Source of the DNA: Andalucia godoyi And28
Lineage: Eukaryota; Protista; Jakobida
DNA length: 64,000 nt
NCBI GenBank assembly: GCA_009859145.1
Contig: VRVR01000005.1
Coordinates: forward strand, 215,448-279,447
Reading direction: 5' to 3'
A model generated the notes under the pieces. That model made no database searches, had not been told where the DNA came from, and saw nothing but the letters and a program-made list of their open reading frames with translations. The translations under genes and the position numbers were made by a program. Positions 1-64,000 of the stretch are shown here, in pieces. How positions within the stretch are numbered: position 1 is the first letter of the stretch; each line of letters opens with the position of its first letter.

Positions 1-132
1 AGTAATTCAGCGTTCCGATTTGCATTTGGAACGATCGAGCCTTTTCCTGTCCAACAGCGCACTGCACATTCGCACACAAGCATCGTTCGTCTTTCAGGAG
101 GAAAACACACACACTATTTCTCACAACGCAAG

Positions 133-1249
133 ATGGCGAATCGTTCCAATTATGAACAGGTCCCTACTCGGGAGCCAGAGGAAGACAGACAGCCGCTTCT
201 TCGTTTCGACGGTACGTGTTCTCGTTGCTCTTGTTCTTGTTCTTGTTCTTGTCTTTGTCATTGCTATTAGTATTGGTATTGTTGATGATGATGGTTGTGG
301 CGGGATTGAGCTTACTTCTTCTTCTTCTTCCTCTTTAATGATTTTTTTTTTTTTTTTGCATTTTACCGCAGATCAAGAACCGGCTGAAGCAACGGTGGAT
401 TCGCGCAGAACACCTGTGCAGCCTCAGGGACCTCCGAACCCTAGCACATACAGTTCTTCGGTGTCCGTTTCTCCCCCTGTCAATACCTCTTCCCCGTCAG
501 TTTCTGCTGCGGCCCCTCCCTATGCACCTGCACAGCAGCAACAGCTGTCTGGTGCAAATGCTGCTGCGTATGGCCAGCCGGCTCAGAATCCTCAGCGGCC
601 ACAGGGCACTTACTATGCCCCGGCGTATCTTTACCAGCCAAATGGGCAACCATACGCCGGACATGCAGTCCCTCTCTACCAACTCCCTACATCGGCGGTC
701 CGAACGAATCCCTACGAAGGTCTCATCGGCCAGCAGCAACAGCAGCAGCAACAGCAACAGCAATTGTATGGTGGTAGTGGTCAACCGTTGATTGGTGGAA
801 TGCCTGTTTTAGGACCCATGTTGCAGCCGATCCAGGGTCTTGGAAATGATTTCCTTTCCGGGGTTTTTGATTGCATGGATGATTCAGAGTCGTGCATGCT
901 CGGTTTGTGCTGCTGGTCTTTGCTGGGAGTTCAGAACTACTCCAGACTGCAAGGACGGCGTGAGCTGGAAGGGAAGGACTGGCTGCTGTGTCTCGGAGTC
1001 ACGGCAATATACTCATTTGTCGGCATACCAATTGCAAACATGGGGCTGGCGTATGCGAATCGTAGACAGATGCGAACGAGCTTTGACTTTCCAAAGGAAG
1101 CTACGGGAATCGAGGATGCAGTAATGGCCGCATGCCTTGGGCCGTGCATTGAATGTCAGATGGCACGCGAATACAAGTATCGAATGGGATTACTGCCGCT
1201 TCCGATTCATGCTGCACCGCTTGCCGCCCCGGCTCGGCCGATGGTGTAG
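133..1249 (+). CDS. PLAC8 (Cys-rich) family protein with Pro/Gln-rich N-terminus; 2 exons (133-211, 372-1249)
   Basis: C-terminal GVFDCMDDSESCMLGLCCW...RRQMR...IEDAVMAACLGPCIECQMARE matches the PLAC8 pattern. GTACGT at 212 to CAG at 371 removes a low-complexity stretch and keeps frame. Confidence 0.8.
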
Positions 1250-1447
1250 CACATGTGCGATTTGAAGCACATTTGATCTGCACGATGTGCTTTCCAAATC
1301 AATGAACAATGAAAACCAGGAAGAGGGGAGGGGAGGAAATTAAAAAAGAAGAAGAAGAAAAAAAGAAGAAAAAAGTAAGGAGTGGCGCAGTAACGATTTA
1401 TTTTGTATTTGTAAAATCAGCATGCTTGTTTGTTTGTCCTCTTCTGC

Positions 1448-4400
1448 TTAGAAATCGACGGATTCCAGGAAGGCGCTGGATGCTTGCAAAGCTAGTTTCC
1501 GTTGGCGTTCCTCGTACATTGATCGCAGGGAAACCAAGATTTGGTCCACGCTCATGCGATACATGCCGTTTGCATGCCAATGGCCGTCGACAATGACACC
1601 CTGCTGATTGACAATGTATGTCGCGGTCACGGGTAGTCTCCAGTCTCCTTCGGTACCGTGCGCAATGTCGGGCCTCATTCCAGCAAACGTGTAGATGTCT
1701 CTGGTCTTCGGAGGGCATTCGTACACAAGATTGAACTGGCTAGAAATACCAAACCCCTTATCTTCAACAAGACTGCAGTTTGGATGGTACCAATCGTAGA
1801 AATCAGAGCCACCACAGCTGGTGATAAACAACATTGTTGCCCCATATCCTTGTATGACCGGCATCTGGTCCACAAGGACGCGCATGTTCACATTGCATCC
1901 AGGACACCAGGACCCCCGAAGAAACGTCATGACGACCGGACCAGACGACAACAGGTCTTGCATCGAAATGTGCTTTCCAGTCATTGACACAGCGTTGAAT
2001 AAAGGGATACGGTCGCCTGTTTTCAGAACGTTGCGCTCAATGTCGCATCGAAGCGATTCATGTTCCTCAACGATTTGCTGCAGCTTTTCAACCAATGCGG
2101 TTTCCGGAACACCTTTGGCCTCCGCAAGTTGTCGCACAATTGAAACCAGCGCCTCACCAACTTGCTCTGAAATCGTCCCATACGATTTTGTATCCTGCTT
2201 GCTGAGATCTTCAAGAGTCAATGCAAGCGCACGAGCTTCCCGAGTATCCGCATTCTCTTCCCTCACCTTTGCAAGAAGCTGATTTAGCAGCTGCAGCCCG
2301 AGCTTGGCGTTCCTCTTCTTGGAAATCCACAGCTTTTCAAGTTGGATTAGCGACCGAATTTCATACGAGAGCGCTTCTTCGGACGACGCTAAGTACACGG
2401 CTCGATAGCACACTTCTTCAATCCGTTGTTCGGTTTTAAAGTCCAACGACTGTCCGTTGTTCGCCTCCACTTTTGCCTGCAGTCGCAAAGCTTCAGGCAA
2501 AAGGTCACGCTGGCTGTTCTCGCACGACTCCACGGCTTCTTGGATGAGAGACTGGCACAGCATGCTTCGGCGCTCAGGGGGAAACACACGGTTCACGGAT
2601 TCCAAGGTCGCGTCGGCCGAGCTGCATCCCAACATGCTTTCGACAGCAAGAGTACGCAGAATATTGTCGGGATTCTGAACGCGGCCCAAAAAATCGATCA
2701 TTGATTCAAGATGCACGGGATCCCTGTTGTTCGCAAACTGAGACCACGACAAGAATGCCTGCATTTGCAAAAACAGCTGCGAAAGATGGGCAGGACACTT
2801 GCGCAGCAATTCGGTAGTTGTCTTATACGACAAATCGTATACTTGCTGAACATTATGCTCCAATGCCGCATTATGACACGCCAAGGCCATGTTTGTCGTC
2901 GCCAGCAGCAATGCAAAGTGGGTGGAGGCTCCGACAAACTTCGAATCATGATTCATCTCCACTCTCGAATTCGAATTCGAATTCAGCTCAAGTACGCGCA
3001 CCTCCTCAAGGCAGCGCTTGATCGCATCGGCCTGCATCCGAGAAAACTCGGAAAACGCACTGCGTGCCCATTGAAGGCGACTGCACAGCAGCATCAACTG
3101 GACCATCGGATCCGTGGACGAAAATCGAGTCATCTGATCCTCTTGCTCTTCCAATTCCGCGGAATGAAGCTTATAAATCTCCAGAGCCCGTTCCACATTT
3201 TCGACAACCTGCGATGTTTTTCCAAGCTTGTAATACGAAAGTGCACACGCCAGCAGGGCGTGAATCTTCTCGACTGGATGAACAGCAAACGACAACACAT
3301 TCTCGGCCGCAACATCAAGACTAGTGAAACCTGGAATATCAATCACGTGACGATACGACGCAAGCCACATGCCGTATGCTGTATCATACTGCAACGATCG
3401 GTATGAGGCCATCACATCTGAAGGCAGGGAATCCGAAGACAGGCATTCGTCAACGATTCCTCTGGCGAATGAAAGAACCTCGACAGCACGAACTGCATCC
3501 TCCTTTCGCATCAACATGTTCAGACAACGCGCATACAAAACACATACAGCAGCTGGGCTCACAGCATGCCGCTCCTCGGGAAAAGAAGGAGGAGCCTGCA
3601 CATTGGAGAGCTCCTTTGCACCAAAGCGTTGTATCAATTTCATCAATCGATCAAAGGGACTGCAAGCTCTCGCATAGTCGCCCTTATTCACCAGCAAAAA
3701 TGCTTCATGGGCCAGTGCAACATAGGAATTTTGAGCAATTTCAGCAATTTCCGAAGAGGAGTACATGTTGGTATCAGATATAGACGGGAGTGCGAGAAAC
3801 CAATGGTAGCCACATCGATGGGACGCCTCCAGGTCCGACAGCAACCCGCGGTTCTGCTCCCATAGACATGCAATCTGTCGGTGAATTTTCAACGACTCTG
3901 CCGAGGAGAGAAGCGAGGCAGCGTACTTCTTTGACTCCAGATTACAGAACCTAAACGTAGAGTCTGACATGGACGTATCGGTAAGGATTCCGCGACTGCA
4001 CAGCATGTCGAGCAAGTTTGAGAGTTCCGGTTTCAAGGAGTCTTCCGGGAAGACAAATATCAGTTCATCCAGGGTAAAAGCATCCCACGAACACAGTGCA
4101 GCGATCTTGGCAGTGAGAGCGAGTTCTGGAGAGAGTGCATCCACCAGGGATGCCGAGTCCTTCTCCGCAGATTCCATTACATGATTTCGCAACGCCTCCT
4201 CAAGGATGGAATACTCAACATTCGGAACAAGCGAGCGATTAGCAGCATCGGAAAATGTAGCCAGCCGAGACAAAAGCATCCATTGAACGAGGTGGAAGGA
4301 TGAAACTAGCACACCCTGCGCCTTCCCAAACAACAAGGACACGATTTCTGCTGCGATTTCCGTCGTTTCCAGAAACGCACATCGCAAAAACAGCTGCAAG

Positions 4401-6490
4401 TCGCTTTCGGAGGACGCGTTTCGCAGATAGACCGAGTTAGAAGACGAGACGAAAGGAACATCTAAAGAATCGGATACCAGCACGAACTTTAGCACATGGG
4501 AGCAGCCACAGGCAATGCAGCCAGCAAGGAGCGACCGTGACCAGGAGTCCAAAAACTCGGCCTGCGTAAGCACAATCACAAACGCAGACGGATCGTGTGA
4601 ATTCGAGGCCGACATTGAATGCAACTGCTGCTGTTGCAGTGAACTCAGAATCGATATCCACAGTCTGGCAAGCAATTGAATCTTGCGTTTCTCCGACAGC
4701 ATATCCAATCCCAGCGACGAATTTCCGGACTCCTGTGTGCCAGATGGATGAAGTTCTTCGTTGTCGCAACCGAAAACGGAGCGAAGAAGAATCTTGACAA
4801 GCGGCACTTCACTGGGATCCACTATGGACGACAAGATTTCCCATTTTTGTACAGAGGTCGACTGAGAAAATTCCTGGGATATACACTGTGAAAACCCGTC
4901 TTTGAGGCAGGAATAAGGGACCTGGGTTTCGTATTCGGCACAACGATGAACCAGCAGATTGCATGAAAGCTGCCGCGATGCTTCTGACAATACAGTCACA
5001 GCACATACTGGATCGGGGGACGACAACACAATCACCGCGTCCTTTCCCTCGGGAGATAGTTTAAGCGCAAGGAGACGCATCTCTGCCTCGAAAAACATAG
5101 AAAGACAAGACCGAAGCCGACAACCAGCAGTTTCAGCCGAGTCCTTACGGATGGCTGAGCCGGAAGACAGCAGCCGTGCAACAGCAATTTCACGGGCATG
5201 CCCTTTCACGCAAAATGGTTGGAGAACATCAAAAGTCATGCCATCCTTGGCGGATTCCACAACCGAGCTTAGACAAGAAATGGAACCCGGGCCTGTAATC
5301 TGCATGAGACGCGCGGCAGTTACCACCGAAAACCCAAGAACGGTGACATCCCTGCGCACCTCACTCCCGACAAATCCACAGAACGACTGTCCTCGCGCTG
5401 CGCCGATCGTGACGTCAGCACCAATCTTGTCCCGAATCTCGAGCGCTGCCTTGCAGGATCTCGTCGAGTCATCAGTATGCGTTGTCGGAAATCCAAACAC
5501 AGTCACAATGATGATCCCCTTTTCATCGTTTAAGAGATTGGCGATGAACCCACCATATTTGTAAGTTGCATGCTGCACAGTGGACAAGTGGCCAGCTAAT
5601 GATCGAGGATCATTCGTAAGATTGGGATTAAGTTTGATAAACAGCGTACAGATGCATCTGACAGAAGTAAGAAAGCGCTCAATTCCCTTCTCCACGTGCC
5701 CCACGACGAACGGGTCTACAAATTGTTGCAGCACATCCAACCGCACCGCAATCGGACTGTTCGAGGCAGGAGGGGAGCCAGCTTGCGTTGGGACATTCTG
5801 AACTACGAACTTTGTTTCATCTGAACGGACGGGGGCAGCAGCATATCCTGGGATCTGTTGCACAGCACTCCAAACAGAGGCAGAAACGACAGTTTCACCT
5901 GTCCTACTAACTGCCAGCAAGGACTCCAGGTTTGCGAACACCGACCCACACGTCAACCGCATCCACTTGTTGTCTGCGCCACCGCAGTAAACAAATGTCA
6001 GTGTGCCGCAGTCGACTGCAGAATGCAAGGAAAGTGCGGTGCCTGCTGATGAGTCCTTGCCATTGAAGGTGGCGGACAGATAGTGCGTTGAAGACACGGC
6101 TCCTTCGGCGGTTGGGAAAATGCAGATGAGAGCATCCCCTGCAAAGCGATCCACATAGCCCCCATGAGCCTTGATATTCGCAAGCATCGGCTCGAACATC
6201 GAGTTGACAACTCTTGTGAGCTGCTCGGGAGCTCCAGAGAATCGCTCAGTGAGCTTTGTAAAGCCAGATATGTCCATAATCGAGACAAAATACACGGAAT
6301 CATCGGAAATCACAGTTTCTGATGTCAGAGGCTTATGAATGTGAACGGAGATGTCGGGCTGAATCAAGCCAGCAACGGTAGGCAAGGCGACGAACACCGT
6401 GCCAGTCGTTGCAGCTGATTCAGGCACTTTTTGTTGGCAGTCCTCGACGACCTGCGAAGCAGCCTTCGTTTTGGAAGAACCGCAGCCCAT
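1448..6490 (-). CDS. Soluble-adenylyl-cyclase-like protein: N-acylation motif + tandem class III cyclase domains + degenerate STAND NTPase + TPR-like region + C-terminal peroxiredoxin-like (AhpC/TSA) domain
   Basis: MGCGSSK start. C1 motifs DISGFT and FAGDA; C2 motifs DEKG and RRDVTVLGFSVVTAARLM. STAND winged-helix-like LDALSPELALTAKIAA and FRFCN...LKIHRQIA. C-terminal LKTGDRIP...GPVVMTFLRGSWCPGCN...WRLPVTATYIVNQQG. Single uninterrupted 1680-aa ORF. Confidence 0.85.
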   Translation of the reverse strand: MGCGSSKTKAASQVVEDCQQKVPESAATTGTVFVALPTVAGLIQPDISVHIHKPLTSETVISDDSVYFVSIMDISGFTKLTERFSGAPEQLTRVVNSMFEPMLANIKAHGGYVDRFAGDALICIFPTAEGAVSSTHYLSATFNGKDSSAGTALSLHSAVDCGTLTFVYCGGADNKWMRLTCGSVFANLESLLAVSRTGETVVSASVWSAVQQIPGYAAAPVRSDETKFVVQNVPTQAGSPPASNSPIAVRLDVLQQFVDPFVVGHVEKGIERFLTSVRCICTLFIKLNPNLTNDPRSLAGHLSTVQHATYKYGGFIANLLNDEKGIIIVTVFGFPTTHTDDSTRSCKAALEIRDKIGADVTIGAARGQSFCGFVGSEVRRDVTVLGFSVVTAARLMQITGPGSISCLSSVVESAKDGMTFDVLQPFCVKGHAREIAVARLLSSGSAIRKDSAETAGCRLRSCLSMFFEAEMRLLALKLSPEGKDAVIVLSSPDPVCAVTVLSEASRQLSCNLLVHRCAEYETQVPYSCLKDGFSQCISQEFSQSTSVQKWEILSSIVDPSEVPLVKILLRSVFGCDNEELHPSGTQESGNSSLGLDMLSEKRKIQLLARLWISILSSLQQQQLHSMSASNSHDPSAFVIVLTQAEFLDSWSRSLLAGCIACGCSHVLKFVLVSDSLDVPFVSSSNSVYLRNASSESDLQLFLRCAFLETTEIAAEIVSLLFGKAQGVLVSSFHLVQWMLLSRLATFSDAANRSLVPNVEYSILEEALRNHVMESAEKDSASLVDALSPELALTAKIAALCSWDAFTLDELIFVFPEDSLKPELSNLLDMLCSRGILTDTSMSDSTFRFCNLESKKYAASLLSSAESLKIHRQIACLWEQNRGLLSDLEASHRCGYHWFLALPSISDTNMYSSSEIAEIAQNSYVALAHEAFLLVNKGDYARACSPFDRLMKLIQRFGAKELSNVQAPPSFPEERHAVSPAAVCVLYARCLNMLMRKEDAVRAVEVLSFARGIVDECLSSDSLPSDVMASYRSLQYDTAYGMWLASYRHVIDIPGFTSLDVAAENVLSFAVHPVEKIHALLACALSYYKLGKTSQVVENVERALEIYKLHSAELEEQEDQMTRFSSTDPMVQLMLLCSRLQWARSAFSEFSRMQADAIKRCLEEVRVLELNSNSNSRVEMNHDSKFVGASTHFALLLATTNMALACHNAALEHNVQQVYDLSYKTTTELLRKCPAHLSQLFLQMQAFLSWSQFANNRDPVHLESMIDFLGRVQNPDNILRTLAVESMLGCSSADATLESVNRVFPPERRSMLCQSLIQEAVESCENSQRDLLPEALRLQAKVEANNGQSLDFKTEQRIEEVCYRAVYLASSEEALSYEIRSLIQLEKLWISKKRNAKLGLQLLNQLLAKVREENADTREARALALTLEDLSKQDTKSYGTISEQVGEALVSIVRQLAEAKGVPETALVEKLQQIVEEHESLRCDIERNVLKTGDRIPLFNAVSMTGKHISMQDLLSSGPVVMTFLRGSWCPGCNVNMRVLVDQMPVIQGYGATMLFITSCGGSDFYDWYHPNCSLVEDKGFGISSQFNLVYECPPKTRDIYTFAGMRPDIAHGTEGDWRLPVTATYIVNQQGVIVDGHWHANGMYRMSVDQILVSLRSMYEERQRKLALQASSAFLESVDF

Positions 6491-6914
6491 TGGAAAATCT
6501 TACACGCGCGTACGTGTGTGGGTGCTTTTAACGAGGAAAAAAGAAGAAGAAGAAAAGAAAACCGGGAAAAAACAAACACAGAAGCAACGGACGCCACCGC
6601 GACTGGTCGAGATCAAGAATCAGTTTGAAGGAGCGAAGCTGGCAGGGAAGCGGGAAATGCCGGGTGGACGGTCCAGGCTTGGAAGGCAGCAAAGCGGATT
6701 GCGCCATTGTTTTGACTGTGCATTCGAGAGGAGTGCGGCTTGCGAGAAGAATTCGAAAGCATCTGCTTCGACCGACGACACTGGACCAAACAGGAATGTC
6801 GCAACGCGTCAAATTCTGTACTGGCAGCTGTCGTTCAAATTGCAGTGAGTCCTTTGAGAGTGTCTGCGACTTTGCGTTTCATTCATCGCCGTTATCCAAC
6901 TGTGGTTTCTCTGT

Positions 6915-6916
<2 letters not shown>

Positions 6917-6952
<36 letters not shown>

Positions 6953-6972
6953 ACCACACCACACCACACACA

Positions 6973-7003
<31 letters not shown>

Positions 7004-7015
7004 CCACCACCACCA

Positions 7016-7048
<33 letters not shown>

Positions 7049-7055
7049 ACCACCA

Positions 7056-7097
<42 letters not shown>

Positions 7098-7106
7098 ACA
7101 CACAGA
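6917..7106. repeat. (CA)n/(CAC)n compound microsatellite
   Basis: About 190 bp of CA/CAC repeats read directly from the sequence. Confidence 0.95.
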
Positions 7107-7275
7107 GACAAATGACAAAACCAAAAAAAAAAAAAGCGGGATTTGAATACCAAATGATGACAACGATGGGCGAAACATCTCGTGACTCAAGTAGGGGCCT
7201 TTTTACAGCCGGCAGTGCGTTGTCAGACAACCATTTACACTGAAGGGAAGCACCTCGAAACACAAGGGGGGTTCC

Positions 7276-8538
7276 GTGTTTTTCTCTGCAACCGATTTCG
7301 GGCAGGCTGTGAGTGAATTCGGCATGATATCTGAAGCAGCGGCGTTTCAGAAATCGAGTGAGTTTGTCAGAAGAGTGCTTGGATCGTTGGGAATCCAGCT
7401 GTCGTCACTCCCGGTGCAGTTCTTTTCTCCTGAAAGTCCATCGGGTTCCTGCTGCTGTCTGAATCTGAAACTTGATTCTCCGGAGACCATATCTTCGGAA
7501 ATCGAAGCTGCATTGACGGCGGTATGCATGTCGACAGACAATGGATTCAGTTCCGGCAAGGTGGCAGGCTCCGTGGGGATTGCAAGTGTTGAAGGAAGAA
7601 AGGAGTTTTTGATCGATTTTCTTGGACGACACGACTTGGATGCATCTGGGCTGTTGTTTTCTCCGTGTGCATGCCATTCTGCTCGGTTTTTATACCTTTT
7701 GCTGATTTGGACCTCCTTTCGATTCCAGGTCTTTCGGGTTGCAATATCATCCGCAATTGCACAGATATGCGGGGAAGTTCAAAATACGCTGGATCACGAG
7801 TTCCGTGTGGATCTGGGATGCAGCACGGAGCGTCGGGTAAGCGGTTCTTGCAAGGAGCTGTTTGACACGTGGAATCTTTGCTTGTTCACACTTCGGGAGC
7901 TGGGCTGCGCATCCGATGAGCTGGTGTGCGCCTATCAACGCCTGACACAGAGCCACCCGGGAACCAGTCGTTCTGAGTTCTTGGCGTCGACGGACACACA
8001 GCGGTACGCTGCTGCCGCAAAATCAATCGAAGAAGCAATGGCAAGAATATTTGCCTTTTCAGAATTCCTTCGTCACGAGCACACGCTTGCGGAATTGGTT
8101 CAGCGCTGGTCACAAAGGTATCTTCTCTCCGCACAGTCGAAGAGTTTGCACGCCACTCGTGCAACGTCTCTGCGTGCATCTGCTCAGGATTTGTTGTCGC
8201 AATTTCCTTCTGCTTTACTTCTCTCTGGCAATTCACGGAGGTTTCGCAGCCGGCTGTGGGAGCATTCTTCGATGCGGTTTTCCACCGTGGCGTGCAATCC
8301 TATTTCTCGCCTTTCGCTGTCACTAGGATTTGTCACTGCGCCACTGTGGATGTCAAGTGAAGGAGAAGAGGGCTTGTCGTCCCACGATGCTTCCCGAGTC
8401 TTGGCGTCTCTGGAGCTGCTGCACAGTATAGCGAGTCAAAGGGCGTGCCGCAACCGAGAAACGTATGCCGGATTCTTGTCAAAGTTGCTCGACTCCTTTC
8501 GGCTTCCCGCATACGAGTATTTTGATTTTTCCACGTGA
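7276..8538 (+). CDS. Uncharacterised protein, possibly TEDC1-like (tubulin epsilon/delta complex); true start or upstream exon uncertain
   Basis: 420-aa ORF. KLDSPETISSEIEAALTAV and SARFLYLLLIW loosely recall the TEDC1 motifs KFDRPEA..ALW.LL and GSRELLLALSW (from memory, weak). Confidence 0.4.
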   Translation: MFFSATDFGQAVSEFGMISEAAAFQKSSEFVRRVLGSLGIQLSSLPVQFFSPESPSGSCCCLNLKLDSPETISSEIEAALTAVCMSTDNGFSSGKVAGSVGIASVEGRKEFLIDFLGRHDLDASGLLFSPCACHSARFLYLLLIWTSFRFQVFRVAISSAIAQICGEVQNTLDHEFRVDLGCSTERRVSGSCKELFDTWNLCLFTLRELGCASDELVCAYQRLTQSHPGTSRSEFLASTDTQRYAAAAKSIEEAMARIFAFSEFLRHEHTLAELVQRWSQRYLLSAQSKSLHATRATSLRASAQDLLSQFPSALLLSGNSRRFRSRLWEHSSMRFSTVACNPISRLSLSLGFVTAPLWMSSEGEEGLSSHDASRVLASLELLHSIASQRACRNRETYAGFLSKLLDSFRLPAYEYFDFST

Positions 8539-8709
8539 GATGCCCTCCCCTGAGATCGCGGAGTGGGGTGGAGGAGCCCCCCCCCCCAAAAAAAAAAAAA
8601 AAGTAAATAAATAAATATATATATAAAATAATAATAATAATAACAAAACAACATGGAGCAGAAACAGGAGAAGGAGAGGGAGAGGGAGAAAAGAGACGGG
8701 GGCGCTTTA

Positions 8710-9837
8710 TCAGGAAGAGTTCTGTCGCAAGTCTGGAACACATCCCAAAGAAATGAGGGCGTTCACCGTGTCGATGAACGACTGGTCTGCCCCGATGAAC
8801 TGCACTTGAAACTCCGTGGTCGTCTTGGAACTGTCAAAGAAGGCTTCCTTGTTCAGAAACTTCTTGAGAAACGATCGATCCACTTGCTTGCTGAAGAAGG
8901 CGGTAACGTAGAGTAGGAAGTTGGGAACGTTTCTCGTGGGCAGCTTTTTGTACTGCGGAAAACTGGTTCGCAAGACTTTGGCCACGTCGCTGAACCACCG
9001 GAAGTCTCCGGAGCAGATGTATCTGCCGTTTGCATTCCCATCTTCGACGGCACGAACGTGGACCAGAGCGACATCTCTGACGTCAATGAAGCAGAAACCA
9101 AGTTGTGGTGTCATTGGCTGTTTTCCCGTTAGCATGTCTCGGAACATACCGACGCTCTCAGAAAGGACCGTGTTCAACGGAGGCCCGCAAATGTAGCTCG
9201 GCAGAACCGTGCACAGTCTGAATTTCTTTTCTGCAGGCAGCTTGCCGACAAATTCCCATGCCAGTTTTTCGGACAGCGTCTTTGCCAACATGTACGGCCC
9301 AGAATGCAGCGAGGAATGCTCGTTCCAGTCCGCGGGCCCAAACACGTATCCCTTCCCTTTCTCATCCGGTGCGTCGTAGAGAGCACTGATGGAAGACGTT
9401 ATCACTACCGCTTTGACGGACCCCGCAGCTGCTGCACACTCGAGAACATTCTTCATGCCGTTGATTGCAGGATCTACTATCTCGGTTTGTGGATCTTTTG
9501 CGCGCAACTTTACCACAGCCGCAGTGTGAATGACTGCGGTGCACAGCGCAAACGCTTCAGTAAACGAGCCTTGCAATTCAAGATCAGCTTTGAACAGTCG
9601 CAGCCGTTCCGACGCTCCGGGAAGCTCCATGAGAAACCCGCACTTCGACTTTGATGTGGGGTCCCGCACAGTCGCATGTACTGAATGCCCGCGCTCTAGC
9701 AGCAATTTGACTATGTGAGATCCAGTCAATCCAGAAGCACCCGTCACAGCAACCGTCTGAGGGGCCCCCGCGTCATCCGCAGATGGCATGGAATACGCTG
9801 AAGCAAGCCGGTCAATCTGCTCTCCACTCTCGTCCAT
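8710..9837 (-). CDS. NAD(P)-dependent epimerase/reductase, extended SDR (dihydroflavonol-reductase/cinnamoyl-CoA-reductase/Gre2-like)
   Basis: VAVTGASGLTGSHIV Rossmann motif, VIHTAA, TSS and catalytic YMLAK (YxxxK). Confidence 0.9.
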   Translation of the reverse strand: MDESGEQIDRLASAYSMPSADDAGAPQTVAVTGASGLTGSHIVKLLLERGHSVHATVRDPTSKSKCGFLMELPGASERLRLFKADLELQGSFTEAFALCTAVIHTAAVVKLRAKDPQTEIVDPAINGMKNVLECAAAAGSVKAVVITSSISALYDAPDEKGKGYVFGPADWNEHSSLHSGPYMLAKTLSEKLAWEFVGKLPAEKKFRLCTVLPSYICGPPLNTVLSESVGMFRDMLTGKQPMTPQLGFCFIDVRDVALVHVRAVEDGNANGRYICSGDFRWFSDVAKVLRTSFPQYKKLPTRNVPNFLLYVTAFFSKQVDRSFLKKFLNKEAFFDSSKTTTEFQVQFIGADQSFIDTVNALISLGCVPDLRQNSS

Positions 9838-10168
9838 AATTCGACCGTCCGTCCTCCTGTTCTCCGTACCGGATCGTTCCGACAGTGGGGGAACCGCTTG
9901 GAGAATTCAACGTTCCCAATCTCACGTATTTCACCCTTTTGTGGTCGATGGGTTGCGCCACCACTTTCACGTGCAGGATCAAGTGATGCTAGCTCTTACT
10001 TCTGGATTGTCTTTCCTCCTCCTTTGAAATGGGCAGCGATCGCTGGGGAAATTGGTTTAGCTTGGTTTCTTTTCTCTTCTTGTTTTTGTTTTCGATGGCG
10101 TACGCGATACCTTCTTTGGCATTTAGTGTGTTTGTGAGATTGCGCTGCAGTTATTCAGGAAGAGCAAG

Positions 10169-11926
10169 ATGCAGTTTTCTGGAGAGCTGCAGACTGTGAT
10201 TGACGAGTATGCATCTTTTGATTTTGATCCGGAGACGCAGCGTGAATTGGCAAGGTTGAGGTCCGCTGCAGATGGAGGAGAGGTGCTGAGGCGTGCGTTT
10301 CTTCCTCGCATATCATTTGGGACGGCTGGGCTAAGGGGCCGTATGGGGGCCGGGTATGCAAACATGAACAGTCTTGTTGTGATGCAAACGTCAGAGGGTC
10401 TGGGGCGATATATTTTACACTGTGATCCGTCTGCTGCATCCAAGGGGATTGTGGTTGGATACGATGCGCGACACCGCAGTCGCCGATTTGCCTACATTGC
10501 TTGCCAGGTTTTCAAGCGACTCGGCTTTCGTGTGCTGACTTTCAAGGAATATACATGCACTCCATTCGTTCCGTTTGCCGTGTCGCTCCTGGGACTCAGC
10601 GGTGGAGTGATGGTGACGGCGTCGCACAATCCCAAGGACGACAATGGCTACAAGGTGTACTGGTCCAACGGCGCGCAGATTGTGTCGCCTCATGATGATG
10701 GAATAACAGGAGAAATCATGAAACATCTGCGTCCAGAGTTCATTCCTGACTTGCAGGAGGACTTTTCGCTATTTGAATGCGCTGACGAATTGATCATGCA
10801 AAGCTACATGGACAAGTGCCGTGCGCTCTGCTGTTTCCGTGAGCAAAACGCGTCGTCATCAGGGTTGAAGATTGCATACACCCCAGTGCACGGCGTCGGG
10901 GCGAAGTTTGTGCGAAGGATGTTTCTCGAATTCAACTTGCCAGCATTCGCGGAGACAACGGAGCAGATTGATCCGGACCCGGAGTTTTCAACGGTTGTGT
11001 TCCCGAATCCTGAGGAAGGAAAGACAACAATGTCTCTCGTTACGAAACGAGCGCTTGACAGCGGCTGTCAACTGATTCTCGCGAACGATCCTGATGCTGA
11101 CCGACTAGCTGTTGCCGAGGTTCAGCAGAATGGGACTGTTTACTACTTTAACGGAAACGAAATTGCGCTGCTTTTTGCAGACTATGCTTGGTGTTATCAC
11201 CGAAACGCTGGAGTTGCTCCTGAGAACCACTTTGTTGTTCAGTCGACGGTGTCCTCGAAGGCATTGAAGAGAATGGCGGAAGTCGAGGGATTTCAGTGGT
11301 TTGACACATTGACGGGGTTCAAGAACATTGGGAACAAGGCATTTGAGAAGGTGAATGAGGGCATGAAATTTCTTTTTGCCTTTGAAGTGGAGATCGGATT
11401 CTTGTTGGGAAGTATGTCTTTTGACAAGGACGGCGTTCGCACCTGTGCTTGCATGGCGGAGTACGCAAACAAGCTGTTCCGCGAAGGGAAGAGGTTGTAC
11501 GATAGGCTGCAGGAAATTTACGAGAAATACGGATATTTCAACATGATCGCGTCATATTTTTTCTGCTATGACCCTGTTCGAATGAAATCCATCATTGATG
11601 CTGTGCGAAAACCAAATTACATTTCCCACATTGGAAACGACGAGGTCGTGTGGGTCCGTGATTGCACTGCGGGGTATCAGTCGGATACTGCCGATCACGT
11701 TCCGTCGTTGCCCGTCTCTGCGTCTTCTCAATTTTTGCAGCTCAGACTGGCATCTGGAGTAGAAATCACGCTTCGTGGTTCCGGAACAGAACCAAAACTG
11801 AAATACTACATTGAATCGCGTGGCACCACAATGGCTGAGGCTGCGAAGGCCGCAAAGGAAGTCGAGAAACACTTGATTTCAGAGATCCTTCGTCCGCTTG
11901 AAAACGGTCTTGTTGCACGAGACTAG
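10169..11926 (+). CDS. PGM2: Phosphoglucomutase-2/phosphopentomutase (alpha-D-phosphohexomutase)
   Basis: FGTAGLRG, phospho-Ser loop TASHNP, metal loop NDPDADR, TLTGFK, FAFE, RGSGTEPKLKYY. Confidence 0.92.
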   Translation: MQFSGELQTVIDEYASFDFDPETQRELARLRSAADGGEVLRRAFLPRISFGTAGLRGRMGAGYANMNSLVVMQTSEGLGRYILHCDPSAASKGIVVGYDARHRSRRFAYIACQVFKRLGFRVLTFKEYTCTPFVPFAVSLLGLSGGVMVTASHNPKDDNGYKVYWSNGAQIVSPHDDGITGEIMKHLRPEFIPDLQEDFSLFECADELIMQSYMDKCRALCCFREQNASSSGLKIAYTPVHGVGAKFVRRMFLEFNLPAFAETTEQIDPDPEFSTVVFPNPEEGKTTMSLVTKRALDSGCQLILANDPDADRLAVAEVQQNGTVYYFNGNEIALLFADYAWCYHRNAGVAPENHFVVQSTVSSKALKRMAEVEGFQWFDTLTGFKNIGNKAFEKVNEGMKFLFAFEVEIGFLLGSMSFDKDGVRTCACMAEYANKLFREGKRLYDRLQEIYEKYGYFNMIASYFFCYDPVRMKSIIDAVRKPNYISHIGNDEVVWVRDCTAGYQSDTADHVPSLPVSASSQFLQLRLASGVEITLRGSGTEPKLKYYIESRGTTMAEAAKAAKEVEKHLISEILRPLENGLVARD

Positions 11927-12121
11927 GCGTTATGGGCAATGTTGCTGAAGCCGCCAGGTTATCTTCTGTCCGTTCCTTCTTTTTCTCCTTTTCTCTTTTC
12001 TTTTTTGTTTTTGTTTTTGGGTCGTGGGGAGGATGGTCGCAATTATTGAAAAAACAAAGATAAATTTAAATTAAACAAAAAAACAACAACAAGACAACCA
12101 AAACAAAAACAAAACAGGTTC

Positions 12122-13483
12122 TCAAGAACTATCGCATACAAACATTGAATCGTCGTCCGTTTCCACGTCCTTCTCCTTCCGAAACGAGACCACGTGGTTA
12201 AAAATGGGAACCACTTGAAACAGAAAGCCATCAACCCGGATTCCACTCGGAGATAGCTGAAGACGGCATTGAAGCCAAGAGCACCCAAACATGACAAACA
12301 GCGTGCTCTTGCCCTGGGGACTGATCAGAATTCGGCACCGCAGCCCGTTACTGAGTATCTCGCTGATTTGCTCACAGCTCCGCAGAAGGACCTCGGATTT
12401 CAACATTTTCATATGGAGGCCGTTGCGGATCAAGGATTCGAGAATCGTGAACTGCGCTTCAATTATGTATCGAATGATCCGCGAGCAAGATACGAGCAGC
12501 GAAGATCCAAAAATGTGTGTCGTGGACGGCGGGGGTGGAAACAACGACGGTACCCGGTTTGCGTCTTTAGTCCACGTGTCCTGTAAGGCACGGAGACGCT
12601 GGTCCCAGAGCAGTTTGTGTTTGGAAGGAAGAATTGGAACTCGAAAAAACTTTGACAGTCGCAAGCTTTTGAACGAGAAATTCGCGTCGCTTTCCAGACG
12701 AAATCCCCTGTGTCGCGCGGACACGGCAAAATGGGCCCGTTTCGAAGTTGAAGAAGAAGTGGTGGAAACTCGGCCAGATGCTGCCAGATGCACCGGATGC
12801 ACAGAATAAAACGAGCGAACTGCTTTTTCCAAAAGAAACCCGCTTCCAAGCTTTCGCAGAGCAGACTCGAAATGCAATCGAAATTGGACCATCATGCCGG
12901 AAGCAAACTGCAGCCGCAAGACGTGTGCAACCAGCAGGCTGGGAAAATGCCGAAAGAGGAGTTTGATGTACCGTATGATGCGATCGTACCCCTGAACAAC
13001 AGCAGCACAAGACGTTCCTTTCGTCGCTTCGAATTCCAGGGCCCCAGGGTCTCTCTGCTGGGAGTCGGAGTGCAGCAACATGCGGGTTACACAGGAAGCC
13101 GACATTGAATCATCCGAAAACGCATCCCACGGAACTTCCACTTCATTCACGACGCTGAATTGCTCGGACACCTGCATACCCGGCACAGACTGGACAGCAT
13201 AGGTTCTGCGAAACCCAAGCACGCGAGATAGCCAGCGAAACGTGGAAAACAGATCCACGTCATATGAATTTTCCAGACCTAGTAGGAACGACCGCTTCCC
13301 TCCATTTTGCACAAAGGAGATGGGCACGCACACACTAGGTACCGGAGGCACACCCACCGAACCGTGGAGCGAGACAGAAGCTTGGCGGAGATCCCAAGGC
13401 TCATTCTCCCAGTCTAACGACACCGAAACCGTTTCGATCCCGTTGGGAGCTCGAGCAATAACATTCGACGCATCATCAGCCAT
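12122..13483 (-). CDS. Hypothetical protein (453 aa)
   Basis: Long ATG-initiated ORF filling the space between AT-rich spacers; no motif recognised. Confidence 0.6.
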   Translation of the reverse strand: MADDASNVIARAPNGIETVSVSLDWENEPWDLRQASVSLHGSVGVPPVPSVCVPISFVQNGGKRSFLLGLENSYDVDLFSTFRWLSRVLGFRRTYAVQSVPGMQVSEQFSVVNEVEVPWDAFSDDSMSASCVTRMLLHSDSQQRDPGALEFEATKGTSCAAVVQGYDRIIRYIKLLFRHFPSLLVAHVLRLQFASGMMVQFRLHFESALRKLGSGFLLEKAVRSFYSVHPVHLAASGRVSTTSSSTSKRAHFAVSARHRGFRLESDANFSFKSLRLSKFFRVPILPSKHKLLWDQRLRALQDTWTKDANRVPSLFPPPPSTTHIFGSSLLVSCSRIIRYIIEAQFTILESLIRNGLHMKMLKSEVLLRSCEQISEILSNGLRCRILISPQGKSTLFVMFGCSWLQCRLQLSPSGIRVDGFLFQVVPIFNHVVSFRKEKDVETDDDSMFVCDSS

Positions 13484-13828
13484 ACCATCCGAAGGCTTCC
13501 GTCACAAACTAACGCACAGAAAACACTCTCTCAGCAACCCAGAACCCAGCACCCAGCACCCAGCACCAGTAACAATAACAATAGCAATAATGAAAAGCAA
13601 ATGGAAAATATAATAAACAATAGAAAGCTGATAAAATGGTATTGATGATTTCCGCCGTTGTTTTGCAAAACTCATATTCGTTCTGACGGACTCGGTCGAG
13701 AGAGCGTACCGTAGATAGTGATGACTTCTTTTAACGTGGGATGCTGGTGTTTTGATTTTGGATTGGATTGCAAGGATGGGGAATAGCATTTGGGCCTTTG
13801 GATTAGAGCGGGTTCAGACGTGAGAAGA

Positions 13829-14128
13829 ATGGCGGTGTTTGTGGAGCTGGCTGGTGGGCTAGAGACGCTTTTTGGAAAAGAAAAGAAGCTTATCGTTGAG
13901 TTGTCGCACATGGACGTGCGGTCTCGGACGATCCGCGGTCTTGTGACCCATCTGATCGCGCATCATGTTCGTCAAAAACCCGACTTGTTTGGCTCGGCGA
14001 CCGGCGAGGTGCGTCCTGGAATCCTTGTGCTTGTGAACGATGTGGACTGGGAAATCCTCGGTGGCCACGACTCCCCTCTCGAACCCAGCGACACCGTCGT
14101 CTTTATCTCCACTCTTCACGGCGGATAG
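13829..14128 (+). CDS. URM1: Ubiquitin-related modifier 1
   Basis: MAVFVELAGGLETLFG...VRPGILVLVNDVDWEILG...VVFISTLHGG with C-terminal GG; 99 aa from the ATG at 13829. Confidence 0.95.
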   Translation: MAVFVELAGGLETLFGKEKKLIVELSHMDVRSRTIRGLVTHLIAHHVRQKPDLFGSATGEVRPGILVLVNDVDWEILGGHDSPLEPSDTVVFISTLHGG

Positions 14129-14409
14129 CCGGCAACTTCCTCGCTCCTTCTACCGTCGGCTGCCGATTGCGTTTCTTGTTTCGGTTTGTTTGCGCGCACA
14201 CACACATACATACACTCACTCTCTCACTCTCTCACTCTCTCCCTCTCTCACCACAGCTTACTTGCTAGCGTGTGATATTTAACTATTTTTAAAGACCAAA
14301 AGAGTTTGAACAGTCCTTCGTGCAATTACACAAACATGTAAAACCTGGTTTTCCTCCCTTTTCTTCTCGTTTTCTACCAACGCTTCATTCGGGAAAGACT
14401 TCATGATCC

Positions 14410-14910
14410 CAGGAGACCGAGTTCGATGGCTTTTGGAATGACGTCCAGCGCATGTATGCTCCCATTGGGCGCCTTCAAGATGGCCAGCCTTTTTGTTCTC
14501 TACATGCTAGAACAGTTGTGGTCAGTTTTTGTGAACAATCACATTTCGACGTTTCCACAGCGTCTGCGGGAGTATATCAAGAGGCTGTTTTTGGGGCAGT
14601 GATGGCAAGCAAGAAAAAGAAAGGAAGAAACAAACGCATGCTGTTTTTTCTGAAACTCACGGGCGGTGATGCACGCTTGCCGTTCACAGCGATGACGATG
14701 CAGATGTGTCGAGAACTTCATGAACGTTTCCGCTTCATAGACGAAGGATGCCGATCTCCGTTCTTTTGTGATGCGTCGGTCAAACAGAGCATCGGCATGG
14801 CCATGTTGTTGTTCCAGAATTGAACTTCACCAGAGCCTTGGGGCCGTACAACAAAGAAGTCCAACGTGCGAATGCCGTCGTCGGAAATCGGGATCGGCAA
14901 GCTCGATTTT
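14410..14910 (+). pseudogene. Frameshifted fragment resembling the N-terminal (REC) region of Fanzor1-type proteins
   Basis: Across frames: EFDGFWNDVQRMYAPIGRLQDGQP / YMLEQLWSVFVNNHISTFPQRLREYIKRLF / KKSNVRMPSSEIGIGKLD. NNHISTFPQRLREYIK recalls the N-x-I-x3-F-x2-RL-x2-Y motif; stops and frameshifts present. Confidence 0.3.
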
Positions 14911-14998
14911 ATTTTTATTTTTATTTTTATTTTTTGGTTTTTGAAAAGCTATATTTGTTTCCACCTGTTGTTTCGCACTGTTTCGTTTGGTTCGCCTA

Positions 14999-15400
14999 CA
15001 TTATGCATTGAACATGCATATCTACGAATAGACATGCATACTCAGTCTTGCATCCCGTAGCCGGGAAGGGGACAGGCCCCCCAACACGCCTCACGGCGCT
15101 CTTCAGATAGATGTTCCGCGCTCCGTTCCCAATTTCGATCAATCGGTGAGCCAAGTTCTCGGCGTGACACGTGGTTCCTGAGAAGGGTGCATTTTGATTC
15201 TGACGGCCCTGGCAGCAGGCGCTTTCGTGTCCTCAGTTGCAGCGATTGATGCAGCTGGAGATACGAGAGGAAGAGGCGGCAGGCGTAGTGACACGTGGTC
15301 TCTTAGGAGGTCTGCGGGACCTAGGAGGCCCTGTATCGAGCGGCGTAGGCGTCGGCGAATGCGAATGCGTCATCCCAGCGCACTCACGCCCATATTTGAA
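14999..15400 (-). mobile_element. Fanzor/TnpB-derived non-autonomous relic (copy C)
   Basis: Minus strand 15143-15095 reads IDRNW-(1 nt insertion)-NGARNIYLKS (RuvC-III motif). It is followed by GTGTTGGGGGGCCTGTCCCC, a long hairpin and ATGCATAATG. The 5' boundary is approximate. Confidence 0.75.
15010..15043 (-). ncRNA. Putative omegaRNA stem-loop of the Fanzor relic
   Basis: GAGTATGCATGTCTA-TTCG-TAGATATGCATGTTC: 15-bp stem with three G-U pairs that form only on the minus strand, the same strand as the RuvC-III remnant. Confidence 0.55.
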
Positions 15401-15408
15401 TTAAAAAC

Positions 15409-15448
15409 GTGAAACCAAAAAAAGTGAAACCAAAAAAAGTGAAACCAA
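15409..15448. repeat. 15-bp tandem repeat (GTGAAACCAAAAAAA) x2.7
   Basis: Read directly; lies between two oppositely oriented Fanzor-like relics. Confidence 0.9.
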
Positions 15449-15487
15449 CGAATGATAGAATAGATGGCTACGGATGCTGCGTTAAAG

Positions 15488-15630
15488 AGCGTCGAAAATG
15501 CGGAGCCTGTGTCACCGGCTGAATTTTGGCCGAGCGTGCGTAAGCACGGATTCCTGTGAAGCAAACGTGCTAGTGTCGGCAAGTATCGACCGTGTCTGTT
15601 TATGCATACTTCCATATGCATGACAATGTC
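15488..15630 (+). mobile_element. Possible highly decayed Fanzor relic (copy D)
   Basis: TCG AAA A TGC GGA GCC TGT (SK-CGAC, like TSKTCxxC), then ATC GAC CGT (IDR). Hairpin TATGCATA-CTTCCA-TATGCATG followed by ACAATG resembles the tail of copy C. Confidence 0.3.
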
Positions 15631-15769
15631 GTGTCATTATTCAACGGCTTGATGGTAGTGAGTCAGGCCAAAAGCCGGAGGCTAAATGGTGGGATGGGAT
15701 GATAGTACGCATTAGAAGAACGTGTTTCTGCTTCTGAAGTGCAGCGGCCAGGGGTTACGGAGTTCGTGC

Positions 15770-17249
15770 ATGCGTGATTTAGTCCCAGCGTCAACGGCGG
15801 AGAAGAGGCTTGATATCCTCACGCAGCAGCTACGATATGCGCCGCTGCGGTCTCGCGAGTCTTCTGCCACTCGGCAGCTTGAAGAGGACTCTGGAGAAGT
15901 AGAGAATGAAACCAAGGAACATAAACGCATCAATCTCTGGGGATTGGCAATGTTCAGTCAATGTAATGGTCACAAGTATGTCTTTCCCCCTTACTTTCGT
16001 TCGCTTCTTTCTAATTTTTTAGTGCAAAAAACAAAAACAAAAAAGCAAAAACAAGCTGACTCTGTCTCACACACCCACACACAGCAAAGCAATGTCGGTT
16101 TTCCTGCAGCCATTGCAGCAGTCCTATGGCTGGTCTGCGACTAAATGCAGCTTCTTGTACTCATTGTCGTTTGGGTTTCAAGCTGCGGGGTACTATGTTG
16201 CAGATGCACTGAGGAGCAAAATCGGCACCAAGAAAACGGCCATGCTCGGAACATCCTTGTTGGCAGCCGGGTCTCTCGCCAGCGCAGTGTTTGCCGGGTT
16301 TCTAAAAAAGAATTCGTGGATTCCGATCATGGTGTCGTACTCTGCTGTCGGTTCTATTGGAAACGGAATTCTTGAAAACACAGCATTTTCACACATTGTT
16401 GAGCGAGCAGGCCAATTTCCCGAGTTCGCACTCTCCGTGTACTTGATTATGGTTTCCGCTGCGCCATTGTATATGGCACCCGCATGGTCGGTTGCTCTTG
16501 AAAAGTTGCCTCTTGAAGCCGTGTTTGCCGTCTCCGCCGTGCTGTTCGCGATCCACTTGCCGTTCATGCAGCACTGGAATACACGTGACTCCTTCTCCTC
16601 TGGCGAGCATTCCAAGAAGACGAATGAACGCCTCTACAAGTTCATCAAACAGGTGTTTTCGTCTCCAAAGTTATTTACATATGCTACCATGAACCTCGTG
16701 TTGGTCGCGGGCAGGACCAGTTTCTACGGGTTTTTGTACCCCATGCTGTCGGAAACGGGGTTCTTTGGACCGGTGGCACGCAGAATCCTTTGCGGCTTGC
16801 TGGGATTTCTTCCTGCACTCTCTCGATTGCTGCTGTCTCACTTTGGCACTCTGCAATCCTCTTTGCTCAAAGATGTCCTCTGCTTTTCCATTTCGCAGCT
16901 TTTCTCTATTTATCTCCTGACCAAGAGCAAGACAAGGTCATTGTACATAATTGGACTTGTGATTTTCGTGGTTTCTGGAGGACTCGTTCACTTAACGAGA
17001 CTTCGGATCATGAACGACAACAGTTTAAATCCAGAAGAGAAGAAGGCGCACAGCGATTTTCAATCCATTCTAGGCGTCTTCGCAGGCATTGTATTCCCAA
17101 CAATATTTGCTCAAATAAGGGATGCGACTGGGTCTTACAAGAAATCATTCCGTGTTCTTGTGGTACTGCATGCATATCTTCTACTGTCTTCATCCTTCAA
17201 AAACCGGTCCGATATTGCAGAGCATGCCAAAAGTATACTGCGACATTGA
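15770..17249 (+). CDS. MFS transporter (oxalate/formate antiporter or MCT-like); 2 exons (15770-15975, 16085-17249)
   Basis: GTATGT at 15976 to CAG at 16084 joins in frame to give LWGLAMFSQCNGHNKAMSVFLQPLQQSYGWS. Multiple hydrophobic helices; IFAQIRDATGSYKKSF at the end. Confidence 0.75.
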
Positions 17250-17294
17250 ATGTCGATGCCGAAAAAAGAAAAAGACAAAGAGGCAGCAAGACAG

Positions 17295-17317
17295 AAGAGA
17301 GATAGAGATAGAGATAG

Positions 17318-17348
<31 letters not shown>

Positions 17349-17350
17349 AG
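17295..17350. repeat. (GAGATA)/(GATA)/(GA)n microsatellite
   Basis: Read directly, between convergent genes. Confidence 0.85.
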
Positions 17351-17352
17351 CG

Positions 17353-18927
17353 CTACAGAGGAACCTGTCGAATTCGAGGATTCGATGTGATTTGTCGCTT
17401 TTGCCGATCCTCTTCACGAGTAAACGTTTCCTTGAGATTCTTCTTTCGTTCGCGTTGTTGGCGCTTTTCTTCTTTCAAAAGTTTCTTCCTTTCGCGTTTT
17501 TCTTCAGCAGATTCATTTGCGCTCCTGGCCTTGCCAATGTTCTTGGCCTCGTCCACAGACGGATCATCAGATGCCGACGATTCGTCTTCGACCGCAGTCT
17601 GTTTCTTGCTGTGCAAGTACCCCAGTGGAATACCAGTCTTCTGAGAGAGCTTGATTTTCTTCCGTTCCTCCTTGATCATTCCAGGATGGTTCTCAAGATT
17701 GGAATACGTTGAAATGATTGTCTCACAATCCCAGTCGTTTCTCTTCTTCTCCACAATTACTTGCGTCGAATTGCCAGATGCTTCATCTTCCGCAGCATGC
17801 ACATCCGCAAACGCAAGGATGCGTTGCTTCTTCAACAATTTAGATTCGTCAACGATTGCCTTGATTTCGCTCTCCGACATCTCCGACGTGATTGGCTTGA
17901 CCATTTCATCCACATGAAGTTTGATCCACGGTTCTTTGACATTTTCTAAGCGCAAATACTCTTCAAAGACAGTCTTGTAGTGTGATGCTTCAACAGCACC
18001 CTGCAGCGTTTCATCATCTTCTTCAAGCTCGCCCAGCTCGTCGTCATCATACTGAGAAAGCATTTTCTCGAACTGTTCTTCAAGGTTGTGCACGCGACGA
18101 GCCTGTTTAACGGATCCGTAAACATGACCCCAATTCGCACTTGCGTCTTCCGCGTCGTCATATTGCCCTTCTTCATCGTACTCTTCTTCATCATCTTCTT
18201 CACCATCCTCTTCTTCTTCACCTTCATAGTCGACATCGTCCTCATCCTCGTCCTCGTCATGCTTGCTGTCACCAAACACTCCAGCTCCCTTGGTTGGCGG
18301 AACCTTCCTCCTCCTCATCCCTACGAATCGAACCGGTCTCGCAGGAATCGGCATGTCTGCATCGTCTCCTCCGGCACCACCAGAAGCCTTCAGTACAAAA
18401 TCATCCTCCAATTCTTCGAAGGCCTCGTCTTCGGCTGCAAGCACATGATCAATTTCCGCGTCACCCATTTCCGCATCTAGATCTTCAACCATGTCATCCT
18501 CCATATCCTCATCCGCAACATCTTCTTCATCGCAAATGGATGACACTCTCACGCGCCGCGCGTCCAACACTCGCCGGTTCACACGGATCCTTGTACTGAG
18601 CTCGTTCAGTTCATCTTCAGTGTATTCAGCATTGATGTACACTCCGCCGCTGGTGGAGCTTATCGTGCGAAGATGCTGCGAGTAGTCGTAGCCATCATCG
18701 GGAAGCCCAAGCTCGACAATCTCCCGTCGAGAAGTCGCAACAGACGCACCGTCCATATCCGCAAAGCTCACAATAGACCCCGTATCGCTGATTTTCTTAC
18801 GCCCCTTTCTGTCCACTTCCTGAAGAACTGGAGCCGCCGAGCCGTCTGCAGGCGACAGCACATCGTCGCCACCCCGAAACACCAATCGGTACTTCCTTGC
18901 TTGCTTCTTATCGAAATACCGCGGCAT
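17353..18927 (-). CDS. LTV1: 40S ribosome biogenesis factor LTV1
   Basis: FDKKQARKYRLVFR, DDGYDYSQHLR, WDCETIISTYSNLENHP, acidic middle region, C-terminal KEEKRQQRERKK. Confidence 0.9.
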   Translation of the reverse strand: MPRYFDKKQARKYRLVFRGGDDVLSPADGSAAPVLQEVDRKGRKKISDTGSIVSFADMDGASVATSRREIVELGLPDDGYDYSQHLRTISSTSGGVYINAEYTEDELNELSTRIRVNRRVLDARRVRVSSICDEEDVADEDMEDDMVEDLDAEMGDAEIDHVLAAEDEAFEELEDDFVLKASGGAGGDDADMPIPARPVRFVGMRRRKVPPTKGAGVFGDSKHDEDEDEDDVDYEGEEEEDGEEDDEEEYDEEGQYDDAEDASANWGHVYGSVKQARRVHNLEEQFEKMLSQYDDDELGELEEDDETLQGAVEASHYKTVFEEYLRLENVKEPWIKLHVDEMVKPITSEMSESEIKAIVDESKLLKKQRILAFADVHAAEDEASGNSTQVIVEKKRNDWDCETIISTYSNLENHPGMIKEERKKIKLSQKTGIPLGYLHSKKQTAVEDESSASDDPSVDEAKNIGKARSANESAEEKRERKKLLKEEKRQQRERKKNLKETFTREEDRQKRQITSNPRIRQVPL

Positions 18928-19249
18928 TTCACAACTTCACGATCCTGAGACACAGGCCAGAAAACCAAAAAATACAATAAAACACGAAAATCTCAGACAA
19001 GACAATAACAACTGCAACAACTGCAACAACAACAACAACATGCAGAAGAAGAAGACAAAACAGAAGAGAAAACAAAAAAGAAAACGCGACGAGACTTCAT
19101 CATGTCGCGAAAATGGGGAAACAAGAGCGATTTTCTCCAACGTGCCGTAGTCCTCGATGAGAGTGTCGTAGAAGATTTTATATTTTCATGATTTTCGTGG
19201 AAATAGAAAATAATCAAGGCTGAGTATGCATATGTAACAGAGCGTTGTG

Positions 19250-20581
19250 TTAGTTGTCGGTGACGACAGCCGATGCATCGTAAGAGGAGACTGGGATTTT
19301 CCACGATGCAGACTGTCGTCTTTTCTTGGACATTGAAGTTCGCGATCTTTGGATTCCAATGAGGTCCTTTGGTTCTTCGGCTGCCGTCGCGTCATTTTCA
19401 TTGGAGTCTTTCGATCCAGTGCCCGCTCCCAAGGTGGTTGTTTCTTCTTCACTCGGCAGCAAGCCTTCTGCACGGTCGCTGGCCACAACATCGCCTTCCG
19501 GCTTCGCAGCGGAAACGTCTTCTTTCGGCTTGACGGGCGAGGTATCAAAGCTTAGTCGACGAGTGTCCATGTGCCTCCTTCTTCGCTGCAGCCGATTTGT
19601 GAGCTCCTTGAAAACAGTGGTCTCCACAATCGGCGATGTCAACGAGTTCTTCTTGGCGGATGATGTGACAATGTCTTTTGGATTGTTGCTTGCCTCCGTT
19701 TGCTTACTGCGGGCTGCCGCGGATGTTGTTGAACCAGCTGCAGTGCCGTCGAGTTTTGCTTCCGACTTGACGTTTCTAAGCAGTTTCCCTTGACGAATGG
19801 AGTCCAACAGCGCTGATCGGTTCGGTTGCAAAGCTTCTTCGCTTGCATTTCCGAACTGTCCCTTTGCCAGGCCCGTCGACGCAGGTTTCTCTGTTACCGC
19901 AATCATTTGCAGTGACCAGCTCGCTGGAGCTGGTGGCGGCGGCGGTGGCGGTGGCGGTAGTCGAAGGAGTGAATTTGGTGGCAATGGCACAGGCAGAGAA
20001 GCGTTCTCTTCGATGACAAGCGGTCGCGGGGTTGCTGGTGGCTCGCTAATGGAATCCTGCGGCTTTGCGTCATCCACTGCGGCATTAAACTCTGCATTTG
20101 ACTCGAATAATGGAGAATGTTCAATTGGATTTTGCGTGGCTTGGGAAGTTGTTGGTTGGACGTCCAAAGGATTTGCTGCGGAATCGATGCGGCAATCTTC
20201 TTGCAAATCATTCATGATGGCTCCTATGACTGGTCCTCGACTGCCAGCTCCGTCTGCACCAGCTGGAGAAATGGGCCGGCGTTGGGACATAACACTCGCT
20301 TCGTCGCGTACGTCCAGTGCAGTGTACGCTCGTTGTGTCTTTGGAGAGCTATCCTTATCGCCTGTGTGCAGCTGAAGATCGCACGATACAGAGAAAAGCG
20401 ACCTACATTCAAATGACAGACGCAGACGCATAGACAGAGGATTGTGGAAAATCAGCCTCAGAACTTGTGCGATTCGTTGAATGAGACGCCGAAGAATGTC
20501 CTTCTCTTTAACGATTTTCACCACGAAGTCCCATAGTAGCGTCAATGAGGGTTTAACCTCCATGACTGCCGTCTTTTCCAT
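19250..20581 (-). CDS. WH2-domain, polyproline actin-regulatory protein
   Basis: LPPPPPPPPPAP followed by RSALLDSIRQGKLLRNV (WH2). The start at the ATG at 20581 is inferred. Confidence 0.65.
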   Translation of the reverse strand: MEKTAVMEVKPSLTLLWDFVVKIVKEKDILRRLIQRIAQVLRLIFHNPLSMRLRLSFECRSLFSVSCDLQLHTGDKDSSPKTQRAYTALDVRDEASVMSQRRPISPAGADGAGSRGPVIGAIMNDLQEDCRIDSAANPLDVQPTTSQATQNPIEHSPLFESNAEFNAAVDDAKPQDSISEPPATPRPLVIEENASLPVPLPPNSLLRLPPPPPPPPPAPASWSLQMIAVTEKPASTGLAKGQFGNASEEALQPNRSALLDSIRQGKLLRNVKSEAKLDGTAAGSTTSAAARSKQTEASNNPKDIVTSSAKKNSLTSPIVETTVFKELTNRLQRRRRHMDTRRLSFDTSPVKPKEDVSAAKPEGDVVASDRAEGLLPSEEETTTLGAGTGSKDSNENDATAAEEPKDLIGIQRSRTSMSKKRRQSASWKIPVSSYDASAVVTDN

Positions 20582-20833
20582 ATCTTGAAAGAGATCCGCA
20601 GCTATTTCACAGTAATAATAATAATGGGGATAATGACAGCAGTAACAATTATTATAGCACAAAAAGTAAAATGGACGAACACATCTGAATCGAGTAATGG
20701 CTTTCGGAAACCCCCCAAAAAGGCATATTAGACGAGAGCCGTTAAGCCATATTACGGCAGGCAGATGTTTCCCGCTCACTACCGAAACGTCCGCGCGATC
20801 CATGAATGGGGAAAATTGTCTAGAAGTATATTT

Positions 20834-22213
20834 TCATTTTGCGCACAAACGCTCAACAGATGCGGCGTGACGAAGCAACCGTCGATCATGCAGCTTTCGT
20901 CCAACAAGCTGCATCCCTACTTTGTCCGCGAACACTGGGACGGAGATAGCAGGATTTCCACTCAGAGAAGCTGGTACCGTGAAGACATCCTCTGCATAAC
21001 CTTCAGTGGCATTTTCGTACGTTGAAGGCATAGACAGCTTTGGAATTACTGGGCACAGCAGAAAATCACAATGCAACAGTGCATTGTCAAAATCAGAAGA
21101 TATCACTTGTCTCATTTTCAGCGCGGGCTCAAAGTACTTTGTGTAGGCATCTTTGGAGAGCACGTACGTTCCAGACAGTATTCGTCTGCGTACTTCACTT
21201 CCAAAACCAGTTGTGCGAGTACGGACCAGGTCGTGGTCGTGGTGACCGAAAAAGATTCCGCTGTATCGCGATAGGTTCGAAGATGCTTCTGCAGTTGCAA
21301 TGACGTAGTATGCGTGAAGAGACATGGGGACGCTCGGCAGCTGGATATCCACCAGCTGTGCTCCATGTTCCTCCAGTCTCTTGGCTGTTCTTTCCCAAAT
21401 GGCCCTTACGTTTACCGACAGCTCGGAGATGAGAAACTGTTGAGGAATACCAACTCGGAGTCCCTTCAAATCGCAAGAATCGGCGTCGACGTTCGCGCTA
21501 TCTACTACGTCCAAGGTCGTTGAGTCCATGGGATCGACTCCGAAAAGATAGTCCGAAACAAGAGAGACGTCGTCAACCGTGCGACCGAACAACCCAGGAC
21601 AATCCAATGAGGAGGCATAGGCGATGAGGCCGTACCGAGAGAATGCTCCATACGACGGCTTGAAGCCAACAACACCACAGATGGCAGCAGGCTGCCGCAC
21701 CGATCCACCCGTGTCGGATCCAACGGCAACTACACACGAGCCATTTGCAACTGCAACAGCCGAGCCGCCCGAGGATCCTCCGGGCGACTTTTCATTCCAT
21801 ACTGTAGCTGGAAAAACAGACGAAGTACTCGTGGTGTTCCCCATCCCAAACTCGTCCATGTTGGTCTTTCCAACAATCACCGCCCCTTGGTTTTGCAATC
21901 TTCTGACCACGGTTGCCGTGTAGGATGGCACAAATGACCGCAGCATTTGCGACGACGCCGTCGTTGGCCAACCTTGGACACAAAAATTATCCTTGACTGC
22001 CACTGGCACTCCAGCTAGCGCAAGATTGTCATGCTCGGAGAGCCGACGAGTCTCGGACGAAATCGTATCTTCCGAAAGCATAACCTGTGTGAACGCATGC
22101 TGCTGCGGTTCTGTTTCCTGAATTCGCTGCAGTCTTTGACGAAGAATGTTCGACGATGTCGACGCGTTCTGGCGCACAGACTCGGCAATGCTTCTCACCG
22201 AACTCTGGAACAT
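20834..22213 (-). CDS. gatA: Glutamyl-tRNA(Gln) amidotransferase subunit A (amidase signature), probably mitochondrial
   Basis: GVPVAVKDN, GKTNMDEFGMG, PGGSSGGSA, GSDTGGSVRQPA, GFGSEVRRRILSGTYVLS. Confidence 0.9.
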   Translation of the reverse strand: MFQSSVRSIAESVRQNASTSSNILRQRLQRIQETEPQQHAFTQVMLSEDTISSETRRLSEHDNLALAGVPVAVKDNFCVQGWPTTASSQMLRSFVPSYTATVVRRLQNQGAVIVGKTNMDEFGMGNTTSTSSVFPATVWNEKSPGGSSGGSAVAVANGSCVVAVGSDTGGSVRQPAAICGVVGFKPSYGAFSRYGLIAYASSLDCPGLFGRTVDDVSLVSDYLFGVDPMDSTTLDVVDSANVDADSCDLKGLRVGIPQQFLISELSVNVRAIWERTAKRLEEHGAQLVDIQLPSVPMSLHAYYVIATAEASSNLSRYSGIFFGHHDHDLVRTRTTGFGSEVRRRILSGTYVLSKDAYTKYFEPALKMRQVISSDFDNALLHCDFLLCPVIPKLSMPSTYENATEGYAEDVFTVPASLSGNPAISVPVFADKVGMQLVGRKLHDRRLLRHAASVERLCAK

Positions 22214-22558
22214 TTCACGCACACACCCACCAGACCTCCCCCTTCCTTATGCTGCACCACCACAAAACAATAAGCCACTTAAAAGATGCTAGAACCACTC
22301 TTACGACATGTCTACCTTTGGCCCTGCTTGTTTCAAATAATGCTCGTTTTTACAATGGTCGCACAAAGGACGGATCAGCATTTTTGACTCATCTGAGTCG
22401 ATTGTGCAGCATGAAACTGCGAGTTTGAAGCCTTGGATTTCTTTCTTGCTCCCTTTTCTTTTTCTTTTTCTTTTTCTTTTTCTTCTTCTTCTTCTTCTTC
22501 TTTCATTTCCTCCCGAGCTTTGTAGCTATTCGACTTGTCGGATTCGCAGTGGGACGAG

Positions 22559-23880
22559 ATGCAAGCAGAGGAGAACGACGCCTCAACGTACATATGGCAA
22601 GGCGAGATTGTTCGTTCGTGGCAGCTTCTCGAAGAAGATGAATCAGGAAATCTGAAGACGGTCGACGTTCGAGAACAGCGGCGCCGAACAGATCTGTATG
22701 TCCGTCTCTTGCTCAGTTTGCAGACCGCCCTTTTCTTTTCTTCTTCTTTTAATTAAAAAAAAAAGTTCATTAAAACAATGCATTGTTCATGGGGAAGGTT
22801 TTATGAAAATCCGTTGCGTTCAATTGACTAATGAAGAAGTATCTGGGGTTTTCAAATTGATCAATACATAGAAACGATGCTGCAGGCACGCTGGTGAAGC
22901 GCGGAATCATTCGATTTCTTGTTCTGGTGATTGATCTTTCGTCGTCAGTTACCGAGGTTGATTTTCGACCATCGCGCATGGCTGTGACACTCAACTCGTC
23001 CATTTCGTTTGTTCGAGAGTTTTTCGACCAGAATCCACTGTCGCATTTATCCATCATTGTCACGCGGAACGGGCTAGCCGAACAAGTCACTGAGCTCTCT
23101 GGAAATCCTAATCACCACATCAACATGTTGAAATCCCGATGGGAGCCTGGGGGTTCTGCGTCGCTTCAGAATGCCCTCGAACTTGCCCATTCGTATCTGC
23201 ATGCAATTCCTTCCTACGGCTCAAGAGAAGTGGTCGTTCTGTTCAATTCGATGCGCACTCAAGATCCTGGTGACATCCCGCTGACGATCAGGAGACTCGT
23301 GGAAGCACGCATCCATGTTTCCATTGTTGGGGTTGCTGCTGAAGTGTTTGTATGCAGCAACATTGCCAAGCAAACGGGCGGAATATACAGAATTTCCCTG
23401 GATGCGAATCATCATCACGAGCTGCTGTTCTCCTTCGCCTCTCCACCCCCGCAAACAGAAGACGACATCCAGGCTCCCTGTATTGTCTCCATGGGGTTTC
23501 CGAAACGGTGTTCGGAAATCAACGGGTCTCTATGCACGTGCCACTCCACATTCACGAATGTTGGGTTTCAGTGTCCTCGTTGTGCATCCAAGTATTGCGA
23601 TCTTCCTGTGGACTGCTCCGTCTGCGGGCTTACGCTCGTGATGTCTCCACATCTAGCGAGATCATACCATCATTTGTTTCCAGTTCCTATTTTTGCAGAA
23701 ACTACTACCAACGCAGCATCCAGTGCGACTTGTTTTGGCTGTGCAGCCATTCTCGATCTGGGCAGCCATGCGTACGCTTGCCCGTTGTGCTCCTGTGCAT
23801 TTTGCTTGGATTGTGATATCTTCATCCACGAATCGCTGCATAACTGTCCGGGCTGCCAGGCGCGGAAGCAAATGTTCTAG
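22559..23880 (+). CDS. GTF2H2: TFIIH subunit p44/Ssl1; 2 exons (22559-22695, 22872-23880)
   Basis: Exon 1 YIWQGEIVRSWQLLEEDESG; vWA KRGIIRFLVLVIDLS; CPRCASKYCDLPVDCSVCGLTLVMSPHLARSYHHLFP; C-terminal RING-like FIHESLHNCPGC. Intron GTATGT...TGACTAAT...TAG. Confidence 0.93.
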
Positions 23881-24303
23881 ATTCTTAATTCCGGGTAGCT
23901 GTTTTCTGCCGCAGCTCGGGTCCGTTTTGTACAAATTCCAGTAACCCATTAAAAACCACACCTTCGATTGGACGACTGATGAAACTGCATTGGTGACAAG
24001 CGCAGACAGACTCTTTCGTTTGCTGTAGACAAGTCATTCGCGTCGCTCCGACAGTCTCGTCGGGGGGAATGGGTTGTGCTGCGCGAAGATGCTTTCTGTG
24101 AAAAAATCGAAAGACCACCCAGTGCACATAACAATGATAACCGCCCACCCTCGAATGACATCACAAGCCACAACATAAAAGAAGTGTTGCATTCACCGTC
24201 GTGCGAAATGCACACAGGCTAGGCGTACAGCTTTGGATCCTTTTATTTTATTTATTATTATTATTATTATTATTTTGTTTTTGAAAGAGCTTGAAAAAAG
24301 AAA

Positions 24304-25942
24304 AATGTCGTTTTCTGGAAGAAAATGCTGCCCGCGCTTCGAATCTCCGCCAGAGAATGCGTTGCTGTTCATGGACGACTCTCTACCAAAGCTGCATGAA
24401 CTTATGTCGATATCGTTTCGTGACTTGGCTTCCCAGCCGAATGTTGCTGCGACCGGACGAAAGATTGTAGGTTGTGTAGCAAGCGATCTGGATGTTCGTT
24501 CCAATGAAGCAGAGTGTCTGTTCACACTGTCTCCCACCGAGTCGGTGCGGCTTCGATTTTGTTTCGTTGGCTTTCCTGTGGATTGCATTCGTAGAGGAGA
24601 CGAGTTGACGATCATCAATCCAGTCGCTGCACAGGTCTATGGCTCTTCCTCGGCTTGTTTGGTATGCAGCGATTGCAGATGTGTATTGAACGTAACCAGA
24701 GCAGCTTCCTTCTCAGCCAACGATTGGAAGGATCTTGGGAATGCGTACTTTCGAAGAACGCAAATCTATGAAGCCATATTGTGCTATTCGTATGGGATTC
24801 GTTGTGATGCTCAGAATGTGGCTTGTTTTGCGAATCGTGCAGAGTGCTTTCTCCGCATTCGATGTTGGGAACGCGCCCTCCATGACAGCAATCGTGTGCT
24901 GGAGCTCGATCCAAGCCATGCAAAGGGGAGAAATCGACGAGACCTTGCGTTGGCGAGCCTTGGCCGTCATGCAGAACTGAGCGAAAGTTTCGATGCAGCG
25001 TCTCGGCAGCGCGTCAAAGATGAATCAGAAGGGATCTTTCGATCTCCCATCCGCGATCTCGATCCTCATCCAACATATTTTTGTTCTTCCATGCTTCGGT
25101 TTCAGCGCTGTACGGACACTCAAAAGGGCTCTGGGGTGTACGCTACATGTGACATTCCTGCCGGAACGTTGCTCTTGGTTGAAAACCCCTTTGCATGCGC
25201 ATCGGATACCGAGCTGGGACTGGACGAACTGGATTATTTGCGACGGACACAAGGCGAAAAGACGCGGCTCCTCTTCAGTCCGCGGACGCTGCTCTTGAAG
25301 GCGAAGTTGTGGCAGCGTTTGACTGTGGATCCGGAATCGTTTGAGTCTGTGAAGTGGATGCGCGGTTTGGAGAGCAAACACGCCGAGGAACTGCGTATGT
25401 CGGACATGGATGACTGGATTAAGTACAACGCTTTTGAAGGTGCCTCTGTTGCTGGAATGTATCCTCTTGCAGCCCAGTGGAACCACAGTTGCCTTCCAAA
25501 TTGCGTCTGGTACATAGACACGAGTGTGTTGGTGATGGTTTCCTGTGCAAACATCAAGGCCACTGAAGAGTGCTGCGATGGGTACTTTCACTACGCGTCG
25601 TTTGACGAAAGACAGAGGACATCTCGCTCTATGGGTTTTGTATGTCGCTGTTCCCGATGTGCGCTGGAGTCCACAATTCCTCGTCCGCATGCGCGGCATG
25701 CATTCCTCGATGCGTCGAATATGCATCACCTGTCGGATGCAGATTACGTGCGACTCAACATGGCCCAGCTCAGTGAGTTTGGACTGGTGGATTCACGGAA
25801 TGTGTTTCGATTCTTCCAATCCAGCTCGCATTTGGGCCGTCTCTTGCATGCTGCTGAAGGCTGCCAATCGGAAGCAACGCTCGCCGTTTTAAAGGATGCA
25901 GAACGTGCTGTTCATCAGATCCAATCCTGGTTTCCGCAATGA
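24304..25942 (+). CDS. TPR + SET-domain (SMYD-like) lysine methyltransferase
   Basis: TPR WKDLGNAYF...YEAILCYS...FANRAECFL; SET KGSGVYATCDIPAGTLLLVENP and WNHSCLPNC; post-SET FVCRCSRC. Confidence 0.85.
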
Positions 25943-26546
25943 TGGGTCACACAATAAATAGTACATGTTCCCCCTCTCTTCCTTTGGCACTACTACTATT
26001 CATTGTGGACGTTGCCTGTTCCGCTGTTTACTGTACGCAGCACTTGCTTGTATCGGGTGTGCGATGGTCCTTTCTGCTTGCACAACAAACGAAAAAGTCC
26101 ACTTCGGAAAATCAGGGCGGTTCTGCTAACCACACTATATATTGTGTTGGTTTTGAATTATTTTTTTTTGAATGCACAAAAGAAAACTTCCCTGGTTTCC
26201 GGTTTGCGATTTACGTCGTTTGAACGCTGCCACCTGCCTCCATTTTCATTTTCTAAAGACAAGAATTATTCAGTCGTTCATACTGGCCACAGCACACACA
26301 CTCACACACTTGCACACTCACACACTTGCACACTCCTCCACTTAACAAACTCACACATCCATAACCACATTCTTGCGGCAACAGCAACAGTAGCAGTAGT
26401 ATTAGTAGTAGTAATAGCAGTGATTGTAGGTTTCGCAGTGGTGGGCTCCGCGGTGCAACGGTATTTCTTGGATTTTATTTTCTTCTTTCTGGATTTCTCC
26501 TAGTGTCTGTTTTCTTTTTTTCTTTCTTTTTTGCTGTCTGTCTGCA

Positions 26547-28676
26547 ATGGGTAATGGGTGTCGTGCGATGTGCACGCCTCGCGTTCAGGATCCCGAACTG
26601 AATGAATTTTTTTTAAAGTTTCGCGAGATTTATTCACAAACATGCAAAGAGAATAATGTCACGCCCGAGACAGCGGTTGTCTCTGGACTGCTGAAATTTC
26701 TGCGGATTCCGACCTGGCCACGGTCGCAGCGAGCGCCTCCTCCACGAATTCTTGTGAATTGGTCTACCATTCCATGTGGGGACGAGGCACTCATTGCCTT
26801 TATTGCGGTTCTTCGACGAGTGAAGACATCGGTCCGCTTTGGACTGTCCATGAAGGGCTGTGCAGTTACTGAGCTCGGAGTCAAGTACATTCCAAATGAC
26901 GTTACGCTGTACCATTTGGACCTCTCTGGAAACACGTTTGCAGAAGATGCTCTCATCCATCTCTCAAGAGTGCTTGCGAACAACGAGTCAATCCGAGTGC
27001 TCATGCTCTCGTCTTCCAAGTTCTCGACGAGAGGGTTCGAAGTGCTTTCTATGGCGCTGCTGAGGAACACCACGCTGAAGAAGCTATCGCTGCACGGCGT
27101 CTGCTTGGACGATTCCTCCCTTTCACGACTGTCAGAAACGCTCAAACAGAATTCGTCTCTACAGGACATCGACATCTCTGCAAATACGTCCCTGACAATG
27201 AACGGAATAGAGTCGCTTGTTGGCGCGGTTGCAAAGAATCACGCACTGACGTGCTTGAAGGTGGATTCTGCAGTGCTTGATCCAAAGAGTGGTGAGGCAC
27301 TGCGAAAATACATTGAGAGGAATTTGATTTGTACAGAAATGATGCAGCTGTTGTTCAACAGGTCCATAGCGCTTGTGAACCGCAACAAAGTTACTGCGAA
27401 TAGAAGAGCAAACAGCATGTCTCGGAAACCATCTACTCATGGGTCTGCTCGGTACCAAGAAGAAGCGGCGTTTCATGACACTGGTGAGGGCGGTGAGCTG
27501 GAGACAGATCGGTTCCATGTTGGGCACGCCGAAACAATTGGAAGAAGACCGACGATGGAGGACGTGTCAGTCGTGGAGCTTTCTTTTCGTGGCTCGGAAG
27601 ACGAAGGTCTTTTTGAGTTGTTCGATGGACACGGCGGCCGCACTGCGTCAACACTCGCAGGTACTTGGATGCACGAACTCATCTCGGAAAGCTTGGATGC
27701 AATGGAGTCCATGTTGACCAAGGATTTCTCGCAGCAGCAGCCTGCTGGCGTTGCGGATGCACAGAACATTCCAGTTTCTCCGTTGACAACGACCGCCCTA
27801 AAGACGTTCAGTGCGCAGATGGATGGCGTTTCCACGTACGATCTCATCCGACGCAACAGGACTGTGCGAGATCGAGGTTTGGTGAATGCGGAAGGGTCGC
27901 TGATTAAAACCGCCAATGGCTCGGATCCTGTTACGGACGTTCTTACAAATTCGTTTTTAGACATGAATGATGTTATGATCCAACACGATGTTACCGACGG
28001 AACGACTGCGTTGGTGTGTTACATTCGAGGAAACAAATTGTGGATGGCAAATGCGGGGGACTCCCGCGGCGTACTTTCCAGAAATGGCCACGCCACTCGC
28101 CTGTCCATTGACCATGTTCCCGTGCTTCCCGAAGAAGAAGCACGGATCGAGAAATACGGCGGATTTGTTTCCAACGACGGAAGAGTGAACGGTGTTCTTG
28201 CGGTGAGCAGGGCTCTTGGAGATCTGTTTCTGCAGCCAATGGTATCTCCGGAACCGTACGTGTTTTGCATGGATCTGAAGCCGACAGACAATCTGCTGGT
28301 CATGGCATGCGATGGCTTGTGGGATGTGATGGATGACCAGTACGCGATTGACATTGCAAAGTCAATTGATGATCCCAGGCTGGCAGCAGTTCGGCTAAGA
28401 GACCTAGCATATCACACCGGGTCAACAGACAACATTTCCGTCAGTGTTATTCGAATTAAGCCTTTGTCCGACAAGCCCAGTCCTGTGGGAATTGGGTTTT
28501 CATCCAAGTCGCGCAGGCTTTCGTTGAATTCTTCGCTGTCCTCCGTGTCCTCGCCTCGAATTCCAGAGGACGCCGAAAAGAAAGAAACCGGTACAGAACA
28601 GACTTTCGGGTCTGAAGATGCAGAATGCATCTTCTTGTCCACAAATCCGGAGACCATCAAGAAGCTGGAAGATTAA
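26547..28676 (+). CDS. RI-like LRR + PP2C (PPM) phosphatase with putative N-myristoylation
   Basis: MGNGC start; LRRs LYHLDLSGN, LKKLSLHGVCL, LQDIDISAN; PP2C motifs TMED, FDGHGG, DGTT, NAGDSR, LAVSRALGD, ACDGLWD, GSTDNIS. Confidence 0.88.
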   Translation: MGNGCRAMCTPRVQDPELNEFFLKFREIYSQTCKENNVTPETAVVSGLLKFLRIPTWPRSQRAPPPRILVNWSTIPCGDEALIAFIAVLRRVKTSVRFGLSMKGCAVTELGVKYIPNDVTLYHLDLSGNTFAEDALIHLSRVLANNESIRVLMLSSSKFSTRGFEVLSMALLRNTTLKKLSLHGVCLDDSSLSRLSETLKQNSSLQDIDISANTSLTMNGIESLVGAVAKNHALTCLKVDSAVLDPKSGEALRKYIERNLICTEMMQLLFNRSIALVNRNKVTANRRANSMSRKPSTHGSARYQEEAAFHDTGEGGELETDRFHVGHAETIGRRPTMEDVSVVELSFRGSEDEGLFELFDGHGGRTASTLAGTWMHELISESLDAMESMLTKDFSQQQPAGVADAQNIPVSPLTTTALKTFSAQMDGVSTYDLIRRNRTVRDRGLVNAEGSLIKTANGSDPVTDVLTNSFLDMNDVMIQHDVTDGTTALVCYIRGNKLWMANAGDSRGVLSRNGHATRLSIDHVPVLPEEEARIEKYGGFVSNDGRVNGVLAVSRALGDLFLQPMVSPEPYVFCMDLKPTDNLLVMACDGLWDVMDDQYAIDIAKSIDDPRLAAVRLRDLAYHTGSTDNISVSVIRIKPLSDKPSPVGIGFSSKSRRLSLNSSLSSVSSPRIPEDAEKKETGTEQTFGSEDAECIFLSTNPETIKKLED

Positions 28677-28974
28677 CGAGTCGTTTATCATTGTTTTTTT
28701 AATTGTTAAAAACCAATATATCCCGCATTCGATGTTTGTTGATTATTGTATATCTTTTTGTGTACGAATTTTCTTGCCAAGGAGAAGTGAGACAAGAGAG
28801 GGAAGTTGGGGTGCTTCTTTTATTTACATGCCAAGACACCTGTTTTCCAATCAGTCTCGCCCACTCTTCCATTCTCTTGGAGTGCATTGCTGTTTGTGTC
28901 ATGCAACCATTTTGGAATTCACGACTGCCATGCGTCGACCAGAAGAGAGTCTACGATCCTAATTACCGGTATGA

Positions 28975-30936
28975 TCATTGCCTTCGTTGACCGCCAGGAG
29001 TAGGGGTCGCGAGACTTTCTCTCCAGAGCTCATCAGAAGCCTGGTTCGTGGTATGCACCTCCTCACGAACCCCGTACTGCGACTGAGATTGCGGAACGGG
29101 CTGATACTGCGGCTGATACTGCGGCTGATACTGCGGCTGATATTGCACATTGCCAGCCGGGGGCGGATAGGCAGATGGATTCACTGCCAAGGGCGGAAGA
29201 CCATTTGGATCCTGACCTTGTGCACCATACTGATAGTTCGGATCTGCCCCACCTCCATAATCATATCCAAGAGCTGGGTTCATTCGACGAAGCGCAGGAG
29301 AAGCAAAATTGGAAAAGAGCGTTTGGCGATACGACGTAGACGCGGAACTCGTGATTCTTTCCTTTGTTGCCATAGTCTGTTGGTCAGCGGCCACCTGTTG
29401 CTGCTCTCTCAGATGGGCATCCGTCACGACTCGGAGATCTCCCTCAACTTTCAAATCTGGAAAAACGTCGATTTGCGAACGAAGAAGCGGCTTCTGATGC
29501 ACAAGCGATCGCAGCGACTGGTGGTTTCTCCAGGCATCCAAGAACGAGCGCGGCCCCAAAATTCCTTTCTGATAATTCAGGAAACCCTCAATCCAGTCAA
29601 TATGCTCCAGCTGACGGCGCAGCTCTGCCTCTTCTCCGAGCAGCACGCTCAGCTTATACTGCGTGATTTCCTGGAGACGCGCCATCGCAGCTTGCAGGAT
29701 TGCGTATATTCGTTCCTCGACTTCCGCAGCATTGCGATTCACTTTTTCCAGTCGATCATCTACAACACGTAAGTGATGAATTATTGCACCGCGCTTCGTC
29801 TCGAGAAGCCGATCTTCCTTCCTTGCTGCCGACAGCGCTTGGGTGTACGCCTCCACAATGGGAATAAGCGGATGAGACGATGCGTCTCCCGCTGCATGGG
29901 AGCCAATCATTTTGCAGTAAACACACACAGGCAGGTTCCAAACAGTGTCCCAAAACTCGAGCGGCTGCTTTGGGTGCGACGGGCAGTATCCGAAGGCCCC
30001 AGCATCGATGTCCTCCTTTGTGATTTCCACAGGCCCAGCAGCGCCGACCGTCAATCCAATCACACTTGAACTCTTTCCGCATGCACGCTGCAGTGCATTG
30101 AGATCCGCTTCCGTCAAAATGCCCTTCTTTTCCAGCCTTTGGATAAGGCCACGAAGAGATATCGCCTCTTCCAACATATCCGTTCTCTTCATGTGTTCAT
30201 ACACCGCGCGCGCTCGTGTGAGTGCATCCTGAGATTTGATTCGTGTATCTGCAGCCGGATCATACGCAAACGAAACCCAGTACATTGGAAGAACCTGAGC
30301 AGGATCCTTGACAAAATACGAGTGATGATACGTGAGGGAATGTGCATCTCGAGGAGTGAACGAAGGGACATCCGGGAACACTGTCTCTCGATCATCGTCC
30401 AAATCGGAGGCCGTGATGGTTCCATCGTCTCCATTCATTCCAGAATCTTTGTCCTTGAAATGCACATAGATGGACTGGAACTGCTGAGGAATTTCCGTCT
30501 GTGCACTGATCTGCGAGGCTTCCATGAGGAATGATCTGCCAACCGCAAGTCTGCACATCACAAACTCATATCGGCGTGCACCCGAGTTCTGGATGTCCTG
30601 ATCAAGACCTCCGATTTCACCAGTTGGAAACACAGCGCCGCAATCCGGAAGTGCGAATCCGCGCTCCACAATCTTTGAAAGCGTGTTGTGATCATCAAGC
30701 ATTGCCGTATCGATCCACGAGTCCAGAACAAGGCCACCTTTCGAAGACTTTTCAAACTGAAGGTTCAAATGCGGAGTCGCAATCGAGTACACTCCAAGCA
30801 CTTTCACGGACGCAGAGCGCAGAGACAGTCGCAAAAGATACTGTACTCGCGCAAAATCTGGATCCGCTGCATCGACTCTCGGACAAGACTCCACGGCCTT
30901 TGGAATCGACAATGGAGCATCTACTTCCAATTCCAT
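28975..30936 (-). CDS. PARP-like (probably inactive ART fold) + B-box zinc finger + coiled-coil protein
   Basis: FVMCRLAVGRSF...SYFVKDPAQVLPMYWVSF is a PARP-type C-terminus; B-box CPSHPKQPLEFWD...VCVYCKMIGSH...HPL; long heptad region; QPQY repeats. Confidence 0.7.
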   Translation of the reverse strand: MELEVDAPLSIPKAVESCPRVDAADPDFARVQYLLRLSLRSASVKVLGVYSIATPHLNLQFEKSSKGGLVLDSWIDTAMLDDHNTLSKIVERGFALPDCGAVFPTGEIGGLDQDIQNSGARRYEFVMCRLAVGRSFLMEASQISAQTEIPQQFQSIYVHFKDKDSGMNGDDGTITASDLDDDRETVFPDVPSFTPRDAHSLTYHHSYFVKDPAQVLPMYWVSFAYDPAADTRIKSQDALTRARAVYEHMKRTDMLEEAISLRGLIQRLEKKGILTEADLNALQRACGKSSSVIGLTVGAAGPVEITKEDIDAGAFGYCPSHPKQPLEFWDTVWNLPVCVYCKMIGSHAAGDASSHPLIPIVEAYTQALSAARKEDRLLETKRGAIIHHLRVVDDRLEKVNRNAAEVEERIYAILQAAMARLQEITQYKLSVLLGEEAELRRQLEHIDWIEGFLNYQKGILGPRSFLDAWRNHQSLRSLVHQKPLLRSQIDVFPDLKVEGDLRVVTDAHLREQQQVAADQQTMATKERITSSASTSYRQTLFSNFASPALRRMNPALGYDYGGGADPNYQYGAQGQDPNGLPPLAVNPSAYPPPAGNVQYQPQYQPQYQPQYQPVPQSQSQYGVREEVHTTNQASDELWRESLATPTPGGQRRQ

Positions 30937-31407
30937 ATCTGTCTATCAATCGATCGCCCGCCTTTTTCCAAAGTTGTAAACACACACACACACTCACACT
31001 CACACACACACACACACTCACTCACTCACTCACGCTCACGTTCAGAAAGGGAGAATTGAAAATGACAGCACGGGTTAAGAAGAAGAAGAAAATGCAAAAC
31101 AAAAACGACAACGGGAGGAAGTCGAAGAAGGATCAGCTGGGCAACGTTTTTGAGCTTTGGGTACTGTGAAAAAGGCAAAGGGGAAACGTCTGATAACGAC
31201 TGGTGGTGGGGGCGAGCCGTTTCAGACTTTTTGGTAACATCACGTGATGCTTGGAGAAACAGAGAGCTTTTTGTTTTCATGAAGTTTCCAGTCCGGCTTA
31301 TTTATTTATATTTAATTTTTCTTTGTTGACTGCGCTTTCTGTTGAGAAGGAAAGAGGGGGGGTTTTCTTTTGTGGGAGCGATCAAGACGTGTTGGGGGGA
31401 ATTGGTG

Positions 31408-32340
31408 ATGTTGTATATAATTGGGATTGGACTTGGAGATGAAAAAGACATTTCAGTGAAAGGGCTTGAGATTGTTCGGTCTTGTTCTCGCGTGTATCTT
31501 GAGAGTTACACATCGATCTTGTCGTGCGGAAGAGATCGCTTGCAAGAGTACTATGGGACCCCGGTGGTGGAGATGGACCGGGAAGCAGTGGAACAGGGCT
31601 GCGAGGACATGCTGCATGCTGCATTGAGTGCGGATGTCGCGTTTCTTGTTGTTGGAGATGCGTTTTCTGCGACGACGCATTCCGACTTGTTCATTCGAGC
31701 GCGAGAACTGGGAGTTTCTGTGAGGGCAATCTTCAACGCTTCGATTATGACAGCAGTTGGTGCGTCTGGATTGCAGCTCTATCGATTTGGGCAGACGGTG
31801 TCACTTGTGTTTTGGACAGATTCGTGGAAGCCAGACTCGTACTACGAGAAGATCAAGCAGAATCGTGCTATCGGACTGCACACGCTGTGCCTGCTGGACA
31901 TCAAGGTCAAGGAGCAAACAACGGAGAATCTGCTGCGTGGGAGAAAGGTGTATGAGCCGCCACGATACATGACATGCGCTCAAGCGGCGGCTCAGTTGTT
32001 GGAGATTGAGGAGAACAGAAAGGAAGGTGCGTACTCCCCGAATACGTATGTCGTTGCGTGCTGCCGCATGGGCACGGACAGTCAGTGCATTCTTGCATGC
32101 AAACTTCGAGAAATGGCGCAGATCGACCTGGGTGGCCCGCTGCACACGTTGGTGTTGTGTGGCGATCTGCATCTCATGGAGCTCGAAATGCTCAGGCTTG
32201 TGGCAGACAATCCGAGCGAGTTTGATGATTTGCTCAAGGACCAAAAGGTCATCACCGACGGCTTTAAAGAAGTGGTTGTTTACGAACACAGCAGAGAACA
32301 ATCACAGCAGGAAGGGACGGGGGGCGACAAAGTGGATTAA
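31408..32340 (+). CDS. DPH5: Diphthine methyl ester synthase
   Basis: MLYIIGIGLGDEKDISVKG, LVVGDAFSATTHSDL, GLQLYRFGQTVS, GLHTLCLLDIKVKE. Confidence 0.95.
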   Translation: MLYIIGIGLGDEKDISVKGLEIVRSCSRVYLESYTSILSCGRDRLQEYYGTPVVEMDREAVEQGCEDMLHAALSADVAFLVVGDAFSATTHSDLFIRARELGVSVRAIFNASIMTAVGASGLQLYRFGQTVSLVFWTDSWKPDSYYEKIKQNRAIGLHTLCLLDIKVKEQTTENLLRGRKVYEPPRYMTCAQAAAQLLEIEENRKEGAYSPNTYVVACCRMGTDSQCILACKLREMAQIDLGGPLHTLVLCGDLHLMELEMLRLVADNPSEFDDLLKDQKVITDGFKEVVVYEHSREQSQQEGTGGDKVD

Positions 32341-32432
32341 CGTACGATAAATACAAGAGACAAAACCTAAGCAATTGAAATGAAACTCAAATTGGGGAGT
32401 GGGGGAAATAACAATAGCAATAACAACAGGTG

Positions 32433-33860
32433 TCACGACCGAAAAGGGGGCAGTTCTTTCACATTCAACACAAGGAGCCCCGCAGCATGGTACGATGATT
32501 GCCCAAAGACCGTCAACAGCTGGGCCTGTTCGTATGCATCTCGCGGTACGTCCACTGCATACGTTTCCGGAGACGGGCATCCTACGGCAACTGTGCCGAT
32601 CTGCCACGTCTTTCCATCGACAATGCTTCTGCATGGTACAGGCGAGGAAGAGAATGGGATGGCGGAACGAAGGACGGTGTGCCACCGCGATGATTCAGCA
32701 TCCAGTACAATTGCAACTGTGTCTAACGACGGGTCCAGAGAGGGCTCGCCTTTCTGCCACGTCCACACTGCAGATTCCAGCAACCCCTCAGACGCCTGAT
32801 CCATCTTGGGGTTCTTCACATTGCAATTTGTTGCACTGCGTAACAGTTCCGGAGTGATAAGACCCATATCGGTGGGGCCGTAATAGATCGGTTCAATGGC
32901 CATTGATTCACCGGATATGCACGACATTGTCGCAGCATACTGGGCACACAGCGACGCATTGAAATACTTTGCATCATTGTGCGGAAACGGAGTGTACTGT
33001 TGGAGAAACACATACTCTCCCCCGTACGTGGAATACGTCCCGTCTCCCCACAGAATGATTCTCTTGTTTGCCTTGATCATATCACGAACCGTCGGGAACT
33101 GACCCTTGACCGACGAAACATTTGCCACATCTGAAGGCTTCAAAATAGCATCGCGGAACAAGTCAACGATGGGATCCATAACCATGGCCGCATGTCCCCA
33201 GTCCCACTCATAGTCGGAGTTGATGACAAGTGCCATGACTTCATTTGCATTCTCTGGATCGAACAGCCACGTTGCGAGCTCGGCTATCCCGTCTTCCCAC
33301 GGTCGGTCCCACGGAGCACATCCAAGCTGTTGCGAGCTTACATTAAACTTCTTGTGAACGTGGTCCTCAACCCACGTGATGATCTTGTCGATGAACGCAA
33401 ACGACGTGCCGGCATGCGACAGCCGAACCTTCTCAAAACACCACTGTGCATCCAGCATGATGAGACGAATTCCAAAATTAAGCGAGTCCGTCATGGTGTA
33501 TTCCTGCTGCGCAATATTGATCCCATCGTCACCGATTCCAGCTTCCTTCAAGAACACTCGCAGTAAATTATCATCGAGTCCGTAATTATCTCCTCGATCG
33601 TTAAACGAGTTGTGCGTCCCAAGAAACGTCACCTTGTCCAATGGCAAATCAAGCTGCAACAACCTTTGCGTACCAAGCGCGTAGTTCAGCCACGGCTCAG
33701 GAACCAAAGTCCCCTTTTCGCAATGTCCGTAGACATTTCGTCGGCACTTTGCAAGCGGGAAAAACGCATACAATTCGTCCAAATCAGGTGTATGAAACTC
33801 AACTGTTGCTGTACATAGATGAATTCCAACAATCAACCACAAAAGCAATGCATACTTCAT
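32433..33860 (-). CDS. Secreted PI-PLC X-domain-like phosphodiesterase (Rv2075c-like) with C-terminal Cys/Trp lectin-like module
   Basis: Signal peptide MKYALLLWLIVGIHLCTA; LGTHNSFN, QQEYTMTDSLNFGIRLIMLDAQW, RLSHA; C-terminal WTWQKGEP...RW...CRS...W...CP...PRDAYEQ. Confidence 0.75.
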   Translation of the reverse strand: MKYALLLWLIVGIHLCTATVEFHTPDLDELYAFFPLAKCRRNVYGHCEKGTLVPEPWLNYALGTQRLLQLDLPLDKVTFLGTHNSFNDRGDNYGLDDNLLRVFLKEAGIGDDGINIAQQEYTMTDSLNFGIRLIMLDAQWCFEKVRLSHAGTSFAFIDKIITWVEDHVHKKFNVSSQQLGCAPWDRPWEDGIAELATWLFDPENANEVMALVINSDYEWDWGHAAMVMDPIVDLFRDAILKPSDVANVSSVKGQFPTVRDMIKANKRIILWGDGTYSTYGGEYVFLQQYTPFPHNDAKYFNASLCAQYAATMSCISGESMAIEPIYYGPTDMGLITPELLRSATNCNVKNPKMDQASEGLLESAVWTWQKGEPSLDPSLDTVAIVLDAESSRWHTVLRSAIPFSSSPVPCRSIVDGKTWQIGTVAVGCPSPETYAVDVPRDAYEQAQLLTVFGQSSYHAAGLLVLNVKELPPFRS

Positions 33861-34153
33861 TTTCTGTCTCGCTCGCTCGCTCAGAGAATCTCTTCCTCTT
33901 CGTCTTTCATACATCAAAAGCAAGAAGCAGAAGAAAGGAAAGCCAACCTCAAAGTTGAATACGTTTTCGGGAATTTCATTGCCCCGACTGTCGACATTTG
34001 TCGTTGCAGCAGCGGCCAATTCCACAAGCAAAAAATACCCGCCAGCGTTTTTTGGGTATCGTTTTGGCATTTCTTCTGAGCAAAGAATCTGCAGTTTTCG
34101 AGTGTTGATTTGGACGCGGGTGGTTTGGGGGAGGGTGATGGCCTTAGGGGGCG

Positions 34154-34972
34154 ATGATGACGCAAGTGTCGAGTGATGGGATTCCAGTGATGGAGAATGC
34201 TCTTGCAGTTTCAAGACGCGATGCAAATGAAGGAGGATCCAGAAATGGCGAGAGCAACGGAAATGGTGACGCACTGTCGGAGCTTGGAGTACGGTCGCAG
34301 CGGCTTTCCGATGCGTATGTGGTTCGACAACAGGTGTTTCAGCCTGCGTCGTTGCTGTCACGAGCGTTTCAAAAGGCGACTTCTTCCTTGATCGGGGTGG
34401 TTGTCGAGTATCTGTTTCCACGGGTACTTGAAAATTCCGGGGTGATTGGACAGCTGTTTTTTGTAAAGTCCACTTCGGTGCGCCTGCTGTGCGGGGTGCC
34501 GTGTGCAGATGGGCATCCGTGTGCGCTGCATGAAGGGCATTCTGGAAGCCACAAGTGTGTGTTTGGACATTGGAACCAGGACCCTGTTCCGCACTGTTCG
34601 TACACCTGTGATTGTCGGAACTGCGATGCCGCGTGCTCGCTGCATCCTGGCCATCGTGGACCGCATCATTGTCATTTTAACCACAACTGGAGTGACATTC
34701 CAGGGTCTACGGGGGAATTGCAAGCGTTTAGGACAGACAAGTCCATCGGAGACTATATTGACGAGCTTGCGTATGCCTCGCCGGATGAAATTCGCTATGC
34801 TTATGTGCCGCCCGTGCTAGACGACAAGGATGAGCGATGGACGGAATCCGATCAGAGCATCCGAGAGAAATCTCGTAGTTCGCGTGGTGAGCAACCCCTG
34901 GAAAAGATGTCCAATCTGGAAATCCTGAGAACCATTCTCGAGAGTACTCACGTCGGAGAGTCGGATCTGTGA
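34154..34972 (+). CDS. Hypothetical protein with two Cys/His-rich putative Zn-binding repeats
   Basis: CGVPCADGHPCALHEGHSGSHKCVFGH and CSYTCDCRNCDAACSLHPGHRGPHHCHFNH. Confidence 0.6.
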   Translation: MMTQVSSDGIPVMENALAVSRRDANEGGSRNGESNGNGDALSELGVRSQRLSDAYVVRQQVFQPASLLSRAFQKATSSLIGVVVEYLFPRVLENSGVIGQLFFVKSTSVRLLCGVPCADGHPCALHEGHSGSHKCVFGHWNQDPVPHCSYTCDCRNCDAACSLHPGHRGPHHCHFNHNWSDIPGSTGELQAFRTDKSIGDYIDELAYASPDEIRYAYVPPVLDDKDERWTESDQSIREKSRSSRGEQPLEKMSNLEILRTILESTHVGESDL

Positions 34973-35154
34973 AGCACACGTATCTCATCAACGACGCATT
35001 CCAGAAGAAAAAGAACAGTGAGAGCAGAGAGGAGCAAAGGATGTGTCTTTCCTTCTTTTGCATTTCGAATTTGAATTTTGTACAAATGATGGGACCACGC
35101 AAGAAACGCGCAGACTAGCACACCGACTGTCAATAATATAGTAGGAGGGCTGTG

Positions 35155-35212
35155 GGTTGTTTTGTTTCATTTGGTTGTTTTGTTTCATTTGGTTGTTTTG
35201 TTTCATTTGGTT
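35155..35212. repeat. 18-bp tandem repeat (GGTTGTTTTGTTTCATTT) x3
   Basis: Read directly; no spacers. Confidence 0.9.
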
Positions 35213-35421
35213 TTCGAAGACCGCGCTCGAGTGAAATACCGCAAAATGGAGGAAAACGCACGAAAAAAGAGGAGTTGTTCCCCCAAACAATGGAAGAAGA
35301 ACACAAAAGCATAAACAGGACGATGAACAAGCAGTGCGTTTCTCCACCAGTTCTCAAAAAAGGAAAGAAGACAATTGTGAAGCGGCAGCAAAGTGCGGAA
35401 CCGCATTCTTTTGCAGCGTTT

Positions 35422-37095
35422 CTACAGCCCATACGCTCTCCGAGGATTGTATCCAACAGGAGGCGGTGCAGCTGCAGCGCTTGTGTTTGTGGATGGCATG
35501 ATGGGCTGTGCGTTTCGAAGCGGAGCAGCGCCTCGTGGATTTCCAAGAAGCGGCATTGCACCTCGACCGCTTGGGGGACCACCACCGCCGCCTCCTTGGG
35601 GTAGAGACGAGAGACTTCCGCCGCCGCCAATAGGAGGAACTGGAGACGTGCTGTTCATCGCCACAAGACCGCCAGCGCCTCCTGTTGGACCTGTTCCTGG
35701 ACCATACCTGGCATTCCGAACGTATCTTCCTTCTGCACCAAGCTGTGTCGGAGATACACCGAGCGGTTGGACAGCTCTTGCGGGTTGTGACGGATTTGAC
35801 AACAGACTTGGGAACGTATTGGCACCAAGTGCGATGCCCCCACCTCCATGCGCCAAGTTCGGTCCGTTTGCAAAACTGTCCGTTGGGGACTCCATGTTTG
35901 CCCTTCTTCTTCCATGCCGCTCCTGGTCCAGGCCGATTAGTCCGTTTTGCGCATTCCCGATATTTGCATTACTGGAAATGACACCGTTTCCATTCAAGCT
36001 GTTGTTGTTGCTGCTGTTGTTAATGTTCTGGATCGGCACCGGACCCCCCGCTGCAGCCGCATGTGCGTACGTTCCTAAAGAAGAGAAAGATCCAGAAGAT
36101 TGGTGGCCTGGAGCAGGAGAGATTTGTTGTGGAGTTTGCTGGCCGTTGTTTGCGTTTCCAGCAGCAACTCCCATTCCCATCCCGATACCCATATTCAATG
36201 GGGCGCTTGGAGCACCGAGATCAACCCCCAGTGGCACTCCAATCTGGAAATACGGATGCTGCAAACACTGCATTGCCGTTGGTCTCTTCTGTGGATCGTA
36301 TCGAAGCATCTCGGTCATAAGTTCCAACGCTTCCTGAGAGGCATGTGGGATGAGAGACGAAAGCGGGGTTGCAACAAAGTTGGGAAACTTGAAATTCATC
36401 TGCGAGGCAAGCCTCAATCCTTCCGGCCACGATTGTTGCGATGGAGTTCCAAGAACCGAACAGATCTTGAATATCTGATCGGGCTCCGACGACCCGGGAA
36501 ACAACGGGCGCATCATGTACATTTCCGCCATGATCGCGCCAACCGCCCACACATCGATCGGTGAATTGTAATTTTTCGAGCGGAGCAGCACTTCTGGTGC
36601 GCGGTACCACCTTGTGGAAACATACTCGGTGTACGGCGGTCTGGATCGAATTTCCCGAGCAAGACCAAAGTCGGCAAGCTTTAGTGTGTCCTTCGTAATC
36701 AGTAGATTTTCAGGCTTCATATCGCGGTGGAAGAACCCATGTTTGTGCATGTACGCAAGACCTTGGAGGCATTGGTACATGAAGTTTCGGATCTTTTGCT
36801 CCGGAAACGCCTTGTCTCGTTCTTTGCAAGCCTGATAAAGGTTTGAGTCCATAAACTCGAAAACGAAATACAACTCGTCGTTTTCACGAATGACCTCTTT
36901 AAGCTTGACTACATTCACGTGGTTCAGCTTGCGAAGCGACTTCACTTCTCGCAAATTCATGCATTCGTCCCAAGAATAAAACTTGCGTTTCATCTTCTTG
37001 ATCGCCACAACTTCTCCGCTTTGCTTGTTCACAGCCTTGATCACTGAACCATACGTTCCATCTCCAAGTTGCCGAATTGGCTTATAGCGCTGCAT
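35422..37095 (-). CDS. MAK/ICK (RCK family) Ser/Thr kinase
   Basis: [53 protein letters not shown] (TEY loop); low-complexity tail. Confidence 0.93.
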
Positions 37096-37188
37096 ACCTT
37101 ACACGAAGACAAACGCCAGTTGAAAAATGGAAGGGGCAAAAAATTCTCTCTGTCTCTCGATCGGTCTCTCTCTCTCTCTCTCTCTCTC

Positions 37189-37226
<38 letters not shown>

Positions 37227-37768
37227 GAAATAATGAATGGATTTGAAATCAGTCCGAAAATTGCATCCGATAAAAAGCAGTGCTGATTCAAGAATCTGAA
37301 TTTCCAGGTGGAAATATCGTGCAATTGAAAACAGCGAGTAGGACTGATCACACAACTGGCAAGAATCAAGGAGAGGAACAGAGTAACGGAATCGGAATTT
37401 AGAAAAGGAAGAAGAAGGGGGAGAAAGGAAACAGGAGAAAAAGGGGGGGGGGAAACAAGATTAGAAGAGAAGATCATTGAGAAAAGAAGAAAAAGCGTGC
37501 TCAATGCTCAGTGGTCAGTCTTTTTGGATTCCCTGATCAGAATAGGAAACGACAAGGGAAGGATCTCGTATTAGAAGAATGCAACCGTTGACAACTATTG
37601 AACTGTTCTGTCTTCCCCTCCCCCCGTCTGGTTACAACTACAGTAAAATAAAAACGACTCTTCGACGATTTTTTATTTTTGCGTTTTAATTGTTTTCTAA
37701 TTTTTCGCTTTTGATTTGGGGTGTACATCGTCGTCGTCCACAATTTGGTTGTGTTGCTGAAAAAGCCG

Positions 37769-38190
37769 CAGCGTATCCGTACTTATTTTTACCAACGACC
37801 CTACACTAGCGCCCAACTTTCGCGAGCTGCATGCGCGACCTATGATGCCATATATTGATCCCGAAGTTTGAGGCGTCCGGCGTGATGTGTCATGACCGAC
37901 GTCGCATTCGATGCAAGACTGCACGCCGGATGCTGACGTGGGGCACTTTCCATTCCGCCCAGCGACTGCCGCACAAAGGGCAAGGAAGTATGGAACCGCC
38001 AAGGAGATCCGATGTCCAGCTTGTCCCAGCGGTGATTGGATCGCAATTGGAATGGTGCGCATGCACGTGTGCGCAACGACAAATTTCTGCAGTCGATACA
38101 CCAACACGAGCAGCTGGAGACCGTAATCGCTGATGGAGTGGCGGGGCAACGAAATCTTTTGCGCAGGATGCAGCTTTGCCAGAAAACGCC
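37769..38190 (+). mobile_element. Fanzor2/IS607-TnpB-like internally deleted relic (copy A)
   Basis: CATYDAI-(frameshift)-LIPKFEASGVMCHDRRRIRCKTARRMLTWG..HSAQRLPHK, then KYGTAKEIRCPACP, then LDRNWNGAH. This matches the Fanzor2 order YDxILxPxFE...KTARxMLTWxH...CPxC...DRDxNGA. Confidence 0.8.
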
Positions 38191-38496
38191 ATATTCAGAT
38201 GAATGGACATAACAAAAAGAAAAAAAAATTGGTTAATAAAATAAGAAAAATTACAAATTGAATAAGAGCCCCCTTGACCTGTACCTTCCCGAACGTGAAA
38301 TTTTCGGAAACGGATTTAACGAGGGGATGCAAAGTGACCGGACGGTACGATTCTTGCGAAAGTCCGACGACCATTAGCAGTGCTTCGAGAGCATGTAGGG
38401 TTCGTGGGGGTAGCACCACTCAACTTTTCGAACGTAAAAAAAAAACGGGGGGGGGGGGGGGTCGGGCCAGAGCAAAAAAGGAAGAGCGAGAATAGA

Positions 38497-41400
38497 TCAT
38501 GATGCGGGTTTCGGTTCTCGAGGCTCGCGTGCAAGAGATAACTCATACAAGGCATTATCCGTTGGTCCGTCTGCATCTGCGAGCAGAGCGGACAGATCAT
38601 TCATCATGATGCACTTGTATGGCGTCTGTTGGTACGTCTGGATCTCACGTATCACCTGCGCAATCAAGCGGCATTTTGAAAAGTTGACCATGTTTTCACG
38701 AACCATGTTCTTGTTCCCTTCATCAATGAACGTCAGATCCGTCAGGTACATTCCAAGATACGGAACACATGGTGGGTTCGCATTGTGCAACGCATCTCGA
38801 AGAGACTTGTAAGACGATTCACGAGAAACCAGCTGTTCCAGCTTCATAAACAACGAGCTGGATTTCGAAGGCAACTCCTCGCGAGTGCGCTTCAACCGAT
38901 GAACGGCTGCATTGTTGAGTGCTGCAACGACAACCAGAACGGCATTGAAATTATTCAGCTTCCGACATTCTTCTGCGACAGACAAGACTTTGGAATATGC
39001 AGTGCGCCGATCCCTGATGTCTTCGTGCCGAAGAATCGAAAATGCAATCCAGCGACAGGTGCGATTGAAGCGATCCGTCACGCGAAGAATACACGGCGCA
39101 ATTTCATCGCGATTCGACTTCATCCAAGCCTGTCCGAGAAACTCTTTCGGTGGGATCGAGCAAAACGCGGCAAAGTCCAGCAATGTGAGTTGCTTTGCAA
39201 TGTCTGACGCCGGCCAATCCATAATGTCCATGGTTCGCGCAGGAAGGGGAGGGAAACCATCCGCAAGCAAAGAAGAGCCCATGTTCGTAGTTAGCTCGTC
39301 AATCGCAGAGATCGTTGCATCCGCCACCGCGATAGCTTCTGCCTGTGCGTTCCCATCAACACTTGACCGAACGACTTGATGATCCTTGAAGACGGATAAG
39401 TGACCGTGTTCCGCCAAAAACTTTCTTTCCTTCACGTCCTCCATTGCTTTTTCGACAGAGCGTCGAAGAGACTCTCCTGCCGCTTTCATGTCCACACCGA
39501 TCACCATGTTAGAAAAAGACCAGATCGACGGTAGCAGTTGTGCATTGTCCACAAAGTCAAAGATGTAGTCTTCGACCCACGTTTTGAGAACTTGGCAAAC
39601 CCGCAGACGGATGGGCAACAATCGATGCTTGCGGAAACGTCCAAACAAAATACGGTCATTGGAAACCGCACGGCTACCAAGTCCTGCACGTGGAATTGAC
39701 TGAAACCTGCGTACAAGCAGTTCAAATAGTTGTTTTGGAGACATGAAACTGCGATATGTCAAGAGAAAAGCAAACAAGGAGTCCGAGTCAAAATCCATAT
39801 GGGCTGTAAGGCGTCGTAGAATACCCTCTACTGTCCCCGCTTTGATGAGATGTCGATTCGTTTTGACATCAAAGGCCACGTCGACATCTGGATTCGATCG
39901 ATCCTCCAACGGCAGAGCAGCAAACGGAGACCATTCCGGATCATAGTATTTTCCATAGTCTTCTTCTACTTCCTCTGCTGCGCTTGCAGAGGGCGCAAAT
40001 ACCACCGCATCCAGATCCAATTCCTTCACACAAGACTTTTGCAGAAGAGCCTCGAAAATTTCTCGAGCAATGCCAACTTTCTCGCAAAAGAGCATATCCA
40101 AATACACAGGAGAAGAAATTTCCCTAGACGCTGTCGCGAGATACGATTTTGAAACTTTTGAGAATTCGACAATCGCTTCAAGAACTGGCTGGGCAGGCGC
40201 AAGCCAGTTCATCTCTGGAGCACCAAAACAACCACCAGTCAATGGCGTGAGGCAGACTCGCTCAAATTCCAAGCGAGCGCATTCCTCCAAGCAAGCCTTG
40301 ACAGCACACTTGACGCTGATCTTGCACGAAGCGTCGCCAGTCCACGAAGGAGGGCCTATTGCAAACAAAACACTGCGAAACGGAATGTCCAATCCGGCAG
40401 CCATCCGTATCGTCACACAGCCGCCCACAGCTGCGGGTCCATTTTGTACAACGTAACTATGACAGAGGTCTTTGACAAAAGGGAACCGGTCGGCAAACTT
40501 CCTCGAAGGCTCAAACGTGCATGCCAAAGAAGGAATGTTGGGAACGATAATTGCGTCAACCGGTTCTTTGCAGACGTCTCCGTCCAACATCATCAGGCGA
40601 TGCAAATTCGCATACTCGAAACACCGAAGCAATCTATTTCGCAAAGGACCACGAACATTCTCGACCGCTGCGTTTGAGGACGCTGCGTTCATTGATTCGA
40701 TTGCTGAGTCTTCCCGGACGAGCATGGGCCGGTCCGACGGTGCCCGTTTTGGCTCCGCATCTCTCGGTGATGACGGCAATACACTCCCTGCACTGTTCAA
40801 GTTGACCAGTGCGTTGCTACCGACCGTCGGGAGAGAGGTCTGTGCTCTATTCCGTGACAGTGGGCCTTGTTGGCCTCCATGAACACCAACGCTGTCCCTG
40901 TTTCCAGAAATCGTCCTCTGCACTACTGGGGGACGGCTGGTCGAAGAAGCAGACGAATCCTTTTCCGAAAATAAAGCTCTCATCTGCGCAACAGTATGTC
41001 TTGGCGCCGCAACATGTGTGTCCATTGTGTGTTGCTGCTCTGCCAGAGCCATTACTTGCATGATTTCAGGGCTGATGACCGTCGACGGCGCATCCGCTGC
41101 TACCGGAACTGCACTGGCAGCTACAACTGTCGAAGAGGAAGACGCAGAGGACGACGACGAGTGAGACGGAGATGACACTGACGGTATCCACAACGCATTC
41201 TCTTCCTGAATACTTCCCGTTGGAGAAACAGACAAGAGCTGGTCATCCTCAATAATATTGAAAACCGTAAGATTCGCAGGCGTGAACAACTTTGCAATAT
41301 CTACTGGCTCCGTCTGGCATTGCAGGGCAGGAGCACTGCGGGATTGGGAATCCGCCGAATTTTTCCGAGTTGTCGGCGCGCTATTTGAAGGTGACGAAGA

Positions 41401-41670
41401 TGGGTTCCGCTTCGGTGCATCCGCGGCTTGAGAAGAGACACCAGTAGACGCTCCAGGTGCCGGCTGCACAGCAGTGCTGGTCTGTGAGATCTTTGCATTT
41501 TCGGCACCTGCGTGTGACTGCGCAGAACGTACGAAAGAAACCGATTTAGGTTGGAGTACAACCGTAGATTGGATGACTGAAGAGGACAACTCGGCGTTTC
41601 GAGCGGCTTGAAGAGCAAGCTGAAACCGAAGCTTGGAGCGGTTCGGATCGCTCCAGTCCGGATCCTCCAT
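38497..41670 (-). CDS. Macro domain + REM + CDC25-type RasGEF
   Basis: Macro: LDGDVCKEPVDAIIVP...VLFAIGP...CLTPLTGGCFG. REM: IKAGTVEGILRRL, FLLTYRSF, RLRVCQVLKTWV. GEF: IAKQLTLLDF, NNFN, PPCVPYLGMYLTDLTFIDEGN, VNFSK. Confidence 0.88.
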   Translation of the reverse strand: MEDPDWSDPNRSKLRFQLALQAARNAELSSSVIQSTVVLQPKSVSFVRSAQSHAGAENAKISQTSTAVQPAPGASTGVSSQAADAPKRNPSSSPSNSAPTTRKNSADSQSRSAPALQCQTEPVDIAKLFTPANLTVFNIIEDDQLLSVSPTGSIQEENALWIPSVSSPSHSSSSSASSSSTVVAASAVPVAADAPSTVISPEIMQVMALAEQQHTMDTHVAAPRHTVAQMRALFSEKDSSASSTSRPPVVQRTISGNRDSVGVHGGQQGPLSRNRAQTSLPTVGSNALVNLNSAGSVLPSSPRDAEPKRAPSDRPMLVREDSAIESMNAASSNAAVENVRGPLRNRLLRCFEYANLHRLMMLDGDVCKEPVDAIIVPNIPSLACTFEPSRKFADRFPFVKDLCHSYVVQNGPAAVGGCVTIRMAAGLDIPFRSVLFAIGPPSWTGDASCKISVKCAVKACLEECARLEFERVCLTPLTGGCFGAPEMNWLAPAQPVLEAIVEFSKVSKSYLATASREISSPVYLDMLFCEKVGIAREIFEALLQKSCVKELDLDAVVFAPSASAAEEVEEDYGKYYDPEWSPFAALPLEDRSNPDVDVAFDVKTNRHLIKAGTVEGILRRLTAHMDFDSDSLFAFLLTYRSFMSPKQLFELLVRRFQSIPRAGLGSRAVSNDRILFGRFRKHRLLPIRLRVCQVLKTWVEDYIFDFVDNAQLLPSIWSFSNMVIGVDMKAAGESLRRSVEKAMEDVKERKFLAEHGHLSVFKDHQVVRSSVDGNAQAEAIAVADATISAIDELTTNMGSSLLADGFPPLPARTMDIMDWPASDIAKQLTLLDFAAFCSIPPKEFLGQAWMKSNRDEIAPCILRVTDRFNRTCRWIAFSILRHEDIRDRRTAYSKVLSVAEECRKLNNFNAVLVVVAALNNAAVHRLKRTREELPSKSSSLFMKLEQLVSRESSYKSLRDALHNANPPCVPYLGMYLTDLTFIDEGNKNMVRENMVNFSKCRLIAQVIREIQTYQQTPYKCIMMNDLSALLADADGPTDNALYELSLAREPREPKPAS

Positions 41671-42166
41671 GTAACGCCACCAACACCACCAATCCGCAAC
41701 AATTTAAGCAATCCAACAATTGAAGGATAACAGTGAATACTCAACAACAACAACAACAACAATAACAACAATAACAACAATAACAACAAATTAAATTAAT
41801 AGATTATAATTATAATATATATATAATACATAAACAGAAATAAATCACAAAATTAAATGTAAAATAAAGAGAGAGATCGCGAAACGTGTGCGTCAAATAT
41901 GCGTCCTCTCTCATTCGGAGAAAATTTTCTGGGGAGTTTGTTCCAATCCCTCTGTACGACGGGCGCAAGCCTCATGTGAACTGAAAAGTCGGAGAGAATC
42001 GGACTATGGGTTTCTGAGACTCTGCATTCTGAAGGGTTTTTTGGAATCGTGAATGAACTTGCTTTCTCTCTGTGACAGTGACTCTCACTCCCCGTGTGTT
42101 GTTGTGTTCTTAATACGTATGTTCAGATTACGTGTTTAAATTGTGGCGCAGGAAATAGAAGAAGGG

Positions 42167-42739
42167 ATGCGGTCGGAAGTGGTTCGAGATAACCGTCAGT
42201 ATCGGTTTGAAGTGATTCATCTGAATGAGAATGCAACAGAGTATCTATTGACCTCGAAGCAGCCCTTTGTTAACACGCTTTGCTCTCTCTTGGCAATGAT
42301 TCCTCTGTCGATTATCATGTATCAGATTCTGGCACACTCGACCATTCAGCTCTCGTGGATGTTTTCCTTGAGTCTGCTTCCTTTTGTACTGAAATGCATC
42401 TTCCGCATGTTTGAGATCCGCGCAGAATCGGTGACGGCCATCAGCGACGTAGGAGTCCAGTTGACGCGATATTCCTATGGGAGCGGCACACGAAGGACAT
42501 TCCGCGACCGGGATTCGATCCACACAATCATCATCAATGAAGGGTTCAGATTGAACAAGGTCATCTATTATCTCGGATTTCTGCAACGCGATTCAAAGTC
42601 ACTGCTGTTGCCTTTTGAACACATCTTTCCTCGACTCGAGGATATTTACGTGATTTACAAGGGAGTCTACGGAACACTCCATGGGTTCACAGCCGAAGAC
42701 ACTTCCGAGTCCATGCGGTCCCCTTCCTTTGTTCAGTAG
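42167..42739 (+). CDS. PIGH: GPI-GlcNAc transferase subunit H (PIG-H/Gpi15)
   Basis: Two TM helices, then ESVTAISDVGVQL, IIINEGF...VIYYL, LLLPFEHIFPRL. Confidence 0.85.
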   Translation: MRSEVVRDNRQYRFEVIHLNENATEYLLTSKQPFVNTLCSLLAMIPLSIIMYQILAHSTIQLSWMFSLSLLPFVLKCIFRMFEIRAESVTAISDVGVQLTRYSYGSGTRRTFRDRDSIHTIIINEGFRLNKVIYYLGFLQRDSKSLLLPFEHIFPRLEDIYVIYKGVYGTLHGFTAEDTSESMRSPSFVQ

Positions 42740-42981
42740 TCGCGTCTCTCGCCAACACCGGTCTTTTCCCTGTACATTCACGCCTCTTCGGTGCTGTCCT
42801 ACTTTCTCATTCGCTTACATGAAACAACAAGCCACAAGTTTACTAGAATACAATTAGGGAAGGCAGCATGACCCTGGCAAAACAAACCATTAAAGAAACA
42901 AAGAAAAACAAAAAACAAAAAACACAAAACAAAAGTCATTGCAATACAATTCGAGGGAAAAGGGCAAGTATCGGGAAACAT

Positions 42982-43653
42982 CTAGCTGACAAGTTGCATA
43001 GGCGCGGGAATGGGAGTGGGAAGCAGCGAAGAAGAAGCTGGCAAAGATTGCTTCTTGGTTCTTTCGAGAATGCTGATCTTCAATCGGAGTCGCTTCACCT
43101 CGGACCTGAGTTTCGCGACCTTCACTTCCAGCACTGCATTGTTGTACACCGCTTCACCCAGCATTGCCGCATGCGTCGGTGCCGAAGCATCTTGAAACAG
43201 CATGAATGAGGAAGACGACGCATGTGTCGAAGCGACAGAAGAGTCATGCATAGAGTTCTTCATCACGTTCATCATCATCAACTCCTGCTCGCGTTCCTCA
43301 TCCTGCTTCTGATCCAGGTGTTTCTCCTTTTCCAGCCCAACCTCTGCTCCATTGTCTCCAACAGCCTTGATTTGAATCTTCTGCAGAGCTGAAAACGGAA
43401 CCAGCAGAGGAGCACTGTTGTAAATGTGCATATTGCCTCGAGATAGCGAGTGCGGCTTCTGCTGTTGGCTCACACTGCCCATATCTTGACGATACCGGCG
43501 ATGTCGTGGCGATGGTGATGATGATGATGAGGGAAATGTGGAGACTGACGTAGCAGAAAGACTATCGATCAGATGCGTAACAGATGGAGAAGGAAACTGC
43601 AAAAGTCGAGCAAAGTTTGGAATTATCCGAGAAACAATCGCCGCCAACATCAC
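42982..43653 (-). CDS. Possible small coiled-coil protein; start uncertain
   Basis: Open frame with heptad VLEVKVAKLRSEVKRLRLKISILE near the C-terminus; no family recognised. Confidence 0.35.
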   Translation of the reverse strand: MMLAAIVSRIIPNFARLLQFPSPSVTHLIDSLSATSVSTFPSSSSSPSPRHRRYRQDMGSVSQQQKPHSLSRGNMHIYNSAPLLVPFSALQKIQIKAVGDNGAEVGLEKEKHLDQKQDEEREQELMMMNVMKNSMHDSSVASTHASSSSFMLFQDASAPTHAAMLGEAVYNNAVLEVKVAKLRSEVKRLRLKISILERTKKQSLPASSSLLPTPIPAPMQLVS

Positions 43654-43835
43654 TCTTTCTACTCTTTGAATGAAAACAACGGAAATCCGGAAACTCCAAG
43701 AAAGCTCGGCTGTTCAACACAGAATCAAGAAAGACGTGCACGCAATTTACATCCGAAGCGGGGAGAAAACAAAGCACCAACGTCGCGACAGAATGTAAAG
43801 CAGAAGAACAAGAACAAGGAGAGGAGGAGAAGAAA

Positions 43836-43925
43836 AAAAGAAAGACGAAAGAAGAAAGACGAAAGACGAAAGAAGAAAGACGAAAGACGAAAGAAGAAAG
43901 ACGAAAGAAGAAAGAAAGAAAGAAA
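43836..43925. repeat. Purine-rich tandem repeat (AAAGACG/AAAGAAG units)
   Basis: Read directly. Confidence 0.9.
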
Positions 43926-44212
43926 AAGGTTTGCGTCGTTTTAATACAAAAAAATAGAACTCCAGAAGGAATGATGAAAGGAGAGTGTTGGATGAAAAAC
44001 GGATTAAGAAGGAAACCCTCCTCCAAAGTTGAAGATTGAAATGATGAGGAAATACTGGATTTTTTATTTTTGGATGGAGAAAAAGAAAAAGAAAATGCCC
44101 GATGGATTACAAATTCGAGTCGAGTCTACAAATGTCGATAAGGCCTCAAGAAACGACTGGAGACATACCTTTCTTCGCTCATTCATTCATTGGATTCCGC
44201 ACTTTGCATTTT

Positions 44213-44213
44213 G

Positions 44214-44249
<36 letters not shown>

Positions 44250-44250
44250 A
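44213..44250. repeat. (TTG)n microsatellite
   Basis: Read directly. Confidence 0.9.
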
Positions 44251-44327
44251 TTGTTATTATTTCAAGTTTGCGTTTGTTTTTTTTATTTTAATGCGAGTTG
44301 GTACTACGTCGTTGGGCGAGAGAGTAA

Positions 44328-45553
44328 ATGACCTTGATTCACACGTTTGTCGAGCCACATAATGCACAAGAGACGCCGTCGATCCGCGATGGATATTCGC
44401 CGAGCTACGAAACTAACTATCGGTTGCTTACTGCTCGTCTTATTTGTCTTTCCTGCAGCCTCCTTTCACTGTATGCCATCCTCCTTCTCTCGTTCTTTTT
44501 TTATAATATTTTTTTATTATTTTGTTTGGGTGGTTATTTGTTTATTTGCAATGAATCAAAATCGGTTAATGTATGCGTTGTAGATCGCATCTGACGACGT
44601 GCACTGCACAGGTGTTTATGCACAGATTTCTGCTTCGAAATAGCATAAAGAGCGTCTCGGCATCGACACTGTCTTCGGCTGCGATATTCCTGTCGTGCAA
44701 GTGCACAGATGATCCGCAGTATGCGTCGGACATCGTGGAGATCGTCCAAAATGTGTACTCGGGTCTCAGGGATTTGTTTGTGCTGTTGGAAACGGATCGT
44801 GGCATCGAGTTTGGAGACGAGAATCAATTCCTCGATGATGATGAGGAGGAGGAGGATAAAAACGACGAGAAGGAAGAGAAAGAGGGCCGGAATGATGATG
44901 ATGAAGAAGAAGAAGAAGAAGAAGAGAAGAAAGGAGGGAAGCACGGTGTGGGAGGGCGTTCAAACGGCAGATCTGCAGTAGCGCATGGATACAGAATTGC
45001 AGAGTCGCAAGGTTCGCATGCAGAAGAAGAGGTATTGTCGATGCAAGACCGGATTCGGCTCAAGGTGGAGTGTGTCGAGTGCGAGAAGCAAATGTTGTTT
45101 TCGTTTGGCTTTGTTACCATCGTCAAGCTTCCCCATCCATGGGCAAGCATATGCGCACAGGCACTTGCGTCTGGCAAGTCGCATCCTCTCATTTTAGAAG
45201 ACGATGTCTCTGCCGCCACTCTGAGCTCCTCGCCGTCATCTTCATCATGGAATGCCATGCGTGCGAATTTGGATATTCCCGGAAAATCAATCTTTGGGAG
45301 GCTCCCGAGCTTTGCGTGGAAGGCGGCAAATGATTCTCTGCTGACGGATTGCTGCATCCGATTCGATGAAAAGCTTGTAGCTGCTGCGTGCGTCGTGCTT
45401 GCCGCAAAAGCACTCGGAACGTCTCTCCCGGACTCCTGGAATCAGGCTTTCGGCATATCGGACGAGTCTCTGGATGACATCGCCACCATTTGCACCACCA
45501 TTGAGGATGTTTGCTATAAGAATACGTTTGCCCAACTGCAGCACCGTCCGTAA
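44328..45553 (+). CDS. Cyclin L-like transcriptional cyclin; 2 exons (44328-44470, 44584-45553)
   Basis: Exon 1 TPSIRDG...ETNYRLLTARLI (cyclin L TPS..DG motif). GTATGC at 44471 to TAG at 44583 joins to TTCTAQVFMHRF; AAIFLSCK, EKQMLFSFGF, LPHP. Confidence 0.8.
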
Positions 45554-45599
45554 GAGTATGTTTGGATGTACGGAGACGGCTCTCCTTGGTACAAATTGC

Positions 45600-45680
45600 A
45601 AAATGCTGCATGACAATCGATCCTGCGAAAATCAATCGTCTTCGGGGCAGGCCCTCAACACCCACACAAATGCATGCGCA
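45600..45680 (-). mobile_element. Possible additional Fanzor-relic 3' fragment
   Basis: Minus strand GTGTTGAGGGCCTGCCCC resembles GTGTTGGGGGGCCTGTCCCC of copy C. TTTTCGCAGGAT...GCAGCATTTTGC resembles TTTTGCGCAGGATGCAGCTTTGC of copy A. Confidence 0.35.
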
Positions 45681-45849
45681 GCGCTGCCACTTATTGCGAT
45701 ATGATGAAGCAATCTAAAGCGCACGTAACCAAAAACACTGCCACGCGCCATGCGCATGCGCTGGTTTTCTTCACAACTCCGTCACACGATGCTCGATTCG
45801 TTTGGCCCCATTTTGATCATGAAATCTCTATGAACACGCCGCCGCGTTG

Positions 45850-46070
45850 CATTATGCATGTTGTTGGGTTGCAACATTGATTATGGGTGATCAGCGATGA
45901 TTACCCGTGGTTAGTGTACAATGTAGGCGTACTCTTCAAATAGATATTGTGCGCACTATTCCAGTCGCGATCCACCATCGCTGGGCACGCTGGACATCGG
46001 AACACTTTAGCGGTTCCGTACTCCCCAGTCGCTGGCGGAATTGGAATTGGGAGTGGCCCCCACGTGGAAG
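45850..46070 (-). mobile_element. Fanzor/TnpB-derived non-autonomous relic (copy B)
   Basis: GEYGTAKVFRCPACPAMVDRDWNSAHNIYLKS (Zn-finger half + RuvC-III). Nucleotide-alignable to copy A; ends in a hairpin and ATGCATAATG like copy C. Confidence 0.82.
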
Positions 46071-46254
46071 AGGGGGAGACTTCGTTTTTATTGGGTTCTA
46101 ACGGGACGTGGACGATAAAGCAAAAAACGAAATAAAACACGATAAGAACAGTTCAAAAGTTGTTAACGGTTGTGCAGATGCAGCGCACCAGCGCAGCGAA
46201 CGGGAGGGATTGGGGAAGTAAAATATTTATGAGCCAAGATAAGACAAGCATTGC

Positions 46255-48195
46255 TCACATACCGCAAGCAGCACGCACGCGTTGCATTACGTCCTCAGAG
46301 TCTGGATTGGAATCGAGTTCACGGAGCAACTGAATGTCCGCTACGTGCTGTCGCAGGTCCGGTACAGTGAGAAGCAAAGTGGCAATCTCACGAAACACCT
46401 CTCGATGGGGCTTGGCAAAGTCGGATGAAAAGACAAGAAGAGATCGCACGCACGTCCGCACAAGCAGCTTGTCTGGATGAAGCGCCTGTGCGCGAACAAG
46501 AAAGTAGGTTCGACGGAACGTGGCTAACAACTCATCCTTGGAGTTGTCATACAATGAACTGGTCCAAAAACGCTTGGAGTACCTTCCGAGAATCCACAAC
46601 ACGGACTGACGGATGCGAAGATCTGCGCGATCAGCAGCAAGCAGTGCGCAGAGAGCGTCAAGAAGCACGCGGAGGACCGGGTGATCTTCTGGAGCCTTTT
46701 CAGCAATGCTGGTGAGGATATCCAGAACTGGCTGAACATCAGCATCTACCATGGAAGAAGAGGCAGCAGCCGTTGAGGATTGATCACTACCAGCCATGTT
46801 ATTATTAGTATTGCTGTTACTGTTGTTGTTGCTGCTGTTACTAGCATTGCTTCCCGCCTCAGTAGCTCCATCCATGGATCCACTTACAATATCGGCACAC
46901 AAATGGACGGTGAACGCAAGCACGGGCCGCACAATCTCGACGGCAAACGTGTCCACGGATATTCGTTCCTTGGCGTGCAGCAGCAGCACTCTGCGCTCCG
47001 AAGGCGACATCTTGTCCACTTCCACTGGGCAATCCGCAGACGAACTCTTTGCAACAACCCCGACGCCGTTCGTCAGTGCCGACATGAATGAAAAGCCGCC
47101 ATCCGAGCCAGGACTTGACAGGTTCAGTTTGAATGAATCCGAGTCTCGCTTTGCAGCCCCAATGCCATTGCTGTTGTTGTTACTACTGGCACTTCCGAAG
47201 AATCGCGAATGATCCGGATACAGAAAATCCAGCGATGATTCGTACCAGATTCTGCAAACCGCGGCCATGAATCGCACCTCCGGCCAGAATGCGTGCTTTC
47301 CCTCTGTGACCAACCGACCCACCTCTGACAAGCGGTGCGCCTGCATTTCAGCTGGAATGTAAGACGCTTGGTATCTCGATGTTCTGCACAACTGCGTCAA
47401 TGCCTTTAAAGCAGCATACGCGTACACTCTTCTTCGTAGCGCCATTACTTCGGAGATCTTTGCCAGTGCCACATCCATCGGCAGCACGGCCGACGGCTGC
47501 AAAAAGTGGTGATATCCTCCGTCTGCGAGTGCGGCGATTGCCGGGAGCGAAATGTTCGCAACGGGATCCTTGGCCAGCGTGGCAAGCAGCCCTGAAGCTG
47601 CGGAGTAGACTGCCTGATTATCACGGCAGTGCAGCACCACTTGTCGCGCAAGACCCACTGCATGTGCCTTCATCATTGGAGTTCTGGCAGGCAAATTTCC
47701 TGAGTTGACAGCGGAAATCGAAGGTAGAGACTTGGGGGAGAACGATCCATCGCCCAGAGCTCGCTCAAGTCGCTGGTAGGCAAGCAACACTAGACGATCG
47801 TCTTTTGAAGAGAGACCCGCTTGGACAAACGCAGCCAGATCTGCCGCATTACCACCGCCGCCGCTGCTGCTGCTATTGGCATTGGAAGTAACGAGCGACG
47901 GAGCAAACGAAGGATCGAGAAGACTAACAAGGTGTTGAAGCATGATTTTGAACTGAACGTCCTCAAACGCGAGACAAGCTTTGAGGACTGGCACAAGGTC
48001 AAGAGCCGATGCAATACCAGGTGATCCAGGAGTCGCAGCAATTACAAAAGATCCATCCCATGACGACGCCACTTCTTCGACAATCGTCTCCACAGCCCAG
48101 GGAAGACGCTTCGGTGGCTTTGCTCCAGAAACCGCAGAAGGTGCGGCCTGCCGAAGAATCCCAACTGCAGCTACGAGATCCTCAGAACTCACCAT
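46255..48195 (-). CDS. HEAT/ARM-repeat protein, adaptin-large-subunit-like (TSET/AP-5 candidate)
   Basis: Helical repeats; VLWILGRY recalls the adaptin WIxGEY motif. The ATG at 48195 is inferred. Confidence 0.45.
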   Translation of the reverse strand: MVSSEDLVAAVGILRQAAPSAVSGAKPPKRLPWAVETIVEEVASSWDGSFVIAATPGSPGIASALDLVPVLKACLAFEDVQFKIMLQHLVSLLDPSFAPSLVTSNANSSSSGGGGNAADLAAFVQAGLSSKDDRLVLLAYQRLERALGDGSFSPKSLPSISAVNSGNLPARTPMMKAHAVGLARQVVLHCRDNQAVYSAASGLLATLAKDPVANISLPAIAALADGGYHHFLQPSAVLPMDVALAKISEVMALRRRVYAYAALKALTQLCRTSRYQASYIPAEMQAHRLSEVGRLVTEGKHAFWPEVRFMAAVCRIWYESSLDFLYPDHSRFFGSASSNNNSNGIGAAKRDSDSFKLNLSSPGSDGGFSFMSALTNGVGVVAKSSSADCPVEVDKMSPSERRVLLLHAKERISVDTFAVEIVRPVLAFTVHLCADIVSGSMDGATEAGSNASNSSNNNSNSNTNNNMAGSDQSSTAAASSSMVDADVQPVLDILTSIAEKAPEDHPVLRVLLDALCALLAADRADLRIRQSVLWILGRYSKRFWTSSLYDNSKDELLATFRRTYFLVRAQALHPDKLLVRTCVRSLLVFSSDFAKPHREVFREIATLLLTVPDLRQHVADIQLLRELDSNPDSEDVMQRVRAACGM

Positions 48196-48440
48196 TAAAA
48201 CCACGCTGTGGACACACACACACACACAGTGAGTGAGAGAGAGAGAGAGAGACGGGGAAATCTGATAAAACCGAAAAACGAAAAGAGCAAAGGTGAAAGC
48301 AAAAGTCGGATTCATTTGTCCATTAGTGAAAGTCGTAGGAAAAGCTGCTCTCAGAGAATACAGCAGTTGGACGTTTTTCTTCTACAGGCGGTGGCATTCT
48401 TCCTCTGGGATACTGCGATGGATGATGGAGAAGACCAGTT

Positions 48441-50069
48441 TTATGAATGTGCGATATGGGGTGTCGAGGAAACGTCGTTTTCTGCGGTGGAAGGATTTGT
48501 CAAGGGTTGGAACAGATGTACGCCTTGCTCTACGACGTGGTCCGACATGTGATCTGGAGCGGGACCAGGGTGGTGATGTTCTGATGCACCGAGCAGTCTT
48601 TTGAGTTTTCGGGAGAGGTACTTCTTGCGACATTGAATCGTCCGATACAATCGATCTGACGGTAAAGCTCGCTGGGTAGCTCGTTGGGCAACTCTCCGGT
48701 CATCAGACTCGACAGCATTTCTCAGCGGCAGATGAAAATCGACCAAGCTCGCTACTGCGCTGTGCACTGTCGACGACGATGCGTTCACAAACGAAGAAGA
48801 TGGCGCGGTAGAGTCTGAAGGTGTGTCATCTTGCGCACCGGCCTGCGACCTTTCTGCTGGCTCTGGTATGCTGGACAATATTTGTGTGTATACTTCCAGA
48901 GGGCGTGTTTGCAGGACGAGTGGTGGATCAGTAGTCGTCCCGCTCGGTGCAACGACAAGGTTGATAAGTGCCTCGTCAATGGCTGGCTTTTGCTTGCAGA
49001 CTGCTTCGAGAGAATTCTCCTTGAATACCGACCCCGGCGTGTGTTCGCCGTACACAAAAACGTTGCATCGGTTCGCAATGATTCTGTGGTACACGTAATC
49101 GGCGGGGACCGCGCCCTTGGCCTTTTGTCGATTCCATCTTCTTCGCTCCGAGTCGTCGCAGACAAGCGGGCGAGGAACAACAACTTCGACGCGATATGTG
49201 CATTTGGACGGTCCAGCTGTCGCACAATTACGACAACGGAAGTTGCAATGCAGTCTGGATCGAGATAGATAATCTCCGTTGGACGATCTTCCGAGTCGGC
49301 GGGTCATGATCAACGACGAAAACACCCCATCGGAGAGGTGAAGACCTCGACCAGTGAATCCCATTTCTCGCATTGCTGTTTGCTGATCGCCCTTCGCTGA
49401 AAGCACTGGTTCAACATCCGAGCTTGTTCCCCCCACGTGATGCGCATCCAACACAAGAACGCATCCATCGCGTCTTTGAAGCTCCAAAAGGGTACGCGGA
49501 ACATCTTCGAGCAGAACCCCTCGAGCCACTATTCGTGCATTCTGTTCGGTCATCGAAGTCGAACACCGGTCGTCGACCGACGGAACCTCCGGAACAGCCA
49601 GCAGCCACGGACCAGTCTCGGGAGTCGGATGCAGCTCCAATGCCTCAAACTCGGCCAAACCCGTAGACGACCCCGGTTGCGAATCACTGTGAAGCTGTGG
49701 CCGTCGCTGTGGCTGCCGCCGCTGGACGTCTGGCTGCGACGGTGACTGCGATGGCGGTTCTAATTGGGACACCATTAGGCCATCACCAGCAGCACCAGCA
49801 GTTCTCGACTGCTGCTTCCTCTTCGGCGCACCAGATCTGGGAAGCCCTTCCAAAGTGCAGACATCCGACGGGAGCCCAGACTGGCTGGCTGGGCCAGCAG
49901 ATCTGCGAAGCGTCTTCCTCGATTTTCCATTGTCAATCCGAGGAGCATAAGGAACCGCCTGAGAAGAAGAGGCTGAAGAGGACGATTCTTGCATAGACAG
50001 CAGAGAAAAGTTGGAAGAGGGAGAAAAAGAAAAACATTGGCTTGTCGAGTGTCGACGCATTGCCGACAC
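48441..50069 (-). CDS. Hypothetical protein with WRKY/GCM1/FLYWCH-like Cys-His motif; possible domesticated MULE-type DNA-binding domain
   Basis: RLHCNFRCRNCATAGPSKCTYRVEV...RPLVCD...VFVYGEHT and a basic C-terminus; no DDE domain seen. Confidence 0.45.
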   Translation of the reverse strand: MSAMRRHSTSQCFSFSPSSNFSLLSMQESSSSASSSQAVPYAPRIDNGKSRKTLRRSAGPASQSGLPSDVCTLEGLPRSGAPKRKQQSRTAGAAGDGLMVSQLEPPSQSPSQPDVQRRQPQRRPQLHSDSQPGSSTGLAEFEALELHPTPETGPWLLAVPEVPSVDDRCSTSMTEQNARIVARGVLLEDVPRTLLELQRRDGCVLVLDAHHVGGTSSDVEPVLSAKGDQQTAMREMGFTGRGLHLSDGVFSSLIMTRRLGRSSNGDYLSRSRLHCNFRCRNCATAGPSKCTYRVEVVVPRPLVCDDSERRRWNRQKAKGAVPADYVYHRIIANRCNVFVYGEHTPGSVFKENSLEAVCKQKPAIDEALINLVVAPSGTTTDPPLVLQTRPLEVYTQILSSIPEPAERSQAGAQDDTPSDSTAPSSSFVNASSSTVHSAVASLVDFHLPLRNAVESDDRRVAQRATQRALPSDRLYRTIQCRKKYLSRKLKRLLGASEHHHPGPAPDHMSDHVVEQGVHLFQPLTNPSTAENDVSSTPHIAHS

Positions 50070-50645
50070 TGCGTCATCGTTCCCTCACGCAACCCGATGA
50101 TGCGTTCTGGGGTCGTTGCCTTCTTAGAGCACACCCATTCAAATCAATGCAAGGATTCCAGGAACGGGAAGCGTGAAATGTCCGGCAGAACCAGACATTT
50201 TCAATCTTCACGAGTGCCCTGTGCGAGACTCCAGCTCTGTCGTAGAGGATGCGGACGTTGGAGTCACGTTCTTCTTCTTTCTTTGACTTTTTCTTTTGTT
50301 TTGTTTTATGTTGTGCTTGTTTTATTTTTCTGTCGACAACAAGGGAAGAAAAAGAAGAACGGCTTGAGGAATTGCTGGAGTTTCTGAATTGAATTTTATG
50401 GAAGCGCCCTTACTTGGGTTGCGTCAAGACAACAGACCATAACAAACTTACAGCTGGCTTCCAAAAAGACGAAGAAAATAAAGATAATAAAATTAATAAA
50501 ATTAATAAAATTTAAAAAAATAAAAGGAGGCTCTGCATCATCTCTGAATCCTGTAGCGCACTGATCTGCGTTTACCCGTATTGAGGAAACGGCGATGGTG
50601 CCAAACAACCTCCTGTCGGCTTTCGATCACTGGCTAGTGCCGCAT

Positions 50646-51867
50646 TCACTGCGGAGATCTGGCCGGAACCGCCACCGTTTCCTGCAGTGTTTTGGCAAAA
50701 TCTGCAAGTGCCTCCGCATCATATGCAGCAATGGACTGTGAGTTCTGGTCCGCATGCTGCACCTTTGGAATGACTATTCCTCGTATCAGCTGGATGGCAT
50801 GGCCGAGTGCTACTTTGTTTTCTTCTCTTTCCATCACGTGACGGAAGCGACGATGTATGTGAATTAAGAACTGGACTGCCTTTTCTGCGACCAGCATGTT
50901 CTCTTCCGCCAACATTGTAATTAAATGAGGAAGAATAGCGTGCATGGTGTCCTCGTTGGAACCTCTTAGATCTTCTGTTTGCTGAACGCGCATAAGCACT
51001 TCTGTCAGCTCCTTTGGACTGTGCATGGAGGCCATCACGTTTCGGTGGAAGATGGAGTTTGCGAATACACATGGAACATCGGCCACCTGGTTGTTCTCCG
51101 TCGAAGCATCCATGCACTGCGCAGAAACTGGAATATTTGCGTCTCCTGGAAACAACGGAGATCCCGCAGGCTCCTCGTTTCTGACGAATGCGTTCTGCGC
51201 GGATTGATTTCCGAAATGGAGACCTGTCACCTGACGATCCTCAAATGACGATCTCACGTTCGAGAATCGCTGCTGGGGCAATCCGGGATTCCCGTGTGTC
51301 ACTCGGGGGTTCGCAGCTGGGGTGGCGTATGAGAGTGAGTGCAAGACCTGCGCTTTCGTAATCCGGCTGCTGCTGTTCTCATTCGACTCATTTAGGCTGT
51401 CTGCGGTTCGATGCAGATGGTTAGTGCTTCCTTTCTGGGCGTGATAGCTTCCCCGATGTGCCGCGCCAGACTTTCCCGAACTGCGATAATCACTGCAACT
51501 GATGTTGTGATGTGTTTGATGATCGCTTGGATACCGCGTGTGTGACTTTGCCGAGGACAACGGAGAAAGCAGCCTTGCAACTTCTGGAAACTGCGAAGAG
51601 AGGTACGAGCACAGGATGTTGACCGCACTGGCGATCTTGTCTGTTCGCGCCTGCTGCTCCGTGTTGTTTCGTTGGATGATCTCCAACTGTTGAACCAGAC
51701 GTTTCTGTTCCAAGAGTAGTGCTTTCGTGTACAATAACAATAAGGAATGCTAAATTAGCGATTCTCCCTCAATAAAGAAAGAAAGAGTAACAGAAGGAGG
51801 GACACGTACTGTTGATGGTGATGAGCAGCTCTACCTCAAGAGGAGAATGCTGGTCGTTGTCCGCCAT
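50646..51867 (-). CDS. Coiled-coil + helical C-terminal domain protein (katanin p80 con80-like?); 2 exons (51867-51835, 51749-50646)
   Basis: Short exon MADNDQHSPLE, GTAGAG donor, CTAAT-TTAG acceptor, in frame. C-terminal TMHAILPHLITML...AEKAVQFLIHIHRRF weakly recalls con80. Confidence 0.5.
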
Positions 51868-52294
51868 TCCTTCTTTCTGGGAACTGTGGAATTAAAATAT
51901 AAAAAAGGAAAAGCAAAACCAATGTGTTCACACTAACAAAGGGAACGAATGGACTGTGTGTGATTAAACCCGGATGATGAAGAGATTTTTCTTCTTGTTT
52001 TTTTTCCTGCAGAAAATCAAGTGGTGGAGAGTTTGGAGACACGACCTTCCTCCAGTTTCTGACAATTCCCGCCTGTTGTCATTTCTGTCAGTCCCTCCAA
52101 AGCCCAATTAAATAAAAAAAAAATCCAATGAAAAGCTTTCCAAAATGTCATTATTGCAATGTCCGCCTCTTTCTTTCTTGCACCGCATTCTTCTTCTTCT
52201 TCTTCTTCTTCTCCTCTCCATTCTTCTTCTTCTTCTATATATATTATTGTTACTATTGTTTTCGGTACTCCCGTCTTCGCACGCATTGTACATC

Positions 52295-53080
52295 ATGAAT
52301 CCGCAGTATATGTACGGAAGATTCAACACACCTCAACAAGGTGGGGCGTCGAACATGACACCACAGTCTGGCTCCCGACAGCCAATGCCCACGATGGGAA
52401 ACACACCATCCGCGCGTTTGCCATCCGTGCTGTCGAATTCGTCCCCAGCCATGGGGGTAGGTATGAGCGCTTTGCATCCCAAGCCGTCGCCACCTGTTGA
52501 GACTGTTTTTGTACCCGAAGTGCCTGCGCTTGTGAAGAACAATGGAAACGTAGTTTCGCATCATAACGCTATTCAAAAATCAATTGTTGACAGGAAGGCT
52601 GCGGCCGACGGTTCCGTCTCAGAACCACCTGCAAAAAGAGCAAAGCCGAATCTGCCGGGAGCTGCAATACCCAGTGCGACAACGACTTCCATGCAGCCAT
52701 TTTCGTTCACTTCCGATGCTGTTCTTGGTCGGCTTGGCCCGTTTCCGGACGAGATCCGCCACATGATTGCTTCGCTGATTGAGTGTGAACAACAGATGTC
52801 TGCGTTGCTCAAGTACAAACTTTCTTCTTTACGCTCTGTATATAGGCCTGTTCGAAGGCAGCGTCTTTCCCTTCGTTTGTATGTGTTTAACACCATAGAT
52901 CGAGGGCTTACGCCGGAGGAACACTCGCAGTGGGCAACTGTGTCCCACCAGCAAATCCAACATGCTGTGGCACAGCAGCAGCGTCAAGCAGCACAAATGG
53001 CAGCCGCTGCGCATGCGCAGGCACAGCTGGCTGCTCAGCAACAAAAAGAACTGCAGATGCAAAAGGAAAACGAGGCAGCG

Positions 53081-53111
<31 letters not shown>

Positions 53112-54433
53112 CAGCCACAGCCACAGCCACAGCCACAGCCACAGCAGCCACAGCAGCAATTGATGGAACCAACCTGGGGTCTCCGTCACCCAGTACTGCT
53201 CAGAATCCGCTTCCTCCGGCCCTGGCTCCGGTTCCAACTCCAACTGCAGCCCCGGTTCCAGCGCCAGCACCGGCTTCCGTTCCCACGCCGGCGGCACCGG
53301 TTGTTCTTCCTCCTGCGGTTATGGCTCCGTTGCCACCTCCTACGGACAACTCGCCGTGCTTCTTTACTCTTCGCGTCCAAGGCGAGGTGTTGGACCGCTC
53401 AACAGGACAGCCGCATCCGGATTTTAAGATCACAGACTTTTTGGATCGCGTGGTGATTGACCTGGACAAGGGTGTTGTGCCCCCGAACACGCCGGTCTCT
53501 GTCGAATGGACGAATCGTTCGAATGCGAATTCTGCTTCGAACATCGCGCAGCCGAACGGATCGCGCGGGATTGCACTTCGTCGATTCTGCTCTGCCCCCA
53601 AGATGCTCGCGAACCCGTACACGGCTCCTGTGCGGATTGTGTTGTTTTTGAGAGAAAGGCCGCAACGATATAACATTTCTGAGCCGCTGCGCTTCTTGCT
53701 TAGACTGCCTAGACATCGTGCGTTGACTACGCGAGACCTTGTCTCTCATCTTGTTGCGTACATTGAGGCACACAACCTTTGGGATGTCGGTCAGGATGAC
53801 AAACTTGCTGTTCGATTGGGCACCCCGGAAATGAAGGAAGTGTTTTCGGGTCCTGTTGCTGCCGGCATTCAGGGCATCTTTTCTGGACCTACGGGAGACG
53901 TTAAGGTTCCTGCAAACATTTTACTGGATATTCTGGAGCGACATGTTTCGCCCACGAAGCCGATTTTGATCCCGCACACGATTCGTTTTGATATTCCGCC
54001 CGTTGTGACCACGAACATCTCGACATCTGTCGATGGTGTTTCCACTTATTCCGCCGAGCACACTGCGGCTCTGTACGACATTTCAGTAGAAACAGACGAG
54101 ACGACGGATGCAGATGTCAACGATGCGTTCATTGCGTCTGTTTCCAAAGTATGGGAAGAAGAGTGCGGCTCTCTTGACGCTGCCGTTGACTCTGTGCTCT
54201 CCGAAGCATCGGCGCGTACCGAAAGAGCACGAACCATGCGTGCATTTGCAGAGAATCCAAACGGGTGGATCCATGCGACTTTGTGTTCCCTCACCCGTGG
54301 TCTGAGCGCCGTGACCGGTGCAGGTGGATTGGGCAGTATTTTGGGCGAGCGAGAGCAAGAACTCAAGACGCAGTACTTTCAGCAGGACTGGGTTCCGGAT
54401 GCTGTTGTACGTTACCTAGCCAAGAAGCAGTAA
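52295..54433 (+). CDS. SWI/SNF BAF60/Swp73 (SMARCD) family SWIB-domain subunit
   Basis: SLRLYVFNT, FTLRVQGEVLD, FLDRVVIDLD, VEW, PQRYNISEPL...TTRDLVSHLVAYIEAHNLWD, RAFAENPNGWI, YFQQDWVPDAVVRYL. Confidence 0.85.
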
Positions 54434-54478
54434 CTCGAGACTGGGAGACATAATTAAAGCAAAAGTACATTACGTCGT

Positions 54479-55687
54479 TTATTGTTTCAGCATTGCATCT
54501 CGCAATGCTGGATCTGCGTACCAATCGATGCCAGACTCCACGACGAGTGCACGCAACACGCTCCGCAAAATGGTGTTTCGCTCTCTGAGGATCCGGATGT
54601 ACTCGGCCTCCGTGACGGACGCAGATGAAGAAGAAGCATTAGACGAAGCAGACAGGGACGGTTGCGACAGCCTTTTCAATTCTTGAATTGTCCGTGCAAA
54701 TTGCATGTTGTCACGAGCGAGCTGATTCTGCAGCGAAACGAGAGCTGAGTATTCGTCCTCGAGCGCGCTGACACTGCGCGACAGACCAAGAGCTTCCAGT
54801 GCCAACGAGTCCCGCAAATGCATCGTGTTTACCAGCTGCTCTTGTGGCAGCGAGTCCCCTTCATCACTGATGCCAGCCCCCCGTTGTGAGCCCGACAGAA
54901 CCAACGATTGCTCGACTCTTCTTTGCAGCAATGAATACCGCTGCACGTCCAGCGACAATCGGTAGACTCTGTCCTGTGCCTCTGCGATGCGCTCCCGCAG
55001 CAATTCGTCAATCTGTGCACCAATTTTTAAATCCCGAGCTTCCTGATTACTACTTATGGTCTGGTTCCCTTCGTCATAGCCTTGCACCCGTGATGCCAAT
55101 TCTGCATCTAATTTGCGTCGATGGTGAGAAATCGCGGTTGCGGACTGCATGTTTTCCTGCGACCGTTGTAGCCAATGGCGATACGCAGATCGGTGCAAAA
55201 CATCCTCTGCCGAATACCGGTGCAAAAGAGACCTTTTCTCCAAATCAAAATCCACCAACGATCCATCAAACGAAGACTGAGCAGACACATCCGGATCAGA
55301 CACTGCAGATTCCAAGGATTTCTTCAATACCCTTCGAGATTGTTTTGATGGCGTTCTGACACTGTCTTCCGTTTGCGACGTCGATGATGATGCTGACGAC
55401 AACGAGCGGACAGCGGGAGCAAGTCTTTGAAGCAACGGAACTGCGCCAATTCGAAAATCGAGAACGGACTTCTCGAGCATGTCGCAAACCTCCCGGAACG
55501 ACAACGCAATCTTCGAACTCTCGTAATCTGACGCGCTCTGATTCCGACCATGAGTGTGATTCTGACTCTGGCCGTGAGTGTGAGTGTGATGATCATTGAT
55601 ACCGTTTTGCTGTTTCGAAACACTCAATGGCGTCGTTGGATTCGCAGCTGCTCTTCTCGATGATTTCCTTGGAGTTGGAGTTGCCAT
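54479..55687 (-). CDS. CENP-H/Fta3-like kinetochore protein
   Basis: Coiled coil ending in RNTILRSVLRALVVESGIDWYADPALRDAML, which matches the CENP-H C-terminal signature (L..L..SG..W..DP.L). Confidence 0.7.
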   Translation of the reverse strand: MATPTPRKSSRRAAANPTTPLSVSKQQNGINDHHTHTHGQSQNHTHGRNQSASDYESSKIALSFREVCDMLEKSVLDFRIGAVPLLQRLAPAVRSLSSASSSTSQTEDSVRTPSKQSRRVLKKSLESAVSDPDVSAQSSFDGSLVDFDLEKRSLLHRYSAEDVLHRSAYRHWLQRSQENMQSATAISHHRRKLDAELASRVQGYDEGNQTISSNQEARDLKIGAQIDELLRERIAEAQDRVYRLSLDVQRYSLLQRRVEQSLVLSGSQRGAGISDEGDSLPQEQLVNTMHLRDSLALEALGLSRSVSALEDEYSALVSLQNQLARDNMQFARTIQELKRLSQPSLSASSNASSSSASVTEAEYIRILRERNTILRSVLRALVVESGIDWYADPALRDAMLKQ

Positions 55688-56139
55688 GGCCGTCCTTGCT
55701 CAAACTACAATTAAGAGAGAGAGAAAAAGAAAGAACGATTTTCAATAAAGAAGATTCAAAATAATTACCTCTTGTTTCCTTTCTTTTTCTCTTATTATTT
55801 TTTTCCTGCGCAAAAAAAAAATTAAATAAATACGTAACGATAATTTTAATAAAAATACATATACAATACATACTTTTCTTTATCGAATGGAAAATTCGTC
55901 AAGGAAGAAACGAAGAAAACGAAAAAACTGGGCGGGACTTTTTCGATTGCTTTGCATACAGCAGGCAAGTGAACCCAAATTCTCATTTTCTGAAAAAAAT
56001 ACGAGAGGCGCGAGTCACGACTGCACAAGAGCGTTGGAGCTTGGGTGGGACACTGATAGAGGGTTGGGTGGGGCGGAGGGACAGCAAAAGAAGAAGACTT
56101 TGCGGCAAATGCAGTGAAGAAAGAATTGAGCAATGTATT

Positions 56140-56757
56140 TTAAGTGGTGCCGGGAATTGGACTGTACAAGACTCGGACGACAAGCGAGCATTGCGCGCAA
56201 GGAAACAGCTGGATCCCGCTTTCCAAGTCGGTTTCTGTAATGACGCACTTTTCGCTGCATCGACACACGTGAATCCACACCCATTGTCCTCCATTCGCAG
56301 CAGATTCGTCCGAAAACCCTACTGATGACGTTGGGGATGTAGGGGAGGGCGACTGAAACGGGATCCAAAGCGAAGAAAGGTCGTCCAAATCGACCTCATC
56401 CGCAACATCTCCATCCATGCTCATCGCAAGCTGCAGATCCTCGCGCAACGAACTCGCGCACACGGATACTTCATCTCCGGAACTCTCAGCATCGGGACCA
56501 CTGACACTAACACTAACACTGACAAGGACATTCTGGGGACGATGGAATCCATGACGCTTGTCATAGGCTTCTCTGCGCCGTGCATCTCCCAATACCCGAT
56601 ACGCTTCCATCAACCGCACAAATCGCAAATCCTCATGATGGTCATCTGACGCAAGGAGCTTGTCGGGATGGATCTGGATTGCCCGGCGTCGAAACGCACT
56701 TCGAATGACACTCGACGAAGACCCAATCTCAACTCCAAGAATCTGATAATGGTTCAT
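56140..56757 (-). CDS. DPH4: J-domain + CSL zinc finger protein (DPH4/DNAJC24-like)
   Basis: NHYQILGV...HPDK J-domain; DEVDLDDL...CRCS...CAQCSLVVRV. Confidence 0.82.
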   Translation of the reverse strand: MNHYQILGVEIGSSSSVIRSAFRRRAIQIHPDKLLASDDHHEDLRFVRLMEAYRVLGDARRREAYDKRHGFHRPQNVLVSVSVSVSGPDAESSGDEVSVCASSLREDLQLAMSMDGDVADEVDLDDLSSLWIPFQSPSPTSPTSSVGFSDESAANGGQWVWIHVCRCSEKCVITETDLESGIQLFPCAQCSLVVRVLYSPIPGTT

Positions 56758-57147
56758 TCTGTCTCGCGTTCGCTCCTCTCATACCCGGGTACGTACGGAA
56801 CGCTCCATAATTCGTCGATCGTAATGTTTTGTCAATGAGTGTGAAAAAATCATTTCAACGACTTCACAAACAAATAGCAAACTCCCTTCTGCTACCAATG
56901 TCATTCCTGGGTGTCATTGGGTCCTCATTCGTAATTGCTCTGACAAAACCCCGAACCTTTTTGGATATGAAATACTTTCTCCATTAAGTATCCGTCGTTT
57001 TTCTCTTTTTCTTCTTGTCTTTTCTTCTTCTTCTTCTTCTTCTGATTATGATTATGATTATGATTATTACTGTTATTATTTTTCTTCTTCTCACAAGTAA
57101 TTAAACCGCACACACAACACACGGACACACACGCTCGCAAATAGATC

Positions 57148-58805
57148 ATGGCGACTACGCAGGCTGAAGTGTCGTATCGCATTGGACCATACAAGCTGGG
57201 CCAAACGCTTGGAAAAGGGTCGTTTGGAAAAGTCAAGCGTATGCGTTTTTAACATCCTTTTCGGTTCTTTTCCTCTTTGCATTCGATTTGTTTCGCGAGT
57301 ATTGACGTGTGTTATTTTCTTCTTCTTCCTTCTCCATACTTTTTATTGCGAGAAAAATTATTCTAGTCGGGGAGCATGAGAAGACGGGGTACAAAGTCGC
57401 CGTCAAGATCCTGAATCGGCAAAAGATCAAGACCTCTCAAATGGACAAGAAGATCCGTCGAGAAATCAACATTCTGAAGCTTTTTCGACATCCACACATC
57501 ATTCGGTTGTATGAAGTCATCGAGACAAAAACAGACATCTTCCTGATTATGGAATATGTATCGGGAGGCGAGCTGTTTGATTACATCGTAACCAAAGGAA
57601 AGCTCTCCGAAGACGAAGCAAGAAAGTTTTTTCAGCAAATCATTTCTGGAGTCGAGTATTGCCACCGATTCCGTGTTGTCCACCGAGACTTGAAACCCGA
57701 GAACCTTCTCTTGGACGGAGACCGAAGCGTCAAGATTGCAGATTTTGGATTGTCAAACATGATGCATGACGGGGATTTTCTAAAGACCTCCTGTGGATCC
57801 CCCAATTATGCGGCTCCCGAAGTTATCTCGGGGAAGCTGTATGCAGGTCCCGAGGTGGATGTCTGGTCATGTGGAGTCATCTTGTATGCGTTGCTGTGTG
57901 GTCGTCTGCCGTTTGACGAGGAGACGATTCCGTCGTTGTTCAGAAAGATTCGAGAGGGAGAGTATGCAGTCCCGCACCACTTGTCGCCGGGAGCTCGAGA
58001 TTTGATTTCAAAGATCCTTGTTGTGGATCCGCTAAGGAGAATCACGATTTCGGACATTCAGTCGCATCCATGGTTCCAAACAAATCTGCCGCAGTATCTT
58101 TCATTGTCGGTGGACATGGATCCATTTTCTTCCACAGCCATTGACGAACTCGTGTTGGCAGAAACTAGCGAGAAGATGTACTGTGATCCGGAGACGGCTC
58201 GCGAATACATCCAGAAGGAAGTCATCAACGATGTCACCGTGGCTTACAACTTGCTGCTGGACGCCAAGCTTCGTGCGCAGCAGCATGCTCAAAATGGTGT
58301 CGTATCACCGCAACTGGCCGCGTCTCCGCCGCATGCAGCTTTCCTGAACATCTCGGATGATATTGCGGAGTCGATGGGATCGTCGTATGGCGGCACATCA
58401 GGACTGAATCCTGTGGAGACGGCAACGACGCCCAACTCCGTTGTCGAGGGTGGATGGCACCTTGGAATCCATTCAAGGCACGCGCCGATGGAGCTCATGG
58501 AAGAATTGTACACAGTATGTGAACGACTGCAGTATGATTGGCGGTCTCTTGGAGAATTTCACATCAAGGTGAGATGTCCTGGTGGTGGAGATCCAGACGA
58601 CACGCAAGAAGACATTGGTTCCGAAGATGAGGAGCTGCGTGGAAGAAGCACATATCGAAACACGGTTACCGTCGGTGTGATGTTGTTTGCCGTGCCAGAG
58701 GGCGGCTACTTGCTCGAGTTCCGCAAAATGGAGGGCACGGTGTTTCGTTTCATGGAAGTGTGTGCAAGCTTGCATGTGAACTTGTGCAGAAGAGGTGTTT
58801 CATAA
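57148..58805 (+). CDS. SNF1: AMPK/SNF1 catalytic alpha subunit; 2 exons (57148-57238, 57367-58805)
   Basis: LGKGSFGKVKL across the intron GTATGC 57239-57366; DFGLSNMMHDGDFLKTSCGSPNYAAPE; UBA-like region; KA1-like WHLGIHSR...FMEVCASL. Confidence 0.95.
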
Positions 58806-59208
58806 GTAAAAAAAAATAAAAAATCCGAGGGAAAAAAAAGTTGCAGAAAGCGAGAAGAAGATAAATAAATAAAAATAATGATAATAATAATAAAGCAGGC
58901 GATGTACATGACTCAGTGAAACAAATCACGATGATGATGAACAAAATACAGAAAACGAGTCGAATCCAAACGCAGAAACATCCAGCAAAATGCGACTTGC
59001 CGGCAGAATGAAAAATTATGATAATAATACAATAGAAAATAATAGAAATGATATAAAGAAGAAATACAATATTAAAAAAAAACAAAAAAAAAACATGAAA
59101 TGCAAGGAGGAGAAAGAAACATGCTTTCCCTCCTTCCCTTCCTCGAAAACAAAAGAATAATTGACAAGAAACAAAAGCAAACCAGCACAGTCAACATGCA
59201 AAAAAATG

Positions 59209-62200
59209 TTAGAGAGGAACGACCATATCATCGGTCATCATGAAATCGGATTCGGGAAACACAGCTCCAGACAAGGAGTCCACCATTGATTCGACGGTGC
59301 CCGCACTCTCCTGCATGGTCTCTGCGGCAGATTCCATTCCACTCTGATTCGTACCATGTATGGGACCCGTACTATCGATGAGCAAGTCCATGGCCTGCAT
59401 AGAGGTTGTCGCCAACAATTGTGAATTGTCAGCGAACGCCGATTTCAGCAACGCCTCATCATACAGCTGGCCGTGGAGCAAGTTGCTTTGCAAGGAAGCA
59501 GTAAACCCCTTCAGAGACTTGGCAATGCAAGGAACAAAAGACGAGAATGAAGCTGTTTCAGGAACATCTTCCAATTTCGACACAATCGCCGTGCATGCAG
59601 CTTCCACGGAAGCAGTCATGACCCCCGACGACATGAGGGCCTCCAAAAAGGACACAAGATTCTTGGAGTTCCGAGACACAGTTGCAGTGGAGGAGCACCT
59701 TAACGTACTGCGAACCAGCCGAGGAATAGCAGTACCAAGATGGTCCGCAACATTTGGAGCCGTTATCAAGCCGGTGACATCACAAATAAGGCGACGTTCC
59801 AAGTCGGCGTTGGTGGATGAAGAACATTGGGTGATGAAAGACAATGCCTTCACCAGAGAGTTGACAGAACCTAATCGCATCGAAGAGTCTGTACAGCAAT
59901 CCAAGAACCGAAGAACGGACATGAGGTATGAAAAAGGCGCCGGGAGAGGAAGCTTGGCCTTTGCAGCAGTTTTTCCGTCCACAATCGGCAGTGATCGAAG
60001 ACGCAAAACAAGTTGAACAAACTGTGAAACTCTGAGAATCGGCGGGGTTTGCAGCGTGGTGAGAATCACCGGTTGCTCCGTCGCAGGAGAGAATGCCCTG
60101 ACTTCTCTCATGCGGTTCCACGCCCAATGCAGCACAACGAGCATCCGCTGTTGATCTGTTCGTTGGTCACTGCGCTGGAACCTACCGTAATTCCCAATCA
60201 ACCATTTCAAGTGCTGCATCGCCCCTAATGTTGCACCGGGAGCCATTGCAATAAAGGGGCCCATGGGGAACAAAAAGTTCTGTTGCTGCAGTTGGGTACG
60301 ATCAGGAGTGGAGCCGATCTGACGGTACACGTTTTCAAGGCATTTCGACAAGAAATACGGAAGAAGAACAACCAGCTGCAACGGGGATATCACAGTTGGC
60401 AGAGGCCTCGTTTCTGCAGTACTGGACACGACTTCCCACAGTTCTTGGGCATTTTCCATCAGAACAACGTACTCCGCAGCGACGTCATGTACGAAGCCAG
60501 CGCACACCAGAACAGCCACTTCAATGGACTTGAAAAAGTGCACAACAGCATCGTTTCCTTGAAAGAGCGACGACCGCACGCTTTGCACAGACCGTCCAAG
60601 AACCTGCCGGAACGTCGTGGCTTGGCCTGCCGCGGTGAGAAACTTCACTTTTGCCTCAATCAGCGTATTGAGGCAAATCATGCAGTACCCAAATGTCACA
60701 TGCGACATGGATGATTGCACTTCATTAAAGGCAGAGACATACGCACCACATAGCAGGGACGAAATGATTGGCTCCAGGGAGTTTCCAGCATCAAGAGCCT
60801 CCAAAACGACTTCGCGCCGACTAATCTCAATGCACAGATGGCACATTCTAAGCAAATGCGTATGGTCAATACAAACTCGGTTGATCAATCGCATGATTCG
60901 ATGATGGAACACCATAGAGTCCAGAATGTCGGACTGTAAGGCAAACGATGCAATTTCAGAAAGTTTTGGATCATAAGGTTGCGAAACACTGGTCATGTGT
61001 TCGAGAGCTTCATCTAAAGATGAAAACCCGGGTGGAGCCGGAAGAGACCTTTCCCGCAACGAAGAATCATCCATGAATCCAAATACTTGACCAATGTGAT
61101 ACCGATCCAGGCCACAGTACTCGCCAGCCACGCAAAGAGCAGAGAAGACACGGACCTGCATGTCTTGAACTCCGAGTTCCGTGGCTAAATTCTGGGCATC
61201 ATGATGCGACAACATAGACATCACGTCATGAGACACTTGAATCAGAAATGACTGTTCTTTGCGAGCGCTTGGTGTGAAATGCAATTTAGAGAAAATGTGA
61301 ACGACAACCGTCATGAAAAATACACAGCACCGGAAAGGGAGTGATTCCAAGAATACAGCGTCAAAGCGACCAGGTAATGTTCCTGCATTTTTCATCGTCG
61401 ACAGTGTATTCGATGACCCAATCCCTTGCAGCAATATCAAGTCCAACGTCACGGATGCAAAAGCCTGAGAGAGCGAAAGACCATCTTGAGCGCACAATTT
61501 TCGAATCAAGAATTCCAGCAAAGACTTTTGAGATTGCGGTTTCGAGACCAGGACAGTTAGCGTTTCCCACAATCGCCGTTCATGATACAGTACAAACTTG
61601 CGACCGGATGGGGCACTTGGAGCGGGTAGAACAGTCGCAGTAATCGGGGAGAGAGCACTAGAAGAATGCAGAGGATTTGAAGAAGAATGCGAAGAATGCA
61701 GAGAACCGGAACTGCTGCTGCTACTGTTTGATTGCATAGCCATTGAAAGCAGTCGAACTGGAGAGTCTCCTTGCGACAGTGCCGGGGAAGCAGAGGGCGA
61801 CGGACACCCCGCAGCCGCAAGCATTCCATCCAGCAAAGGTACAAATTCATTCACTGGATTCTGGGTGAATACGGAATGAATTTCAACACCGGCAGCGGCA
61901 AATCGTGCACGCCCCTGTCGAATGGCATCGGCCAGCGGGCTGCTCACTCCTGATATTCGCAGAACCGACACCAGAGGATCGCGAACGGAGAGCACAGACT
62001 TCACAAGACTGCTAATTCTTTGCTGTTCATGTACGGACATGCCTTGGTTTTCCGATGCGGCACTTAGCCTCAGCAGCAGCATTGCAACCTGAAATAGAGC
62101 ATCGACCCAGCACTTCAGCACCATTGCACGATCTGTGCCGTTGCCGTTTGATGCTGTCGCTGTCGCTGTCGCTGCCGCTGATTGCAATTTTGGATTCCGC

Positions 62201-62688
62201 AAGGTGTGCTCCCGGACATACGTTTCGGCAAATTCCCGCACTCGTTTCTGTGAAAACCGTGCGAACAACAATGTTAGTCGATCCAGAACGCTGCTACAGC
62301 ATGACTCGAGGACTAGTGGAACCCACTCCGCAGCTTCGAGTGCAGAGAGAATGCCGCTTGCAAATGTGTGTTCATAATACTTTTGCAGAATCTGCGCATT
62401 TTCGGAGAACCCAACCTGCGACACGAGGGTAACAAACAACTGCTGTTTTGTCACTTCGCCCAATGACAATTTTCTCATGCATAAGATTCCGAACGCAACA
62501 GGAGACAGCTGTGCGTCCCATGCTGCACTAACAATTCGAGTCATGTTGCTTAGAGAATTACCCGTGGACGTCACAGCGTTCGTAGCGTTTCCGGCAGCGG
62601 TGGCGACCACTCTTTGCGAAGAACTGGAACAGCGAACAAGAGGTTGTTGATCTGATTGCAGTGGATGTACAGTGTTCATCAATGACAT
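59209..62688 (-). CDS. Mediator tail subunit MED24/Med5-like; start inferred
   Basis: N-terminal IVSAAWDAQLSPVAFGILCMRKL...TLVSQVGFSENAQILQKYYEHTFASGILS parallels MED24 ILQAWKERWS...LLEQAMIGPSPNPLILSYLKYAISSQMVS (from memory). Confidence 0.5.
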   Translation of the reverse strand: MSLMNTVHPLQSDQQPLVRCSSSSQRVVATAAGNATNAVTSTGNSLSNMTRIVSAAWDAQLSPVAFGILCMRKLSLGEVTKQQLFVTLVSQVGFSENAQILQKYYEHTFASGILSALEAAEWVPLVLESCCSSVLDRLTLLFARFSQKRVREFAETYVREHTLRNPKLQSAAATATATASNGNGTDRAMVLKCWVDALFQVAMLLLRLSAASENQGMSVHEQQRISSLVKSVLSVRDPLVSVLRISGVSSPLADAIRQGRARFAAAGVEIHSVFTQNPVNEFVPLLDGMLAAAGCPSPSASPALSQGDSPVRLLSMAMQSNSSSSSSGSLHSSHSSSNPLHSSSALSPITATVLPAPSAPSGRKFVLYHERRLWETLTVLVSKPQSQKSLLEFLIRKLCAQDGLSLSQAFASVTLDLILLQGIGSSNTLSTMKNAGTLPGRFDAVFLESLPFRCCVFFMTVVVHIFSKLHFTPSARKEQSFLIQVSHDVMSMLSHHDAQNLATELGVQDMQVRVFSALCVAGEYCGLDRYHIGQVFGFMDDSSLRERSLPAPPGFSSLDEALEHMTSVSQPYDPKLSEIASFALQSDILDSMVFHHRIMRLINRVCIDHTHLLRMCHLCIEISRREVVLEALDAGNSLEPIISSLLCGAYVSAFNEVQSSMSHVTFGYCMICLNTLIEAKVKFLTAAGQATTFRQVLGRSVQSVRSSLFQGNDAVVHFFKSIEVAVLVCAGFVHDVAAEYVVLMENAQELWEVVSSTAETRPLPTVISPLQLVVLLPYFLSKCLENVYRQIGSTPDRTQLQQQNFLFPMGPFIAMAPGATLGAMQHLKWLIGNYGRFQRSDQRTDQQRMLVVLHWAWNRMREVRAFSPATEQPVILTTLQTPPILRVSQFVQLVLRLRSLPIVDGKTAAKAKLPLPAPFSYLMSVLRFLDCCTDSSMRLGSVNSLVKALSFITQCSSSTNADLERRLICDVTGLITAPNVADHLGTAIPRLVRSTLRCSSTATVSRNSKNLVSFLEALMSSGVMTASVEAACTAIVSKLEDVPETASFSSFVPCIAKSLKGFTASLQSNLLHGQLYDEALLKSAFADNSQLLATTSMQAMDLLIDSTGPIHGTNQSGMESAAETMQESAGTVESMVDSLSGAVFPESDFMMTDDMVVPL

Positions 62689-63071
62689 GAGTACAGACCT
62701 GACACCATGAAAAGAACAGAATAAATAGTATGTATATATAGATACGTGATCGAAGCAACAAGCAAATGAATCAAACAACAACAACAATAACAAAGAGCTC
62801 AAGAATGATAAATAAATGTCAGAAGAAGTTTGCTGCACACCTTTTTCAAGTACGCGTATGCAGACCAAGGGAGTCGAGGAGGGTCCACACAAGTCCACCC
62901 AGAGCACACAGACAGCAAGGGATGCAACAACACAACACTGAACGACACTGTCAGGATAGGAGAGAGATTTGCCTGGTGACAACTTGCTCCCCCACAAAAA
63001 AGAAAACAACAACAACAACAGATGGGCTTAGTTAAGACGGGCAGATTGAAAGTCAAAGGAAAACAAAAACA

Positions 63072-63116
63072 ATATATATATATATAAATATATAAATATA
63101 AATATAAATATATATA

Positions 63117-63157
<41 letters not shown>

Positions 63158-63160
63158 ATT
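63072..63160. repeat. (TA)n/(TATATG)n microsatellite
   Basis: Read directly. Confidence 0.9.
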
Positions 63161-63559
63161 TGAGGGGGGGAAAACACATGAAAGAGAAAGGAGAAGGATC
63201 GAACCAGAATCTTTTTTGAATACGGGAAACATGGATGAAATGGCGTGTTTTTTTCCCCCAGCTTTTTGAGAATTTTGCTGATTGCTCGTCAGTCGTCGTC
63301 AGTCGGCCAACTCTGTTTTCAAGCATTGCGTCGGGGCTTTTCTTCTGATCTCTTTTTGCGGGAAAGATGGATGGATGAAGGAGAGGGTGAAAGGGTGTTC
63401 AAGTCAGCATCAATTGATGCTGTCAGAGTGAAGTTCGTTAGAGTTTCGTGACTGCAATAAGCATGATGATGCAAAAAAAATACCAATGTTGGATAACGGA
63501 GCTCATGGGTTTTTTGTTTTGTTTTTTGAATGTTTTGGAGTATTTGTTGCGGAGAAGGG

Positions 63560-64000
63560 ATGGAGATTGACTCTGAAAAGCTGTCCGAGGTGACAGGTTG
63601 GCTTCGTCGCGTGTTCCAGAGTGACAGTGTGCCTGTTTTTGAAGTGACACCCGAGACAATTGAGATGCTGCATATTCTTTCGCGGCTTCACAAGATCCGG
63701 TGCACTGAGCAAATGCACTTGCTCTCGACGATCCAGAAAGAATCTGAATCGTACAAATCAAGAAATGGACTGCTGCGCACGCAGCTCGAAAATGTCGGAC
63801 TTTCTCTCGATTCTTTTTCGTCTAGAACAAAGCAAAATTTGCTTGTGCTAGGATCAACGGCAGCTGAGCTGGGTTTGGAGCGGCTCTCGCTCGACTCGCT
63901 TGTCATTTCCACAGACGATCTGATTGTACAACGCGAAAAGGCAGGACACCTCGTTTCTGAGCTCAGGGAACACGCGGCGGATGTCGACAGACTGCATTCG
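63560..64000 (+). CDS. HAUS1: HAUS augmin-like complex subunit 1 (5' partial view; runs off the window, absent from the ORF track)
   Basis: MEIDSEKLSEVTGWLRRVFQSDSVPVFEVTPETIEMLHIL...LLVLGSTAAELGL matches the HAUS1 V..WL..VF...P.FE.N..T..L motif. Confidence 0.75.
   Translation, partial: MEIDSEKLSEVTGWLRRVFQSDSVPVFEVTPETIEMLHILSRLHKIRCTEQMHLLSTIQKESESYKSRNGLLRTQLENVGLSLDSFSSRTKQNLLVLGSTAAELGLERLSLDSLVISTDDLIVQREKAGHLVSELREHAADVDRLHS

Follow-up and report, generated by a model that had tools for sequence, protein, structure and literature searches.

A predicted lipid-anchored protein of Andalucia godoyi joining a sAC-type cyclase core and a STAND-like arm to a CxxC peroxiredoxin-like domain: a candidate redox-controlled switch

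In textbooks, direct sensing of a small metabolite by a cyclase is exemplified by soluble adenylyl cyclase (sAC, ADCY10), which responds to bicarbonate or, in some animals, to pH. To our knowledge, the function of the large STAND/TPR C-terminal half of sAC is still largely unknown. We know of no biochemical function established in bacteria for peroxiredoxin-like proteins of the PRX_like2 type. Here we describe a gene of the jakobid Andalucia godoyi And28 in which relatives of both are joined. The gene lies in the window, that is, the whole stretch of 64,000 nucleotides that was analysed (GenBank assembly GCA_009859145.1, contig VRVR01000005.1, positions 215,448 to 279,447), and consists of a single intron-less ORF on the minus strand (window positions 1448..6490) encoding 1680 aa plus a stop; all features given below lie on this minus strand. 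The order of the protein is an MG(C) acylation signal, a C1-C2 cyclase, a STAND module, a TPR-like solenoid, a CxxC thioredoxin-fold domain of the PRX_like2 type and a C-terminal helix. In this sense, the four-part architecture that an earlier note had read from this DNA is present in one gene, with every listed element found in its place within a single ORF. As four further environmental sequences (P0002, P0003, P0346 and P0477) show the same layout, the protein constitutes a credible candidate for a redox-controlled cyclic-nucleotide switch.

The 1680-aa protein is encoded by one genuine gene, in a eukaryote poor in introns. Its exact sequence is present in EukProt and was not found on the public contigs searched, and an in-frame TAA four codons 5' of the ATG means that the N-terminus cannot be extended. 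Bacterial proteins being the closest relatives of the tail, one could suspect a misassembly, or a gene model in which a cyclase gene was fused to a bacterial peroxiredoxin-like gene that lies next to it or comes from contamination. Such an artefact is hardly credible: the ORF runs through 5043 bases without a stop or a change of frame, its GC content stays uniform at about 0.50, and the same junction with homologous linker helices is found on four independent contigs from other samples (L001-L004, all with the same colinear layout and with GC of 0.49, 0.60, 0.51 and 0.33), two of which carry little besides the cyclase gene and resemble transcript assemblies. Misassembly was therefore rejected for practical purposes. 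Regarding the neighbourhood, Rfam and tRNA scans of the 64-kb window found nothing; independently of these, polypyrimidine tracts and (TG)n repeats occur, which could suggest a kinetoplastid. This reading was rejected, as the Pfam-supported genes of the window alternate strands and include RasGEF and CENP-H, and close trypanosomatid matches did not appear. The best named matches of a neighbouring phosphoglucomutase are 42-46% identical and spread over Mucoromycota, Amoebozoa and Holozoa.

The protein starts with MGCGSSK (6470..6490), a motif that predicts N-myristoylation at Gly2 and S-palmitoylation at Cys3. The dual-acylation (SH4-like) pattern is satisfied by the Met-Gly start, a Ser/Thr at position 6 and the Cys at position 3. 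In P0003, MGCGSSKS precedes the called start in frame, the N-terminus of P0346 is MGCKSSKS and that of P0477 is MGNSC, so that MG(C) is retained at all complete N-termini of the fused family. The retention of MGC(G/K)SSKS in orthologues that are only 30-37% identical makes the dual-acylation signal, already suggested from the letters MGC, a credible one, lipidation being deduced from the motif. The protein would thus be myristoylated and palmitoylated, and may be attached to a membrane from the cytosolic side.

Two class III cyclase domains had been recognised in the earlier note, together with an affinity to sAC and to bacterial STAND cyclases, and both claims are borne out. C1 spans aa ~58-232 (5795..6319; sAC alignment and model) and C2 spans aa ~251-443 (5162..5740; Pfam and sAC alignment). 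Pfam Guanylate_cyc matched two stretches (26.4 bits; cut-off 21.9), and human sAC PDB chains align to both C1 and C2 with E ~1e-15. Structure was predicted as two separate AlphaFold models, of aa 1-480 and aa 481-1680, of which the first (pLDDT 86) aligns structurally with human sAC in 460-480 columns (E 1e-31, TM 0.73-0.77). Taken together, sequence comparison and model show that the two class III catalytic folds of this chain form a tandem C1-C2 of the sAC type, and the colinearity described below points to the same relatives.

The catalytic centre of this core is non-canonical. The metal-binding Asp residues of C1 are kept as Asp73 and Asp119 (sAC Asp47 and Asp99), and in C2 Thr383 (sAC Thr405) and Arg394 (sAC Arg416) are kept as well. 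The transition-state residue Asn412 of sAC is Val390, at a position that holds Asn in 90 and Val in 3 of ~95 aligned relatives. The adenine-binding Lys334 of sAC, which together with Thr405 specifies the substrate, is Asn318; this Asn is found in all five family members, and the position varies among 100 homologues (K 51, Q 21, R 9, N 5). At the bicarbonate site, Arg115 and Glu189 stand for sAC Lys95 and Arg176, the same residues being found in P0002 and P0003; the roles of these and of the other C1 residues are those given in PMC12250328. With Val390 and Asn318 in place, both cyclase activity and substrate are uncertain.

One explanation may be that in the A. godoyi copy and P0002 both engines were lost, the cyclase by replacement of the Asn with Val and of the Lys with Asn, the NTPase by disappearance of its P-loop, and that the protein survives as a membrane scaffold or a nucleotide-binding regulator with the CxxC domain as its sole reactive part. 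The rarity of Val at the N412 position (3 of ~95), the obliteration of P-loop and Walker B, and the low Pfam cyclase scores (26 bits here, below the cut-off in P0346) speak in this direction. However, both metal-binding Asp, Thr383, Arg394 and the motifs around them are still conserved, identity to P0002 reaches 58% in C2, well above the 42% averaged over the protein, and P0003, P0346 and P0477 keep Asn at the N412 position. Moreover, some active class III cyclases tolerate the loss of the transition-state Asn (PMC4886424), and we consider a pseudo-cyclase of this kind quite unlikely.

The cyclase core is followed by a STAND NTPase-like domain at aa ~470-720 (4331..5083; colinear alignment and model) and by the helical and winged-helix part of the STAND module at aa ~721-880 (3851..4330), where LVDALSPELALTAKIAAL aligns to RIDRLTPQQQLTLKVASVIG of the relatives. 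In the alignment, the NTPase, helical and winged-helix parts are colinear with P0004, P0005, P0008, P0012, P0013, P0021 and mammalian sAC. The motifs of the NTPase are degenerate: the P-loop GEAGIGKS reads SSPDPVCA and the Walker B hhhhDDAHWLD reads VIVLTQAEFLD. Consistently, Pfam AAA_16 finds no match in the 1680-aa protein and does match P0477, P0021 and P0004; P0477 keeps a P-loop, GEAGIGKT. The loss of P-loop and Walker B implies that this STAND NTPase has no nucleotide switch. Of what had been claimed for this part, homology to STAND proteins stands, by colinear alignment and by fold, but the destruction of both nucleotide-binding motifs had been missed.

The region from aa ~881 to ~1487 (2030..3850; model and Foldseek) is a TPR-like alpha-solenoid with linker helices. 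For the model of aa 481-1680 (pLDDT 79), the best Foldseek matches are 6mfv (STAND-TPR), MalT (8bob), CED-4 and TPR solenoids; the solenoid region is all-helical in the model and matches 6mfv, MalT, Ctr9 and TTC7B. Pfam TPR families gave no match at E<=1 in the 1680-aa protein. The description of this region as TPR-like therefore fits an all-helical model that resembles TPR proteins, with no recognisable TPR sequence repeats found by Pfam.

The tail comprises a thioredoxin-fold AhpC/TSA 'peroxiredoxin-like' domain at aa ~1488-1647 (1550..2029), defined by Pfam, profile search and model, and a family-specific C-terminal helix at aa ~1648-1680 (1451..1549; alignment and model) with a conserved HEE(K/R)Q(R)KL. 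Its CxxC motif, read directly in the sequence, is Cys1529-Pro-Gly-Cys1532 (WCPGC; 1895..1906). The Pfam match to AhpC-TSA (PF00578) covers aa 1492-1634 (32.4 bits; cut-off 26), and together with the position of CPGC it agrees with the span of about 2030-1520 first proposed for the terminal domain. The domain is modelled with a pLDDT of ~90 and reaches a target-normalised TM of up to 0.86 to BCP/AhpE structures; in the model the first CxxC Cys directly precedes a helix that starts at the next residue, which is thioredoxin-fold geometry. Both Cys are invariant in the five fused proteins and present in at least 90% of 20 aligned family members. The assignment of the tail to the bacterial PRX_like2-type CxxC family, whose label we take to be CDD cd02970, is upheld by a profile search that reached NCBI 'peroxiredoxin-like family protein' entries with E 1e-31 to 1e-23, and by shared motifs in the alignment (RG-WCPxCN, the GDWRLP-PATFII context and a C-terminal Arg). 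Pfam PF13911 is matched by only some of the bacterial relatives of the tail.

The active site of this domain departs from that of peroxiredoxins. The PxxxT/SxxC motif reads RGSWCPGC, with Arg for Pro, Cys1529 at the Thr/Ser position and Cys1532 at the peroxidatic position, and the position of the catalytic Arg holds Thr or Pro. The absence of the peroxiredoxin Thr and Arg leads us to regard the tail as a CxxC oxidoreductase-like domain and not a proven peroxidase, and makes direct reactivity with peroxide doubtful. Judging from these residues, peroxide sensing by the tail has no more support than thiol-disulfide chemistry in general.

A further peculiarity is a Thr at the cis-Pro position: the sequence is LPVTATY in the A. 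godoyi copy and in P0002, and (I/L/Y)PAT(F/Y) in the other members. It might be proposed that loss of the cis-Pro frees the CxxC thiolates to bind a metal or an Fe-S cluster, so that the domain senses metal or oxygen rather than thiol redox, and the reference list of PMC12938796 cites work in which the cis-Pro precludes metal binding in thioredoxins. Against this, the cis-Pro is kept in the other three family members, Thr is also found in the bacterial relative P0344, and a further Cys/His ligand pattern is absent, all of which makes a metal or Fe-S module highly improbable.

The fusion is rare. It had been called unfamiliar, and in agreement we found five matches at E<=1e-30 among 1.84 billion representatives, and literature searches for cyclase-peroxiredoxin fusions and for the sample accessions returned no paper. 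Identity to P0002, P0003, P0346 and P0477 is 70, 40, 35 and 32% in the CxxC domain, 58, 39, 41 and 30% in C2, and 28, 23, 18 and 21% in the NTPase-like domain; by these values the CxxC domain appears to be the best-conserved region of the fused protein. In a rough NJ tree of CxxC domains, an exclusive clade unites the A. godoyi copy with P0002, P0003 and P0346 but not with P0477, and the eukaryotic domains nest within the bacterial family. This nesting, and the fact that all the named nearest relatives are bacterial, are consistent with the bacterial origin that had been suggested for the redox module. The tree is too coarse to separate one fusion event from two; the homology shared upstream of the CxxC domain favours one.

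How could such a protein work? The CxxC domain lies at the tip of the arm, which in STAND proteins is the sensor arm, and may be the input module that makes cyclic-nucleotide output follow the local thiol redox state; we see this as a real possibility whose chances fall somewhat short of even. Once Cys1529 and Cys1532 form a disulfide by oxidation, or a mixed one that involves a partner or lipid peroxide, the domain and its conserved C-terminal helix would change shape, and the reshaped parts would alter the restraint that the solenoid puts on the C1-C2 pair, in such a way that output tracks local thiol redox. In this lineage the STAND NTPase, without nucleotide binding, would serve only as a rigid scaffold, the P-loop being intact in the distant P0477. 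Given the non-canonical catalytic centre (Asn318, Val390), the output may be weak, or not strictly cAMP. In its fullest form the proposal is rather doubtful: the family would represent the first eukaryotic class III cyclase with a built-in dithiol redox sensor, lipid-anchored and sAC-derived, in which a CxxC domain of bacterial derivation reads membrane-proximal oxidants, possibly lipid peroxides, and turns them directly into a cyclic-nucleotide signal, in some members of the family without the STAND nucleotide switch. The pairing recurs independently in the bacterial cyclase-STAND protein P0021, which carries a BCP peroxiredoxin at the opposite end; we counted this for the redox reading, along with the conserved ends and CxxC domain, the sAC-like core, the thioredoxin-fold geometry and the tolerated loss of Asn in some active cyclases. 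Val390 and Asn318, the missing peroxiredoxin Thr and Arg, and the Thr at the cis-Pro position were counted against it.

The tail may instead be an enzyme in its own right, that is, a thiol-disulfide or (lipid) peroxide reductase like PRXL2B / prostamide-PGF synthase, which the acyl anchor brings to the membrane and which acts independently or downstream of the cyclase and not as its sensor. The domain is indeed full-length and well conserved, with enzyme-like family motifs (GPVV-F-RG-WCPxCN, GDWRLP and the final Arg), a membrane anchor would put it beside lipid substrates, and CxxC peroxiredoxin-like proteins can reduce a lipid endoperoxide (PMC12938796). However, its strict linkage to cyclase, STAND and solenoid in five of five proteins, always at the sensor end, argues for regulatory coupling, and the match of only part of the bacterial relatives to PF13911 also weighs against such a bifunctional tethered enzyme, which we hold to be unlikely.

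If control of the cyclase by redox state proves true, thiol redox joins the direct inputs of class III cyclases, and the protein illustrates how eukaryotic signalling can take in a bacterial domain. Otherwise, we are simply dealing with an uncommon combination of domains in a lineage that has been little sampled. With its decayed NTPase beside a conserved cyclase core and CxxC domain, the protein offers a natural experiment on the role of the arm and on the route by which an input at its tip could reach the catalytic pair.

Compared with known systems, full-length mammalian sAC shares the C1-C2 pseudo-heterodimeric core (E 1e-15; TM 0.73-0.77 to 4clf, 4usu and 8co7) and, in the same order after it, a STAND NTPase and a helical/TPR region, although identity is only ~24% over ~20% of the length. 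Unlike the A. godoyi protein, sAC is without an N-terminal acylation signal and a C-terminal thioredoxin-fold domain, keeps the P-loop (GYGKS) and the Walker B (IIDEAQFVD) that are lost here, and has Lys334, Asn412, Lys95 and Arg176 in place of Asn318, Val390, Arg115 and Glu189. The best matches outside the family are the bacterial cyclase-STAND-TPR proteins (AAA_16/MalT-like TPR; P0004 and P0005, Chloroflexota), with E 1e-45 to 1e-30 and 24-30% identity. P0004 and P0005 are colinear with our protein through cyclase, NTPase, winged helix and solenoid, whereas in these bacterial proteins the catalytic residues are canonical (D, D, K, T, N, R), the Walker motifs are intact and an acylation signal is absent, and none of them has a C-terminal CxxC domain. 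In the metagenomic bacterial P0021, a class III cyclase-STAND protein is likewise joined to a domain of the peroxiredoxin superfamily, but this domain is N-terminal and of the genuine BCP/PrxQ type (PRDETAVCVAQAC, 117 bits to AhpC-TSA), and both cyclase and NTPase are canonical, so that P0021 represents an independent fusion and not an orthologue.

For the tail, the closest solved folds are PrxQ/BCP structures (2cx3, 3hjp and 5epf; target-normalised TM up to 0.86, profile E 3e-24), which have PxxxT/SxxC and the catalytic Arg where the CxxC domain has RGSWCPGC and Thr or Pro. The standalone bacterial 'peroxiredoxin-like family proteins' (~200-250 aa) are 28-35% identical over ~85% of the CxxC domain, and share with it GPVV-F-RG-WCPxCN, GDWRLP-PATFII, the final invariant Arg and the placement of the CxxC, whose second Cys is at the position of the peroxidatic Cys. 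They differ in being single-domain or tandem (P0347) proteins without the HEE(K/R)Q(R)KL C-terminal helix, and in a CxxC spacer that is mostly PY or PF in bacteria and PG, PA, FH, MH or KF in the fused family.

The fused protein of Andalucia godoyi is encoded on the minus strand (window 1448-6490) by one unbroken ORF of 1680 codons with even base composition (GC about 0.50). An in-frame TAA lies four codons 5' of the ATG, and the translation opens with MGCGSSK, as seen in the earlier note. The identical 1680-aa sequence is present in EukProt. Neighbouring genes are eukaryotic (PLAC8, NAD-epimerase, phosphoglucomutase, LTV1, amidase, PP2C, protein kinase, RasGEF, cyclin and CENP-H), alternate in strand and form long, apparently intron-free ORFs. 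The phosphoglucomutase (10169-11926) shares 42-46% identity with its best named matches, of fungal, amoebozoan and holozoan origin; its second-best match (P0107, E 1.5e-174) is an Ostrinia furnacalis 'LOW QUALITY PROTEIN' on a 33 kb contig, probably a contamination of the moth assembly by a relative of this protist. In the PLAC8-family protein (20-1249, plus strand), the long N-terminal half is rich in Pro and Gln, with poly-Q, and the ORF as shown opens with TTG, the true start probably being further in. In the RasGEF protein (38497-41670, minus strand; RasGEF_N and RasGEF), aa 402-485 weakly match a Macro domain, slightly below the Pfam cut-off, a pairing that would be unusual if real. Upstream of the fused gene lies a (TG)n/(GGT)n microsatellite (6930-7110), long but imperfect. 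Homopyrimidine/homopurine tracts (about 6545-6600, 1320-1385 and 8560-8640) occur at both gene flanks and recur in other intergenic regions; these tracts may constitute the promoter or terminator context of the organism.

The fusion is not restricted to this contig. A search with aa 481-1680 against 1.84 billion representative proteins gave only five matches at E<=1e-30, and this search combined with one other revealed four more proteins with the same layout: P0002 (1507 aa, its contig ending within the 5' part; JGI, L001, GC 0.49), P0003 (1610 aa as called; Logan, L002, GC 0.60), P0346 (1663 aa; JGI, L003, GC 0.51) and P0477 (1536 aa; JGI, L004, GC 0.33). The public gene call of P0003 begins 57 codons late, taking a non-ATG codon as Met, as expected if the caller was of bacterial type, and an in-frame MGCGSSKS is found upstream of it (L002 444-617). 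P0346 starts with MGCKSSKS and P0477 with MGNSC. L004 and L001 carry little besides the fused gene, resembling transcript assemblies. A misassembly or chimeric gene model could in principle have created such an architecture; the recurrence of the layout and its conserved ends on other contigs, some of them transcript-like, makes this exceedingly improbable and excludes it for practical purposes, in favor of the single-gene fusion proposed in the earlier note. In a rough NJ tree of the CxxC domain, four members form an exclusive clade within a bacterial family; P0477 is not placed with them, and its homology to the fused protein extends far upstream of this domain. In addition, the bacterial metagenomic protein P0021 opens with a genuine BCP peroxiredoxin, followed by a canonical cyclase-STAND portion, being an independent occurrence of the pairing.

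Guanylate_cyc was detected above the curated Pfam cut-off in two stretches of the fused protein, and human sAC chains match both C1 and C2 (E about 1e-15). About 24 structures of human sAC align with the model of aa 1-480 (pLDDT 86, pTM 0.83), at TM 0.73-0.77 and with E values reaching 1e-31. Following the residue roles described in PMC12250328 and PMC4886424, Asp73, Asp119, Thr383 and Arg394 correspond to sAC Asp47, Asp99, Thr405 and Arg416, while Asn318 occupies the position of Lys334 and Val390 that of the transition-state Asn412. Among 100 homologues, several residues occur at the site of Lys334 (K 51, Q 21, R 9, N 5); Asn412 is kept in 90 and replaced by Val in three, namely the fused protein, its closest orthologue P0002 and another relative, P0094. 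Judging from these residues, the active site is canonical only in part. A pseudo-cyclase acting as a scaffold in the fused protein and P0002 would fit this loss, and the catalytic Asn is kept in P0003, P0346 and P0477; we consider such a scaffold unlikely. Since certain active cyclases, such as Rv1900c, also lack the Asn (PMC4886424), cyclase activity appears doubtful yet possible. The bicarbonate residues Lys95 and Arg176 of sAC are replaced by Arg115 and Glu189, and bicarbonate control of the mammalian type would not be expected.

Beyond C2, the protein aligns in the same order of parts with mammalian sAC and with cyclase-STAND-TPR proteins of bacteria, from the NTPase across the helical/winged-helix segment to the HW motif at the solenoid start, in agreement with the sAC and bacterial STAND-cyclase layout recognised in the earlier note. 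The P-loop GEAGIGKS of relatives reads SSPDPVCA in the fused protein, the Walker B hhhhDDAHWLD reads VIVLTQAEFLD, and no Pfam match to AAA_16 was found; by its motifs, the STAND NTPase is degenerate. In P0477 the P-loop is intact and AAA_16 is matched. TPRs are absent at the sequence level from the fused protein, and the model of aa 481-1680 (pLDDT 79) best matches 6mfv (a STAND-TPR protein), MalT, CED-4 and TPR solenoids. Pfam, the sAC matches, the colinear alignment and the two structure models thus bear out the four-part description of the earlier note.

AhpC-TSA was found above the curated Pfam cut-off at aa 1492-1634, and the last 190 residues of the model match BCP- and AhpE-type peroxiredoxins (target-normalised TM up to 0.86). 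Aligned to BCP, WCPGC places its second Cys on the peroxidatic Cys and its first where the catalytic Thr/Ser would be; Arg stands in for the Pro of PxxxT, and Thr or Pro occupies the Arg position. By these substitutions the tail is neither a canonical nor a catalytic peroxiredoxin. The motifs instead identify it, in line with the earlier note, as a complete member of the 'peroxiredoxin-like family protein' group (NCBI name; about 200-250 aa, PRX_like2-type CxxC family): GPVV-F-RG-WCPxCN, GDWRLP-PATFII and the terminal Arg are present, identity to standalone members is 28-35% (profile E 1e-31 to 1e-23), and all named family proteins among the top matches are bacterial. P0347 (431 aa) consists of two tandem domains of this type and several further matches, 400-580 aa in length, each align over two stretches, so domain duplication is common in the bacterial family.

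Both Cys of the CxxC are invariant across the fused family, and this domain has the highest identity to the fused protein (70, 40, 35 and 32% for P0002, P0003, P0346 and P0477), similar to C2 (58, 39, 41 and 30%), the NTPase-like part having the lowest (28, 23, 18 and 21%). A conserved C-terminal helix (aa about 1648 to 1677 or 1680, window 1451-1549; motif HEE(K/R)Q(R)KL), limited to the fused family and missing from standalone bacterial relatives, may serve in docking or dimerisation. At LPVTATY (aa 1620-1626, window about 1610-1630), Thr occupies the thioredoxin-fold cis-Pro position, as in P0002; the other fused members and most bacterial relatives keep the Pro as (I/L)PAT(F/Y). This replacement could alter redox or metal-binding behaviour and would favor a metal-binding variant of the domain, a very improbable reading.

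From the architecture, conservation pattern and motif states shown above, a mechanism may be proposed. Myristoylation of Gly2 and palmitoylation of Cys3 would hold the protein on the membrane. The CxxC domain, at the distal end of the arm that is the sensor in STAND proteins, would be the input module, for which it is the best candidate owing to its distal position, the strongest constraint and the conserved family-specific helix. Dithiol/disulfide exchange would then alter the restraint of the solenoid on C1-C2, and the NTPase, which presumably no longer cycles nucleotide in this lineage, would serve as a scaffold. As a whole, the mechanism is plausible and we hold it tentatively. The CxxC tail could instead be a tethered reductase acting independently, which we regard as possible, if somewhat unlikely.

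Many sensor domains occur in fusion with class III cyclases, so one more partner is unsurprising. Full-text literature searches returned no paper describing a cyclase-peroxiredoxin fusion, its sole record being an automatic JGI label on P0002. With its predicted conserved acyl anchor, CxxC tail and decayed NTPase, the protein offers a clean, testable system. Compared with sAC-type cyclase-STAND-TPR proteins, it lacks the transition-state Asn, the bicarbonate residues, the Walker motifs and sequence-level TPRs; it is homologous to them and probably works like them.
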